DNA from: Trichosphaerium sp. ATCC 40318
Lineage: Eukaryota; Protista; Tubulinea
DNA length: 64,000 nt
NCBI GenBank assembly: GCA_038496445.1
Contig: JALMLS010000594.1
Coordinates: 1 to 64,000, forward strand
Direction: 5' to 3'
Position 1 is the stretch's first letter. Every line of letters begins with the position of its first letter. Below are positions 1 through 64,000 of the stretch, piece by piece. The notes under the pieces are model-generated. The model saw only the letters and a program-made list of their open reading frames with translations, had not been told where the DNA came from and made no database searches. Made by a program: the position numbers and the translations under genes.

Positions 1-1088
1 CTTGTATTTATCTCAACTTTACAAGCTTGCTTCTACCCAGATGAGTACCTCACTTCAGTAGGTACGTAACTTATTGCGATAACCTACCTTCGACGGTTTT
101 ATTAAGTTGAATATGCTTGCCTACTTGATACTACCAGACCACGTGATCAACGTCATATTTATATTCATGTTTAACCTCCAAGCACAAGAGCGCTGTTTAT
201 ACAGAAAATGCTATTTTTTATCTCATTTCTTACTTTAGCGTATCTACAAAACGGGAATATTGCTGTTGCTTTTCAGAATATTATGAGCGATGTTGGTTTC
301 GTACGAAGTTTGAGACCTGGAAGTTGTACTCCGGTACGTTGAGAATATATTTATTAAATTTAACAGCACTCTATACGGTAGGTTGACAGATGTGATGAAA
401 TGAGTACATCTAACCCAAACACAAACATGAATGTCGATCCTATAACTGGTACCCTGTACGGTACCATAGACACCAGTGTTGCTGTCAATTCTTTTACGTC
501 ACTGTGTGAAGGTACCCTTGTATGTTCGTCTATGGTATCAGGACCTCCTAGCGCAGCTCCAAGTACGACTAGTAAACAGTAGCTTTATGTTGACTTGATT
601 TTTCTTCTAGCTATTGTAATTGGTTCTATATCATACATTGCAAGTGGTAGTGATATTGTGCGTATGAGACTACCAATAAATCCGCCTGATGTGTGTTCGA
701 TGCTTGGATCACCGATCACAACATCATGTACAAACATTAAAGGTAAATCAAGACAAGTAAACAGTTCTAGAAAAAAATAACATTGTTTACTAGGGTTGGC
801 TGTTTATGACAGTACACATATCTTAGTTGTTTGTGGATCAGAAGAAATGGAGAGTCATATATGTACAATACAAATACTGAAGCTTTGACAGCAAGTGGAT
901 TTGCTCAGATACCAACTCCAGACGATATTGTTGGCTTGTCTATTTCACCATGCAAACCGTACTTTTTAATACTTGTGTTCTTTCTTTTCATCGCATTCTT
1001 ACTTGTTTGTTTTTCTAGAAGTCATATTGATAGTGATATGCGTAGAGCTTTACTTTCAGGTTCAAGTGGTTATGGCGGCGGTAAATAA
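1..1088 (+). CDS. Secreted beta-propeller-like family, subtype A copy (5'-partial; exon 1 lies off-window)
   Basis: Exons 2-7 align with paralogs (YLQNGNIAV; NTNMNVDPITGTLYGT; FAQIPTPDDIVGL; terminal exon SHIDSDMRRALLSGSSGYGGGK*). One G is missing at ~850 relative to paralogs (ATG GGA GAG), giving an apparent frameshift. Confidence 0.75.
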
Positions 1089-1550
1089 TGACTACCTAAC
1101 TCTATGAGCAATGTTTCAATAAACAATAGACATTTAATGAGTTGGAAACTGGCCTTCGCACATCTACGCTACATAGAATTGACACAAGATTCACAGATAA
1201 TTAACAAAACTATGTTTCCCCCATTGTTACGATAACTACAACACGAAAGTAGTTCAATTCAAGTCCCAATCTAAAAAATGTCTGGTGGACCTGTGGTATG
1301 AGAAGTAGTGCACTACTGGCTAAACATGTACGTACCTCGGTCTTAGAGATAGCACCGCATAGTTTATATCATAGTTTGTAAAAGTGACTATCCGGAGTTA
1401 CACAAAATTGGTATATATAACAATTTAATATTCACGCTATTGTAGCGTTTGTAGAGCAAAGCAGTGGGTGATATCAGCAGATTTGATAATAAAATGTGCA
1501 TGTGTGTCAGATTCTAACAGATGTTTCAAACCTCCCAAATAACAACAACA

Positions 1551-2816
1551 ATGTATCCTCGACCACTCCTCCTTTGTTTATTGGTTTCATCTTTCGTATA
1601 TGTATCAAGAGCTCAAAATACATTAGCAGCCGTAGGATACGAAGTGGGTGGTTCCAGGTTTTTCCAACGCTTTGAGTTGGAGTCTGGAACGCTTATAGGC
1701 GATCGTAAGTTCTTACAAACTTTCCTCTCTTTTAAACTTTATTCTCATACCCTGTAGCTTGTGCGCTTGAGCGCGACTATATTGCTTCAATGAGTGCGTC
1801 TCAATACAATAAAACACGTTTTAAGATTTCGGAGTAATTCAAAGCAAAAGACTTCTATTGTTTTTAGAACTGAGTTTGCGTTTAGTCAAAACTTCTCTTT
1901 GTTCTTTGTTTATTTCTTTTAGCGTTTCTACAAAATGGAAATCTTGCTATGGGTCTTGAGGGTGAATTTGATACGAGAGACGGTATGGTACAAACTTATG
2001 GACCTGAACCAGGTTGCGTTGCCGTACGTCATATTTAAAGAAACAATTTTCTGGAAACTTGAAAACGTTTTGTAACACGTGTATTTCTAGATTGAGAGTT
2101 GTACCGAAATGGCTACTGCTGCCACAAATACAAACATGAATGTTGATCCTGTAACGGGTACCTTGTATGGTACTTTGGACAATAGTGTCTCTGTCAATTC
2201 TTTTGCGTCACCTTGTGAACCCACTCCTGTGTGTGCGGAAATTGTAACAGGACCTCCAACAGTCGCAACAAGTAAGACTATTTTCACATTTTGATTTCAA
2301 TTCTGAACTAACTATTCTTTTCTTCCAGCTATTGTCATTGGGACGACAGTGTATATGGCAGCTCCATTCGTTAATGAGATTGTTGCTATGCTACTGCCAG
2401 ACACACCACCTGGTATGTGTTCAATGGTGGGTGATGCAGTCGCATCGCCATGTACCAGCATTAAAGGTAAAATCTCAAACTACAAGATAAAAAGCATTAA
2501 CAATAATCAAGGGTTCACTGTATTTGACAGTACACATATCCTTGTTGTTTGCGGATCACAAGAAATGGGAGACTCTTACTTGTTCAATATAAATGATGCT
2601 AGTTTCGCAGCAAGCGGATTCGCTCAGATACCTGATCCTGACAGAATTGTTGGGTTAGCTGTAGTAGGTGGAGCAAGTGGAGGTGGAGATACATGTCAAA
2701 CGTACTCACATTGCGTTTTCTTGCTGTCACCATTCTTATTTTTTTCTAGAAATGAAGTTGACAGTGCTGCGCGTATAGCTCTGCTTTCAGGTTCAAGTGG
2801 TTACGATAGTAAATAA
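1551..2816 (+). CDS. Secreted beta-propeller-like family, subtype B, intact 7-exon gene
   Basis: Signal peptide MYPRPLLLCLLVSSFVYVSRA; six GT-AG introns give one continuous frame ending ...ARIALLSGSSGYDSK*; intron positions shared with paralogs. Confidence 0.85.
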
Positions 2817-3162
2817 TGAACGGTTGAAGGAACATTACTATGTAAAACTTAATATACTCAAGCGTTTGTTGAATTTCAACAATAATCCTTCGGTTGCTTT
2901 ATTTCTAAAAGGTGAGAAACACCTTTCTGTCTAATGATGTATGTATTTGTCTTAAATATGCTACGGTATGCTGAGCTTCCAAATCATGGATACAATTGCG
3001 CGTAGTTGCATTACGTAATTGCACCAAAAGGTTCAAAAGTGAATACATCTGAACAACTTTTATTCCATTAACTTCCTTTTCCACAAATGGTTTTTTTTTT
3101 TGGACACATTCACGCTTTGTTTTAGTATGAGTGATGACGGTGATCTTAAAGATTATTGGAAA

Positions 3163-3306
3163 TATGCATTATCAGCTAAGGTTGTTTCTTGCTTTCATCT
3201 CTTGGATTAATATCAAGCTCGAACTAGAGCCGTTGTAGCTTATTACGTTGAACCCCAAACTGGTACTATTCATCGCTTTGAGTTGGAGTCTGGAACCGTC
3301 TTAGCA
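3163..3306 (+). pseudogene. Orphan exon-1 fragment of the secreted family (subtype A-like)
   Basis: Encodes AVVAYYVEPQTGTIHRFELESGTVL followed by a GTACG donor; no downstream exons recognisable. Confidence 0.6.
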
Positions 3307-3499
3307 GTACGTTTTTATTATATATTGTACTTTACAAGCCTGTCCCGTTACGTGATCAACCAAACTTTGTTTTGTTTTCCTTCTCTTCAGTCAAGATTGT
3401 GTCATATATCTAGGGTTATAAGACGTTGTATTAGACAAGGTAAGGAGAATTCTAATCTACTACAAACTTATTTACAATGTTTAAGGGAACTTTGTTATC

Positions 3500-3832
3500 T
3501 ACAGAATTGATAAAAACTCACAGATAAATAACAAAACTCAATAATGTGTCAGATATGGTTCTCCCCATTGTTACGACATTTACAACATAGTATTTACATA
3601 ATATCTGTGTGGATGAGAAGTAGTGCACTACTGGCTAAACGGTACCTACACCGCATAGTTTTACATCATAGTTTGTAAAAGTGACTATAGTTACACAAAA
3701 TTGGTATATAACAATTTAATATTCACGCTATTGTAGCGTTTGTAGAGCAAAGCAGTGGTGATATCAGCAGATTTGATAATAAAATGTGTGTCAGACACAG
3801 GTTCATCCAAAACATCCTAAATAACAACAACA
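3500..3832 (+). repeat. Duplicated upstream/intergenic segment (copy of ~1170-1550)
   Basis: Shared blocks such as tgagaagtagtgcactactggctaaac and caatttaatattcacgctattgtagcgtttgtagagcaaagcagtgg. Confidence 0.8.
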
Positions 3833-5096
3833 ATGTATCTTCGACCACTCCTCCTTTGTTTATTGGTTTCATCTTTCGTATACGTATCAAGAGCTCAACA
3901 TACATTAGCAGCTGTTGGATACCACATCGGATACCTCAAAGATGATTTTTTCCAACGCTTTGAGTTGGAGTCTGGAGATCTTATAGGCGATCGTAAGTTC
4001 GTAAACATGTATCTTTCTCTTTTAAACTGCTATTCTCATACGTTGTAGCTTGTTCTATAGATTCCGAGTTTATTGCTTCAATGAGTGCGTCCCAATACAA
4101 TAAAACACGTTTTAAGATTTTCAGAAGTTAATTCAAAGCAAAACGACTTTGTATTGTTTTTTCGAACTGAGTTTGCGTTAGTCGCATCTATATCTCTTTG
4201 TTTATTTCTTTTTAGCGTTTCTACAAAATGGAAATCTTGCTGTATCTTTCGAGGATGGAAATGAAAGAAGCGGTATGATACAAACTTATGGACCTGAAGC
4301 AGGTTGCGTTGCCGTACGTCATATTTAAAGAAATAATTTTCTGGAAACTTGAACACGTTTCGTAACACGTGTATTTCTAGATTGAGAGTTGTACTGAAAT
4401 GGCTACTGCTGCCACAAATACAAACATGAATGTTGATCCTGTAACGGGTACCTTGTATGGTACTTTGGACTTTAGCGTTGATGTCAATTCTTTTGTGTCA
4501 CCTTGTGAACCCACTCCTGTGTGTACGGAAATAACAACAGGACCCCCAACAGTCGCAACAAGTAAGACTATTTTCACACTTAGATTTCAATTCTGAACTA
4601 ACTATTCTTTTCTTCCAGCTATTGTCATTGGGACGACAGTGTATATGGCAGACACAAACAACAATGAGATTGTTTTTATGAGCCTGCCAGACACACCACC
4701 TGGTATGTGTTCAATGGTGGGATCACCAGTCGCATCGCCATGTACCAACATTAAAGGTAAAATCTCAAACTACAAAATACAACATTAACAATAATCAAGG
4801 GTTCACTGTATTTGACAGCACGCGCATCCTTGTTGTTTGCGGTTCAGAAGAAATGGGAGCATCTTACTTGTTCAATATAAATGACAACTCTTTCCCACCA
4901 AGCGGATTCGCTCAGATACCTGATCCTGACAATATTGTTGGATTAGCTGTAGGTGGAGCTATATGTCAAAGGTACTCTCATGGCGTTTCTCCTTTTTTTT
5001 AAACTATATTCTTACTTTGTTTCTAGAAGTGAAGTTGATAGTGCTGCACGTAAAGCTCTGCTTTCAGGTTCAAGTGGCTATGGTGATAGTAAATAA
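3833..5096 (+). CDS. Secreted beta-propeller-like family, subtype B, intact 7-exon gene
   Basis: MYLRPLLLCLLVSSFVYVSRAQHTLAAVGY...; same six introns; ends SEVDSAARKALLSGSSGYGDSK*. Confidence 0.85.
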
Positions 5097-5379
5097 TGAA
5101 CGATTGAAAGAACATTACTATGTAAAACTTAATGTACTTTAGCGTGTTTTCAACAATGCCTTTTTTTTTTGGTTGTTTCTTTTACAGGTTCTGTCTTATG
5201 GCGTATGAAATTTATCGTAAATAAAGTGATTTCAATTATTGTGTACCAACAGGTTTGAATATTTGCGACACTCTTTCTTCCTTACTCGGAAATAATAAGC
5301 CAATTTTAGATTGAAACCTGTCGACATAGCTTTACCCAGTGCCGTGTACAATCTAAATGGGCACTTTGTGTACTCTACA

Positions 5380-5800
5380 ATAAAATTGAGTTAGAGTCTG
5401 GAACACGTATTAGCTCTTGTAACACTAGTAACGTTGGTCTAAAAAACAACAAGCGGGTATCTACGAAGTCACGTGATCAAAGGTCAAACCACAAGAATGT
5501 TTTTGACTATTTTTTGCTATTTTTAGCTGTTATGCTCCTTCTCTTACCACTTTATTGCTGTATGCATGTTTCCGGTACTGGTACTGCACAAAATTTGAGC
5601 CCAGTACTTTGCGCTCCTGTATATCAAAGAGAAGAAACCTACCATTATTAATAACGCAATAAGATACGAATGGGATGATTGCCCAAACACAAACATGAAT
5701 ATTGGTCCTTTCACGGTACCATGTATAGTACCATAAACAACAGTGGTGCCTTTAATCCTTTCACATCACTATGTGAAGGTACTTCTGTTCACGTATGGTG
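5380..5800 (+). pseudogene. Decayed copy of the secreted family (subtype A-like)
   Basis: Remnants gagttagagtctggaacacgtattagctc (exon 1 end) and cccaaacacaaacatgaatatt...ggtacc...tcactatgtgaaggtac (exon 4) with broken frames. Confidence 0.55.
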
Positions 5801-5934
5801 ATAAGTCTTGTCTATTATCAATTACATAAACATTACGATTATCATCTATCCTCAGTCAACGCAAATCCACAAACTACAAAAAACACGTGACAACGAATGT
5901 AGCACGTGTATAACCTTTTACTGTTATAATACAA

Positions 5935-6546
5935 ATGGCGGCTACCGAGGCAAGTTATTATTTGATTGTAATGTGATCAGCCTTCTAAAGCACTTGATAT
6001 TAGATTAAAGGCTCTACGTTAGATTGTTGCTTACTATTGTATGTTCCGCTTGAATTACAGCTTGATATACTTGAAATAGACGCAGAAGTATATTTAAAAT
6101 GGCCTCTGCTATCCAAGAAAACAGCGATGACAACAAGGTTTGATTGTGACTTGAATAAACATGGGAAATGGCAGAAACACAGAAAAACAAAAAAGAAAAG
6201 TAGGCGCAAGAACATCTTGACACATTATCAGATTGTATGTCAAGAATATTGGAGACATGGAAAGCTTCATGGAGATTATAAGGAGTGGCATGGATGTGGT
6301 CAACTAATGAAAAGGTGCCCGTATGTTAATGGAAATAAAGAAGGAGTACAAACACTTTGGTATTACAATGGAGACATATGGACACAAAGTCATTATGTTA
6401 ATGGTAAAAGAGAAGGAGAACATAAAGTGTGGTATTCGAATGGTCAGCTGTCTATACAGTGCTATTTCGCAAATGACACCCTGGTAGGAGAGTACAAAAG
6501 ATGGGAGAGAAATGGTCAATTATCAGCACATACTAGCTATTCGTGA
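5935..6546 (+). CDS. F-box-like + MORN-variant (YwqK-like) repeat protein
   Basis: VPLELQLDILEID N-terminal motif; repeats of Y.NGK.EG..K.WY.NGQL. The ORF has no in-frame ATG of its own; ATG at 5935 joins in frame through a GC-AG intron (5950-6003). Confidence 0.7.
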
Positions 6547-7097
6547 ACAAACTGGAGAAACTCACGTGTTTAGTACATTTTTGAGAGGTAGGTGAAACAA
6601 TTGAAGTATTGTCTGTGCACATGTGGCAACAAGGAGCTAGAGCTGTATTAGCATAACAATAAAGGCATAACTACTTTGCAAGTTCTGCCTTCAAAATGGT
6701 AGCCGTCGCAGGAGGACGGGAAGACGGTTCAGTAAAACGGCATTAAACATTGCTTTAATTGCAAGCATAGTATTCTCCACGCGTAAAAATAGCGTAGAAA
6801 ACAGTATTAGTCCTCTTTTAATTAATATAACCTCTTTTTTACTACCGTTTGACATACTATCACGACGCCAGCGTATAAATATTAGCGGTTTCCATTCCTA
6901 GGGAGTCCTCGTTTAGTTCAAGGGAAACAGCCTGTGCACTTTTGTTGTTTCCACATAAATGCGTGAGACTTCTAGAGGCGGAAAAACCCGCGAAACATTG
7001 AACCCTATCGGAAGATTTGCCTTTTTTGGTAAGTGTTCCGCTTTTATGACCAATTGTGACTGTAACGAGAGACCATTATATCTTCACAGCAACCCAC

Positions 7098-8120
7098 ATG
7101 GCTACTATTCACTACCTCGCTCTATCTGCTCCATGTCGTATCGCTCATATTGCCGCTCTCGCCACTGGAGCTGAAGTCACACTCAAGGTATTAAATGCCA
7201 GGCAAGACACGTACTTACGCACTCCTCACTAGACTGTCGATTTACTCAAAGGAGAACATAAACAAGAAGCGTTCTTGGCAATCAACCCAAAACACCAAGT
7301 GCCTGCTGTTACTGAAGGAGATGTAACAGTATGTGACTCTAGCGCTATTGTCAGGTACTTTAATATATTCTCTTTTAGAAAAACGCACTGACACTTGAAA
7401 AGGTACTTCAGCGTTAAGAATCCATCACCTGTGTACCCAATAAACGATGCAGCAGCATTAGCACCAGTACGTCCCAAAAAAAAAAAGCTCGTTTGTGGTG
7501 ACGTCATTGTGTTTTGACATTGCGTTTGTGTTCGAGCTCGTACTGAGCAACAATTTTTTTTTGATTTGTTTTTTTTCGTTTAGATTGACTCTGCATACGA
7601 ATCTATTCGTAATGATGTGTTTGGAACTTGCAACAGCTTCGCTTTTGAGAATGTTTTTGTATCAAAAGTATTTAAGATGAGAGACACAGATCCAGAAAAA
7701 ATGAAGGAAATTACAGCTAAACTTACAAGTGAGGTACGTCTTCACTTCAAGAGATTCTCATTACTTTCTTCTTTCACTCTCATCACAAAAGAGATACCTA
7801 AAGTCTTTGAAAACTGCTGTTAACGAGGACAGAACAAACACTTTATTGTTTTGTTGAACCTGCGTTCGAAGACTAACATGGTTTTTTAGTTGGAATTTTA
7901 TGAGAAGAACTACTTCAAGTCATCTGGTTTCTTGGTCGGTAAATCTGTATCTATGGCTGATTACACACTATGCGTTTCTCTCGCTCATGCTACTGGTACA
8001 GGATACAAGGTAGCTCTTCCTACAAAGGTCGGTGCTTTGTTCGAAACTCTAAAGAAGGATCCTATTTATGCTACAGCACACAAAGATTTCTTTGGGTTCG
8101 CTGCTAGCCTCAAGCTTTAA
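7098..8120 (+). CDS. Glutathione S-transferase (5 exons)
   Basis: Spliced product has SAPCR, VDLLKGEHKQEAFLAINPKHQVP, DSSAIVRY and C-terminal FLVGKSVSMADY motifs. Confidence 0.92.
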
Positions 8121-8446
8121 AAATAAAAATACTTTTAAATAAATACACCAATTAATCAAACGCGGTATCAGGTTTCCGATAATGAGTAAATATATTCACG
8201 TGTTTTTGTTCACAACTTTTTTTTGACATGTTTTTACGATTTAGAAAGCCAGAAAAAAAGAAAACTTTACAGGCGCCATGGCTACTTTAGTTTCTTGATT
8301 TCTTGTTGTTTTTTTGTAAGTATGTATGTGCACTATTTTTTAATGGGAGATTTATTGAAAAGACATAAGCCTACTTTGCGTTGTATGGACGTAATTGTTT
8401 GAGATTTTTTTTTGTAGTTGAGCCATGGGAAAAAAAAACAAGTTTT

Positions 8447-9088
8447 TTAAGCAAAGTTCATTATAGCGTCCAACTCGAAGCAATCGCCTACACACTGGGT
8501 TGAACATTGCCATCCTGTCATATCAGAGCAGTAGTATACATCTAATAAACGATTTTTAGGATCAAACAAGTTAAAAAGATATCCAAAAATCTGAAACGGT
8601 AAAACGTGCGTAGTCATGTGATTTTGAACAAAATAATAAACACAAACGTACTGTCTGATTCACGTGTATATTTTACGCAATCTGGGGCAGCTACACCAGC
8701 ACCATTACCAGGATCAGGTAAACATAATCTAGCACCAACTGTCTTTAACTGAGAGCAGAATCTACGCGATAATTAGCGAAAAAAAAAGAAAAATCAAATA
8801 CAAAGCGCCCGCGGGGCTTTTATTAGGTTTGTTTGCTTTTTTGTTTATTTATACGTACTGCACCATCTGTAATAGCGCAACCTTAACTGCGCGGTTACAA
8901 GCGTCATCGCGAGATTCGCATGAGGTACCATAACCACAACCAGTTGCTGTTGTTTGGTTACAGTAAAACATGCCGAGTGGTGGTGTCTCTGGAGGAGTTG
9001 AAGAAGCTGTTGGTGTTTGTTCGTAGCTTCTTGTAAGACTTGCGCATACAACGGCTAGAAGTAAAGAGATACAAATAAGGTATTTCAT
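8447..9088 (-). CDS. Small secreted Cys-rich protein (~146 aa, 3 exons)
   Basis: Signal peptide MKYLICISLLLAVVCA, P/T-rich linker, then 11 Cys; two GT-AG introns restore the frame to ...CVGDCFELDAIMNFA*. Confidence 0.75.
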
Positions 9089-10123
9089 CGCGGAGCAGTG
9101 GTTGTTTTAAAAGGATCACCTCAGATAACAGATTGGAAAATTCGATTTTTTTTATGTGCATTGTGGTTTTTTTCAGTTTTCAAAAAAAACCTCTTTAGAC
9201 GATCCTTATTCCTCTCATATATTATCGCAAGGATATTTAATTTATGTACCTACAAAACGCGGCTATCAGATTATAATTTCGTATTCGCAAAGGTTTGTGG
9301 CCATTTTTTTGCTCAAAAATTAATGGTTTTGGTGAAAAGTTTTGGGCACGTGATAAATATTACTTTATCTTAAGCTAATACTGTCAATATACGCGTAATC
9401 AGATGTTCTTTGTTGTATTGGGAAAATACACACTTAAAAATTAACAGCTTAGTTAGACTCTACAATACCACGCACAGTACTTTCGCATTGCGATTAAATC
9501 GAGAATACAAGTCTAAAGAACAGCTGTCTCAGTTAATGTTCTTCCGGTATGAAATAATGAATTTCATGACTAAAATATACATTCACGCACATTAGGCTGC
9601 GGCAGTAAACGTTCGAAAATTGTGCAATTTGATGGCTGATTTTACTGGATTTGTGGGTTTTGGTGTTCTGTTGACTGGTAGTAAAAAAAGGAGCATTCCC
9701 GGGAAGTGACAACAGGTGCTACAAACCAAAAGCTCTTCAAACTCCTGAGTCACCAAACGCCCGTGAGTATTAATGAATATGCCATGCGGACACTGATATA
9801 AATATTGCTTGTATTCACAACACAAGAACAGTACTCAGTTTGCACAAAAGCTAGCCTACTGGACCCGTGAGTTTGGTAGGTTTTGGTACACTTGAGATTG
9901 GCATTTTTATTTTTACCAAAGCAACGAATATCTACCGTTTACGTACCTCAGCCTGTAGAAAAACGAGTCTCAGGAGCATCAACGCAAGAAAAGCACATCA
10001 GTGAGTTAGATGGGCAACATGCGGCTTTCTATGTTAGGTTCAGAGTTTAAAGAAACATGAATATCAACAAACAGACTAATCAAGTAATGTTTATTAAGTT
10101 TTACTATTAACGTTCTTCAGACA

Positions 10124-11383
10124 TTATTTACTATCGCCATAACCACTTGAACCTGAAAGCAGAGCTTTACGTGCAGCACTATCAACTTCACTTCTAGAAA
10201 CAAAGTAAGAAAGGTGTTTAAAAAGAAGGAGAAACGCCATGAGAGTACCTTTGACATATAGCTCCACCTACAGCTAATCCAACAATTCTGTCAGGATCAG
10301 GTATCCGAGCGAATCCGCTTGGTGCGAAAGAATTGTCATTTATATTGAACAAGTAAGAGTCTCCCATTTCTTCTGATCCACAAACAACAAGGAGGTGTGT
10401 GCTGTCAAATACAGTCAACCCTGTTTATTTTTAATGTTGTATTTCATAGTTTGAGATTTTACCTTTAATGTTGGTACATGGTGCTGTGTTTGGACCACCC
10501 ACCATTGAACACATGTCAGGTGGACTTGCTGGTAAGCTCATAGCTACAATAAAATCATCGTTTGGGTCTGCCATATATGCTGTCGTCCCAATGACAACAG
10601 CTGGAAGGAAGAATAGTTAGTACAGAATTGGATTTCAAGTGTACAAAGAATCTTACTTGTTGCAACTGTTGGAGGTCCTGTTGTTATATCCGAACATACA
10701 GGAGTGGGTTCACAAAGTGATGAAAAAGAATTGACAGTAACACTACTACCCAAAGTACCATATATAGTACCCGTTACAGGATCAACATTCATGTTTGTAG
10801 CCGTTCCATCCATATCCGAATCTGTGCAAGTTTCAATCTAGACATAATCACGTGATTATTATGAACGATTGTTGGCTTCAAAAAAATTGTATATAATATG
10901 ACGTACAGGAACGCAACCTGGTTCAGGTCCCAAAGTTATCACACTACCGAGTCTGTCACCAGTTCCATCTTCAAGACCTACAGCAAGATTTCCATTTTGT
11001 AGAAACGCTAAAAGAAATAAATAACGAGCAAAAAGTAGATGAGACTAAAACGCAAACTCGGTTCTAAAAAACAAAAGACGGCTTTTCGCTTTGAATAAAC
11101 TGCCGAAACCTAAAAACGGGTTTTATTGTATTGAGACGCACTCATTGTAGTAACAAACTGGGGACCAAGCACACAAGCTACAAGGTATGAGAATAAAGTT
11201 TAAAAGAGAAAGACACGTGTTTAAGAACTTACGATCGCCTATAAGCGTTCCAGACTCCAACTCAAAGCGTTGGTAAAATCTAGAGCTACTATCGTATCCA
11301 ACAGCTGCTAATGTATGTTGAGCTCTTGATACATATACTAAAGATGAAACCAATAAACAAAGGAGAAGTGGTCGTAGATACAT
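10124..11383 (-). CDS. Secreted beta-propeller-like family, subtype B, intact inverted copy
   Basis: Same signal peptide, six introns and terminal exon SEVDSAARKALLSGSSGYGDSK*. Confidence 0.85.
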
Positions 11384-11804
11384 TGTTGTTGTTATTTGGG
11401 ATGTTTTGGATGAACCTGTGTCTGACACACAATGCACATTTTCATCATATCTGCTGATATCACCCACTGATTTGCTCTACAGCTAACGGAGGGTACAATT
11501 AAGGGTACATGTGAGCTGGCCTATCTATTGTAGGTCGCTATGGAGTTATATCTCGGAAACTCACGAGCCCGTTGAGTCTCGGAACATTAACTGAATATCC
11601 TCAACACGGACACACAACAATAAATTAACTAACTTGTTGGTAGCCACTTGTGTGTATCCATTGTCTTCCAGCCTGCTTACAAAAACAGTGTAGGCTATTT
11701 TTAAACACACATAAATTTGAAGCAGTTCTTCGACTCTCTTGAATATTTCAGACATTATTTTGCAACTAGAAGACAGCTGAGATTGTCTCTTAAGTACAGT
11801 TCTC

Positions 11805-13070
11805 TGTTACAGTTAATCAAAGGGTTAGTTAATGAATGGAATAACTAGTTAATAAACAAATAACTAGTTATTAGGCAGATTACGATGGAACTTTATTTAA
11901 GTCATACATTAATAACAGTCCAGTCATCTGTAAAGACAAGGTGAGTTGGCTGTTTGTTACAGTCAATAAACACAATCTTTACTTTGTGATTGGCAGAAAA
12001 CTGACGGGAGAAGCCATTCACTTTTACATTGTACCAGGTTTTTCTTTTTTTCTGTACAATGGGAACACTCCAAAGGGATCCATCTACCAAACGCTCATCA
12101 AGATCATATGCATCAATCTCTTCAGTTGTCATGGCTTGTTTAGTAGCAGCTAAGCAGATATGACGTTAACAATAAACCAAAGAAAAACAAACTACCTTTT
12201 TTTTTCTTGTGCTTAATCCGTATCACTGTACGAGTCCTTTTCTTCACAGGCACATTGACATCTTCACTAGCGCCAACAAGCTCTCCATATGAAGAATCTT
12301 CATCCTGAGTATGACCAGGAGAGTGCGTAACAAGCTAAAAAAATTGTGAAAAAAAAAACTCCAAAAGTATAAATGCACCTGTCGAAAGGGAGTAAAAGGA
12401 TGTCCCAATGGTGCTCTGTGCATCTTGGAGTCTTTGAATTGTTCTCTTCGACCGTCCTCTCCTGCAATCTCAACAAGGTACATACCATCTTCTCCTTGGC
12501 TAACAATTTTGCCCACACGATCATATGGAGATTCATGTGGCATTCTTTTTTTGCGAGTATTGGCACGAGCAAGAAACACAATTGTTTCAGGCTCATATTG
12601 AACCTCATCACCAAAACGTGACTTCATACGTTCTGCCATTTGTCCTTGGCGAACATTTACCTGTAACAGTCACGTTACCAAAGAATTAAAAAATATTTAC
12701 ATAAATTAACAATAAACGTACCACAGAACTCAAACGATCTTGATATGCTGATTGTTCTTCAACACCTTCAAGTACTGTTTTTGGAGTAATAGCTCCTTCT
12801 AATACTCCGAATGCTGAAATAATTAGTGAACAATAAAAAAGTAAATCTTACGCGTAATATCCCAAGGGCGCCCAAAAGTAACTTCAAATGGGCTAACTCC
12901 TGTCACTGATTGACGTGTCTTATTGTACATGGCAGAAATCTCAAAGTGGAAGTCAATCCACCTAAAAAGAGCGTAAATAAAAACAAAACACGTGAAAAAA
13001 AAAAAGGTACGTACCTGTAGCAAACTTCCGGAGAAGCATTGTCTTTATTCAAGTGTCTCCATTTCTTCTG
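11805..13070 (-). mobile_element. Intron-containing integrase-like transposon fragment (Ginger/TDD-like), one terminus present
   Basis: Spliced product has the integrase C-terminal motif W...YN.T.QS.TG.SPFEVTFGR, an ESPY (GPY/F-like) module and a Tudor/SH3-like tail (stop at 11902), with 5 introns. The flank matching the paralogous site (14411-14423) ends exactly at TGTTAC (11805). Confidence 0.7.
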
Positions 13071-14423
13071 ATCCAAACCAACCGGAGGTGTGTGATTAAA
13101 TACAGTCAACCCTGTTTATTTTTAATGTTGTATTTCATAGTTTGAGATTTCCTATGCTGTAGATCATTTGTATAGTGCTTACCTTGAACACATGTCAGGT
13201 GGACTTGCTGGTAAGCTCATAGCTACAATAAAATCATCGTTTGGGTCTGCCATATATGCTGTCGTCCCAATGACAACAGCTGGAAGGAAGAATAGTTAGT
13301 ACAGAATTGGATTTCAAGTGTACAAAGAATCTTACTTGTTGCAACTGTTGGAGGTCCTGTGTTATATCCGATACATACAGGAGTGTCCCAAAGTGATGAA
13401 AAAGAATTGACAGTAACACTACAACCCAAAGTACCATATATAGTACCCGTTACAGGTCAACAGGTTTGTAGCCGTTCCATCCATTTCCGAGTCTGTCAAG
13501 TTTCAAGTCTAGACATAATAACGTGATTATATGAACAATTGTTGGCATCAATAAAATTTATATATATGACGTACAGGAACGTAACCTGTTCAGGTCAATT
13601 TTATCAACTACCGAGTCTGTCACCAGTTCCATCTTCAAGACCTACAGCAAGATTTCCATTTTGTAGAAACGCTAAAAGAAATAAATAACAGCAAAAAGTA
13701 GATGAGACAAAACGCAAACTCGGTTCACAAAACCGAAGACGGCTTTTCGCTTTGAATAACTGCCGACACCTAAAAACGGGTTTTATTGTATTGAGACGCA
13801 CTCATTGAAATAAACGGGGACCAAGCACACAAAAACAAGGTATAGAATAAAGTTTAAAAGAGAAAGAACGTGGTTAAGAACTTACGATCGCCTATAAGCG
13901 TTCCAGACTCCAACTCAAAGCGTTGGTAAAATCTAGAGCTACTATCGTTCCAACAGCTGCTAATGTATGTTGAGCTCTTGATACATATACGATGAAACCA
14001 ATAAACAAAGGAGAAGTGGTCGTAGATACATTGTTGTTGTTATTTGTTGTTTTGGATAACCTGTGTCTGACACACAAGCACATTTTCATCATATCTGCTG
14101 ATATCACCCACTGATTTGCTCTACAGCTAACGGAGGGTACAATTAAGGGTACATGTGGCTGGCCTATCTATTGTAGGTCGCTATGTTATATCTCGGAAAC
14201 TTGAGCCCGTTGAGTCTCGCATTACACTGAGTATCCTCAACACGGAAAACAACAATCAAATAGGGGACCACAATGGTAGCAACTTGTGGTATCCATTTTT
14301 GGGTTTGCTCTCCACCTGTTTAGGCTTTTTAGGCACACATACATCCCGAGTTGAAACTAGTTAAGATTTCAGACAACTATTTTGCATTATTAACTTTTCA
14401 GTGGTCTCTTAAGTACAGTTCTC
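13040..14423 (-). pseudogene. Indel-riddled duplicate of 10360-11804 (secreted gene plus upstream region); pseudogene or assembly artefact
   Basis: Near-identical to the 10124-11383 copy but with many 1-3 nt deletions; grades into the integrase sequence near 13040-13100. Confidence 0.6.
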
Positions 14424-14793
14424 ATTCTTGTCCTCTTACTTTATAGCATTATTGAGAAAAAGAATATAATATCTATGCAGCACAGTCATCATTATTGTAC
14501 CGCGCAATGTCACTATATTCAGTACGCAGTCTTTCCAAGTAAAGTGATACTAAACAAATTGAGCCAGTTGCTACCAGCTTCCAACAGCCAAGTATTTCCA
14601 CTAAGATATTGTGAACTTTGACGAAATAACTTGTATTCTTTGAATGTATGTCGACTAATTACGCTTTTATCCTACAGCTAAGGCCACGTATCTCTTACAC
14701 GCATTCTACTCTTTCTTTTGCTCCTTATCGTTCACGTAGCAGCCATCTGGTACCTCTAAACGCGGTTATATATGCTCCACAACTAAAACTGAA

Positions 14794-15431
14794 ATGAATA
14801 CCTCAAAAACAAGCAGTTGCCATCTAAACTGTCTTCCACTGGAACTACAGCTTGATATTATAGATTTAGACTTTACAGCGTATAAAATATGGCCCTTGCT
14901 ATCAAAACACAATGCAACTACAACGAGGTTTGATGATAACCTGAGAAAACATGGTATTTGGCAACAGTATGCACAAAAAACGAAGAAGAAACAAAGCGCA
15001 AGTTGCAACAACAGTAGTGACACATTATCATCCAAGGCAAGTCCTGTATGATATTAAAAGAACAATGTTCATTTAGGAGAGGTATACAAGAGGGTGAATC
15101 TAAGGTGTGGTACAAGAACAGTAAAATATGTTCAAGAAGCCAACATTTTGTCAATGGTGAAGTTGAAGGTATTGTAAGGTCTTGGTACAAGAGTGGTCAA
15201 TTAAAAATGCAACATACTATTTCCAAAGGTAAACGACATGGTATGTACAAGAGATGGTATGAAAATGGACTGTTGAATGAGAAGTATAATTATGTTAATG
15301 GTAAACGAGATGGAGATCAAAAAGAATGGCACATGAAAGAAGGAGAAGATAAAGTCTGGACATATGAGGGTGATTTGATGAAAATATATGTATTTAAAAA
15401 CAACAAACAAGTGGTTGCTCACTACTACTAA
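14794..15431 (+). CDS. F-box-like + MORN-variant repeat protein (frameshifted near 15010-15060)
   Basis: LPLELQLDIIDLD...WPLLSK..TTRFD..L.KHG.WQ is shared with the 5935 gene; MORN repeats sit in the second ORF. Confidence 0.65.
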
Positions 15432-15884
15432 AAACTACATTACATGATGCATTGTTGTTGTTTTAAGTCAATTTTAACCCAAAAATTTGCTTCGTGCTAC
15501 GACACTCTACATGCACAACCACACAAAAACATAGTGATTGCTAAAGCTGTACACTAATGCAATTCCACTAGAGTGCTCAAGTAACACTTTTTTCCTTGCA
15601 GTCAAAAGTTGACTACTTTATGTGCGCCTTCATGGTATTTGGGACCTAGTCCAGGCTGTTTTTCAAGTTGAAAGTTCTGGGTTCTGTCATTATCAGTTTA
15701 CTCTCTTCTATCAACTAACCAAAGACAACAAAACTATAGACACTGTTGGGAGGAAGACAAAATGTTTTGTGGCTATAGCACATCGCCAAGCATTTGGCAA
15801 TATTGAAGTTTATCCAAATGTAACAGAGTAAAACACTTGCAGCCACTAAAACAAATTACTGGAAGACAAACAACTAACTGACGT

Positions 15885-16825
15885 TTATTCATATTCACAT
15901 ACAATACCAGATGAGAAAAGAAACATATTTCCAATAAGTGCAGCGCCATCCCCACGGTTGAAAGAACCATAAGTAAGATAAGCATTGAAACCAATAATCT
16001 TACCTCTCTGTGATGACGATTCAGAATCAATAACAACAATTAAAGGGTATTCGTTATCTTCGATTTTAACACGTGCAATCTGCTTTGCTTTATCATTTAC
16101 TGAACCAAGAGCAATATAATCAACATCACCATAACTATCTACACCTTGTACAATGAAGTGATTTGGGTCATCCTTAATAAAATCATATTTATAGCATTCA
16201 ATTTGTGTGCCATCAATGTTGTTTTCATCCTTATTAGGTATGATAGGCATATAGCTTCTTGTCCATTCTCCACTTGGTGTCTCTACAAATGAACAACCTG
16301 TAAAAACCCCGGAGATCACACCTGATCCGTTGTCAACACTTCTACAAAGAAAGTCTCCAAGATACTTTCCTTCTTCTTCAGCAAACCCATAATTAGAGTC
16401 AACAAAAATAGCATCGTATTTTTTATCTAGTATTCCCTTGCCAAAGTTGTTAATGTTTTGATACTCACAATTAATACCAAGCTCGGCCATCTTTCTAACC
16501 AGAAGATCTCCCTTACCTCGATTGTTAACGTACAAGTACTTTCCAACCTGTTTTCGTGGTTAGAACTACTGAAGCTTTAAAACAAGCAACGCACAACCAA
16601 GCGCTTACAAAGCGTGTAATATGGGCGTTTAAGACGTAGATCTCGTATACTAGACTCTGAAAATGTAACCGGATAACGAGACGCCAGTACTTTTCTCCAG
16701 AGGGTACGAGACTGTGCTACAAGGCGATTAAATAACCACGATACTCTCTGTAAGGCAGTCAATTGAGAAGAGTCTGTATTATCAATAATACACTGCCATA
16801 TCTCTGGAGGTACGCTGTTTGTCAT
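15885..16825 (-). CDS. F-box protein with a possible class-I GATase/ThuA-like C-terminal domain (2 exons)
   Basis: SVPPEIWQCII...LQRVSWLF...LWR F-box; a phase-0 intron joins to a domain with KYDAIFVD...NGSGVI...PNHFIVQGV...GKIIGF. Confidence 0.7.
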
Positions 16826-17221
16826 ACTTACTGTAACAATAAAACACAGTTAGACCACAGTTGACTGTTCAGCGAACAGCTTGCACATAAAGCGCTTTTT
16901 TTGAAATTTTGTTTTTGATTGATATTAATCACGTGTTTAATGTGATGCAGTCAATTACAAGTGTATTCGCCCAAAAAAGAAAGGAATTTCTCTGCGGGGT
17001 CTCCAAGACTCAAATAAACGCAAAAACAACTCATTTTAACAACATCATTTACAACTACTGTAACGTTACTTTGTTGTCATTACTATTGAGGTACATAGAA
17101 CCTTACCTTGCCTTTATTTAAGTCTACTGTATTTTGTTAAAATATTGATTGAAATATTTGATTTGTGGATGTACATAATTCAATCATAAATATTTTAACC
17201 TTAACACTTGATTGTACATTT

Positions 17222-18963
17222 TTACAGTTCTGGCTTTTCATCAAGCATGAATGTTTCAAAATCTTGTGAGGAATAACTCCAATCAGGTAGTACGCCAAAA
17301 TACCAAGGATCTTGGTTGTTAATAGCAGCCAAACATCCTTGAAGCATAAAGCTATCTAAAGAGGAGAAAACCGTTAACACCCTTTTGTGAAAAAGAAACA
17401 AAAAAAAACCTTGCATAGTTCTCATTTTTTTCTCATTTTGCTTATCAAAACGAAATTACTCTACTGTATCACGTACGTTTCGTTTGAATCTTCTTGTATG
17501 ACTTATTCCATAGATTTTTCTTATGGTACATATGAAACATTCTTATAGGTGCTTCCCAAATGACCTAACAAAGCAGTCAATAAACAAGGTCCTAGTTGCC
17601 TTTCGTTTTGCACAAAATGAAAAAAACGCACTTGTTTAAGTCCAAGTGCATGTGCTTTACATAAAAGTACACTGTCCCAATGCATATATGTACTATACAA
17701 TGCTTCATCATAACCATTTATATACTCAAAGATCTAAAACACAGATAAGAAAAGATGTAAAAAACAGCGCCAGTAAGTTGTTCTACAACGAAAGTCTTAC
17801 CTCTTTTCTCATTAGAGTAAAGTCACCACAAGCTTGTGTGTATGGTTGGTTCAAAGAAGCACGCAAAGATAATGATAAAAACATATCTCTGAATATTTGT
17901 GTAAACGACTTGAGATGGATTTGAGCCCAAGTAACAATTGGTGGATTTCTTGGCTCTTTTTCCAAAAATGAAAGAACTTGCTCTGGGGTAGACCCTTCAG
18001 GAACAAAATTTTGTGTATTTACTCGCTTGATAAAGTAGTATGCGTGAGGGTCCAACCTACATTAAAAATAAGGTAAATGAAAGCTGCAAGCGTCCAAAAA
18101 TAATCGAAACAAAAACGTAACAATTAAAAAAAAATCAAAGAAAACTTACTCGTTAGGCTTTGCAAGTTTCTGCCACATTTCGTCCGACCAAACATTATCT
18201 GCATTAGTTGCTAGTACCCAAGGTCCCTTATAAGAGTTACAAATAAAGCACACAGAGAAAATCAGATCTTGTCAAAAGCCGGCGTTGAGTTTCATTGAAC
18301 AAACAATTTGGGGTTTGCCCCAAAAGTGCCACAAATCAAAATGTCATTTCTGTATTTTCATTACCTTTGCTCTACCTATTCCAATGTTTTTTGCTATAAA
18401 CTCGTACATTCCTCTTGATTCTGAGTGCGGAAAGCTGTTGTGGAAGGATGCTGGGACAGTTATAATTTTAAGCTTCTTAATGCCTGTTTTTGGCCATTCG
18501 AACGCTTCTCTGAGCGGTCTAGCGTTTGCAGGTGGATTCCAATCGACTATTATCATTTCTACCCTTTTCTCATAGTGAATTGCGAGTACAGTTGCATAAC
18601 TGCGTACTTTACGTTGTGTTTCTTAGCCTGAGAGGCTATAGAGTCAAAAAATCTTTGAAAGCGTTTAAAACCTTCCTTTCCTCCATATTTGTCGTTTCTG
18701 AGCGTTATCACAATACTCACCCAGGTGTCATCAGTATTTACAACGTCCTGAACAAAATTGGTATTACTGTGAAACGTATGCAAAAAATGTACCATTGGTG
18801 GTAAAGGTACGCGTTTAGCCGGTTTTTGCAAAAGGAATATAATAGTAAAAGCCAGTAGTAATATAGCAAGTAGAAACCGCCTCTGACGTGAAAAAATACT
18901 GTCAAAACATGCTATACGAAGTCCTGGCAGCAATTTTGCTTCTGTTCCTTTTGTCTTTCTCAT
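17222..18963 (-). CDS. Type II membrane GT-A (GT2-like) glycosyltransferase
   Basis: N-terminal TM helix; VSIVITLRND, IIVDWNPP, AKNIGIGRAKGPWVLATNAD, GDFTLMRK and GYDE...HWDS motifs across exons. Confidence 0.75.
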
Positions 18964-19130
18964 TTTTGGTTTTAGCAGCTGTTTGGGTTCCTTTCAGCGC
19001 TTGTCAACCGGTTGCATGTAGTTTGGGCAATAACCACGTTGTACTATTAAGCGCGTTTTTCGCGGTTGGTCAAAAAATAATACGACAAAACGTTTTGAAT
19101 TCCGTTGATAGTGCGTTAGCGTCTTTCATA
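18964..19130. promoter_or_regulatory. Compact divergent (bidirectional) promoter region
   Basis: Only 167 bp separate the head-to-head start codons of the glycosyltransferase and kinase genes. Confidence 0.5.
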
Positions 19131-21628
<2,498 letters not shown>

Positions 21629-22768
21629 TTATAAAATTATTGTATAGGATCACATCGTTGCTAGTTGCTGATTAGTAGGCGATAAAATTGTAAAGTAAAG
21701 CAGGAATTTCGAATAGAAAATATTGTGTGCTTGCCTGCCACATTGCGCTGAACTCTCGAATCAGTTTTACTATTGAGAAGTGTGCGTTTTACTGTGCTAT
21801 TAGATTCCCTGTATCGGCTATCTTTACTTGGTAGCAACCTCATGAGGTCATTTTAGATTAAAGCTACGCAGTCGTATTTTCAGAAAATAGTAAAAACGTT
21901 TTTTCTTCACAGTGGTTGCTCAAACGAAACTACTGTCCTAATCGCTGCGAACCATGTTCTACTTGAGCTTTTACAGAAAAAAAAGAAGTTATTTGCAACA
22001 GCTGTGTTAGTAACGCTTAAAAGCCCTCATATCAAGAAACAACTACTGTATGGCTGTATTCGCGGTTTTAGGTAAGTAGTTGAAAAGCGTTATCACCAGC
22101 AAAAGGCAATGATTCTTCCTTTCGTTTTGAACGCTCGTAAGTCGAAGATTTTTACGTTGCAAGCATTGCGTTGAATGAACAACAAACAGGTAGAAGATGT
22201 AGCTCTTCGGAGGTTTTGGGATTGAGATGAATTCTGGAGGAGAAACACCTTAATCCGGAAGACCCACAAATCCTAATTCGGAAAAAGGAAGTTGATTCAG
22301 TAAAAAGTTTCGCACTTAATGAAATACCTTGAAAGCATCTAGGGAGCGGTATTTGGCTGTCTTAGTAGTGTGGGAGGATGTTTGAGGTCCGTGGAAAGAG
22401 AGCTATGGGAGGTTGTTGGTAAGGCGAAAAAAAGTGTTTGTGTCATAACGTGAGAAGTGTACACGCTGTTTTCGAGGTAACAAGTTGCATGAGGTGAAAT
22501 ATCTTAATTTGGAATACCCAACAGCGAAAAGCATGAACCCCGAAAATAAACTGAAGTTCAAAAACTGAGTTGTCTTTTGTTTGCATAAAAACAGTTTAAA
22601 ACTCGCGCACAATGAGCCTGACCAACTTCTATGCCGTGGTACTGCGTTCAAACCTGGTCAACATTATCAACGAGCAACCCACAATTAATTGTTGTCTAGA
22701 GCCAATCACTAAAGAAACAAAACACAATAATATCATCAAAATCAACCACAACAACTGCTGCTACTCAA

Positions 22769-23164
22769 ATGCCAAGACGAACCCCAAGTACAACACCAAG
22801 ACGGACTCACAGACAAACAGGCGACCCTGCACTGGACCTTCAAAACATCTTGGAGGCATACACACCGCTCAATCATGTCAATACAACAAGGAGAAGGCAG
22901 AGAAGGCAAAGGCGATTCAGACCTAGCTCCGAGGAAGTCAACAACTTGAAACTTCACTCACAGCTCACAAAGCTATCCTCACTTGTTAACAGCACTATAA
23001 TTACTGTCAACAACATATTCAAGTCATCAGGATCCCCAGCACACCTTAGAAGAATACATTTGGATCTCATCAGCGACCTACTTGCAATCAACCAGAAGTA
23101 TCTCCAGAAAGCAGCTGAATTGGAGACTAGTGTTTCAGACACCCCTATAGTAGTGACTCTTTAA
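22769..23164 (+). CDS. Intronless hypothetical protein, Arg-rich N-terminal half and helical C-terminal half
   Basis: 131-aa ORF with ATG and an RRRQRRQRRFR tract; no recognisable family. Confidence 0.35.
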   Translation: MPRRTPSTTPRRTHRQTGDPALDLQNILEAYTPLNHVNTTRRRQRRQRRFRPSSEEVNNLKLHSQLTKLSSLVNSTIITVNNIFKSSGSPAHLRRIHLDLISDLLAINQKYLQKAAELETSVSDTPIVVTL

Positions 23165-23662
23165 AAGGCTGGGAAACTACATTATTGTCCGTTGCAGTCA
23201 AGTCAGGCAAAAATTAAGTATCCACCAGGCATTTGCCCTCAAGAGCGACTTAAACAATTTACCAAAGCAACTTGGTGATACTGTATTTTTGACTAATTTA
23301 ACTGCATTGGACAATATAAGAGACAACAAATATGACTATGTTCAATAAAACTATTTTATTATTTTGGCAGCCACTAAAATAGATCAACATGAATTAACAT
23401 ATAACGTTCTTGCTTACTGAAACAAATGTCAACTAAACAGACATCTTTCTAGGATACTAAATACTTGTTAAGTGATAAAGGATTACTTTATTGCTGCCAA
23501 AAGTTATAGTACAACAAAAATAGTGTCATCATCTTTTGCGTGAGCTTCAGACCAATATTGTGTAGTACACATGATTTTGGTTGCTTATGAGATAATATAA
23601 GTATCTTAAAGAAATTAATAGTGACTGAAGACAAAGGCGTAGTAGTAATAGTTTGTTGACGT

Positions 23663-26075
23663 TTATTCTTTTTTTGAAAAAGTTTCCCAATCAGAAATAG
23701 CTTCTTTTAAAATCTTGATTGCCATTTCAACCATCTCATCTGTTGCAGTACAAGATAATCTAAACCAACCACAACAACCAACAGTGTAACCCTAGAGAAA
23801 AAAAAACCTCATCAGCAAGAGTAATATTGCCATCAATTTAACGTGACTGCAAAAGTAGACTGCAAAATAAAGAAAAGAAGCAGCCAAAAACTAAGCTTAG
23901 TTTTTTATCACGTGTAAATCGTGAATATTGAACTGCAACACGTGACTTTTTGTATCTCTGAGGTATTGACGAGGTGAAGATGTTTCAAATAAAAGCAATA
24001 ATAAGCAGGTTATAACGTACAGGAAGAACAAGGAGATTATGCTTCATTAAAGTTTGACAAAATAGTTTATCATCTTCAATAGGCGATTTAATAAAGATGT
24101 AGAATGTAGCCTCTGGTTCAATAAATGTCCATTTCAAGTCTCTCAACACAGATGCAACACGTTTTAGACGTTTCTACAGTGAGATTAAGGAACATAACAT
24201 TAAAAATAGTTATCCTTGAAAGCGAGGATACTTGATGGTTGTTTTTTTGGAGAAGAAGAAAGTACCTCAATAGCATGAATATCAACACTCAGTTTATCAA
24301 GCTCAGGTAAGGCATATTGCATTATTGCATTAGGTATAGCATAATTGTATACCGTTATATTTGTGTAAAGACCTTTCAAGACTTCCTAAATGAGAGCAGT
24401 AAGTATTACGCGATGTTGAAAAAACAAAAATCTAAGTTTATCGTACATCAACATGAAGCATCTTAGGATGTGCTGCAACGTATCCAAGGCGTTGACCTTT
24501 TAAAATATTAAAACAAAACTACTAATTATAAATCACGTGTTTTGTGGTATTGACATAAATAGAAAAAAAAGAAGAAAAAAGATGTTCGAATTTCGATTTG
24601 CTGATAATGACCTCAAAGGTCATTTATGTTTACCAGTCATGTGAATTTATATATTATTTGTGATAGATATTCATACCTGGATTTAGTAGTTGCTTTCCCC
24701 AAGAGTAAGAGATAAAAGTGTTGTCATAGAACTGAGAAGGAGGTACAAACTTTTTCCCTTTGAACAAAACTTTACGGTAAGGCTCATCTGATATGAGATA
24801 AATAGTCCTTCCGTTCTTTTCTGATTGCTTTCTTAGTATATCTGATAGTCTCTTGAGTTGTTCAGCAGTATAAATACGGCCTACAGGAATAAGAAAACTG
24901 ACAAGAAGGTACAGTGCCTCTGGATAAAAAAAGAGCGAAAACAGATATTGCTTCACGTACCAGTTGGGTTCTTTGGTGTATTGATCAACACGAGGCGTGT
25001 CTTGGATGTCATTGCCTTCTCAATTGCGTCAATATCAAGATCTCCATTTGTAAGGTTCAGAGGAACAGTTACAGGTTTGCAATCATGAGCAACAGCAAAA
25101 GTGCTGTAAAAAAACCATGTAGGTGTAGTGTAAATAACCTAAAGAATCAAACGTCAACACATAACAACAAAATCCACGAGCGCTTTTTAAAAGCAAAGGC
25201 GCAGGCTTATTCATTTAAGAGACGCGCGAAAATCATTAGTTCGATTTGAGGAGCCACGTCCGATCTCAGATAAAGATGAACTTAATCTAAAATTTTGGGC
25301 ACGTGACTAAAAAATGCGGAATAAAAACGTGAGTGGATTCTTACCTCATCACCTGGATCAAGTACAGTTGCGAAGCAAGTTTGTAACGCAGTGAAAGCTC
25401 CAGTAGTTTCCAATATGTGGTCGCTTTTGTATGGAATGCCAGTTGTTTCCTTCAGAAAAAAGTGTTTTAGTAAAGCAGTGTTTTCTTTGTTTGAGGCGTA
25501 TCTCAATCACTCACCTCGAGTCCTTTCGCTATATATTCACGACCTTCATTTGTTCCAGGACCTTTGTACGCAAACCATGACTATTAAACCAAAATAAGTT
25601 TAATCGTTTAAATACGTGGTTTAAATGCTATTCAAGCGTATACACAATATGTGCGAATAGTGTGGTGTGGCTTTTGTGAGATTTTCGCGATAAAAATCAC
25701 GTACAGGGTTTTTAGGTACAGCTGCTTTTTGTATTGTTTGCACTAGCTCATCTGATGCCAGCTCTTGTGGGTTTCCTAGCGATAATTAGGCTTAAGGAAG
25801 GGGAGTTTTATTATTAGTTAGTCCGCCTCGCTATTACGCTCTCTTGCGTATATCTACGTAGTTCGAAATGGTTTGAAGTGTTTTTGAAACGATTCGAAGA
25901 GAAATGTGTTTGTACGCTTCGTACCGAACAGTAAATCAGCCAATAGAGGTTTATCAGGGTCTTGTTGATTCTCAGCCATCTTTATGTTTAGCATCTCTAC
26001 AAGACCAGCAAGATCCTTGTTGTCAACAACCAGACTGGATGTCTTTTTTGATACTGGAGATGATGTTGCTGCCAT
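23663..26075 (-). CDS. PLP-dependent class I/II (aspartate-type) aminotransferase, multi-exon
   Basis: TTGAFTAL...LDPGDEV, LINTPKNPTG, LISDEPY, SYSWGKQLLNPGQRLGY (PLP lysine), ATFYIF, GWFRLS. Confidence 0.9.
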
Positions 26076-26526
26076 AGTGGAGGTGAATGAATTTGATGTT
26101 AAGCTGTATAGCGTTTCCTCGGAAAAAATCTTAAAACCACATTTGGCGGTTCTGGAAAGTGCGTATTCGCCAACAGAACTAATCAGGGGCGTTATATAGT
26201 AGCCTTTTTACCAAATACGCTATCACTAGAGCACCTTATTGAGTTAAAGGCGGAATTTGATTTTTCCGTTTGTCTGAAGCGTTAAACCTCGGAAACTGTT
26301 TGGAACGTTATGAAAACGCGTCAACATACAACGAAAAAGTTTGTGTCAACATGTCAGTCTCTGATTGCTTTATTTGCTTTAAAATCCGTACCACTTGTTG
26401 TGATGTGCACGGTACATTTGAGATATCAAAGAAACAAGCCGAGGTGTAACTGAAACCTAAATATTCAGGAAAGTCAAAAAGGAAAAGGACAAACAAACAA
26501 TCACCAAAACAAACATCTCTTACAAC

Positions 26527-27980
26527 ATGTCTTCTAGAAATACTATGTCTGAGCGTGAACCTTTTATACAGCGTATGGAAAAACGAAATGTACCTGAGCT
26601 AAACCCAGTATGCGATGAAGAGGGAACTACTGATGGAATAACAGAGTTATTCAAGGTATAGTTTAAGCAAGACAAAGATTTTATTATTCAAACGACACCT
26701 AGTGCTGTTTTTCTGTTCAAGGGTGCCTTGTCACTGCGTGTACTATGCCTTTTGCTTGCTTAGGGTGTGGTCCAGTTGTAATTGTAAACGAAGGACATAG
26801 AGCTGCTGTACTAAGACATGGAAAGTTCGTTAGAATGGTTCCACCTGGTATGCTTGTTTTGAAGAAAAAAATTTGTTGATGGATCAAAACAATCACGTGA
26901 TTTCCAAATTTTTTATTTATTGATTTATTCATAGGGACGTATCATCGTAACGTAGGCGTTGAGAAGTTTATTGTTAAGAGCATTCAAATCCAAACAGCGA
27001 TGATTCCTCAACAACGTGTTATTACAAAAGATAATGTTTCTGTGACTTTAGACGCTGTTTGTTTCTATCGTGTCGTTGGTGAGTACTCATTTCAGCACAT
27101 TTGCAATGTGATCTAATGCTATCAAAGACGTAAAGAAGGCTATATTCAATGTACAAGATTGTGACAAAGCGGTGAGAAACTTGGCACAATCAACGTAAGT
27201 GATATTGTTTAGCTGCAAACAAAACTAACAAATTACGATTTTTACTGAGCTTTATTTTTAGTCTAGAGACGCTCCTTGGTGAAAAAACACTTGCAGAACT
27301 CCTTACAGATCGACAAGTATGCCTTTAAACAAGAGAGTTCTTCTGAGTTTTGCGTAAAGCTAATTTGTTTCACTTAGGAACTGACACATCGAGTTGCTGA
27401 GTTACTCGATGAATCTTGCATGTCATGGGGTATTTTCTTTTTTCTAGTACTTTATTCCTTGACAATATTATCTAACATGATGATATCAAGGTGTTCACAT
27501 TGAAGCTTTAGAAGTTAGAGATATTAAAATGCCAGAACAAATGACACGTGTTATGGTATGTAACTTTTTTCTCTTGTTTTGGTTTTTATGATGTTTTAGG
27601 CGATTGTAGCAGAAGCAGAACGTGAAGGAGAAGCAAAAGTTGTATCTGCGAATGCTGAATTAAGAGCTGCAGCTACTTACGCTAAAGTACAAATACAAAA
27701 AACGTTTTATCTTTCAATTCCTATTTACTTCATCTAACGATATTACCCTCAAGGCAGCAGATGTCATGTCTCAGAATCCAGTGCTCTTCAGTTACGGTAT
27801 TTCCAAACACTACAAGAAATAGCTGTAAGTGATTTTACCCAGTATTCACGTGACCTCAGTCGAAATTAAGTTCGTAGTACATTAATTGTTCTTACAGTTC
27901 CGAAAAATGCTTCAGAGGCTTTCCAAAAGAGCCTCGATATGTCAGGCCAAGGATTCATGCTTAGAAGCCTTGTACAGTAA
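26527..27980 (+). CDS. Stomatin/band-7 (SPFH) protein
   Basis: QRVITKDNVSVTLDAVCFYRV, AEAEREGEAKVVSA, ALQLRYFQTL; apparent 1-nt indels near 26721 and 27781. Confidence 0.88.
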
Positions 27981-28703
27981 AGAATAAATAGATTTACAAA
28001 GTTTGCTATTGTTTTTCACTTAGAGGGCGTTGTAGAAACATTATATCAAAGCTTTGCAACTGCTGTCCAGATCTGACTCTTGGTTAGTTCTTACAGAACT
28101 GACAATTTTGAGAACGCAGTCAGTTATTGGCTTTAGGCCATGAATTTGCAGACGCCTCAATATATGGTCAGGCCAAGGATACTCATTAAGCTTAATAAGA
28201 ATTGTGTCAGCAAGCTTAGTACAGGCAACAAATAAGAAGTAATGCATTTAAAGCAACGCAAGTACTTCCGTATTTTCACATTACATAGACGGAGCAACAT
28301 TGCACTGAACCTTCACAGATCTGTTTAGCAAAAGTGACAAGGACAGATCCTTCTTAGATACTTTGGTCGCAAACTTGAATGATACGGACAATAGGCCTTT
28401 GCTCTAGAATTTGGAACCTCCTTCAAGACAGGCGGTGGAAGCTTCTCGATTCTTACAACTTCAACTGTCTTCCTACAAGCACAAACAAGGCAATTGCCTC
28501 AGTTTTTGATGGCAAACTAAGATAACTTTGCTAGAGTTTCAACCATTCTGGCAAGTTAATTTGGCTTTCGATACACTTTTAGGCATTCTTCGCTAGATTA
28601 TGAGCTGATTTGCTTTGTTTGCCAGTCGCTCTAGCAACGTCAAGACTGTTTTTGAAAAAATTGAAATTTCTCTTTGTCTGCAGAGTGGTAACCCTTTTTG
28701 AAC

Positions 28704-30304
28704 ATGCAAATGAGTCTGGGTGATACCCATGGGACATTAAACGCCCCAGAGCTATTGAAAGCGAACGATTTAGCGCCAACCATAAAATTCCGTATACAAG
28801 GCTTTGTTTTCTCTGTTATACAACACAGCGATGGATCTATAACCTTGGAAGCGACTTCAGTGCTAAATACGTATAAATTATTTGTTAAAACGGATGAAGA
28901 CGCTAAAGCGCTCTCAAATAACATATTACCCACTATAGACGCGTTAATAGCTTTTTTTAATAGCTATACAACAAATGTACGCTGTATCTCATAAAACTCT
29001 ATTAATCACGCATTAAAAGCATCATGTGGCTACCTTGGATATCAAGAAGGACGATAAAACCATCATACTGCTTATAACGATCATTGACGCTTTAAAAACT
29101 CCTAAAACATGTTCACTTACTCTTTCAACGCAATACCCTAATAGAGACATTAATCATGTGCGTATTTTGGCATTAGGTCCTTCTAACGTTTAAAAAAAAA
29201 AAGTGGCCCACGTGATTTAGGTTATAGAGGATTTGAGTAAACAAGTTTTTGATTCAGTTGATACTATCAATGATTTACAATGTGCTTTGGAAGATTCCTT
29301 GAAAAAAGTTGATGTATTGAAAGAGAAATTGGAGAGCGTCATTGGTACTTGGCGTTTTGATATAAAGTCCAAGCATCCTTCTATATCTATATTTCATAAT
29401 GGTACAGCAGTTAGTAAGTTTAAAGGACCAGGAGGTGAGTTTGGCGCTTAAACTTTACTCGGCTTTTTCTCATCACGAAAAAAGGTTGGTGCAGTGTTTT
29501 CGTTGATGGATCGTTCACAGATGGTATTCATCATATGGAGTACAAGTAATAGTATACTATAGTAGTTAATCTTATTGCTCATTGGTATTTTATATTCATT
29601 AGGATCGTACATACAGATGATAAGCGATTTATTCTGATCGGTGTTACATCAGAAAGTTTTATAAATGAAGAAAAACATGAGACGAATATAAGTCTTTATG
29701 GGAATGATGGTAAAGTATATAATCAAGGTAAACCAAATGATACAGGTCTTAGGCCTTTTGATAAAGGTACGTTTAAGGTAAACAAGGGTAGTATTCATAA
29801 AACAATATTTTTTCTTTTTTTCTCATTTTTTTCGACTTTCTGAATGATCATTTTTGCATGTGCCTCGGTTTGACTGTGGTTGGTTTGTTCACAAGTTGAT
29901 TAGTATACTAATTCGATGTTTTTCAAGGTGATTATGTTAGTGTTACACTGGATGTGAGACGTAGGATCGTTTCCTTTGGTGTTAATGGCGTTTTTTGCAA
30001 ACCGTATGAACTTAATAGCGGCGAGACTACTTTTAAATTTGCTGTATGCCTTCACAGTGTACAAGACTCGGTTGAAATGATACCACAATATTGTAAGTCA
30101 ACTTACGAACCAGTGGAATGAACGCAAAGATGCTACAATACAACGTCATTTTTTTAACGCTTGTTTTCTTCTAACCATTGATGCACACTATTTTTGATAT
30201 CGCAAAGGGCCCTTCATTTTACATGCACGTGTGTTGATATTTACATCAATTTTAGCTAATTTTTAGACGTAGGTTACAATGACGAGGTTCAGCTTGATTT
30301 ATGA
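28704..30304 (+). CDS. Protein with coiled coil and C-terminal SPRY/B30.2-like domain
   Basis: Spliced frame gives DGIHHMEYKI, ILIGV, SLYGNDGKVY, FDKGDYVSVTLDV..RIVSFGVNG, FAVCL. The 3' end is either 30304 (spliced) or ~30121. Confidence 0.7.
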
Positions 30305-30477
30305 AGATACTAAAGGGTATTGATATTGGTGCTCTCGTACTTTACTAGCGTTACCTCTGAGCGAGAATTGCTATTTGCAAATGGCGTAATGGTATGTTTA
30401 ATCTCCTACAGTGCTAATTCCATATTTCTGACCCTGCTGGAGCGGATTAGTCGGTGGTCGTCATTTCATCATCGTAT

Positions 30478-30559
30478 GACACGATGTCCGAGTGGTTAAG
30501 GAGATAGACTTGAAATCTATTGGGCTCTGCCCGCGCAGGTTCAAATCCTGCTCGTGTCG
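30478..30559 (+). tRNA. tRNA-Ser (anticodon UGA)
   Basis: Acceptor stem GACACGA/TCGTGTC, D-loop GAGTGGTTAAG, anticodon loop CTTGAAA, long variable arm GGGCTCTGCCC, GGTTCAAATCC; T-runs follow. Confidence 0.97.
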
Positions 30560-30674
30560 AATAACCTTTTGTTTTGGCTGTATTCAGTCGCTTTAACAGT
30601 CAGGCGTATTTTTTAGGTATTTGTTTATTTACAGGTGTATTTATAGTACAATGTCAACTAGAAAATCCTTCTGG

Positions 30675-32008
30675 TCAATAATTTAAGCTGGCTAAAAAAC
30701 AAATAAATCAAACATTTTGTGGAAGAAGATAGTACTTTTGCATTGATCGTTTATACATTGAACCAAACTTTTCGGACTCCCAATTTATCTGTGGGTAACA
30801 TAACGCAAGAGCGTTAGGTAAGAATGGTATAAAACCTGATGCACCAGCTTTAAGTATTTGCACAGTAGATATACGATACCTACATGCTAGGGTAAATATT
30901 GAACTGATGATAAAAACTGTTTCAAACGCTGTGTACCACTCGGCAATATCCTTAATTCCTAGGTAGTCTTCAACGCTCTTTATAAAATCAATACCATTTA
31001 CGTTATTCTTCCAATACCCTTGTGGGTATGACCTGAAATACGTTAGGCTTTAACTACAATATTCAACAAAAACTCACTTAAATTTCCGAAGATCCCATTG
31101 AAAATCAGGATACAGTGCTCTGTATGTATTCCACGCTGAGTGTCCATATCTAGGTATGAAACGTCATTAATTTAATAGCAATAATGAGTTGATCAGATAC
31201 CTTCCAAGAAGTGTTACACCGCCTTTCTCTATTATTGTATTAACATCAATATAATGCAAGTCGTCTAATGTTTTTGCATTACACTCCTTTGATAGATCGT
31301 TTAAGTACATTCTTTGATTATAAATATCTGACCAATAACCTTTAGGAACCGACCTATTCTTTAATTAACTAATACTATCTAACCATTTAAAGCACGCTCA
31401 GTAAACACCGAACAAAAAGTTGGGAATCCAAAGATTTTTTTGCTTCTTTGTTTGTGTTCGTACTTAAACCGCCATCTCTTCCATTTATAGTATGGGTACA
31501 TCGTTTCTATAGCCTCTGCTGGAGATGCATTGAACCTAAAATTAAGTTAAACTTAGCACTCAATGAGTAAAATAGAATCACAGTAAATTATCCTCAAAAG
31601 TTACTTACACAACTTTAAATATAGATGTCTTTTGTTCTAAAAACACACGTGATTGTGCGATATCATACCAATCATCCAAAACCATCACACGCGACTCTTG
31701 AGCCAGTGCATTAATAAACTTTCTTTGGTTCCTCTTCGATTTCCAATGTTCTTTGGGCACAGTACTGAAACAACAAAGTCAGAACTTTAACTTCAGTTTA
31801 CGGTACTTGTAACTCTTTATAAACGTACGCAAACTTCCACATATGCCACAGGTGTTCTGGATAAGCTCGTTTTATTGCCATTGAGAGACTTCCATGACTT
31901 TGAATAAAGTGTCAGCCTCAAAATGGTTCATGTGCGTAGTTATGATCATTGAAGGCGTTTAAAAGTGTATAAACTCGTACACTCTCTGAATCGCTTGAAG
32001 AGCGCCAT
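30675..32008 (-). CDS. Protein of ~65-70-aa repeats (P.GYW...N...F/Y...DW...GG..LL..Y...YP...W..WKF), possibly organelle-targeted; frame disrupted
   Basis: Repeats VPKEHWKSKRNQRKF, VPKGYWSDIYNQRMY and YPQGYWKNNVNG in successive exons; basic N-terminus MALFKRFRE; frame problems in exon 2. Confidence 0.55.
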
Positions 32009-32419
32009 TTCGCGTAAAATCTGTAAAATTTACGCTATACCAATCATCTAGGTGTTTATATCCGTGTTTAGCGCCGAACTTGTCAAAAAGTCGACGATGA
32101 TGCTGAATTATCTCATGGGGTACTTTTTTAACCTCCTAGCAACGATCAGGTACAACCAAACAGAGAAATACGCGAAATCAGCGATAATTTTAACCGTCAA
32201 CGCCGCGTTAGTACAACGCGTACCTTTTCACTGCGTCTACCGGGTTGTTTTACTATGTGATTGCGTTCTGTAAACAAAGTACGGTTTGGAGCAAGTAGTT
32301 TACGTCTTGAAACCTTCATTACGCGTTGCACCAACGCTCATAGCATTACACGAAGAATTAAAAAGCCAAAAAAAAGCCTCCTTAACTCTACAAGAATGTA
32401 GTTCATTCTAATTACTGTT

Positions 32420-33106
32420 TTACATGTTTTTACTCTGATCTACAGCGTCGTAGTGCATTGGTACTAGCTCTGTTACAAGTCTTGAAGATTCAGTTAGCAC
32501 GTGAGGTTCTTTTTGTCCTTTAGCGTTGTTAAGAGATATAACTATAACGACTACAAAGAAGTGTTGTAAGCGTTACGTTGTACTGTATGGATCTTTGTTT
32601 TAAATGATCTACGCACTCAATACAGCAGCTATTATCCCGAGAACAATAAGTACCAAAGCTACTACCTCAGCTACAGTACAGCATTAAAGAGTGGAATTAT
32701 TAGGCAATTTTTTTTTTTTGGAGCAATCTCTCCAATAGTATGCCGATAATGACTATAAAATCGTACCTACAGTATCGAAATTATCATCAGCACGTTCTGA
32801 GCTGCTTAATTTCCCTGTCCATTCGCAACCAGTTTGTAAACGGCATTTCGCATCACCTACTGTTTAATAATCAATACTGATAGTCCTACCGTTATACTAT
32901 CGCGTACGGTATACACCACAGAGCGTTGCTTCGCCAGAACAAACAGTGGTTGCTGTACTCCATCTACAACCATCTTGAAGAGCGCATTGCTGTCTAGCGC
33001 TAAATTCTGAACATGAAACGGGTTCTCCATTGCAATCAACAGCTACATTTGCTATACTCGCTACTACCAAAAGTAGTAACACGAAGCACGTGATAATAGA
33101 GCTCAT
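32420..33106 (-). CDS. Small type I membrane protein with Cys-rich (C...GC.W) ectodomain repeats
   Basis: Signal peptide; CALQDGCRW and CRLQTGCEW repeats; TM segment VVALVLIVLGIIAAV..VVIVISL; short cytoplasmic tail. Confidence 0.7.
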
Positions 33107-33752
33107 AGATAGTTTATAGTAGTCGCAGTACTTAAAAATAGTCTAAAGTAGTCTTTAGTGTTAAATTTTCTTATCACGTGTTAGTATATTTATTGTTATA
33201 AAAAATGCAAGTTTTCCACATTGCGGATTGTGGCGAGCAAAATAGCAAGTGCGAATGGGCGAAAATGGAAAACCTGTTTTTGAGATACAGAACTATTTAG
33301 TAGCATTCGAAGGCAAGGCGCAACTTTGGTGGCAGAGAGAAGAGCAATCAAGGGATGCTCAAAGATCGTTTTATAGTATGACGTTTCCTTTGCAACTGTT
33401 TAGAAATAGATGGTACAGGTACCTCTTGAATGCCCTTTGTGCATCTCTATCATATTGGTAAGGTAAAAATAAAGTTGTACACTTTACGCAGAACACAAAA
33501 GACAAAAGCACAAGTAAATCTAAAAATAGAATAAAATCCTGGTACGTGTCTTTCTTTAACCGTCAAGGGTATCCACCGTTTGTTAGTGTCGTAGAGAACC
33601 GCTATAAAACGTACATACACGCTCTATTCAGAGTAAGGGCCTTATACGACAGAGATGATGCTCCTTCAAAAACAATGTGTTTTCTCTGTCTATGCCAACA
33701 AAATATGGAAATAGAAATCGTGTCAAAGCTTTTCAAGCCAAAGAAAAGCACC

Positions 33753-34791
33753 ATGACTCCCCTAAAAATAGTTTTGGTAGGAGGAGGAGCTGTAGGTATG
33801 TAGTAGGATACATAGGTTTGCTTTTTTATGCAGATTACAGGTAAAACGTGCTTAGTGTCTCAGTACACTAGTGGCACTCTTCCGAAATTTAATGGTAACT
33901 CTTTTTGATCTTCTTAATACTTTTTGTGTTTATTCGTAAATATAGTACCAACAATCTCTGAAACGCACAAGTAAGTTGTCTCTGTAACATTTTGCATACA
34001 ACTGATGCATTAAAATGGTTAACCGATAAATGCCAGTTTCACGTTCCAATTGAAAATAAATCTTTATTTACAACCTTCTATTTAGCTTTAGTGCAATGGT
34101 TTTAGGCAAAAATGTGGACTTAGGTTTGTACTAGTATACTATTATTCTGTTGATGTTGTTTCTACAGTTATTGTGGATACAGGCGGTACTGGGGAGTTTG
34201 ATAGACAGAGACCATCACTATATACAGTACTGTTTTTTGTATTTTTGTCATGGTACAGTCAGTATCTCAGATTGAATACAGGAGAGTGATGTGGTAGTAC
34301 TATGTTTTGGAATCGATTGTAAAGCAAGTTTTGAAAATGTGGATGCGAAGGTATGTGGATTTATTGTTTGTTTATAAATTGGTTAATTCTACCTGTATTT
34401 AGTGGCTACCAGAAGTATGCCAGAATTGCAATGTTGGCGTACCTATTATTCTTGTTGGCGTGAAACCTGACACAAGAACATTGAAGCAGACTGATGGAAG
34501 TGCTTGTGATTGTGTAACAAAAGATGAAGCAAAAAAGATAGCAATGAAAATAGGCGTATGTTGCTGCACTATGTTCTTGTTTTTGTATTACATGTTAACA
34601 TGACTAGGCTCATTCATATGTAGAGTGCTGTAATATTACTGGGGAAGGTGTTAAAGAAGGTATGTTACTATTGTTTATAATCTGTATTCTAACTTGATTG
34701 TGAAGTCTTTTTTGAAGCAATATATGCAGCATGGGTATCAAAAGGATTTTTTCATTGTAGTACAAAAGAAAAACATTGTATTCAAATGTAA
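33753..34791 (+). CDS. Atypical Rho/Rac-family GTPase
   Basis: KIVLVGGGAVGKTCL, VPT, DTGG, RPSLY, SFENV..KWLPEV, PIILVG.K.D, CaaX CIQM; alternative start at 33705. Confidence 0.88.
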
Positions 34792-35166
34792 TAAATTATG
34801 CACGTGACGCATTCAGTGTTGAACAACTTTGCACCATGTCTTTTTACCCTTTTCTTGTTGTCCGTGCTGTTTGGAGTGGTACACTTGGTTTTCCGTATCT
34901 ACAACGTACACATGATCAAGTGATTCCAAGTTATAGTACAACTTAATATACCTTCTATGTGAAGTGCATTAACAATGTGTGCTTAATAGTGTTTTATGAG
35001 AAGCAAGTTTTTCCAATTGGCATGCTTACAAGATTAGGAGACTAACACAATACCTTTGAATACATGAGTATTATTGATAGTGTGTCTTGTGAGCCGAACT
35101 TAACCTGGCATTAATAAGTTCCTTAGAGGAACTCAGCTTAAGTTTATTCAATGCGCATTAATTACA

Positions 35167-35559
35167 ATGGCCAAGGCTGTAATAACGCTTAATAAACTGC
35201 AAGATTGTCCGTATGCGAAGGATAAGAACCACAGAGGTTGTTGGGGTAAAACATCGTTTGGTACTCTTAGATACAATGGAAAGTCTGTAATTTGCAACGC
35301 CAGTGGCAATAGGCGCTATAAGATGGACGTAACAGTAAATTCGAGCAACTGTTATGTAAATAAACGCTCAAACGAGTTCAATGTTGACATGCCTTACGCT
35401 GTTGGTCCAGTAGAGTGGAAAACAGGCGTATACATACACTCTTACCCCTTACAGTGCTCAGCAGGATGTATACACCTTAAATCTTCAGATGCAAGGCAAT
35501 TTCATGATTGGGTAGCTTCTAAACCAAAAGTAAGAATTGTCGTTTCAAGCACGTGGTAA
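35167..35559 (+). CDS. Stand-alone L,D-transpeptidase (YkuD-fold) catalytic domain protein, intronless
   Basis: MPYAV...GVYIH...SAGCIHL...DA..F.DWV....RIVV matches the YkuD His/Cys catalytic signature. Confidence 0.75.
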   Translation: MAKAVITLNKLQDCPYAKDKNHRGCWGKTSFGTLRYNGKSVICNASGNRRYKMDVTVNSSNCYVNKRSNEFNVDMPYAVGPVEWKTGVYIHSYPLQCSAGCIHLKSSDARQFHDWVASKPKVRIVVSSTW

Positions 35560-35855
35560 TATGTAAAAAATAAAAATCAGTTGAACAAAAAAAGTAGTTA
35601 GTTACATACTTGACGACTAAATTAGTGTCAGAATAAGAACGTCTGGCTATTGTTAGTGTGGGAGGTGTAGCTAACAGTAACACCAAAAGGCGGTCGACCA
35701 CTTCCGTACATAGATGTTAAACGACTAGTACCTCGTGACTTCAAATGACTTAATGTAGACTCTAGCATACCTTAAATACATATAGCAAGTACAGCACTTT
35801 TTGAAACATACAAAAACAATGCTGATTGCAGAAAAATATATTGTTTATTTTAATC

Positions 35856-38396
35856 TTAAAATGTAGATTTTGAGTTTGTGATAGGACACCATCGTGATAC
35901 TTCCAAGTATTGAAGTAACAGAGCCATTGCTTTTTCACTTTTCATTCTTCTTAAAGCCATCATAGCATATGCTTGAACATATCTATTACTATCCATGAGC
36001 CTCTCACAAAGTCCTTTGGCACAACTATCAGGTATCCAAGGACCTATACGAGCTAAACTCAATGCAGCTGTAAACCGAATTTGATCATCTGTATCAACAA
36101 GTCGCTCCATCAGTGGAGCAGTAACATTCTACAAATAAAGTTTAAAACTGTTTTTTTAATACCTTTGCTTACCTCTGCTGTCTTTTCTGTCGATGCTATA
36201 ATGCCCATGGCTTCTGTAATATATAATCTCGTTACTGGGTCTCTAATGGGTACGTAAGACACGGTGTTATATGGTAAAGACAGCGCCTAATGTACCCATG
36301 TTTTGATAGTTTTATAAGTCTAGGTAGCGCAGATATAGCTTCTTTACCATATTCTGTTAAAATGTAGATAACGTGTATCCTTGCCACTGGTTTCAAGAGT
36401 AAATTTAGAAGCTCTTTCATAATAAGACTTGGTCTTGGGTGTGCCATTAATCCCATAGTAGCGCAAATACGCATTTCTAGATCTATTTTTCGGAATCAAA
36501 ATTAGTGCTTGTAGCAAGATAAACTAGTTATAAAACGATAACACAATGTCAGAAGCCTACACCACAAGTATATGGAGAATTGCGGCGCTCATAAATACTT
36601 GGAATAAAAAAGCCAACTGCAAAAACAAGAAAGAAAGAAAAGATTAAGAAAATATAGACTAAAAAAGGTTTTAGGGCGAACATAAAAATTACCTTTGCTG
36701 GTTAGTAATGAAAGTAATTCACTTGATTCTTCTCTCAGCCCGAGACTATATGATGCATGATATCTTTCAGCTTCAACAGGACCACTCAATGCTTCTAATA
36801 GCTCGTTTTTCTTTGCATCTGTCAAGGTACTTGTTGGACAGTTCCGGCAAGATCCACGCAACCAAAGCCATAAGTAGTATGCTGCAGGTGCTACCATACG
36901 CTCCTAAAATGATCCATTAACAAAAACGTCTTCATCAGCGAGTAGTGATGAAGAAAGATGAGAACGGTTTAATGAGGACTAGTTTGTGAATCAAAGTTTG
37001 AAGCTTGTTTTTTGATCCAGTATCTCGGGTTACGTATTACTCTATTAAAATCTGTCTGGTACGCACTCTGTATAGTTTTGGTGTATATGTCCACTTATCT
37101 GACTTAGTATTCCACGTAGGTTCTGTAGGTTCTTCCATTCTCATAAACTCAAATTTAAACATATATCTTGTAGAAGTGCTTATATTAGCTGATCCTCGGT
37201 GTATAATATCAAAGTGTATGAAGACTAACACGTGTTTAGTTAATATTTTAGTGTTGCTTAAAAACGTTATGCGATTGTACCAACGCTTCCAGCAGGTACT
37301 GTAACAAGTAGGTCTTGATCCGCTTTACTCTAATAAATGTGGTAAGTCTTTTTCAAAGTTTGTTTGCACTTGTTTTGCATTGTGTTTGAGGTGCTAGTGT
37401 ACCTTACTATAAGCATTTGGTAGTTTTCCTTTATAGTATTTTGGATCTAAACTAAAGTACTGGGTACATGGTTTCAAACCGGTCGGCCCATTACTCTTAT
37501 TTACAGCTAGAAAAAGTAAGAAAAAATATGGATATTACTAGCGAAGGAGCGCTCTCATACCTTGTGGGTAGTACATGCCCATTACATAACGCAACGAATT
37601 ATACCTAATTGGCCTGCGGTATCCCCAGTAACTATCCTAAAAACTATCAATCAAGGTACGCTCACGGTCCAAACAAACAAAAAGCAAAACAATAAACTTA
37701 GTAAAACAACATACACGATGCCAGCGTTGTGAGTTGAAACCAGGAGAAGGATTATGACAATGACGGTGAGGATGCTTAATTCAATTGCAGTTAGCACTCG
37801 TAAATATGACGAGGAAATGCGTAAATGCGTGTACCATTTCATAGTTTTTTCCAACTAGACTTTGTAAAGCGCCTTTCACTACTGGATCTTCGTATACCTT
37901 TAACACGTGAGACGAATTTAATTGCACGTGATGCATTTAAACATACTTGATTAAGCATAGGAAGCGCAGGTAGAATATTATTGCCAGGGTTACCACTCCG
38001 TACCTCAAACACTGAATTTTATGTCAGTAAAAACGTAAACTGTTGGCCTTCTAGTGAGCTTTCTAAAAGCGCGTAAATACGCTTACCTTTGCCTGTTTCT
38101 TCGTATAGCGTATCATGAAAGCTTTTGGGGAGCTTTGGTTGTACTATAAGGTATCCTTGAACGAGAAACTGTTGAACTTGCTCGTCAGTGAGTAAAATAG
38201 GCTCAGGAACGTCAGGAAGTATATTAGTTCCTTAAATTAGTCGTTTAGATACAAGTACAAGTTACTTTGACATACCAACGAATGATTTATCTTTACATCG
38301 AGCCTGTGGGGTCCCTATTCTGCCTTTATTGGCTTTTCCTCCATCTTTGTTTACTCCCTTCTGTCTTAGGTGTCTGGGAATGTATTGAGCGCTCAT
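35856..38396 (-). CDS. Phytanoyl-CoA dioxygenase (PhyH)-family 2OG-Fe(II) oxygenase fused to HEAT repeats
   Basis: LLTDEQVQQFLVQGYL, WH-D iron ligand split by an intron, YYPQ..NGPT, HFDIIHRGSAN...RYMFKF; C-terminal HEAT repeats (RFTAALSLARIG, YVQAYAMMALRRM). Confidence 0.85.
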
Positions 38397-38891
38397 TGGT
38401 ATTGTACGTGAGGACAAGTGGAAACGAGTATGAAACTAGAAAATTTTCTGAAATTGTTACAACACATTCAGTGAATATATATACACATACAAAATAGATT
38501 CGTGATGTTGTGGCGATTTCTTTTACAAAAGTAATTCAGCCAATCCGTACAATATAGTGGCAGCTCATATTGTGTCCACTATAAAGTTTGTACACTGCTA
38601 TGTATAATTGTCACGGTTCTGTTGTTTTTAAATACAAACAATTTCGGTGAGAAAGTTCGCTGAGCAAGCCTCTCGGCTTAGTACAGAGCATGTACGATCC
38701 ATTCACGCTTTAATGATGTACTAAATACATTTGAGGAAAACCAGAGAGCATTTATAGTTCACAATGATGTTTATTGTACAACGGCAAATTGTATTCTCAA
38801 ATTGCATTCAAAAAAAAATAACTTAATCATCTCGAGAACCCTCACTGCAACAATCAAACACGTTCGTTTCATTTCTTGCTTGGTATTTAGT

Positions 38892-40746
38892 TTATAGCTC
38901 ATTAGTTAGCCAATGCATACCCTATGAACAAAGTGAGTAAAAAACAAGTGCAAGTAAATAACCAAATGTAAAAATAAACGTGCTAACACTAAAAAACTCA
39001 CCGAGTACAATTGATCAGTAAAATTTTCTGTATCCAACATCTGAATACACCAAGGTCTCTTCATTTCAGAAACACCCAATTCTATTATAACAATAAATAC
39101 GGACAAGCAAGGTAGATAAAACCATGTTTCAAAAAGCGATAGTTTTTTTCTTGTTTTTTTCGTACCTATTGATGCTGTGTTGATATCTTTGTAGTCGCCT
39201 CTTGTACCAATACCATATATTAGTAACGGTTCTTCGGTATCACTCAAAAGGTCTTGTAGCTGTTTACGAGCATCTGATATATTTGCCAAGTCAAGAACAT
39301 ATACGAATGCATGTGCTGTTTTAAAGAATTTTTTCCATGAAGCTCTTACGTCTTTTTCTTTATCTTTACAATACATTGCTGCTAAATTAAGACGTGTTTG
39401 ATTCACACAAAATTCTACGCCAGAACCTACGGTATAATGGTAAGCAAAATGAATTTCTTGGCACTGGATGAGAAGACGAAATGTTGTTTAAAAGGAGAAA
39501 AAAAAATTGTACCTATTCCGCCTTTACCAGGATGAAGTTTGCTCATCTTAAACGGTGTCTTATCATCCCACATCATTGTATATAGTAAATGCTTTGAGTT
39601 TAAAGGTACTTCCATTCCACCACCAAAAATAGGAACCCGAAAGACTCTAAACAAGAACACGTGTCAACAACAATCAGTTCAAAAATAAAAAAAGTTTGTT
39701 TTTTACCTCTGTGAGAACGGCATTGATAATTCGAAAGGTAAATTATTAGAAACACTTTGATTAATTCTATCCCAAGAAGATACACGGTTAAAAGCTACTT
39801 CTCCAGAAGGCAAATTGCGTAAATGTTCACATTGCTCACGAACAGCTTCTTCATATTCTTTACAGTTTCTACCTTCTTGTCTAAGGTATTTTTGCTTCCA
39901 AGTAGGTTCATTAGTATCTATTACTCCATTCTAAGAGAAAAATAAGATATCACAAACACATACAACCAGTGAAAAAGAGGTAGACTAACATTTTGATTTT
40001 CTTCTTCTGGCATATCAAGTAATGACATTACAGAGCTCCAAATCTGCTTAGATGGATCAAAATATGTTTTCTTTGATCCACCTTGTATAGTTGTCCATGA
40101 TCCAACATTTTCATGCCATAATCCTGCCCACAAATACTCTAAACGACAAAAATCAGTACAACTCTTCAACTTTGAACCAAAAAACAAAATCCGAGTTTCT
40201 CTGAGTGGTAACACACCTCTATTTGTCCATGCTAACCATTGTCTAAAGAATTCATAAGAGAGGTGAACATACGACAGGATTGTATCCGAAACAGGATAAA
40301 AAAAGAAATCACGTACTTGCAAACTGCACCAGCGCGATGTACGTGCGTTGGATCTTCGCTAGCAACGTAATAAAATATTCTCAATACAACGTCTTCGTTT
40401 AAAATATGTATAAACGACTCAGGAGTTGGTTGATCATCTAGCGCAGTTGTATCTTCTGCTACAAGATGTATTAATACCTCACAACCTGTGAATAGTTTGG
40501 ATGTTACCTGAAGACACTCCGAACTGTTCGACAATGTTATCAGATAGTATCTCCACATTTGTTTCGAGTGTAGAGCCTAAACGGCCTATATTATCTTTAA
40601 CTACAGACCAAGCTCTACCATAGCGTTAAGAATATCTTTTTCGACGTATTGACGCACTGTGCGGTATCTGTACGAGCTTTCGAAAACCTATCGGTTGCTC
40701 CAGACACTAGAGATGTCCAAACTGATTGTGACGCAACAGCTGCCAT
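38892..40746 (-). CDS. FBXO4-like F-box protein (F-box + degenerate small-GTPase fold)
   Basis: F-box ILNEDVVLRIF...GAVCKQW; C-terminal IFGGGME, GIGSGVEF.VN, AFVYV, RPW.IQ and GMHWL motifs recall FBXO4. 5' exons are tentative. Confidence 0.65.
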
Positions 40747-40938
40747 TGTATTATAGTTTTTGATTGTTTGATGTTATATTCTACGTCAGCATTTCAACAA
40801 AAATGAGACGTCAGCTGTTTACAGAAAATAATTCTCCAGTCGCTTTTTGGAATAATGTTACGGAGGTCGGTCAAAACTAGTCTAACAACCGGAAATAGCC
40901 TTGCTCTTGACGTTTAGCACTTTATACGCTCAGGAACA

Positions 40939-42543
40939 ATGGATGACGACGAATTCGTTAACTGGTATGATGTTTTAAAGGTTGCGCCTGGTAGCAATGA
41001 AAAAGCAATTAAAAAGGCGTATTACGCGCTTTCAAGGAAGTACCATCCAGATAAGAACCAGGATGATCCCAGAGCGAGTACGCAAAATAATAATTTATAA
41101 TTTCGTTCTAATAGACTACAGGCGATCTATTCGTACGCGTAAACAAGGCTTTCGAGTTCTTGTCGAACCCAGACCAACGTGAGGCGCTGGATAAAGAATT
41201 AGCCAGAAAAGAGCGTTTAAAGAAACGACGAAGGGACCAGACAGCGACTAGACTAGATATGGTTGATCAACTGATAGAACGTGAAAAAAATGCAAAGCGT
41301 CGAAAGCGCCAAGACCATGCCAAGGATATGCAACGTAAGGCAAACGTACGTATTTAACCTTTTAACGGTTAAAAAAAAATTATCTAAGAGAGCAACAAGC
41401 GTTTTTCTGCTCAATAGACTAAAAGTCCATTATTTACATTCTCCAGTCCTCTAATACGCTATAGCTTGAACAACTGAAGCGACAGAATGAGGCGCGTATG
41501 AAGCGTGATATCGAAGAGAAAAAAAACCTGGCAACTCAAGATTACAACCCTTTGAATGCGACTTTAAAGATAAAATGGGATAGAAAAAAGTTACCTTACA
41601 GGGAGGAAAAGATAAATCAAATTTTTAAACATTTCGGTCCTATAGACCAGATAGTAATGAGAAGTAAAGGTGGTAGCTGTTTAGTAGTTTATAAGGATAT
41701 GGCAAGCGCGGTACGTAATCTTTTTTATCGTATACTGTACTTGTAATACGAGTGTTCTTCACAACTTTATTTTCTATTTTTTTTTTGCTGGCACTTTTTG
41801 TCAGTTAGAACCACGTGAATAGCGAACTATACTTGCAATTATAATAATAACAATTCGTGTCGTTATTTTAATAGTGTTGTGTCAATGTGATAACGTCACA
41901 TTGAGAACCATCACGTGACACATGATAAAAATACCAGCTGTTTTGATAATTTTTTTCAAATATTCTTATTTTTGCTTTTTATCGGTTTATGTTCACAATT
42001 ATGTACTGATTCTTTCCATAGTACAAAGCCATGAATAAACAAAGCCACTTGGTAAATTTCACAATTACTTGGGCTAATGGACGTGCACCTCATGAGACTT
42101 CAACACAGTCAACATCATTCAAACAAAACGATAAAAAATCTCAAAGCAGTAACGACAACCCATTATCACAATTATTCAATTTTGAGAACAAAACACATGA
42201 CCAGATAATGAGAGAACACGTTGCAGCAGAAGAAACTATATTAGGTAAAATGAGAAAAGCAGCAAACATTCAAAAAAGTCAAACAAAAGTCAATGGTATT
42301 CAAAGTGTTGATGGTAATGTAAATGAGATGAAGTCACTTGAAGAGTCACTTTTGGCGAATCTAATGAAGGCTGCTGCTAGTCAGAAGTCACAGAAAGGAT
42401 CTGTTTCAAGTATGCCTGATTTCCCTGTAAATAATCAAAAGAAGGAAACAACAGACTATGCACGTGAGAGTGTATCAGAAATGAATATGAGACGGTATTC
42501 CAGCAGTACAAATGGTGGAGTTATAGACTTGACAAAGAAGTAA
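40939..42543 (+). CDS. DNAJC17: J-domain + RRM spliceosomal co-chaperone (DNAJC17/Cwc23)
   Basis: YDVL...IKKAY...KYHPDKN J-domain, charged coil, RRM TLKIKW...IFKHFGPI, C-terminal E..IL.KMR motif. Confidence 0.8.
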
Positions 42544-42908
42544 AGATGTATAAATAAACAAATAAAAACAATAGCAACAAGTGCGATTAGTAATCAAAGA
42601 AATCTTTTTTAGATTGTGCATGTTTTTCTTAATCAATGTTCGCTTTGCTTTGATTTCAGAGACAGTACTCTTAGCTATGTTAACAAAATAGTGAGCAACA
42701 ACATATGACATTGATAACTGTACAACTATTGACGGTGCACGATAGGACAAAGATCTAAGATGCAGTCATGAGCTATCAAATTGCTCTTCATGATACAACA
42801 TTGTTAGCTCACTCATGTATGTGTAGTTTTGTGACAGCATGTAGTCGTAACACAGGATAGTAACTCACTGTATCCTCTGGCTTTTTTTATCTGTACTTTA
42901 TTGTAATG

Positions 42909-43986
42909 TTACAAGTCTGTTTGTTTTTGTATAGTATTTTTTTGTGTAGACTCTTGTTCAAGTTTCTGTTTTAACAATTCTCCAAGTTGGAATTCCAGAT
43001 CACTTCCAAAGCCTACTGTTATACGAATGCCCAAGACTCTAACATGAAGTGTACCCTTTAACGAAACAGGTATAGCACCTGATGATATATCTTTCGCAAG
43101 CTTCTTTAATAATTTGATGTATTGTTTACCAGGTATCTCCAAACTGGTGCTTGAGAAACGCAAAAAGACTGGAATATGCTAACAAACATATCAAAAAAAA
43201 AAAAGAAAAAAAGAAGAAAGAACGTCTCAACGTTCCAACAATGAATTCATTAATGCGTACCACTTGACCTCTTGATAGTAGCGTAGGATTAAATAGAGAC
43301 GCCTAAACTGTATTAAACAATGTGAATAGATTTAGGAGCGTACACGACCAAGGGTTACTGAAAAGCCTTTTCCGCTGAACGCCATTTCAAAAAATGCACT
43401 TTCCATCACTACCGAAAGATAATTCCTGTTAAAAATAGACAAAGTAAACTATCGGTGTAGTTAGTTGAATGGTGTTAAGTAAGACGCTTACCGATAGATC
43501 AACGTCAACTTGAGGATGTCCAAAGTCAGTGATGGATGCTAGGGGTTATTTATTACAAACTCGCCTGAATAATAACACTTACAGTTGGTGTATTTTGTAT
43601 TGCTAATGGAGGTTTGTATTGGTTTTGGTATAACGACTGCACAAAATGTTAGCTACAATACAACTGTCGTTCACTATTGTAACATACGAGAAAGGAACAA
43701 AAAAGAACCAATCAACACTAAAATAACACCAATTGTTTTCCATTGTCTAAAAAAAGAATCAATTTATATGTTGATTTTATTTGAAAACTTGTTAGTCACG
43801 TGACGTGAAAATCCGAGGAGCCCGGCGAAATAGTCGATCACGTGCCTTTTTAATCGCAATCTACGAAGATTCCGTACATACTCCATCGATGGTATGTTCA
43901 AGTCTTTGTCCAGTACGTACTAATTGCAGTTAAAAGTGAGAGGTTCGTACAGCTGTGCTAGTTGTTGTCATTACCTTCCTGCGCAT
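42909..43986 (-). CDS. Single-TM protein with possible LEA_2/NHL-like beta-sandwich
   Basis: Spliced frame: TM WKTIGVILVLIGSFLFLSLVVIPKPI followed by beta-rich exons ending PVSLKGTLHVRVLGIRITV; start is tentative. Confidence 0.5.
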
Positions 43987-44149
43987 GTTGCTCTTCTCAT
44001 TAAATTGTACACTGGAGACAGTGAGTATAGACCTTCGCTCTTTCATACCTATAATGTTTTCTAAGCTCCATCAGGTATGAGGGTTGGATGTAGGAACAAA
44101 TGTATGAACTATTTGTTAAGTACTTTACTAACTTTTTGCGAATAACTAG

Positions 44150-44300
44150 TAACAACTGGCTTGCTTTGGCAAAGATACATACAGCATTGTATTGCCAATG
44201 GTAAACGAGAAGGAAAACTAAAAGATGCATGAAAATGGCAACTGATATTGCAATGGCAAACAAGAAGGATAATAAACAATAAAGCGGAAGTGTAGGTATT
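44150..44300 (+). pseudogene. Decayed MORN-variant repeat remnant
   Basis: aatggtaaacgagaagga (NGKREG), catgaaaatggc and aatggcaaacaagaagga (NGKQEG) in broken frames. Confidence 0.4.
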
Positions 44301-44607
44301 TGAATTCTCTACAACTTTAGGTATTCCGTTGGTTTTGATTGTTTTTAATGGCCATTTATCCTTTCATATTACGTTGTTACTGCCCTCGTGTAGATTGAAG
44401 GTTGTGTTTGGGTTTATAGATTCAGTGATTGCGATGAATTCGTGTATGATCCGATTTGTATGTAATTTGATGTTAGTTTTTAGTCAACTACTAATTGACG
44501 TCCCAAGCATAGAAACAAGTTGACCGGTACGGAAGTGTCGTTTACTTGATATTATTTTAGAAGAGAAGCCAATTGCGCTTATAGTTAGCGAAAAGAGAGT
44601 ATGAAGC

Positions 44608-45789
44608 ATGAAATGGAGAACTCCAACAGTGCAAAACAATATTCGGTATTGCTATATCACGTTAATGAGTAAGTGAAAACTCATTGATATTCGTTTTTTT
44701 AACGTTCTTTGTTTTGTGCTTTAGCGTCAAAGACATATGTCATGTCAGCGGCTGTTATGATACATTCACTTAAACTACTGAAACCTAAGTACCCGATTAT
44801 TATTCATTACAGAAAATCTGGTAAATGAAGTACGGCGGAAGGACTCTCTTTTTTTTTCTTTTTTTTTTTTGTTGATTTGCTTCTGTTTTTTTTGATTCTT
44901 GCTTTAGCTTCCAGAAGAGTTTAAGGTACCGCCTGATGAAATAAGGGTCATAGACCCATTCCATGTTAGCCATGAACTTGTTTCCCACTTTCTAAGAAAG
45001 CCTGTATGTGGAACCACTTAATTCAGTTAGCCATATTCACATATCCAACACCGTCTGGTATGAACACCATCATACTCTTATCTCCTATCTAATTATAGCT
45101 AGCCCACCTAGAGTACTGGGCAAATGAAGACAAAGAATATTCTAATACAGGTATGCTATGAATCAAGCTGTCATGAAAATACTGATGTATTTTTAACACA
45201 AGGTTTCTTCGTTTTTGAACCGAACGAGACGGTTTACAACCATCTCGAAAAACTAGTCAGGGAACACTTTATAGCAGAGCTTAACTTAACGCTATGTTGT
45301 GATCAATGGTTACTCAATTATGCTTTTGTAGAACGTAATGATTCGTTGAGATGGAATTTTTTGTCATGGTACGTTCATTGATACATTGAGATGAAATTGT
45401 GTCTTTAGCTCATCTCGTGAGACATTTTTATTTTGAAATTACTACCTTTTCACCTTTACTCTCTTACTATGTTGATAACTTTAAAACAGGGTATGTTATT
45501 GATGGCAGAAACGTTAATTATCAACGGGTACATTGGTTTCGTGCATGACTTGTTGGTAGAAGAGTATCCTGATCTTGTAAACAACAAACAGTTTTTTTTT
45601 GCAAAACCATTATTTGAACCAAAGCCAACACTTGATCAGAATGTCACATGGAATCCTCGTCAACAAGACCATCTTCCTATTACATTCAAAATATACTATA
45701 ATGATTTAAGACTAAAGAAGTATATACCTACCAACGACTATCAAATGTACAATCACAAAAACAAAACTGAGTCGTCACCAAGCTTGTAA
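44608..45789 (+). CDS. GT8 (glycogenin-like) glycosyltransferase, apparently incomplete
   Basis: YCYITLMTSKTYVMSAAVMIHSL, NTGFFVFEP and DQWLLN motifs; no DxD-containing exon found; both ends are tentative. Confidence 0.55.
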
Positions 45790-46283
45790 GTAATTTTAAA
45801 CCTAAAAAACTTAACCGGTTTTTTTACATTAAAACTAGTCCTTTGTAATTTCACATAAGTGCACTGTGGTACTTTATGAATGAAGATGTGGAACATTTCA
45901 AGCGTTTGGTTGGACAGAACAAGACTGTTAATATCGAAGGACACAATAGACAACAAGACAATGGCGAGTAGCAATCCTCACCCTGAAATCCTTTTCTCTT
46001 TTCTCAAAAAATTTTTCCTTCTAACACATTTCCAATGCACATAGTCTTCTTAAAAGTAGAAAAAATCCGCTCGTGTGGCTATGCTAGAACCACCAAAGAC
46101 TGAGCGTCTTTCTTCCCAAACCGCGTATCCCTTATATTGACAATGTTGTTTAATCTAATACAAATACACATAGTGTCTTTCCTCTCAAACGATTGCAATG
46201 CTTTTTATTTATTGATGTTTGGCATAAGTTTAGACTTTTAAAGGCAGTGAAACGCGCATTATATGTTCATTGTATACTGTGTT

Positions 46284-47447
46284 TTAAAATCGTCTTTTGA
46301 ATTCCCGGATTAACTTTGCAACTTCAAAGTGACCATTTGTTTCGGCAACTAAAAAACAAGTTAAACAAATACTCTTAAAACATTTGTTTCATACTTTTTG
46401 TAGCAGTAGCGTTGAACCTTTCAACTTCAATATCAACGTTGATTTCATCAGCAAATGCTTCAAGAAAGAACTTAACAACTTTAATATGACCACAAATACA
46501 AGCCCAATGCAAAGGCGTTCCTATGGAACAATTAGCGAAACTTTACAAAGTTTGTTTTTGTCACGTGATTCTTATAAACAAACGCGGTACCTGCACAATC
46601 TTGGTTCATCATGATGATTTTCCCACTTCTACGGCCACCTACCGCAAACTCCGTTGGAAAGAATATACCTTACACTCAATGAACACGATAGAAAGTACAA
46701 AAAAAAGTCTAACATTCTCTTTATGTTACCTTTGTCATAAGCGATCTTCCCCTACGTTTACTTGCGTTAGTAAATGAAATTCATTTAGGTAGTTTTTTAA
46801 TCACGTACTTGGTATGGAGATGAGTAGTTTCCATAGTAGTGAAAAGAACCGTACAGAGATGGAGTATTTATTTTAATCTCATCAACTTTTTCAACCAGTT
46901 CATTGTATTCACCTCTGAAACTTAATCCAGTAATATGTGTAGATGCATTTATAAGCGCTCCCTGTGATCTATCAGTTTCCGATCTCGCATATTGCTTCTC
47001 TTCAAATACAGCCTTAAAATTGTTACAACGGAAGAGAAGAAAAAACGACGAAAACGTGAATGTTGCTTGGCGAAAATGCCTTGTACTTTAACATGTGCGG
47101 ATTTTTTTAGAAACTCTCTGTATCTCTCCTTGTTGTTTTCCCCTTGTGGGGCTTCACCAACCAGTAATATCAACTGGGCTTCCCATATCTAACAGTTTTT
47201 TAACAAACAAAAAAGAAAACTGCTAGGATATGTCTGCTTTTACCTTGTTATCGTTACAACAGCTACTGAGAAGTTTGTTAACCTGCATGCAAGCAAAAAT
47301 ATCTTCAATATCGTCAACAAAGACTAACAGATGGAGTATTATCTGCAATTAATTAGCTTTGTTGTTGAATATTGAAATCAAGTTGTTTACCTCCATAGGA
47401 AAGTCTAGGATGTTATATTCGCCTCCAGAGTTTGTTTTTTCTTCCAT
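46284..47447 (-). CDS. F-box + ankyrin repeat protein
   Basis: ILDFPME/IILHLLVFV...CMQVNK F-box; TPLHWACICGHIKVVKFFLE and AETNGHFEVAKLI ankyrin segments. Confidence 0.75.
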
Positions 47448-47917
47448 TGTGTATAGTGCTGATAGCCAATGCTTATTCTTTCATATTCCTGCGCGAGATT
47501 TATGATAACGTTCATTGAATTGGTAGCTAATTTTTCCTGCGTTTTTTTTTTCAAACAACAATGGTAGTATCTGAGTAGTACACTTGATGTTATATCTTAT
47601 ACACTAATAATAGCGTCATTGAAGTAGCTACAACATTTTTTCAAGTTATGGTCTTGTCAGTACAGGTAAGGATGTACAAGTTATTTTTTTTACTTGGGAA
47701 TAATTCGAGAAATTATGTACCCTGACTCAGGTCAATATTCATTGATTTACCCAGTAATGAATGTAAGCCGCCTCGGCGGAGACAGGACCACAACTACTTG
47801 CGCATACAGTCTTCAAACAATACCTGTTTTGGGTAACATGGAGAACGTCCGAAAACACGAAAACGTGCCACGCAATAATTATTTTGACTTGGGTATTCTC
47901 CAATAAAAGCACTAAAA

Positions 47918-48904
47918 ATGCTACTACAAGCTGTTTTCGCTATATGTTTATGCTTTGTTGTTGCTGCACAGGTAATAATACCAATTCCTCCCGTAATTAA
48001 AGCTACCAACTTTAATTACACTGCAACGGGCAGTATTTCCGGTACAGACTTTCTCGCAAGCGGAAACTACACGTATATGGTTACAGGACCAGATTCGTTC
48101 GAATACGTACACATTTTAGTATCTTTCTTTGCTTTAACGCTTATTCTAGCGCTATATGAATGCATACCAGCTTGACGGAAGCGAAATTGTAACAAGTGCC
48201 CTTATTCACCAAAATGCTACTACGGTACGATACGATCTACGTGTCGGACATCATTCAACGAAAAACAACATTCGAAAGTAATTGCACAGTTTTGGGTTGA
48301 CATTAAATAGCGCTGTTGTATTGCTGTGTGACTATTAGCGCGTGATAAGTAAGCATGTATAACTTGCATAGTCTAGTAGCGCTATTTAAAACCGAGTCAA
48401 AGCTGTGCTATTAAAAATTGTCCGCCCGTTAGGCACAAATGATAGTTTGCTGTTGAAAAATGTAGTCACCTTTTAAGCATTGTTTTTGGCTATACAGTGT
48501 TAGCTTACAACAAAATTATAGAGGATATCTTACACCATAATGGATAAAATATGTCCCAAGGGAATAATACCAACACCACACTTGTGCTCTTGGTCAAAGG
48601 TACATCAACTTTTTTGTACCTACAATTTTTCTTATTTTTTTCTAGTTTAGCAGTACTTCATGGACACAAAAGTGCTTGCTTCCTAACAATGCTACTCAAC
48701 TAACCGATGTGAAAGTTGAAGATAACAAAATAACAAGAATAATGATTGAGGCTGAGGGCAATGAAGTACAGTACAAATTCCAAATCTTGACTACAATAGA
48801 TTTGCCTGCACCAACCGAAAAAGACTTCAAAGTACGCTGACATCTAACACTAGACAATTGTGCTGATATGTTTTCTATAGCTCCCACCACAGTGCAAAAA
48901 ATAA
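47918..48904 (+). CDS. Secreted ependymin-related-like protein (5 exons)
   Basis: Signal peptide; P.PP...NF start; several N-glycosylation sequons; ends P...DFKLPPQCKK*, resembling the EPDR C-terminal F..P..C motif. Confidence 0.55.
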
Positions 48905-49151
48905 TACCTCAACTTCTTGTGTGAATAAACGCATGAACGCTATTAGTAAGGTTATTTTTCGCTTTTGTCAAAAGTAGCTACGTGAAATACCCAAGAACTT
49001 TAAATCACGTGATTTTGTGCAAGCGTCAACGCTGTCAAATTGTTGACCTAATTTTTTGTTTGTACATGATCCATCTTTTACAAAGAGCACGTTAATATTT
49101 TTTGAGTATTGTTGGGTTGGCGTTGTAGGTTTTTTGGTCAAAGACAGTGTT

Positions 49152-50430
49152 ATGACTGTTAAACATAAGAATCGCTGGCCATGGCAAGCACTGAAACGTA
49201 AGTACTAGCGTACCTATGCTAAAAACATTCCATACCGCTCGTTCAACACTCCAAAAACCCAAAAAACATACAAAATACTAACAAGGTAATCGTAGGGAGT
49301 CTTGTTTTTCAAAACCACTTGCTACATTCCTGCTGCTACCGTACCTCTCTCTAGCTACTAGATCCGTGGCATGCCGCGTATCTAAGACATGGAGAGACAA
49401 TTTAAAAGTTAAACCTGTTTTGTGGTTGGAATTTAAAGGCGAGAAGAAGCCACTGAACTTGGACTCCCTTAGTGAATACACAGATAGATCAATTTGTATT
49501 ATAATGGAGTCAGGCAAAGCAATGGAAGTATTGGATGCTTTAGGCTATATTCCGAAGAGTTCAAAGGTTGTGGGTCTTGTGCTTTCAAGAGGAGGACTAA
49601 TTGAAGAAGAACAAAACGCTTTATCCATACTTTTTGATAAAATTTCTCGCTCTGTCGAGATCCTACAAATCTTAAATCATGCAGCAAAAGAAGTTTTGAT
49701 ACTACAAAGTATATTAGAACCATCACCTCTAACTAAATTAACAAGAGTACTCATAAAAAACTGCGGGAATGCTTTCTTTTTTTTCAAAAGTATTCTAAAA
49801 ATGGCACGTGGCATTGAGATTTTAAAGCTCGATTGGGGAGAAAATGGAAACATGACACAATGGAGAGCCCACGAACCTTTTTTTACCAATACCAATGAGG
49901 AAGAGCCTTTAAGCTCTTGTCCTGCATTCCATAACATCCGTGTTTTCAGCCTCTCGTGCCCTACTATTTGGTATAGGCCAACAAACTATTATGTTGTTGC
50001 TTCTTGGTTTCTTCCTCGTATGCCAAATCTCGAGTCCATTCCTCTCATTAGACTGCCTGATTCTCGTAAGATAAGCTTAGAGATTGGTACATTAGAGAAG
50101 GAGTTTGCAAAAGCTTTATTGATGAACTGCAAGAAACTTAAGTACATACATGTAGATCAAAGTGGATCAGATGAGGCATTTAGACTTTTGTTACAGTTGC
50201 CTTTTTTAGAGCATATGAAGATTCAGAGTTACAATAATGTTACATTTTCTGGTATGGGTCTTGAAGGTATATCTTGCCCTTCTATGAAGTGTCTTGAGGT
50301 AGGACATTTACGTGGAACAACGCCAGAAGGATTTAGAAATATGGCAAGAGCTTGTCCGAATCTTGTTACATTTAAAGGAAAAGGTGTCAAGGAAGCGCTT
50401 GAAGAAGAAGGAATAGTATTAGCAAAATAA
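49152..50430 (+). CDS. F-box-like/LRR protein (2 exons)
   Basis: ACRVSKTWR...LW F-box tail; LRR segments MPNLESI, CKKLKYI, LPFLEHM, CPSMKCL, CPNLVTF; a phase-1 intron links the ATG at 49152. Confidence 0.75.
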
Positions 50431-50873
50431 GGCGAAGAACAATTGCTGTTCACCACTAGAACCAAAAAATATAGACTCTTCTTTGCTAAGTTGCTTGTAA
50501 TGGCCAAAGCTCAGAAAGAGATTTTAACCCATCCATGTATAACTTTGAGATCACACAGTGACACGGAGTTGCGGAGTCTCGAAAAAAAACCTCCAAACCT
50601 GAGCTTCAATCTCATACGTTCACCTTTGGTTTACGAGATGATATTCTTAAGCATCGTAAGACATTTAGGGTAAATAAGTGAACTCGAGCGAAAAACGCAA
50701 GACGTAACTCGCCTTGTCAGGAAAAATTAGCTGAACTTCAAGCGCTCATACGTTCGCGTTTACACCTCGTAATAAAATGCCTGTTTCTTTGGAGCTATCT
50801 CAAGTGATGATGGTGATCTGAATGAAAATGTGCATTAGGGTTAAGATTGTATCAGCACAAAACTCCAATAACA

Positions 50874-52231
50874 ATCTATCTACAACCACTTCTCTTTTAT
50901 TTGCTGCTTTCATCTCTTGTATTAATATCAAAAGCTCAAACTGCAGCTGTTGTAGCCTACTACGTAAACTCTGGTTCTGGTACCGGTACTCTTCAACGAT
51001 TTGAGTTGTAGTCTGGAGCACGTATTAGCTCGTAAGTTGTCACTTCTTCTTCTATTTACAATACAACGTAATATAGCCTGTGTTTCCACGAATAGCTTCC
51101 TTATTTCTGTGAGCGTAAAAGCCAAGCTTTTTTTATTCATCAAAACACCTCTTACAGTTTTTATGCATCAAATCCATTTTTTTTTTTCTTCTTGAAAATT
51201 CCTTTTTTTTATTTGCTGCGGGTAAAAAAGAACGATTTGAACAATTAAGTATTGAAGTTTTTCCGTTTATTTTGGCGCTTTTGGAAAGGCTGTGTATTCC
51301 TTTTGTTAGCTCCTTCAACTTCACGAAATTTCTAAGATATTTTGTAACTTATTGTTGTATATTTAGCACATCTACAAAATGGCAATTTATTGTAGCTCAC
51401 CAAGTTGAACCTGGTATTGGTATAGTACAAACTTTGACACCTGGAAGTTGCACTCCTGTACAATAAAGATTAAGAACGTACTTTTATTAGTAACGCGATA
51501 TTGAAGATAGACGAATGTGCTGAAGCGGGCATGATTGGCCCAAACACAAACATGAATATTGATCCTAAAACGGGTACCTTGTATGGTACCATAGACAGCA
51601 TCGTTGCCATCAATTCTTTTGCATCACCGTATGAAGGTACTCATGTATGTTCACGTGTTGTACCAGGTCCCCCAACTGCGGCTCCAAGTACGGTTATTAA
51701 AAACGTGTTTATTTGTTTACATGTTATCTTCTAGCTGTTGTAATTGGTCCAATATCATACATGGGATATGGCAGTATGATTGTGCGTTCTAGGTTACCGG
51801 AAAATCCACCCGACGAGTGTCCAACTTTTGGATCAGGAATCGCAACATCATGTACCAACATTAAAGGTACAACAGATTAAAATAGAAACTTTTTTTGATT
51901 TAACTCTATAACATTGTTTACTAGCAATGGCTGTGTATGACAGGTCACATATCCTTGTTGTTTGTGGATCAGAAGAAATGGGAGAGTCATGTATGTACAA
52001 TACAACTTCTGCATCTTTGACAGCAAGTGGATTTGCTCAGATACCAACTCCAGATGATATTGTTGGCTTGTCTATTACACCATGCAAACCGTACTATTGC
52101 TTTTATACTTGTGTTCTCACTTTTTGATCTCCATTCTCACTTGTTGTTTTTCTAGAAGTCAGATTGATAGTGATATGCGTAGAGCTTTACTTTCAGGTTC
52201 AAGTGGTTATGGCGGCGGTATAATGACTACC
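50874..52231 (+). pseudogene. Secreted beta-propeller-like family, subtype A pseudogene
   Basis: Start ATG>ATC (50874), FELESG>FEL* (TAG 51009-51011), altered exon-2 donor and a 2-nt deletion at the stop. The first ~55 nt of the 3' flank are identical to those of the copy ending at 1088. Confidence 0.75.
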
Positions 52232-52308
52232 TAACTCTATGAGCAATGTTTCAATAAACAATTAGACATTTAATGAGTTGTTTCTTAGTACAAAGAGCTT
52301 GTATGCCT

Positions 52309-53529
52309 TTAGATTTTTGCATCATGCACTTTAATATAATGGGCGCCTTTTAGTGCTTTAATACCTTCGTCAGTTACTGAAGTGTCATTAAGGTAAATAG
52401 TATGGACGCCAGCAAGTGCTCTAACTCCTTCATCAGTTACTGAAGTGTCATCAAGACAAATAGTATGGACGCCAGCAAGTGCTTTAACTCCTTCATCAGT
52501 TACTGAAGTGCTACCAAGGTAAATCTCATGGACACCAGCAAGTGCTTTGACGCCTTCATCAGTTACTGAAGTGTCATCAAGATATATAGTATGGACGCCA
52601 GCAAGTGCTTTAATTCCTTCATCAGTTACTGAAGTAATGTCAAGGAAAATAGTATGAACCCCAGTAAGTGCTTTAACACCTTCATCAGTTACTGAAGTGT
52701 AACTAAGGACAATATTATGGACGCCAGCAAGTGCTTTAACTCCTTCATCAGTTATTGAAGTTCTACCAAGGTAAATACTATGAACTCCAACAAGTGCTTT
52801 GACACCTTCATCAGTTACCGAAGTGCTATTCAGGTTAATAGTATGAACTCCAGCAAGTGCTTTGACGCCTTCATCAGTTACTGAAGTGTTATTGAGGAAA
52901 ATAGTACGAACTCCAGCAAGTGCTTTGACGCCTTCATCAGTTACTGAAGTGTCATCAAGATATATAGTATGGACGCCAGCAAGTGCTTTAATACCTTCAT
53001 CAGTTACTGAAGTGTCATCAAGATATATAGTATGGACACCAGCAAGTGCTTTAACGCCTTCATCAGTTACTGAAGTGTGGCTAAGGTTAATAGTATGGAC
53101 GCCAGCAAGCGCTTTAACTCCTTCATCAGTTACTGAAGTACGATCAAGATTAATAGTATGTACACCAGCAAGCGCTTTAACTCCTTCATCAGTTACTGAA
53201 GTGTCATCATCAAGATAAATAGTATGAACACCAGCAAATTGTTTGATAGCATTGTCATCAAAAACATGTCCGCTAAGGGCAACTTTTGTGCATTTCACAA
53301 TACCAGGATGTTTTACAGCTGATTTTGATTGAGTTAACGTTGTAAGTCTAATAGCGTGGTATCCAATAATATCATGAATGATAGAAGCAATAAAACGACA
53401 GGTTTGACAAGCTGCAAATCGTGATTTGGTTGTTTGACGCAAGATATGTGCTAATATCTCTGTAGGAAGCTGAAGCAAACTCTCACAAGTATTATTGTTG
53501 ATTTTACAACCCTTTGAAGCGGAAAGCAT
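52309..53529 (-). CDS. Intronless F-box + tandem LRR protein
   Basis: LLQLPTEILAHIL...CQTCRFI F-box followed by 14 copies of VHTIxLxxTSVTDEGVKALAG. Confidence 0.9.
   Translation of the reverse strand: MLSASKGCKINNNTCESLLQLPTEILAHILRQTTKSRFAACQTCRFIASIIHDIIGYHAIRLTTLTQSKSAVKHPGIVKCTKVALSGHVFDDNAIKQFAGVHTIYLDDDTSVTDEGVKALAGVHTINLDRTSVTDEGVKALAGVHTINLSHTSVTDEGVKALAGVHTIYLDDTSVTDEGIKALAGVHTIYLDDTSVTDEGVKALAGVRTIFLNNTSVTDEGVKALAGVHTINLNSTSVTDEGVKALVGVHSIYLGRTSITDEGVKALAGVHNIVLSYTSVTDEGVKALTGVHTIFLDITSVTDEGIKALAGVHTIYLDDTSVTDEGVKALAGVHEIYLGSTSVTDEGVKALAGVHTICLDDTSVTDEGVRALAGVHTIYLNDTSVTDEGIKALKGAHYIKVHDAKI
52345..53229 (-). repeat. 63-bp coding tandem repeat, 14 units (first unit 66 bp)
   Basis: ccttcatcagttactgaagt recurs every 63 bp on the + strand. 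Confidence 0.93.
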
Positions 53530-54029
53530 AGTATTGTGTCTTGTGATGGTAAGATGTTGGAGTTTACTGGTAATGTGGTAGGTTTATATCCAAAGAGTAC
53601 GGGAAGAGGAGCTGTTATCTTATTTATTCCCGTGAGATAGTGATCTCCGGGCAGTTTACAAGGGAATCACTCCGTGGAGATGTGTTACATTTCACTCTTG
53701 CAGTAATATGCGAGCGATAAGACAGAGATAGCGATAAGGGTACTAGCTTGGAGGATAATACGAATAGTAATAGAAATAAAACACCAAAGCTAGTCCTTCA
53801 TTTAATATATCGAGACTCTGCGGGCTATAGATATCTCGTGGCTTTCACGATGCCAGCTCTAGAAATATATGTTGTAAATAAATCAGGATTCTACCTGTCA
53901 GTTGTTCACTTTGATATCATATGGACTTTATTGTAAAGTTCGTCTCGCTACGTGTTTCAGGAATAGCAGACTAACCCTGCTTAATCAGTGAATTTCTAAA
54001 ATAACTTCTTATTTTTACCAGGGTGTTAA

Positions 54030-54880
54030 ATGCTTTACACCAAAAAGAAAAAGGGAAACAATGGTCATATTGTAGTATGCGGAAAAGAAGGTTCTGGTAA
54101 ATCTGCCATCACAATACGCTTCAGACATGACGTTTTTGTTGAAGAGTACCATAAAACCGCTTAGACTTCGAATAATGTTATAATAGATACGATCCAGTAA
54201 TAGAGGATATATACAGAAAAGTTATGAAAGTCGATGAAGCAGAGCTGTTTCTGAATATTTTCGACACTGCTGGACGTATACAAGACTATTCTGTCCAAAG
54301 AGACCCTGAACGTTTTAGATTTGTTTGATTTCTTAGCTTAAAAACTTGTTTAGTTCATAGGCAAGCGTGATGGGTTTGTTTTAGTTTATAGTATCACAAA
54401 CCGAGAGTCGTTTGAGTTTGTTGTCCCTTACTTTGAAGAATTTCGCGAGTACGCACATCAAATACATTAAAGTATCAACCACTACCATAACAGTGATGAT
54501 ACTACAAGTTGACATTGACAATAACAGTGCAATACCAAGAGTTTGGATTTCCTTTTTTTTTCCTCTTTTTTTTTCATTGTTTTTCTTGTTTTCACGTGTT
54601 TGTCATAAGGGCAAGAGGAAAAACTATACCAATTCTTTTGATTGGTAATAAAAGTGATCTAGAAGATGATAGAAAGGTATCTACGGAAGAAGGACAAGAA
54701 CTTGCAGACCATTACGGATGTATGTTTTTCGAAACATCAGCAAAAGATAATACCAATATTGATGAATCGTTCCATACAATCTTAAACGCTATTCTTGAAT
54801 TAAAAAAAGTCCAAATCCCACTTGATAAAAAACAATCAAAGAGTAGAATGCAATCTCGGAGAACCTGTTATGTAATGTAA
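54030..54880 (+). CDS. Atypical Ras-family GTPase
   Basis: GKEGSGKSAITI, YDPVIED, DTAG, DGFVLVYSIT, GNKSDL, ETSAK, CaaX CYVM; splice/frame ambiguity at ~54310-54370. Confidence 0.88.
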
Positions 54881-55217
54881 TTATAAATAAAATATTTTCT
54901 GACAAAACAGCTAGTAAAGAACAACATAAGGGCTGCGCTAGAGTCCCAGGCATAGTCATCCTCCCAAAAGGAGTGTTTTTGATGTAAGCGAAATAGAGGT
55001 TTTAAACGTGACTATTCTCATGTAACAAACATGAAGCATTGTTTTTTTAGTGGGTTGGTATATGCTAAAATCAAGCTCATCTGTAATACTGCAAGTTAAT
55101 TGTATGAACTCCTAACTGTTACTTTAGATGATTGAAGAGTAGTCTTGTAAACACCTGCGAGTGCATCAATACAGAGTTTTTATTATTTGTTTATTACAAA
55201 ACCATGTGCACAAATTT

Positions 55218-57154
55218 TTAATCAAACACTGGAGCTATTGTTATTCTAAAACGAGGAGAATCTTCTAATGCAGTATACTGTATCATACCAACATATTCGT
55301 TATCACATAACACGATTTCTATAGGACGTGACTCTTCTTTTGGTTGCTCATCAGTTCTAATAATACATTGATAAGGTATTGTTAATAACTGAGAAACAAT
55401 CTTTGAGGAAAGCTTGAGTGTAAGTTGCCTTTCTGATACACAAGATAACCTAAAAAATATGAGCTATTTTTAGAAATATCACGTGACAAATTATTAATTA
55501 GATAGCGTACCATACATAACCAAAAGCGCAGTACTTTGTTCTACCAGGTACTGCATTAAAACTGACAGAGCATTCGCTATAAAAGGGTGAGAATAAGTAT
55601 GAACAAACGGCTTTTTTTCGTTGATTTTTGCTTTGTTCACGTACGATTTCTCGTCTCTTTTTCTGTTACATACTTCTCTGTATACATGCGCTCTCTTATT
55701 AAGTTGTTGTGCGTTAACAATAAGTCCCCAAATATCATGCCACCACATTTTTTCAGGATTATCTTTACACGCGAACAAATACGCTGCAAACCCAGGTAGA
55801 AGGTAAGGTTCCATTTCCTCTGCAAGCTCATGATGACCACTCATACCTATACAAGTCTTGTGAGTTAAAAAAATAAAGGGTTTGATATACATACGTGCGA
55901 GTATCCATAGCTCGGGCGCTTTTATGTGAATACTATTTGTTTTTTCACTTTTCTTAAATCTTCCTCTTAACACTTCCATTGGTAGTTTTATAGTCTTTCC
56001 GTGATACAACAAATAGCTCAAGAACCTCCTTAGAGTAGAAAAAACTTTTAAAATCGCCTTTGCTATAACCCTTGGATCAAAAGGTTGAAGCAATGTATTG
56101 CTTAATTCTAAAATAGTTTTATATCTTAACGTCGACATTGACTTAAGCAGCTGATCATACATCGCCGTCTGTTTCTCTTGTTCAAGTACCTAGTATAATC
56201 TTTAGACCCTTTACTATACACTACATACAATAACAAGCAAGAAAGACGTACTTGGCCTAACTTAACGACAACTCCTTCGATATCTTCGCATGAATGATTT
56301 TGAGGTATGTTCATTATTGCTTCATCACAATTGACACTTGACATTGCATTTAAGAATATTAAAGCAGACTCTGGTGTTTCCCCTTCTATCAGCACATAAT
56401 TGAATATATCATTAACACGTTCAAAACCACCAGCAAATAGAGTAGCGAAGTACCTTTTAAAAAAAACCGTTAAATAAAGTTCGAATAAGTCAGAAAAAGC
56501 TGCGGTTTATTTGAACTTGTTGTGTAATTCACGAGACAAGAAATCAAAATGTGAGCGAAAAAACCGTACCTACAGTTAACGCTTAGTACGTATTTTGATG
56601 CCTTGACTTTATAGAGTGGTTCATCATCTCTGAGGACGACAATTGTTATATCGCACAAATTCGCTACGGAATCGTTGTGACACGAAAGCTTTCGCTCAGG
56701 GATATCGCGTATATCATCTGTGGAATTTTTTAGAACAGCTGAGTCGAAGATTTGACCCTCAATGTCTATACTCTGACTAATAGCTATTGTGTGCTTCCTT
56801 AGCGCCTTGGCAACATATTTCTTCATAGCTACTGACGTATAACGCATACTGAAGGTGTCTGGCATGTTCAAGTGGTAAATCACCTTATGTAGCAGTTCTT
56901 TATGCGCCAGTAGCTCCAATATATTGGTTGTACCATTTAATTCTGTAGCTAAACAGAAAATAATGTCAAAAACGTGTACACAGTGATTAAATGTATGCTT
57001 TTAAGCACGTCGTAATAAAATTATAAGGCCACATGCGAGTAAATTGGACATCAAATCCAAATTGTCTGAAAAAAAAAAAATACTGACAAATAATAAACTT
57101 ACCTGTAGGTTGTATATTTAATGTTCTCTTGGCGTTAGATATAGCGCCCGACAT
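55218..57154 (-). CDS. F-box-like protein with unknown C-terminal region (multi-exon)
   Basis: ELLHKVIYHLNMPDTFSMRYTS F-box-like motif; long ORFs joined by GT-AG introns. Confidence 0.55.
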
Positions 57155-57592
57155 GGTAAAGCTTAATAACGGCTACTATATCGTTTATAGGCCTTATTTG
57201 TCCGTGGTTTTGTTAAAATACCACTTTTGGGGTAGAATGTGCTCCAATACACTGCTTGGGATAGTTTAGGAGTTTGTACCAATAAAATGTGATCAAGTAT
57301 TCGGCTGGTAAGTCACGGAAATTCACCTTGAACTTTGCTTCTTTTTCGTTATTCGAACTTCCATAAAACGCTTTTGAGATTGTGTTGTTACACTGAACAC
57401 AGTTAAATTAAGCGTACGTAGTACAATGGGAGCCTTTTTAGGTCACGTGAACAGCTTTGTGACAGAATATGTTCACTGCAGCGCTAGTACTGTTTAGCGT
57501 GTATCATATACGCTCCAAAGCGATCTTGTCGCTTTGGTTCCTCGTACTTAAACGTTTTGTCGTGTTTTGGAAGTTTAAGTTAAAAACAAAAA

Positions 57593-58239
57593 ATGTCGAG
57601 ACCAAAGTCAAGCCTTAGAGGTATAAAATACCGTTGAGTAACCTAGCGTTTATGTTCTACTGTAGGAAATATAAATTGGGTGAAAAAATACAGGTGTAAA
57701 AAATGTAACCAAGACATGATCATTAGCTTGGATAATATGATGAAATACAGGTACCACATAACCACAAAAGCGTTATAAATTATTTTTATAAAAACGGCAA
57801 CGTACGGGTACTAACATAAACTAGTTGGACTTCTGACGGTCAACACAACGGTAAACCACTCATAGATTGGTGGGTCAGATGCCCTTCTCCAGTACGTTGC
57901 CTAAACTAAGATACACGCACTAAAGACGCTCTAGAAATGTAGTAACCAGGCTATAATTATAACTACCGCTTCATTCGATCAATTACGCCAAATTATAATT
58001 GGCCCAATTCCACGCAGTGTAGCTGACAAAGTACCTTTCAGTGACCCTCCTTGTACGTTTAAAAGAGCCATAATTCATTTCAGTACAAACGACCCTTTAT
58101 CCAACTTCACACGCCTTAAAACAACGTAAAACGTATCCCACTATATGTCTACCATGCGAATACTCGTTTAAACTAAAAACTACAAATAGATCGTTGCGTG
58201 AACCAATTAGTACTTCCAGGCGATCTATCAAAGCCATGA
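57593..58239 (+). CDS. Small zinc-ribbon-like protein (~117 aa, 5 exons; absent from the ORF track)
   Basis: Four GT-AG introns give an open frame with CKKC...CPSPKC, ending ...GDLSKP*. Confidence 0.65.
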
Positions 58240-58935
58240 TAACTCCCTCACGCCAGCTTCCAAAAAACAGTACTACAAAACGTACTGTGGTGTAATTTTG
58301 TAAAATTTCACCACAGCACTTTACCGTGCGTGACGTGACGTATGCGTCACGCTTAGCCTATTCTGTAATGTCATTATTTGTGACACATATTAAACCCTCC
58401 TTTATCGACTTGATTGTATGTTTGACATTGATCTTATAACACCGTCGCCTACTTACAAACAATATAGTCTGCATGAAGTGAACTTTTTTTTTTCAAGTGT
58501 CAACACCAGCTCGATTTTTATTATTGATCTCAAATACACTTCACGAGAGCGTGGAGCTTTCACAGAACAATAACGAATACACCATGAATATAAAGGTAAG
58601 CCATCTAAGCGATCACGTGAGGCATGTATATGACAATGGAGGTATATCGTCGCTACAATTAAAATACTCATAGAAAATTGATAGAGTATGAAGTATGAAT
58701 CACATATGTTCACGAGCACTTACAGACACTATCAAGATACGGAGCAATGTGTACAAGGGAAGCAAGGTGTATATTTATTTGGGAACTAGTAAATGCATAA
58801 AGTACAAGTACCGAACAATGGTCAATTACATAAGAATAAAGACAGAAAATTATCTCAATTATATACTTACTTGTTGTCACAAGGCCTCAGCTCTTTTCAA
58901 GAACCACTTGCAGACCATTTGCTTAAAATAAGACG

Positions 58936-59637
58936 TTAGTAACGAACATAAGTTTTTGTGAAATGTCCAAGTTCAGGACGAGTGAATGTAAAGTAGGGTG
59001 TATGTTCTTTTTCGAAAAGTATCTTTTTTCTTGTGACTTTATGAAACCTTGCAGCAGAACTTATTCTAACCGGCATATCCGCTTCTAAGTCACTAGTCTT
59101 AAACCACACAGGTACACGTGTTTTTACACCTGGTCTAGCAGCTGAGAATTGTGCTTCAAACGAAGGAAACTGACAACGGTAGACTACAACATCAGTCAAG
59201 TATTCAAGTCTATTTGTTTTAAATGATTTTTCAACGTTTGCTAGCCTGTAAGCCCTGAGAACCCTTCTAATGCTTACAAAGCATCTGCATGGTATGATAT
59301 CAGTAACACAGTCGTAGAAATCAACACGGCAGATCGTTTGGTCTCGCTTGAAGATAGCATAAAAGTATTTGCGTTGTTTCTTGCTTTTTACGCCTATTTT
59401 AGTCATATATGCTTTCTTCCACGATGTTTTGTATCCGTTAGGTCCTTTTCTGCTATACATTTGAAAATCAGCTCTACAATGCTGTCTCCATACTCGCCAT
59501 GCGTATGATATTGTTTTATGCCATGAACAGCAAACATTGGAACAATTAAACATTGAAAAAGAGTCTAGGTATTCAACGAGTAGATGAGCCCATACTTGTT
59601 CGCCTACCTGTAAGTACTGAGACATTGTTAGTGACAT
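58936..59637 (-). CDS. Intronless F-box protein with basic C-terminal region
   Basis: EQVWAHLLVEYLD..SMFNCSNVCCSWH...VWRQHC...SWKKAY. Confidence 0.75.
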   Translation of the reverse strand: MSLTMSQYLQVGEQVWAHLLVEYLDSFSMFNCSNVCCSWHKTISYAWRVWRQHCRADFQMYSRKGPNGYKTSWKKAYMTKIGVKSKKQRKYFYAIFKRDQTICRVDFYDCVTDIIPCRCFVSIRRVLRAYRLANVEKSFKTNRLEYLTDVVVYRCQFPSFEAQFSAARPGVKTRVPVWFKTSDLEADMPVRISSAARFHKVTRKKILFEKEHTPYFTFTRPELGHFTKTYVRY

Positions 59638-60157
59638 GACAACCCAATAACTGAGTTTTGAACCTATTTGACTACTGATTTATAGAATGATGTGTTTGGG
59701 CTCGTCAAAGGCGACTATGTTCTTACCCTTCTGCATGCCAGTTATAACTCTTCGAAACTCGCCATTGTTAACAGTTCAAGTTGTATGGCAAGTGCTAAAT
59801 CAGGGAGCATATCAAATGTCGATAGCCACAGTTTCAATGACACTTTAACCACAAACAATGTGAAGCTATTTCTATGCCTGCAACGGATTTTCGGTGTGTT
59901 GCACCTTTATATAGTCACGTGTTTTATTATATCAGGAACAACAATGTGAAGTGACGAGGCGAAGTCCGCCAAATTAAGAAATATGTCCATTTTAGAATTA
60001 TACGCTAGCGCTTACAAGGATAACGCCTCAATGCTAAACCTGGTTTGTTTATTAGTTATACTACTGACAGGCATATCAGGACAAACGCCACCGCGTGTGG
60101 GTACGCAAACAAAGAGAACATAACTAAAACAATAATACTGACCATAATACTGTAAAG

Positions 60158-63100
60158 TTAACCCTCCTGTACAAACTACGTGGGGTTTAAAGCTTGATGG
60201 AGTCAATATAAAGTATGAAATCTCAAGCTCGCTAAAATCGGAAGCCAATGACCTGTACACCGCCTGTACGTATTAAATGCATTCGAAAAGTGCGTAAGAA
60301 GTGTATCTAACGATTTAATATTAAAGTACAAGTAATCAAACCAGAATTCGATAAACCAACATTGCTTGACGTTGACGGAACATCGCTAACACTACCAGTA
60401 CGCTAAAACAAAAATAGTCGTTGTACTTCATTTAAAACTGGGACATTTGTATTTGGCTACAAACTTTGATGACGAATGCCCGATGCGCATAGACAACTAC
60501 AAAGCAAACGCTAGTTAAAAAGAAAGCACAAAAGTGTGAGTTTTCTCAGGAGGAAAGTCTTGCCACAATAGCCAATCACGTACCATTTCGTAGAGCAACA
60601 ACGGTTTAATTGATTGTAGGCTCTACAATGTCCCAGTTTTAATCGAAAGCCTGCCGACAAATGCTACATTGGTTGCTAAGTTAAGTATTTAGGCAAACTC
60701 AAGTGGTTCCGTTCTCGTCGTATTAAATAGTACGGGTACAATTAAAGAGTTAGTTTTGGTGTATTGCAATATAACAAGCGATGACTATGGGCCCTCGCCA
60801 ACATTTGCACGTCTTAAAAGCATGACTGAGATGTTTAATGACATTTTTGTTTTGTTTCACGTGTACCACAGTACGACAAAGATTCAGAGAACTGATGACT
60901 TTCTTATTCTGTTTATTTTTTTTACTGTAAATAGGAGACAGTCTATCATGCTATGCAGAGATACAAGGGCGCTCTGCTGTAGAAATAGAAGTGTCAGATA
61001 CACATGGTTTATATGCTACTCTTTTGTTGAGATATAGTGTTGAGTCTAATACCATAGCAACTGCACGTGTTCTTGGTTTTTTTCCTTTTTCCTTCTTCTA
61101 TTTTTTTTTCTTTTTTTCAAGGCATTCTGTGTTTATACGGTGTTTTGTTAGCATGCAACTTTCGAAAAGACATTGATACATGATGTTAAAACAGACCCTG
61201 AAAGCTTAGACGATCTTATTCTTGCTGGAGAAACCATTACGTATTGTTATTCTTTTCTTTTCAATACGTTTTAAAAAAGCCTCTACTTACAATTAATTAA
61301 ACAGGTCTAATTCATTCACACTTTCATCAATTGCTCCTGGATCATTTCCTGTGACAAAAAGCCGAAGTGGTGGGAATTGTGCAGAAGTAAAGCCGGGAGC
61401 ATTTTGTTGCATAGCAAGCGGTACGTTGGATTCTTCCAAAAAAAACCTGATAGTTGACTTTTACCAAGTTGTATCTGCACGAATGGGAGTGCTTATTAAG
61501 GTCACAGACAACCATGTAGTACCTCAAATAGTTTTCATGCATCTATTTTATGCTGTTGATAATCAAACAGAAGCAGACCGGTCTGAGTATGGTATAGCGT
61601 TAAAGGGTATTAATACAAATGGAAATAGAATTATTTTGGCAGGAGACTTCGAGGCTTCTGCTTGTATTAGAGGCCCACATACCACTGGCAACACTTTCCT
61701 TTTTGCAAACCCAAAAACGTCGGGTATTGCAAACGTTATTGTGTATTATTCTATTTCAGATGGTTATGGAGGCCATGCAACGCTTGGATTTGATCATCCA
61801 GATGAATCAAAAAAATATGCGATGTTTTCTGGTACGGTTTTTTTGTGAAGTTTTGCTTTCACAATTGCCATGTCAACATTATTTTCTTTTTTATAGTAGC
61901 CAAGTGTTTTGCTCTTACTTATTTACATTGGTCTTTCAATGTTTAAAGACGAACTTATTGTTGATTTGATTATTTTTTTTGTAGCTGGTTTTATAAAAGT
62001 AGGCAATGACTTTGCTTTACTTACAGATAGATTTGAAGTAGCTGTAGAAGATATTGCGCTTAAAACTACAGCTGTGAAGATAAGCAGTAGAATAGAATTC
62101 TTTTCAGATGAACTACAAAACTCAAGAACTCAAATAGTCGCCAACTGTGTACCTGCCCCTGTTTTTTTCAAAGAACTTTAAGAGAATTACTTTGACTTTA
62201 TTGCAGGACTTCTTCAGTATGGATACTGCTTCTAGCAATGAAACATGGTTTGCTGGCGGTTTTAGTAGACCAACAGCAATTGGTGAGGTTACATTATACC
62301 AACCAGGAGAACTTAGAGCTGGATTTATTATGCGCTCAGGAATAAATGGAGATATTAACCTTGCTTTGGTGGCAGGTTCGTTACACTCTTTTTTTTTTGG
62401 GCTGTCTTTCCTGTTGGACCTTAAACAGTGTAAAGTGTTTGGAGAAAACATTATCTTTAAGCCAGTATTGCCGAAACAGCCAACCACAAGACACAAAAGT
62501 TCAGCTGAAGTTGCCGGTTGCAGAGCGCTTTCTGAAAAATGTTGAATACTTACTGACATTGCTGTAGGTGGACCAACAGATGAATTACATATAGAACATG
62601 TAAGAAGTATATCACGTGATGTCGCTATTGTTTTAGGGACATTTAATGGTGAAGCTACCGTAGGGTCACAAAATTTTTCAGCACAATCCTCCAAAGCAGC
62701 ATTTATTGCACAGCTTGATTTTGATTTCTATGAGCCCTTCCCTGAAACTGTTTCTGGTGTACCGTCATCAAATGCAACTGATGTTGAAGATGTCGTACTA
62801 GGAGATGATGTCTACATCATACTAAGTACGGAAAGGCTAACTTGATCGTTGTCTGCTTGCAACTTTGGTTATTTTATTGCTTCTAACATTGACACTATTT
62901 AGATGTTACCTCTGATTTTGTAGCATCTAAAGTTACTTCTACTGCATATGCACAACCCATTGTTATCCAAATAAGCGATAACTGTACAGTAGGTAAGTGA
63001 GAGAGCGAAAAAATAACAAGTGTACAATAAGTGTAGCTAATATTTGGTTTGCCTTAGATTCTTTGTGTTTTAAGATACCATTTGAAGAGAACAAGAGCGT

Positions 63101-64000
63101 TCTCAATATTACGTCAATATCAGCCAAAAGGCAAAACAAAGCACAGCTTGTTGATGTTACAATATCCTTTACTTTGAAGCACAGTGCTTTTGATGGTGGT
63201 CCTACAACACCTCTCAGTGTGGATAGTACAATCGTTGTACTTCCACAAGCAATAGCATCACCAACTAGTGGCGGACAAGTTGTTAGTGGCAATGGTCCAA
63301 AATCAAACAACACTCTTTATATTATTTTGGGTGTTGCTGGTGTGTGCCTGTTGATTGCTATCATTGCAATGATAGCTGTTTTGGTGTTAAGGAAACGAAG
63401 AGTAAAACAAATATCTCCAACTCTTGTTACTGCAGCGAATAGTAATACGCTGTTGTACTTGAAGTATGATCAAATAACAATGGGAAAAGTAATAGGTATG
63501 TAAACTACTATGAATACTTCCAAAAACAGTACTAAGTTGTTTGATAGGTTATGGAAGTGCGTGTACTGTACACGACGCAGTTTATAATGATAATCCTATT
63601 GCTGTGAAAGTACCTCATGTTCAATCAAGTGAAAGTGCTGCTGCATTGGTTGCCGAAGCTGACATCATGAAGTAAGACAGAAGCAAGTGTTCTAACTATT
63701 TTTCTTATTGTTCAATTAGCTCAATACCTTCTCACCCAAACGTTGTTTCATTGATTGGTATATCACTCAAACAAGGGCATCCAAAACTGGTGATGGAGCT
63801 TGCAACTGGTGGTACACTTGAACAACACTATAAAGCAAAGCAAGATCCGTTCTTAGAATCAGAACTTGAGTTTTACGCAAAGCAAATAATAAAAGGATTG
63901 GGACATATCCATAAATCAAATGTAGTACACAAGTACGTTAAACTTTAACAGCCAACAGGCAGTCTCTAATGATCTATAAACAAGGGATTTGGCTTGTAGA
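60158..64000 (+). CDS. Receptor tyrosine-kinase-like protein with beta-propeller-like ectodomain (5' end uncertain, 3'-partial)
   Basis: Ectodomain repeats (LILAG, IILAGDF, FAGGF, VLGTF), TM LYIILGVAGVCLLIAIIAMIAVLVL-RKRR, then IGYGS..TV, IAVK, HPNVV, VMEL..GG.L and HK/DLACR. Confidence 0.8.

Follow-up and report, generated by a model that had tools for sequence, protein, structure and literature searches.

A stand-alone, minimal YkuD-domain gene in the nuclear genome of an amoeba-like protist encodes a candidate peptidoglycan-directed L,D-peptidase

The window (the whole stretch of Trichosphaerium sp. DNA analysed here, 64,000 nt long, with a GC content of 37%) contains, 35 kb from the start of a contig that is at least 64 kb long, an intronless open reading frame that runs from an ATG to a TAA codon on the forward strand (35167-35559) and encodes a protein of 130 aa, just as the earlier note had described it. 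ORFs of such length are not expected by chance, since 16 ATG-initiated ORFs of at least 130 aa are present in the window versus 0.2 in its shuffled versions. No in-frame ATG is found upstream of the start codon before the stop at 35101, and no joint to an upstream exon is seen in the RNA-derived contigs, the 5' coverage of which is thin. A 13-codon upstream ORF (35151-35192, forward strand), which begins with an out-of-frame ATG at 35151, overlaps the YkuD start codon; the 5'-most RNA contig starts at 35161, so the mRNA may exclude this upstream ORF. The features of the locus are as follows:

35167-35559, forward strand: coding sequence (stop codon included) of the stand-alone YkuD-fold protein, based on the ORF list, the Pfam YkuD match and the structural model (pLDDT 94.1, Z 13.4).
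35161-35580, forward strand: minimum extent of the transcript, from unspliced RNA-derived contigs of four runs (X5, 35161-35328; X1, 35209-35544; X2, 35308-35481; X4, 35218-35580).
35569-35574, forward strand: AATAAA, a likely polyadenylation signal read from the sequence, 10 nt past the stop codon; the longest RNA-derived contig ends at 35580.
35855-38000, reverse strand: spliced host gene with HEAT repeats (HEAT_2, E 3e-8), with eleven CT..AC joints (GT..AG on the minus strand).

The HEAT-repeat gene lies about 300 bp downstream of the YkuD ORF on the opposite strand, and its transcripts skip eleven introns of 44-210 nt with GT..AG ends; such a spliced gene adjoining the ORF marks the contig as eukaryotic. 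One of its junctions differs by run (36242>36296 in X2 versus 36237>36296 plus five letters in X5). The flanking genes had earlier been taken for intron-rich Rho and PhyH genes. A spliced eukaryotic neighbour is indeed present, and its HEAT repeats were confirmed, but the two names did not hold up in searches with single exons: Rho found no match among the flank exons, and PhyH reached only E 0.24, with PF05721 unmatched there.

Protein, Pfam and family-profile searches all identify the YkuD gene as single copy in the 70.3-Mb, 642-contig assembly. The composition of the ORF (GC 41%, GC3 38%) is largely host-like, with GC3 slightly above that of the host ORFs nearby (19-34%); the homologous gene of Bremerella stands at GC 54% and GC3 67%. 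The only COX1-like sequence of the assembly (G000:C309:3755-4807) contains 20 in-frame stops, as would a nuclear copy in decay, and the assembly seems to lack the mitochondrial genome.

Expression, which the earlier note had proposed as a check, is evident from RNA-derived contigs covering the YkuD ORF in four runs, which carry two organism labels and belong to three studies. These runs must be derived from RNA, because the same runs show the introns of the HEAT-repeat gene skipped; the contigs themselves carry neither strand nor poly(A)-tail information. The intergenic DNA on either side of the YkuD ORF is not covered by RNA-derived contigs in any of the four runs. Run X4 carries a divergent YkuD transcript, with 15 differences from the window over 363 positions (4.1%). 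Among these, 11 changes are listed, 7 synonymous and 4 non-synonymous, and the amino-acid changes R50S, E70Q and S106H all fall at variable positions, leaving the conserved residues untouched. The resulting dN/dS of about 0.14 (Fisher p 0.002) on a 4%-diverged transcript also speaks for purifying selection, the lack of which was to have counted against the gene. In the same run, exons of the neighbouring gene (35855-37897) differ from the window by about 1-2%, a sample too small for a contrast of rates. The YkuD gene is host-integrated, expressed and under purifying selection, and the ORF can be taken as a true gene in the nuclear genome of an amoeba-like protist.

The Pfam YkuD profile (PF03734) matches residues 84-124 of the protein with 26.3 bits, above the curated cut-off of 23.4 (E 1.2e-5). 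The match spans only positions 96-146 of the profile, corresponding to the C-terminal third of the protein, and the same partial match recurs in ten relatives. Protein language-model features likewise point to YkuD clusters (score 0.94; 184 of 256 features shared). NCBIfam, PHROGs and PADLOC returned no match to the protein, and a PDB sequence search with the single protein gave chance matches only. An AlphaFold2 model computed from a 42-sequence alignment has a mean pLDDT of 94.1 and a pTM of 0.88, with no segment below 50. Against the PDB, the top 50 Foldseek matches of this model are all L,D-transpeptidases. In an all-against-all structure search, the best match is the L,D-transpeptidase (Ldt) of M. 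smegmatis (4xvo; Z 13.4, rmsd 1.9 Å over 101 residues, model residues 1-128), and LdtMt2 (residues 252-381) scores Z 12.9. The top 20 matches, which include the hydrolases Csd6, Pgp2 and DpaA, are all YkuD-fold enzymes (Z 13.4 to 5.9), the first unrelated fold following at Z 4.9. To judge from the model, the protein consists, over all of its 130 aa, of a single minimal YkuD catalytic domain. In agreement with the earlier note, Pfam finds neither LysM nor any other domain besides YkuD, and the protein has no signal peptide: its polar N-terminus makes up the first strand of the modelled fold. In the alignments, this N-terminus matches the start of the Pirellulaceae proteins described below position by position, and likewise the point just past the signal peptides of foraminiferal paralogues.

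Three segments of the coding sequence are of importance for the active site and for the subfamily:

35206-35247, forward strand: inserted loop, residues 14-27, with Cys14 and Cys25 (CP...GCWG), which, in the alignments, the window protein shares only with the Pirellulaceae proteins and P0048.
35437-35439, forward strand: codon of His91, the predicted catalytic histidine, invariant in 42 members and aligned to the catalytic His of mycobacterial Ldts.
35458-35475, forward strand: codons of Ser98-Ala-Gly-Cys101-Ile-His103, the active-site motif with the predicted nucleophile Cys101, aligned to the SHGC of Ldts.

The motif on which the assignment had originally been based is present as quoted, MPYAV being followed by GVYIH, six residues (SYPLQC) and SAGCIHL. 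When the family profile is compared with solved Ldts, the positions of their catalytic His and of the Cys in SHGC are taken by His91 and Cys101, respectively; together with a Pfam score above the cut-off and a confident model, this bears out the proposed YkuD fold with a His/Cys pair. His91, Gly100 and Cys101 show no variation across 42 relatives; Gly32, Tyr51, Asp54, Ser68, Met75, Gly87, His103, Ala109 and Arg123 are nearly invariant, as is Ser98 in a 21-sequence alignment. The canonical pattern, His-x(15-18)-[ST]-His-Gly-Cys-[IVL]-[Arg/Asn], is nevertheless departed from: Ala replaces the second His, His103 stands in place of Arg/Asn, and the His91-Cys101 spacer is 9 residues long versus 17 in the aligned mycobacterial Ldt. 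The SAGC motif and the short spacer are thus real, but they are traits of the whole subfamily and not, as first thought, the oddity of one copy. Since the departures are a subfamily trait, sequence comparison marks the protein as a divergent YkuD member rather than a non-member; its substrate specificity may differ, as the motif departs from that of classical Ldts. The inserted loop is the least confident part of the model (block means 82-88). Four cysteines, Cys14, Cys25, Cys62 and Cys97 (35206-35457), are kept in the clade formed by the window protein, Pirellulaceae and P0048, the last of them lying four residues ahead of the nucleophile; a metal site, disulfides or a redox switch are all possible.

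An exhaustive phmmer search of 1.84 billion representatives returned 46 proteins at E ≤0.001, a few repetitive proteins matched in many short stretches being left out of the family; a word-index protein search with the single sequence gave no match. One homologue aligns over its full length with 63% identity (E 4e-50). These relatives are mostly bacterial and devoid of signal peptides, and many possess an N-terminal region of about 110 aa that is not recognised. In P0019, an N-terminal eCIS core/PVC-metallopeptidase domain is fused to the subfamily domain, and in P0038 the fusion partner is an endolysin-like Amidase_2 domain. A profile search added chiefly eukaryotic transcripts, from the foraminifera Nonionella, Bolivina, Globobulimina and Elphidium and from MMETSP and EukProt entries. 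The gene is not a lone oddity among eukaryotes, since it belongs to a eukaryote-rich clade with at least five foraminiferal genera and other protist transcripts. The forms encoded by the added transcripts vary: some have a signal peptide, some combine it with a membrane anchor, and others lack both; the window protein, P0061, the 110-aa foraminiferal forms and the Pirellulaceae proteins all have no signal peptide.

The nearest relatives (53-63% identity over the full length) come from Bremerella volcania, two Pirellula/Pirellulaceae MAGs and one unclassified MAG; two metagenome contigs, on which integrase, IS66 and phage genes lie alongside, carry fragments of further ones. All of these homologues reside in clearly bacterial contexts. 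The gene is rare in bacteria, with 3 loci among about 186,000 species genomes and an occurrence in 2 of the 401 sampled Pirellulaceae genomes. No conserved neighbour or immunity gene was found in the Pirellulaceae loci. A longer N-terminus in Bremerella and a MAG was considered and rejected, the upstream open frames being mutually dissimilar. No relative was recovered from viral contigs in a pattern scan derived from alignment A3, fold matches in BFVD were only phage DUF5675 or L,D-peptidase-like proteins, with no giant-virus protein among them, and a scan of metagenomes added two distant relatives only.

In the maximum-likelihood tree, with bacterial toxin-type proteins as the outgroup, Pirellulaceae are monophyletic (98/94) and form a clade with the window protein and the metagenome protein P0048 (98/99), marked by the loop insertion at residues 14-27. 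Further out branch the eukaryotic transcript P0061 (99/95), a foraminifera-rich clade, P0018 and a marine eukaryotic metatranscript. The window protein is sister to the monophyletic Pirellulaceae group and not nested within it, the next outgroups being eukaryotic. A single eukaryotic clade, a grouping chosen after the tree had been seen, is rejected by the AU test (log-likelihood difference 51.9, p 4.8e-5), which implies at least two inter-domain transfers. The horizontal acquisition suggested earlier fits these results in part: the gene shares its ancestry with bacterial genes, but it does not nest in Pirellulaceae, whose genes, on this tree, appear to nest among eukaryotic ones. On this topology, a protist-to-Pirellulaceae transfer or a shared donor outside the sampling would be slightly preferable to a simple transfer from planctomycete to amoeba. 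Among enzymes of the L,D-transpeptidase fold, these proteins make up a clade rich in eukaryotes that is related to toxin-type domains of bacteria and has a rare Pirellulaceae gene interleaved; our full-text literature searches, which were of limited coverage, turned up no mention of the fold in protists, foraminifera included.

The contigs of P0048 (L003) and P0018 (L022) have a low coding density and may also be eukaryotic. P0018 is a Cys-rich YkuD protein with a Pro/Thr/Ser linker, and a clear signal peptide lies upstream of it in another frame (L022, 1590-1802 and 1511-2515); the gene has probably been called wrongly and may be a eukaryotic one containing an intron. Member P0005, sister to an MMETSP transcript in the tree, is encoded on a gene-dense contig with 25% GC (L004, 1-3944) beside two Endonuclease V genes and a D123 gene; this contig could belong to an AT-rich protist or to a giant virus. 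In Bradyrhizobium (L017, a 573-kb replicon, and L018; 1843-10714), a 237-aa member lies 44 nt downstream of two giant ORFs of 2,704 aa and at least 2,787 aa without Pfam domains, near DUF4365, transposases and conjugation genes, an arrangement that may represent a large toxin or delivery locus.

Comparison with characterised systems helps to narrow down what the protein may do. Classical Ldts (LdtMt2, 4xvo of M. smegmatis and Ldtfm of E. faecium) possess the same fold over 130 aa (Z 11-13.4, rmsd 1.9-2.2 Å), with catalytic His and Cys residues equivalent to His91 and Cys101. Unlike them, the window protein is encoded in a eukaryote and has no signal peptide, lipobox, or Ig-like or PG-binding domain, and its active site shows a spacer of 9 rather than 15-17 residues and SAGC-I-His rather than SHGC-x-Asn/Arg. 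Csd6, Pgp2 and DpaA share the fold as well (Z 8.8-9.8) and show that it can serve as an L,D-carboxypeptidase or amidase instead of a cross-linker; these are, however, periplasmic, multi-domain proteins with 11-18% identity to the window protein. Tlde1, to which kinship had been proposed, has in common a YkuD-like fold and a Cys/His mechanism acting on stem peptides. The relationship is not supported beyond that: the protein has no Pfam DUF2778 match at E up to 10, and Tlde1a (7uma) scores Z 6.9 (rmsd 3.5 Å), in contrast to Z 13 for classical Ldts. The window protein is a member of a small, divergent YkuD subfamily distinct from Tlde1.

L,D-peptidase toxin domains have been described in polymorphic and PVC toxins by Zhang et al. 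(PMC3482391), and the eCIS protein EAT6, composed of DUF4157 and an L,D-transpeptidase domain, killed E. coli but not yeast (PMC8213781). EAT6 belongs to the same architecture class as the bacterial relative P0019, the two being likened here by architecture. Whereas the Tox-LD-peptidase and EAT6 toxins are tied to delivery, the window gene stands alone between host genes, with no delivery domain (eCIS core, RHS or PAAR) and no neighbouring immunity gene. By analogy, the protein would nonetheless work like the toxin-type L,D-peptidases. In its history, the gene resembles the domesticated amidase effectors of ticks (Dae2) and the NlpC/P60 proteins of Trichomonas, which follow the same pattern of a bacterial wall enzyme kept and expressed by a eukaryote that meets bacteria. 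Those enzymes have a papain-like amidase fold, unlike the YkuD fold found here, and the secretion signal typical of Dae-like proteins is missing from the window protein.

Amidases and lysozymes are examples of bacterial cell-wall hydrolases already known to have been retained by eukaryotes. We consider it probable that the window enzyme is a peptidoglycan-directed, most likely hydrolytic, L,D-peptidase that shares its ancestry with bacterial genes through inter-domain transfer. The peptidoglycan target is suggested by the characterised enzymes of the fold, whose targets are all the L,D bond of stem peptides or proteins linked at that site, by the amidase and toxin-delivery fusions in the subfamily, by the secreted foraminiferal paralogues and by a wall-degrading gene set in the same genome (see below). 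Following the precedent of the family, His91 would activate Cys101, and the latter would attack the bond from the L-centre to D-Ala, or the 3-3 cross-link, of peptidoglycan stem peptides. The thioester would then be resolved, most likely by water, in which case an L,D-carboxypeptidase or endopeptidase, and not an enzyme of wall building, is to be expected. The lack of a signal peptide is an argument against a secreted or phagosomal weapon and leads us to propose action in the cytosol, either on wall peptides imported from digested bacteria or on bacteria reaching that compartment; we think this about twice as probable as delivery to the phagosome by an unrecognised route. The enzyme may have an antibacterial role, as the earlier note had suggested. 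Should the enzyme indeed cut stem peptides, it would represent a new tool with which bacterivorous protists digest or sense bacterial walls, and a second bacterial weapon domain taken over by eukaryotes, alongside the amidase effectors.

Other explanations have to be weighed against such an L,D-peptidase. The fold might have been repurposed, yielding a cytosolic Cys/His enzyme that cleaves or ligates a non-peptidoglycan substrate, such as a host or microbial peptide or protein. This would agree with the missing signal peptide, shared with P0061, the 110-aa foraminiferal forms and the Pirellulaceae proteins, with the altered substrate-facing motif (SAGC-I-His versus SHGC-I-Arg/Asn, with a shorter spacer) and with a eukaryote-rich clade that is long-lived and under purifying selection. 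We nevertheless regard repurposing as unlikely, given that all the characterised YkuD-fold enzymes among the structure matches act on peptidoglycan or its attachments, that members of the subfamily are fused to a peptidoglycan amidase, and that the foraminiferal paralogues which are secreted or anchored in membranes are in keeping with a bacterial target outside the cell. A broader version of the same idea, which we hold to be distinctly improbable, is that the mini-YkuD clade is a resident eukaryotic family passed from protists to Pirellulaceae, its members without signal peptides acting in the cytosol on a non-wall substrate, for example in cysteine-based peptide cleavage or ligation. If true, the passage from protist to planctomycete would be among the rarer eukaryote-to-bacterium transfers.

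It is also very unlikely, in our view, that an acquired gene is being expressed yet is dispensable and has no role in the host. Although the gene is single copy and intronless, belongs to a very patchy family and has a GC3 slightly above that of host ORFs, its composition is largely host-like, it is transcribed in four runs, and the dN/dS of 0.14 and the intact catalytic residues in two diverged lineages are hard to reconcile with dispensability. Even less credit can be given to a cross-linking transpeptidase that builds or remodels the wall of a resident bacterial symbiont. Some insect hosts do encode wall enzymes for their symbionts, a precedent for such a role, and the closest structures are those of cross-linking Ldts. 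On the other hand, neither a symbiont nor a targeting sequence is in evidence, a periplasmic wall would be out of reach for a cytosolic enzyme, and the anchorless forms of 110-130 aa as well as the toxin-type bacterial fusions fit hydrolases better. Finally, bacterial contamination or an assembly chimera, which the bacterial nature of the nearest relatives might suggest, can be practically dismissed, as the gene lies deep within a contig of at least 64 kb among spliced genes, its GC and GC3 depart from those of Bremerella, its product is at most 63% identical to any bacterial protein, a eukaryotic poly(A) signal follows the stop codon, and transcript assemblies under two organism labels carry it.

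The wall-degrading gene set of the same genome, to which we referred in favour of a peptidoglycan-directed L,D-peptidase, consists of an Amidase_2 sequence (G000:C8:101519-101965), several sequences of GH24 phage-type lysozymes (C112:106402-106919 and five more loci) and a sequence of an S66 LdcA-like L,D-carboxypeptidase that is split by an intron (C282:28944-29254). Together, these sequences look like a toolkit for the breakdown of bacterial walls.
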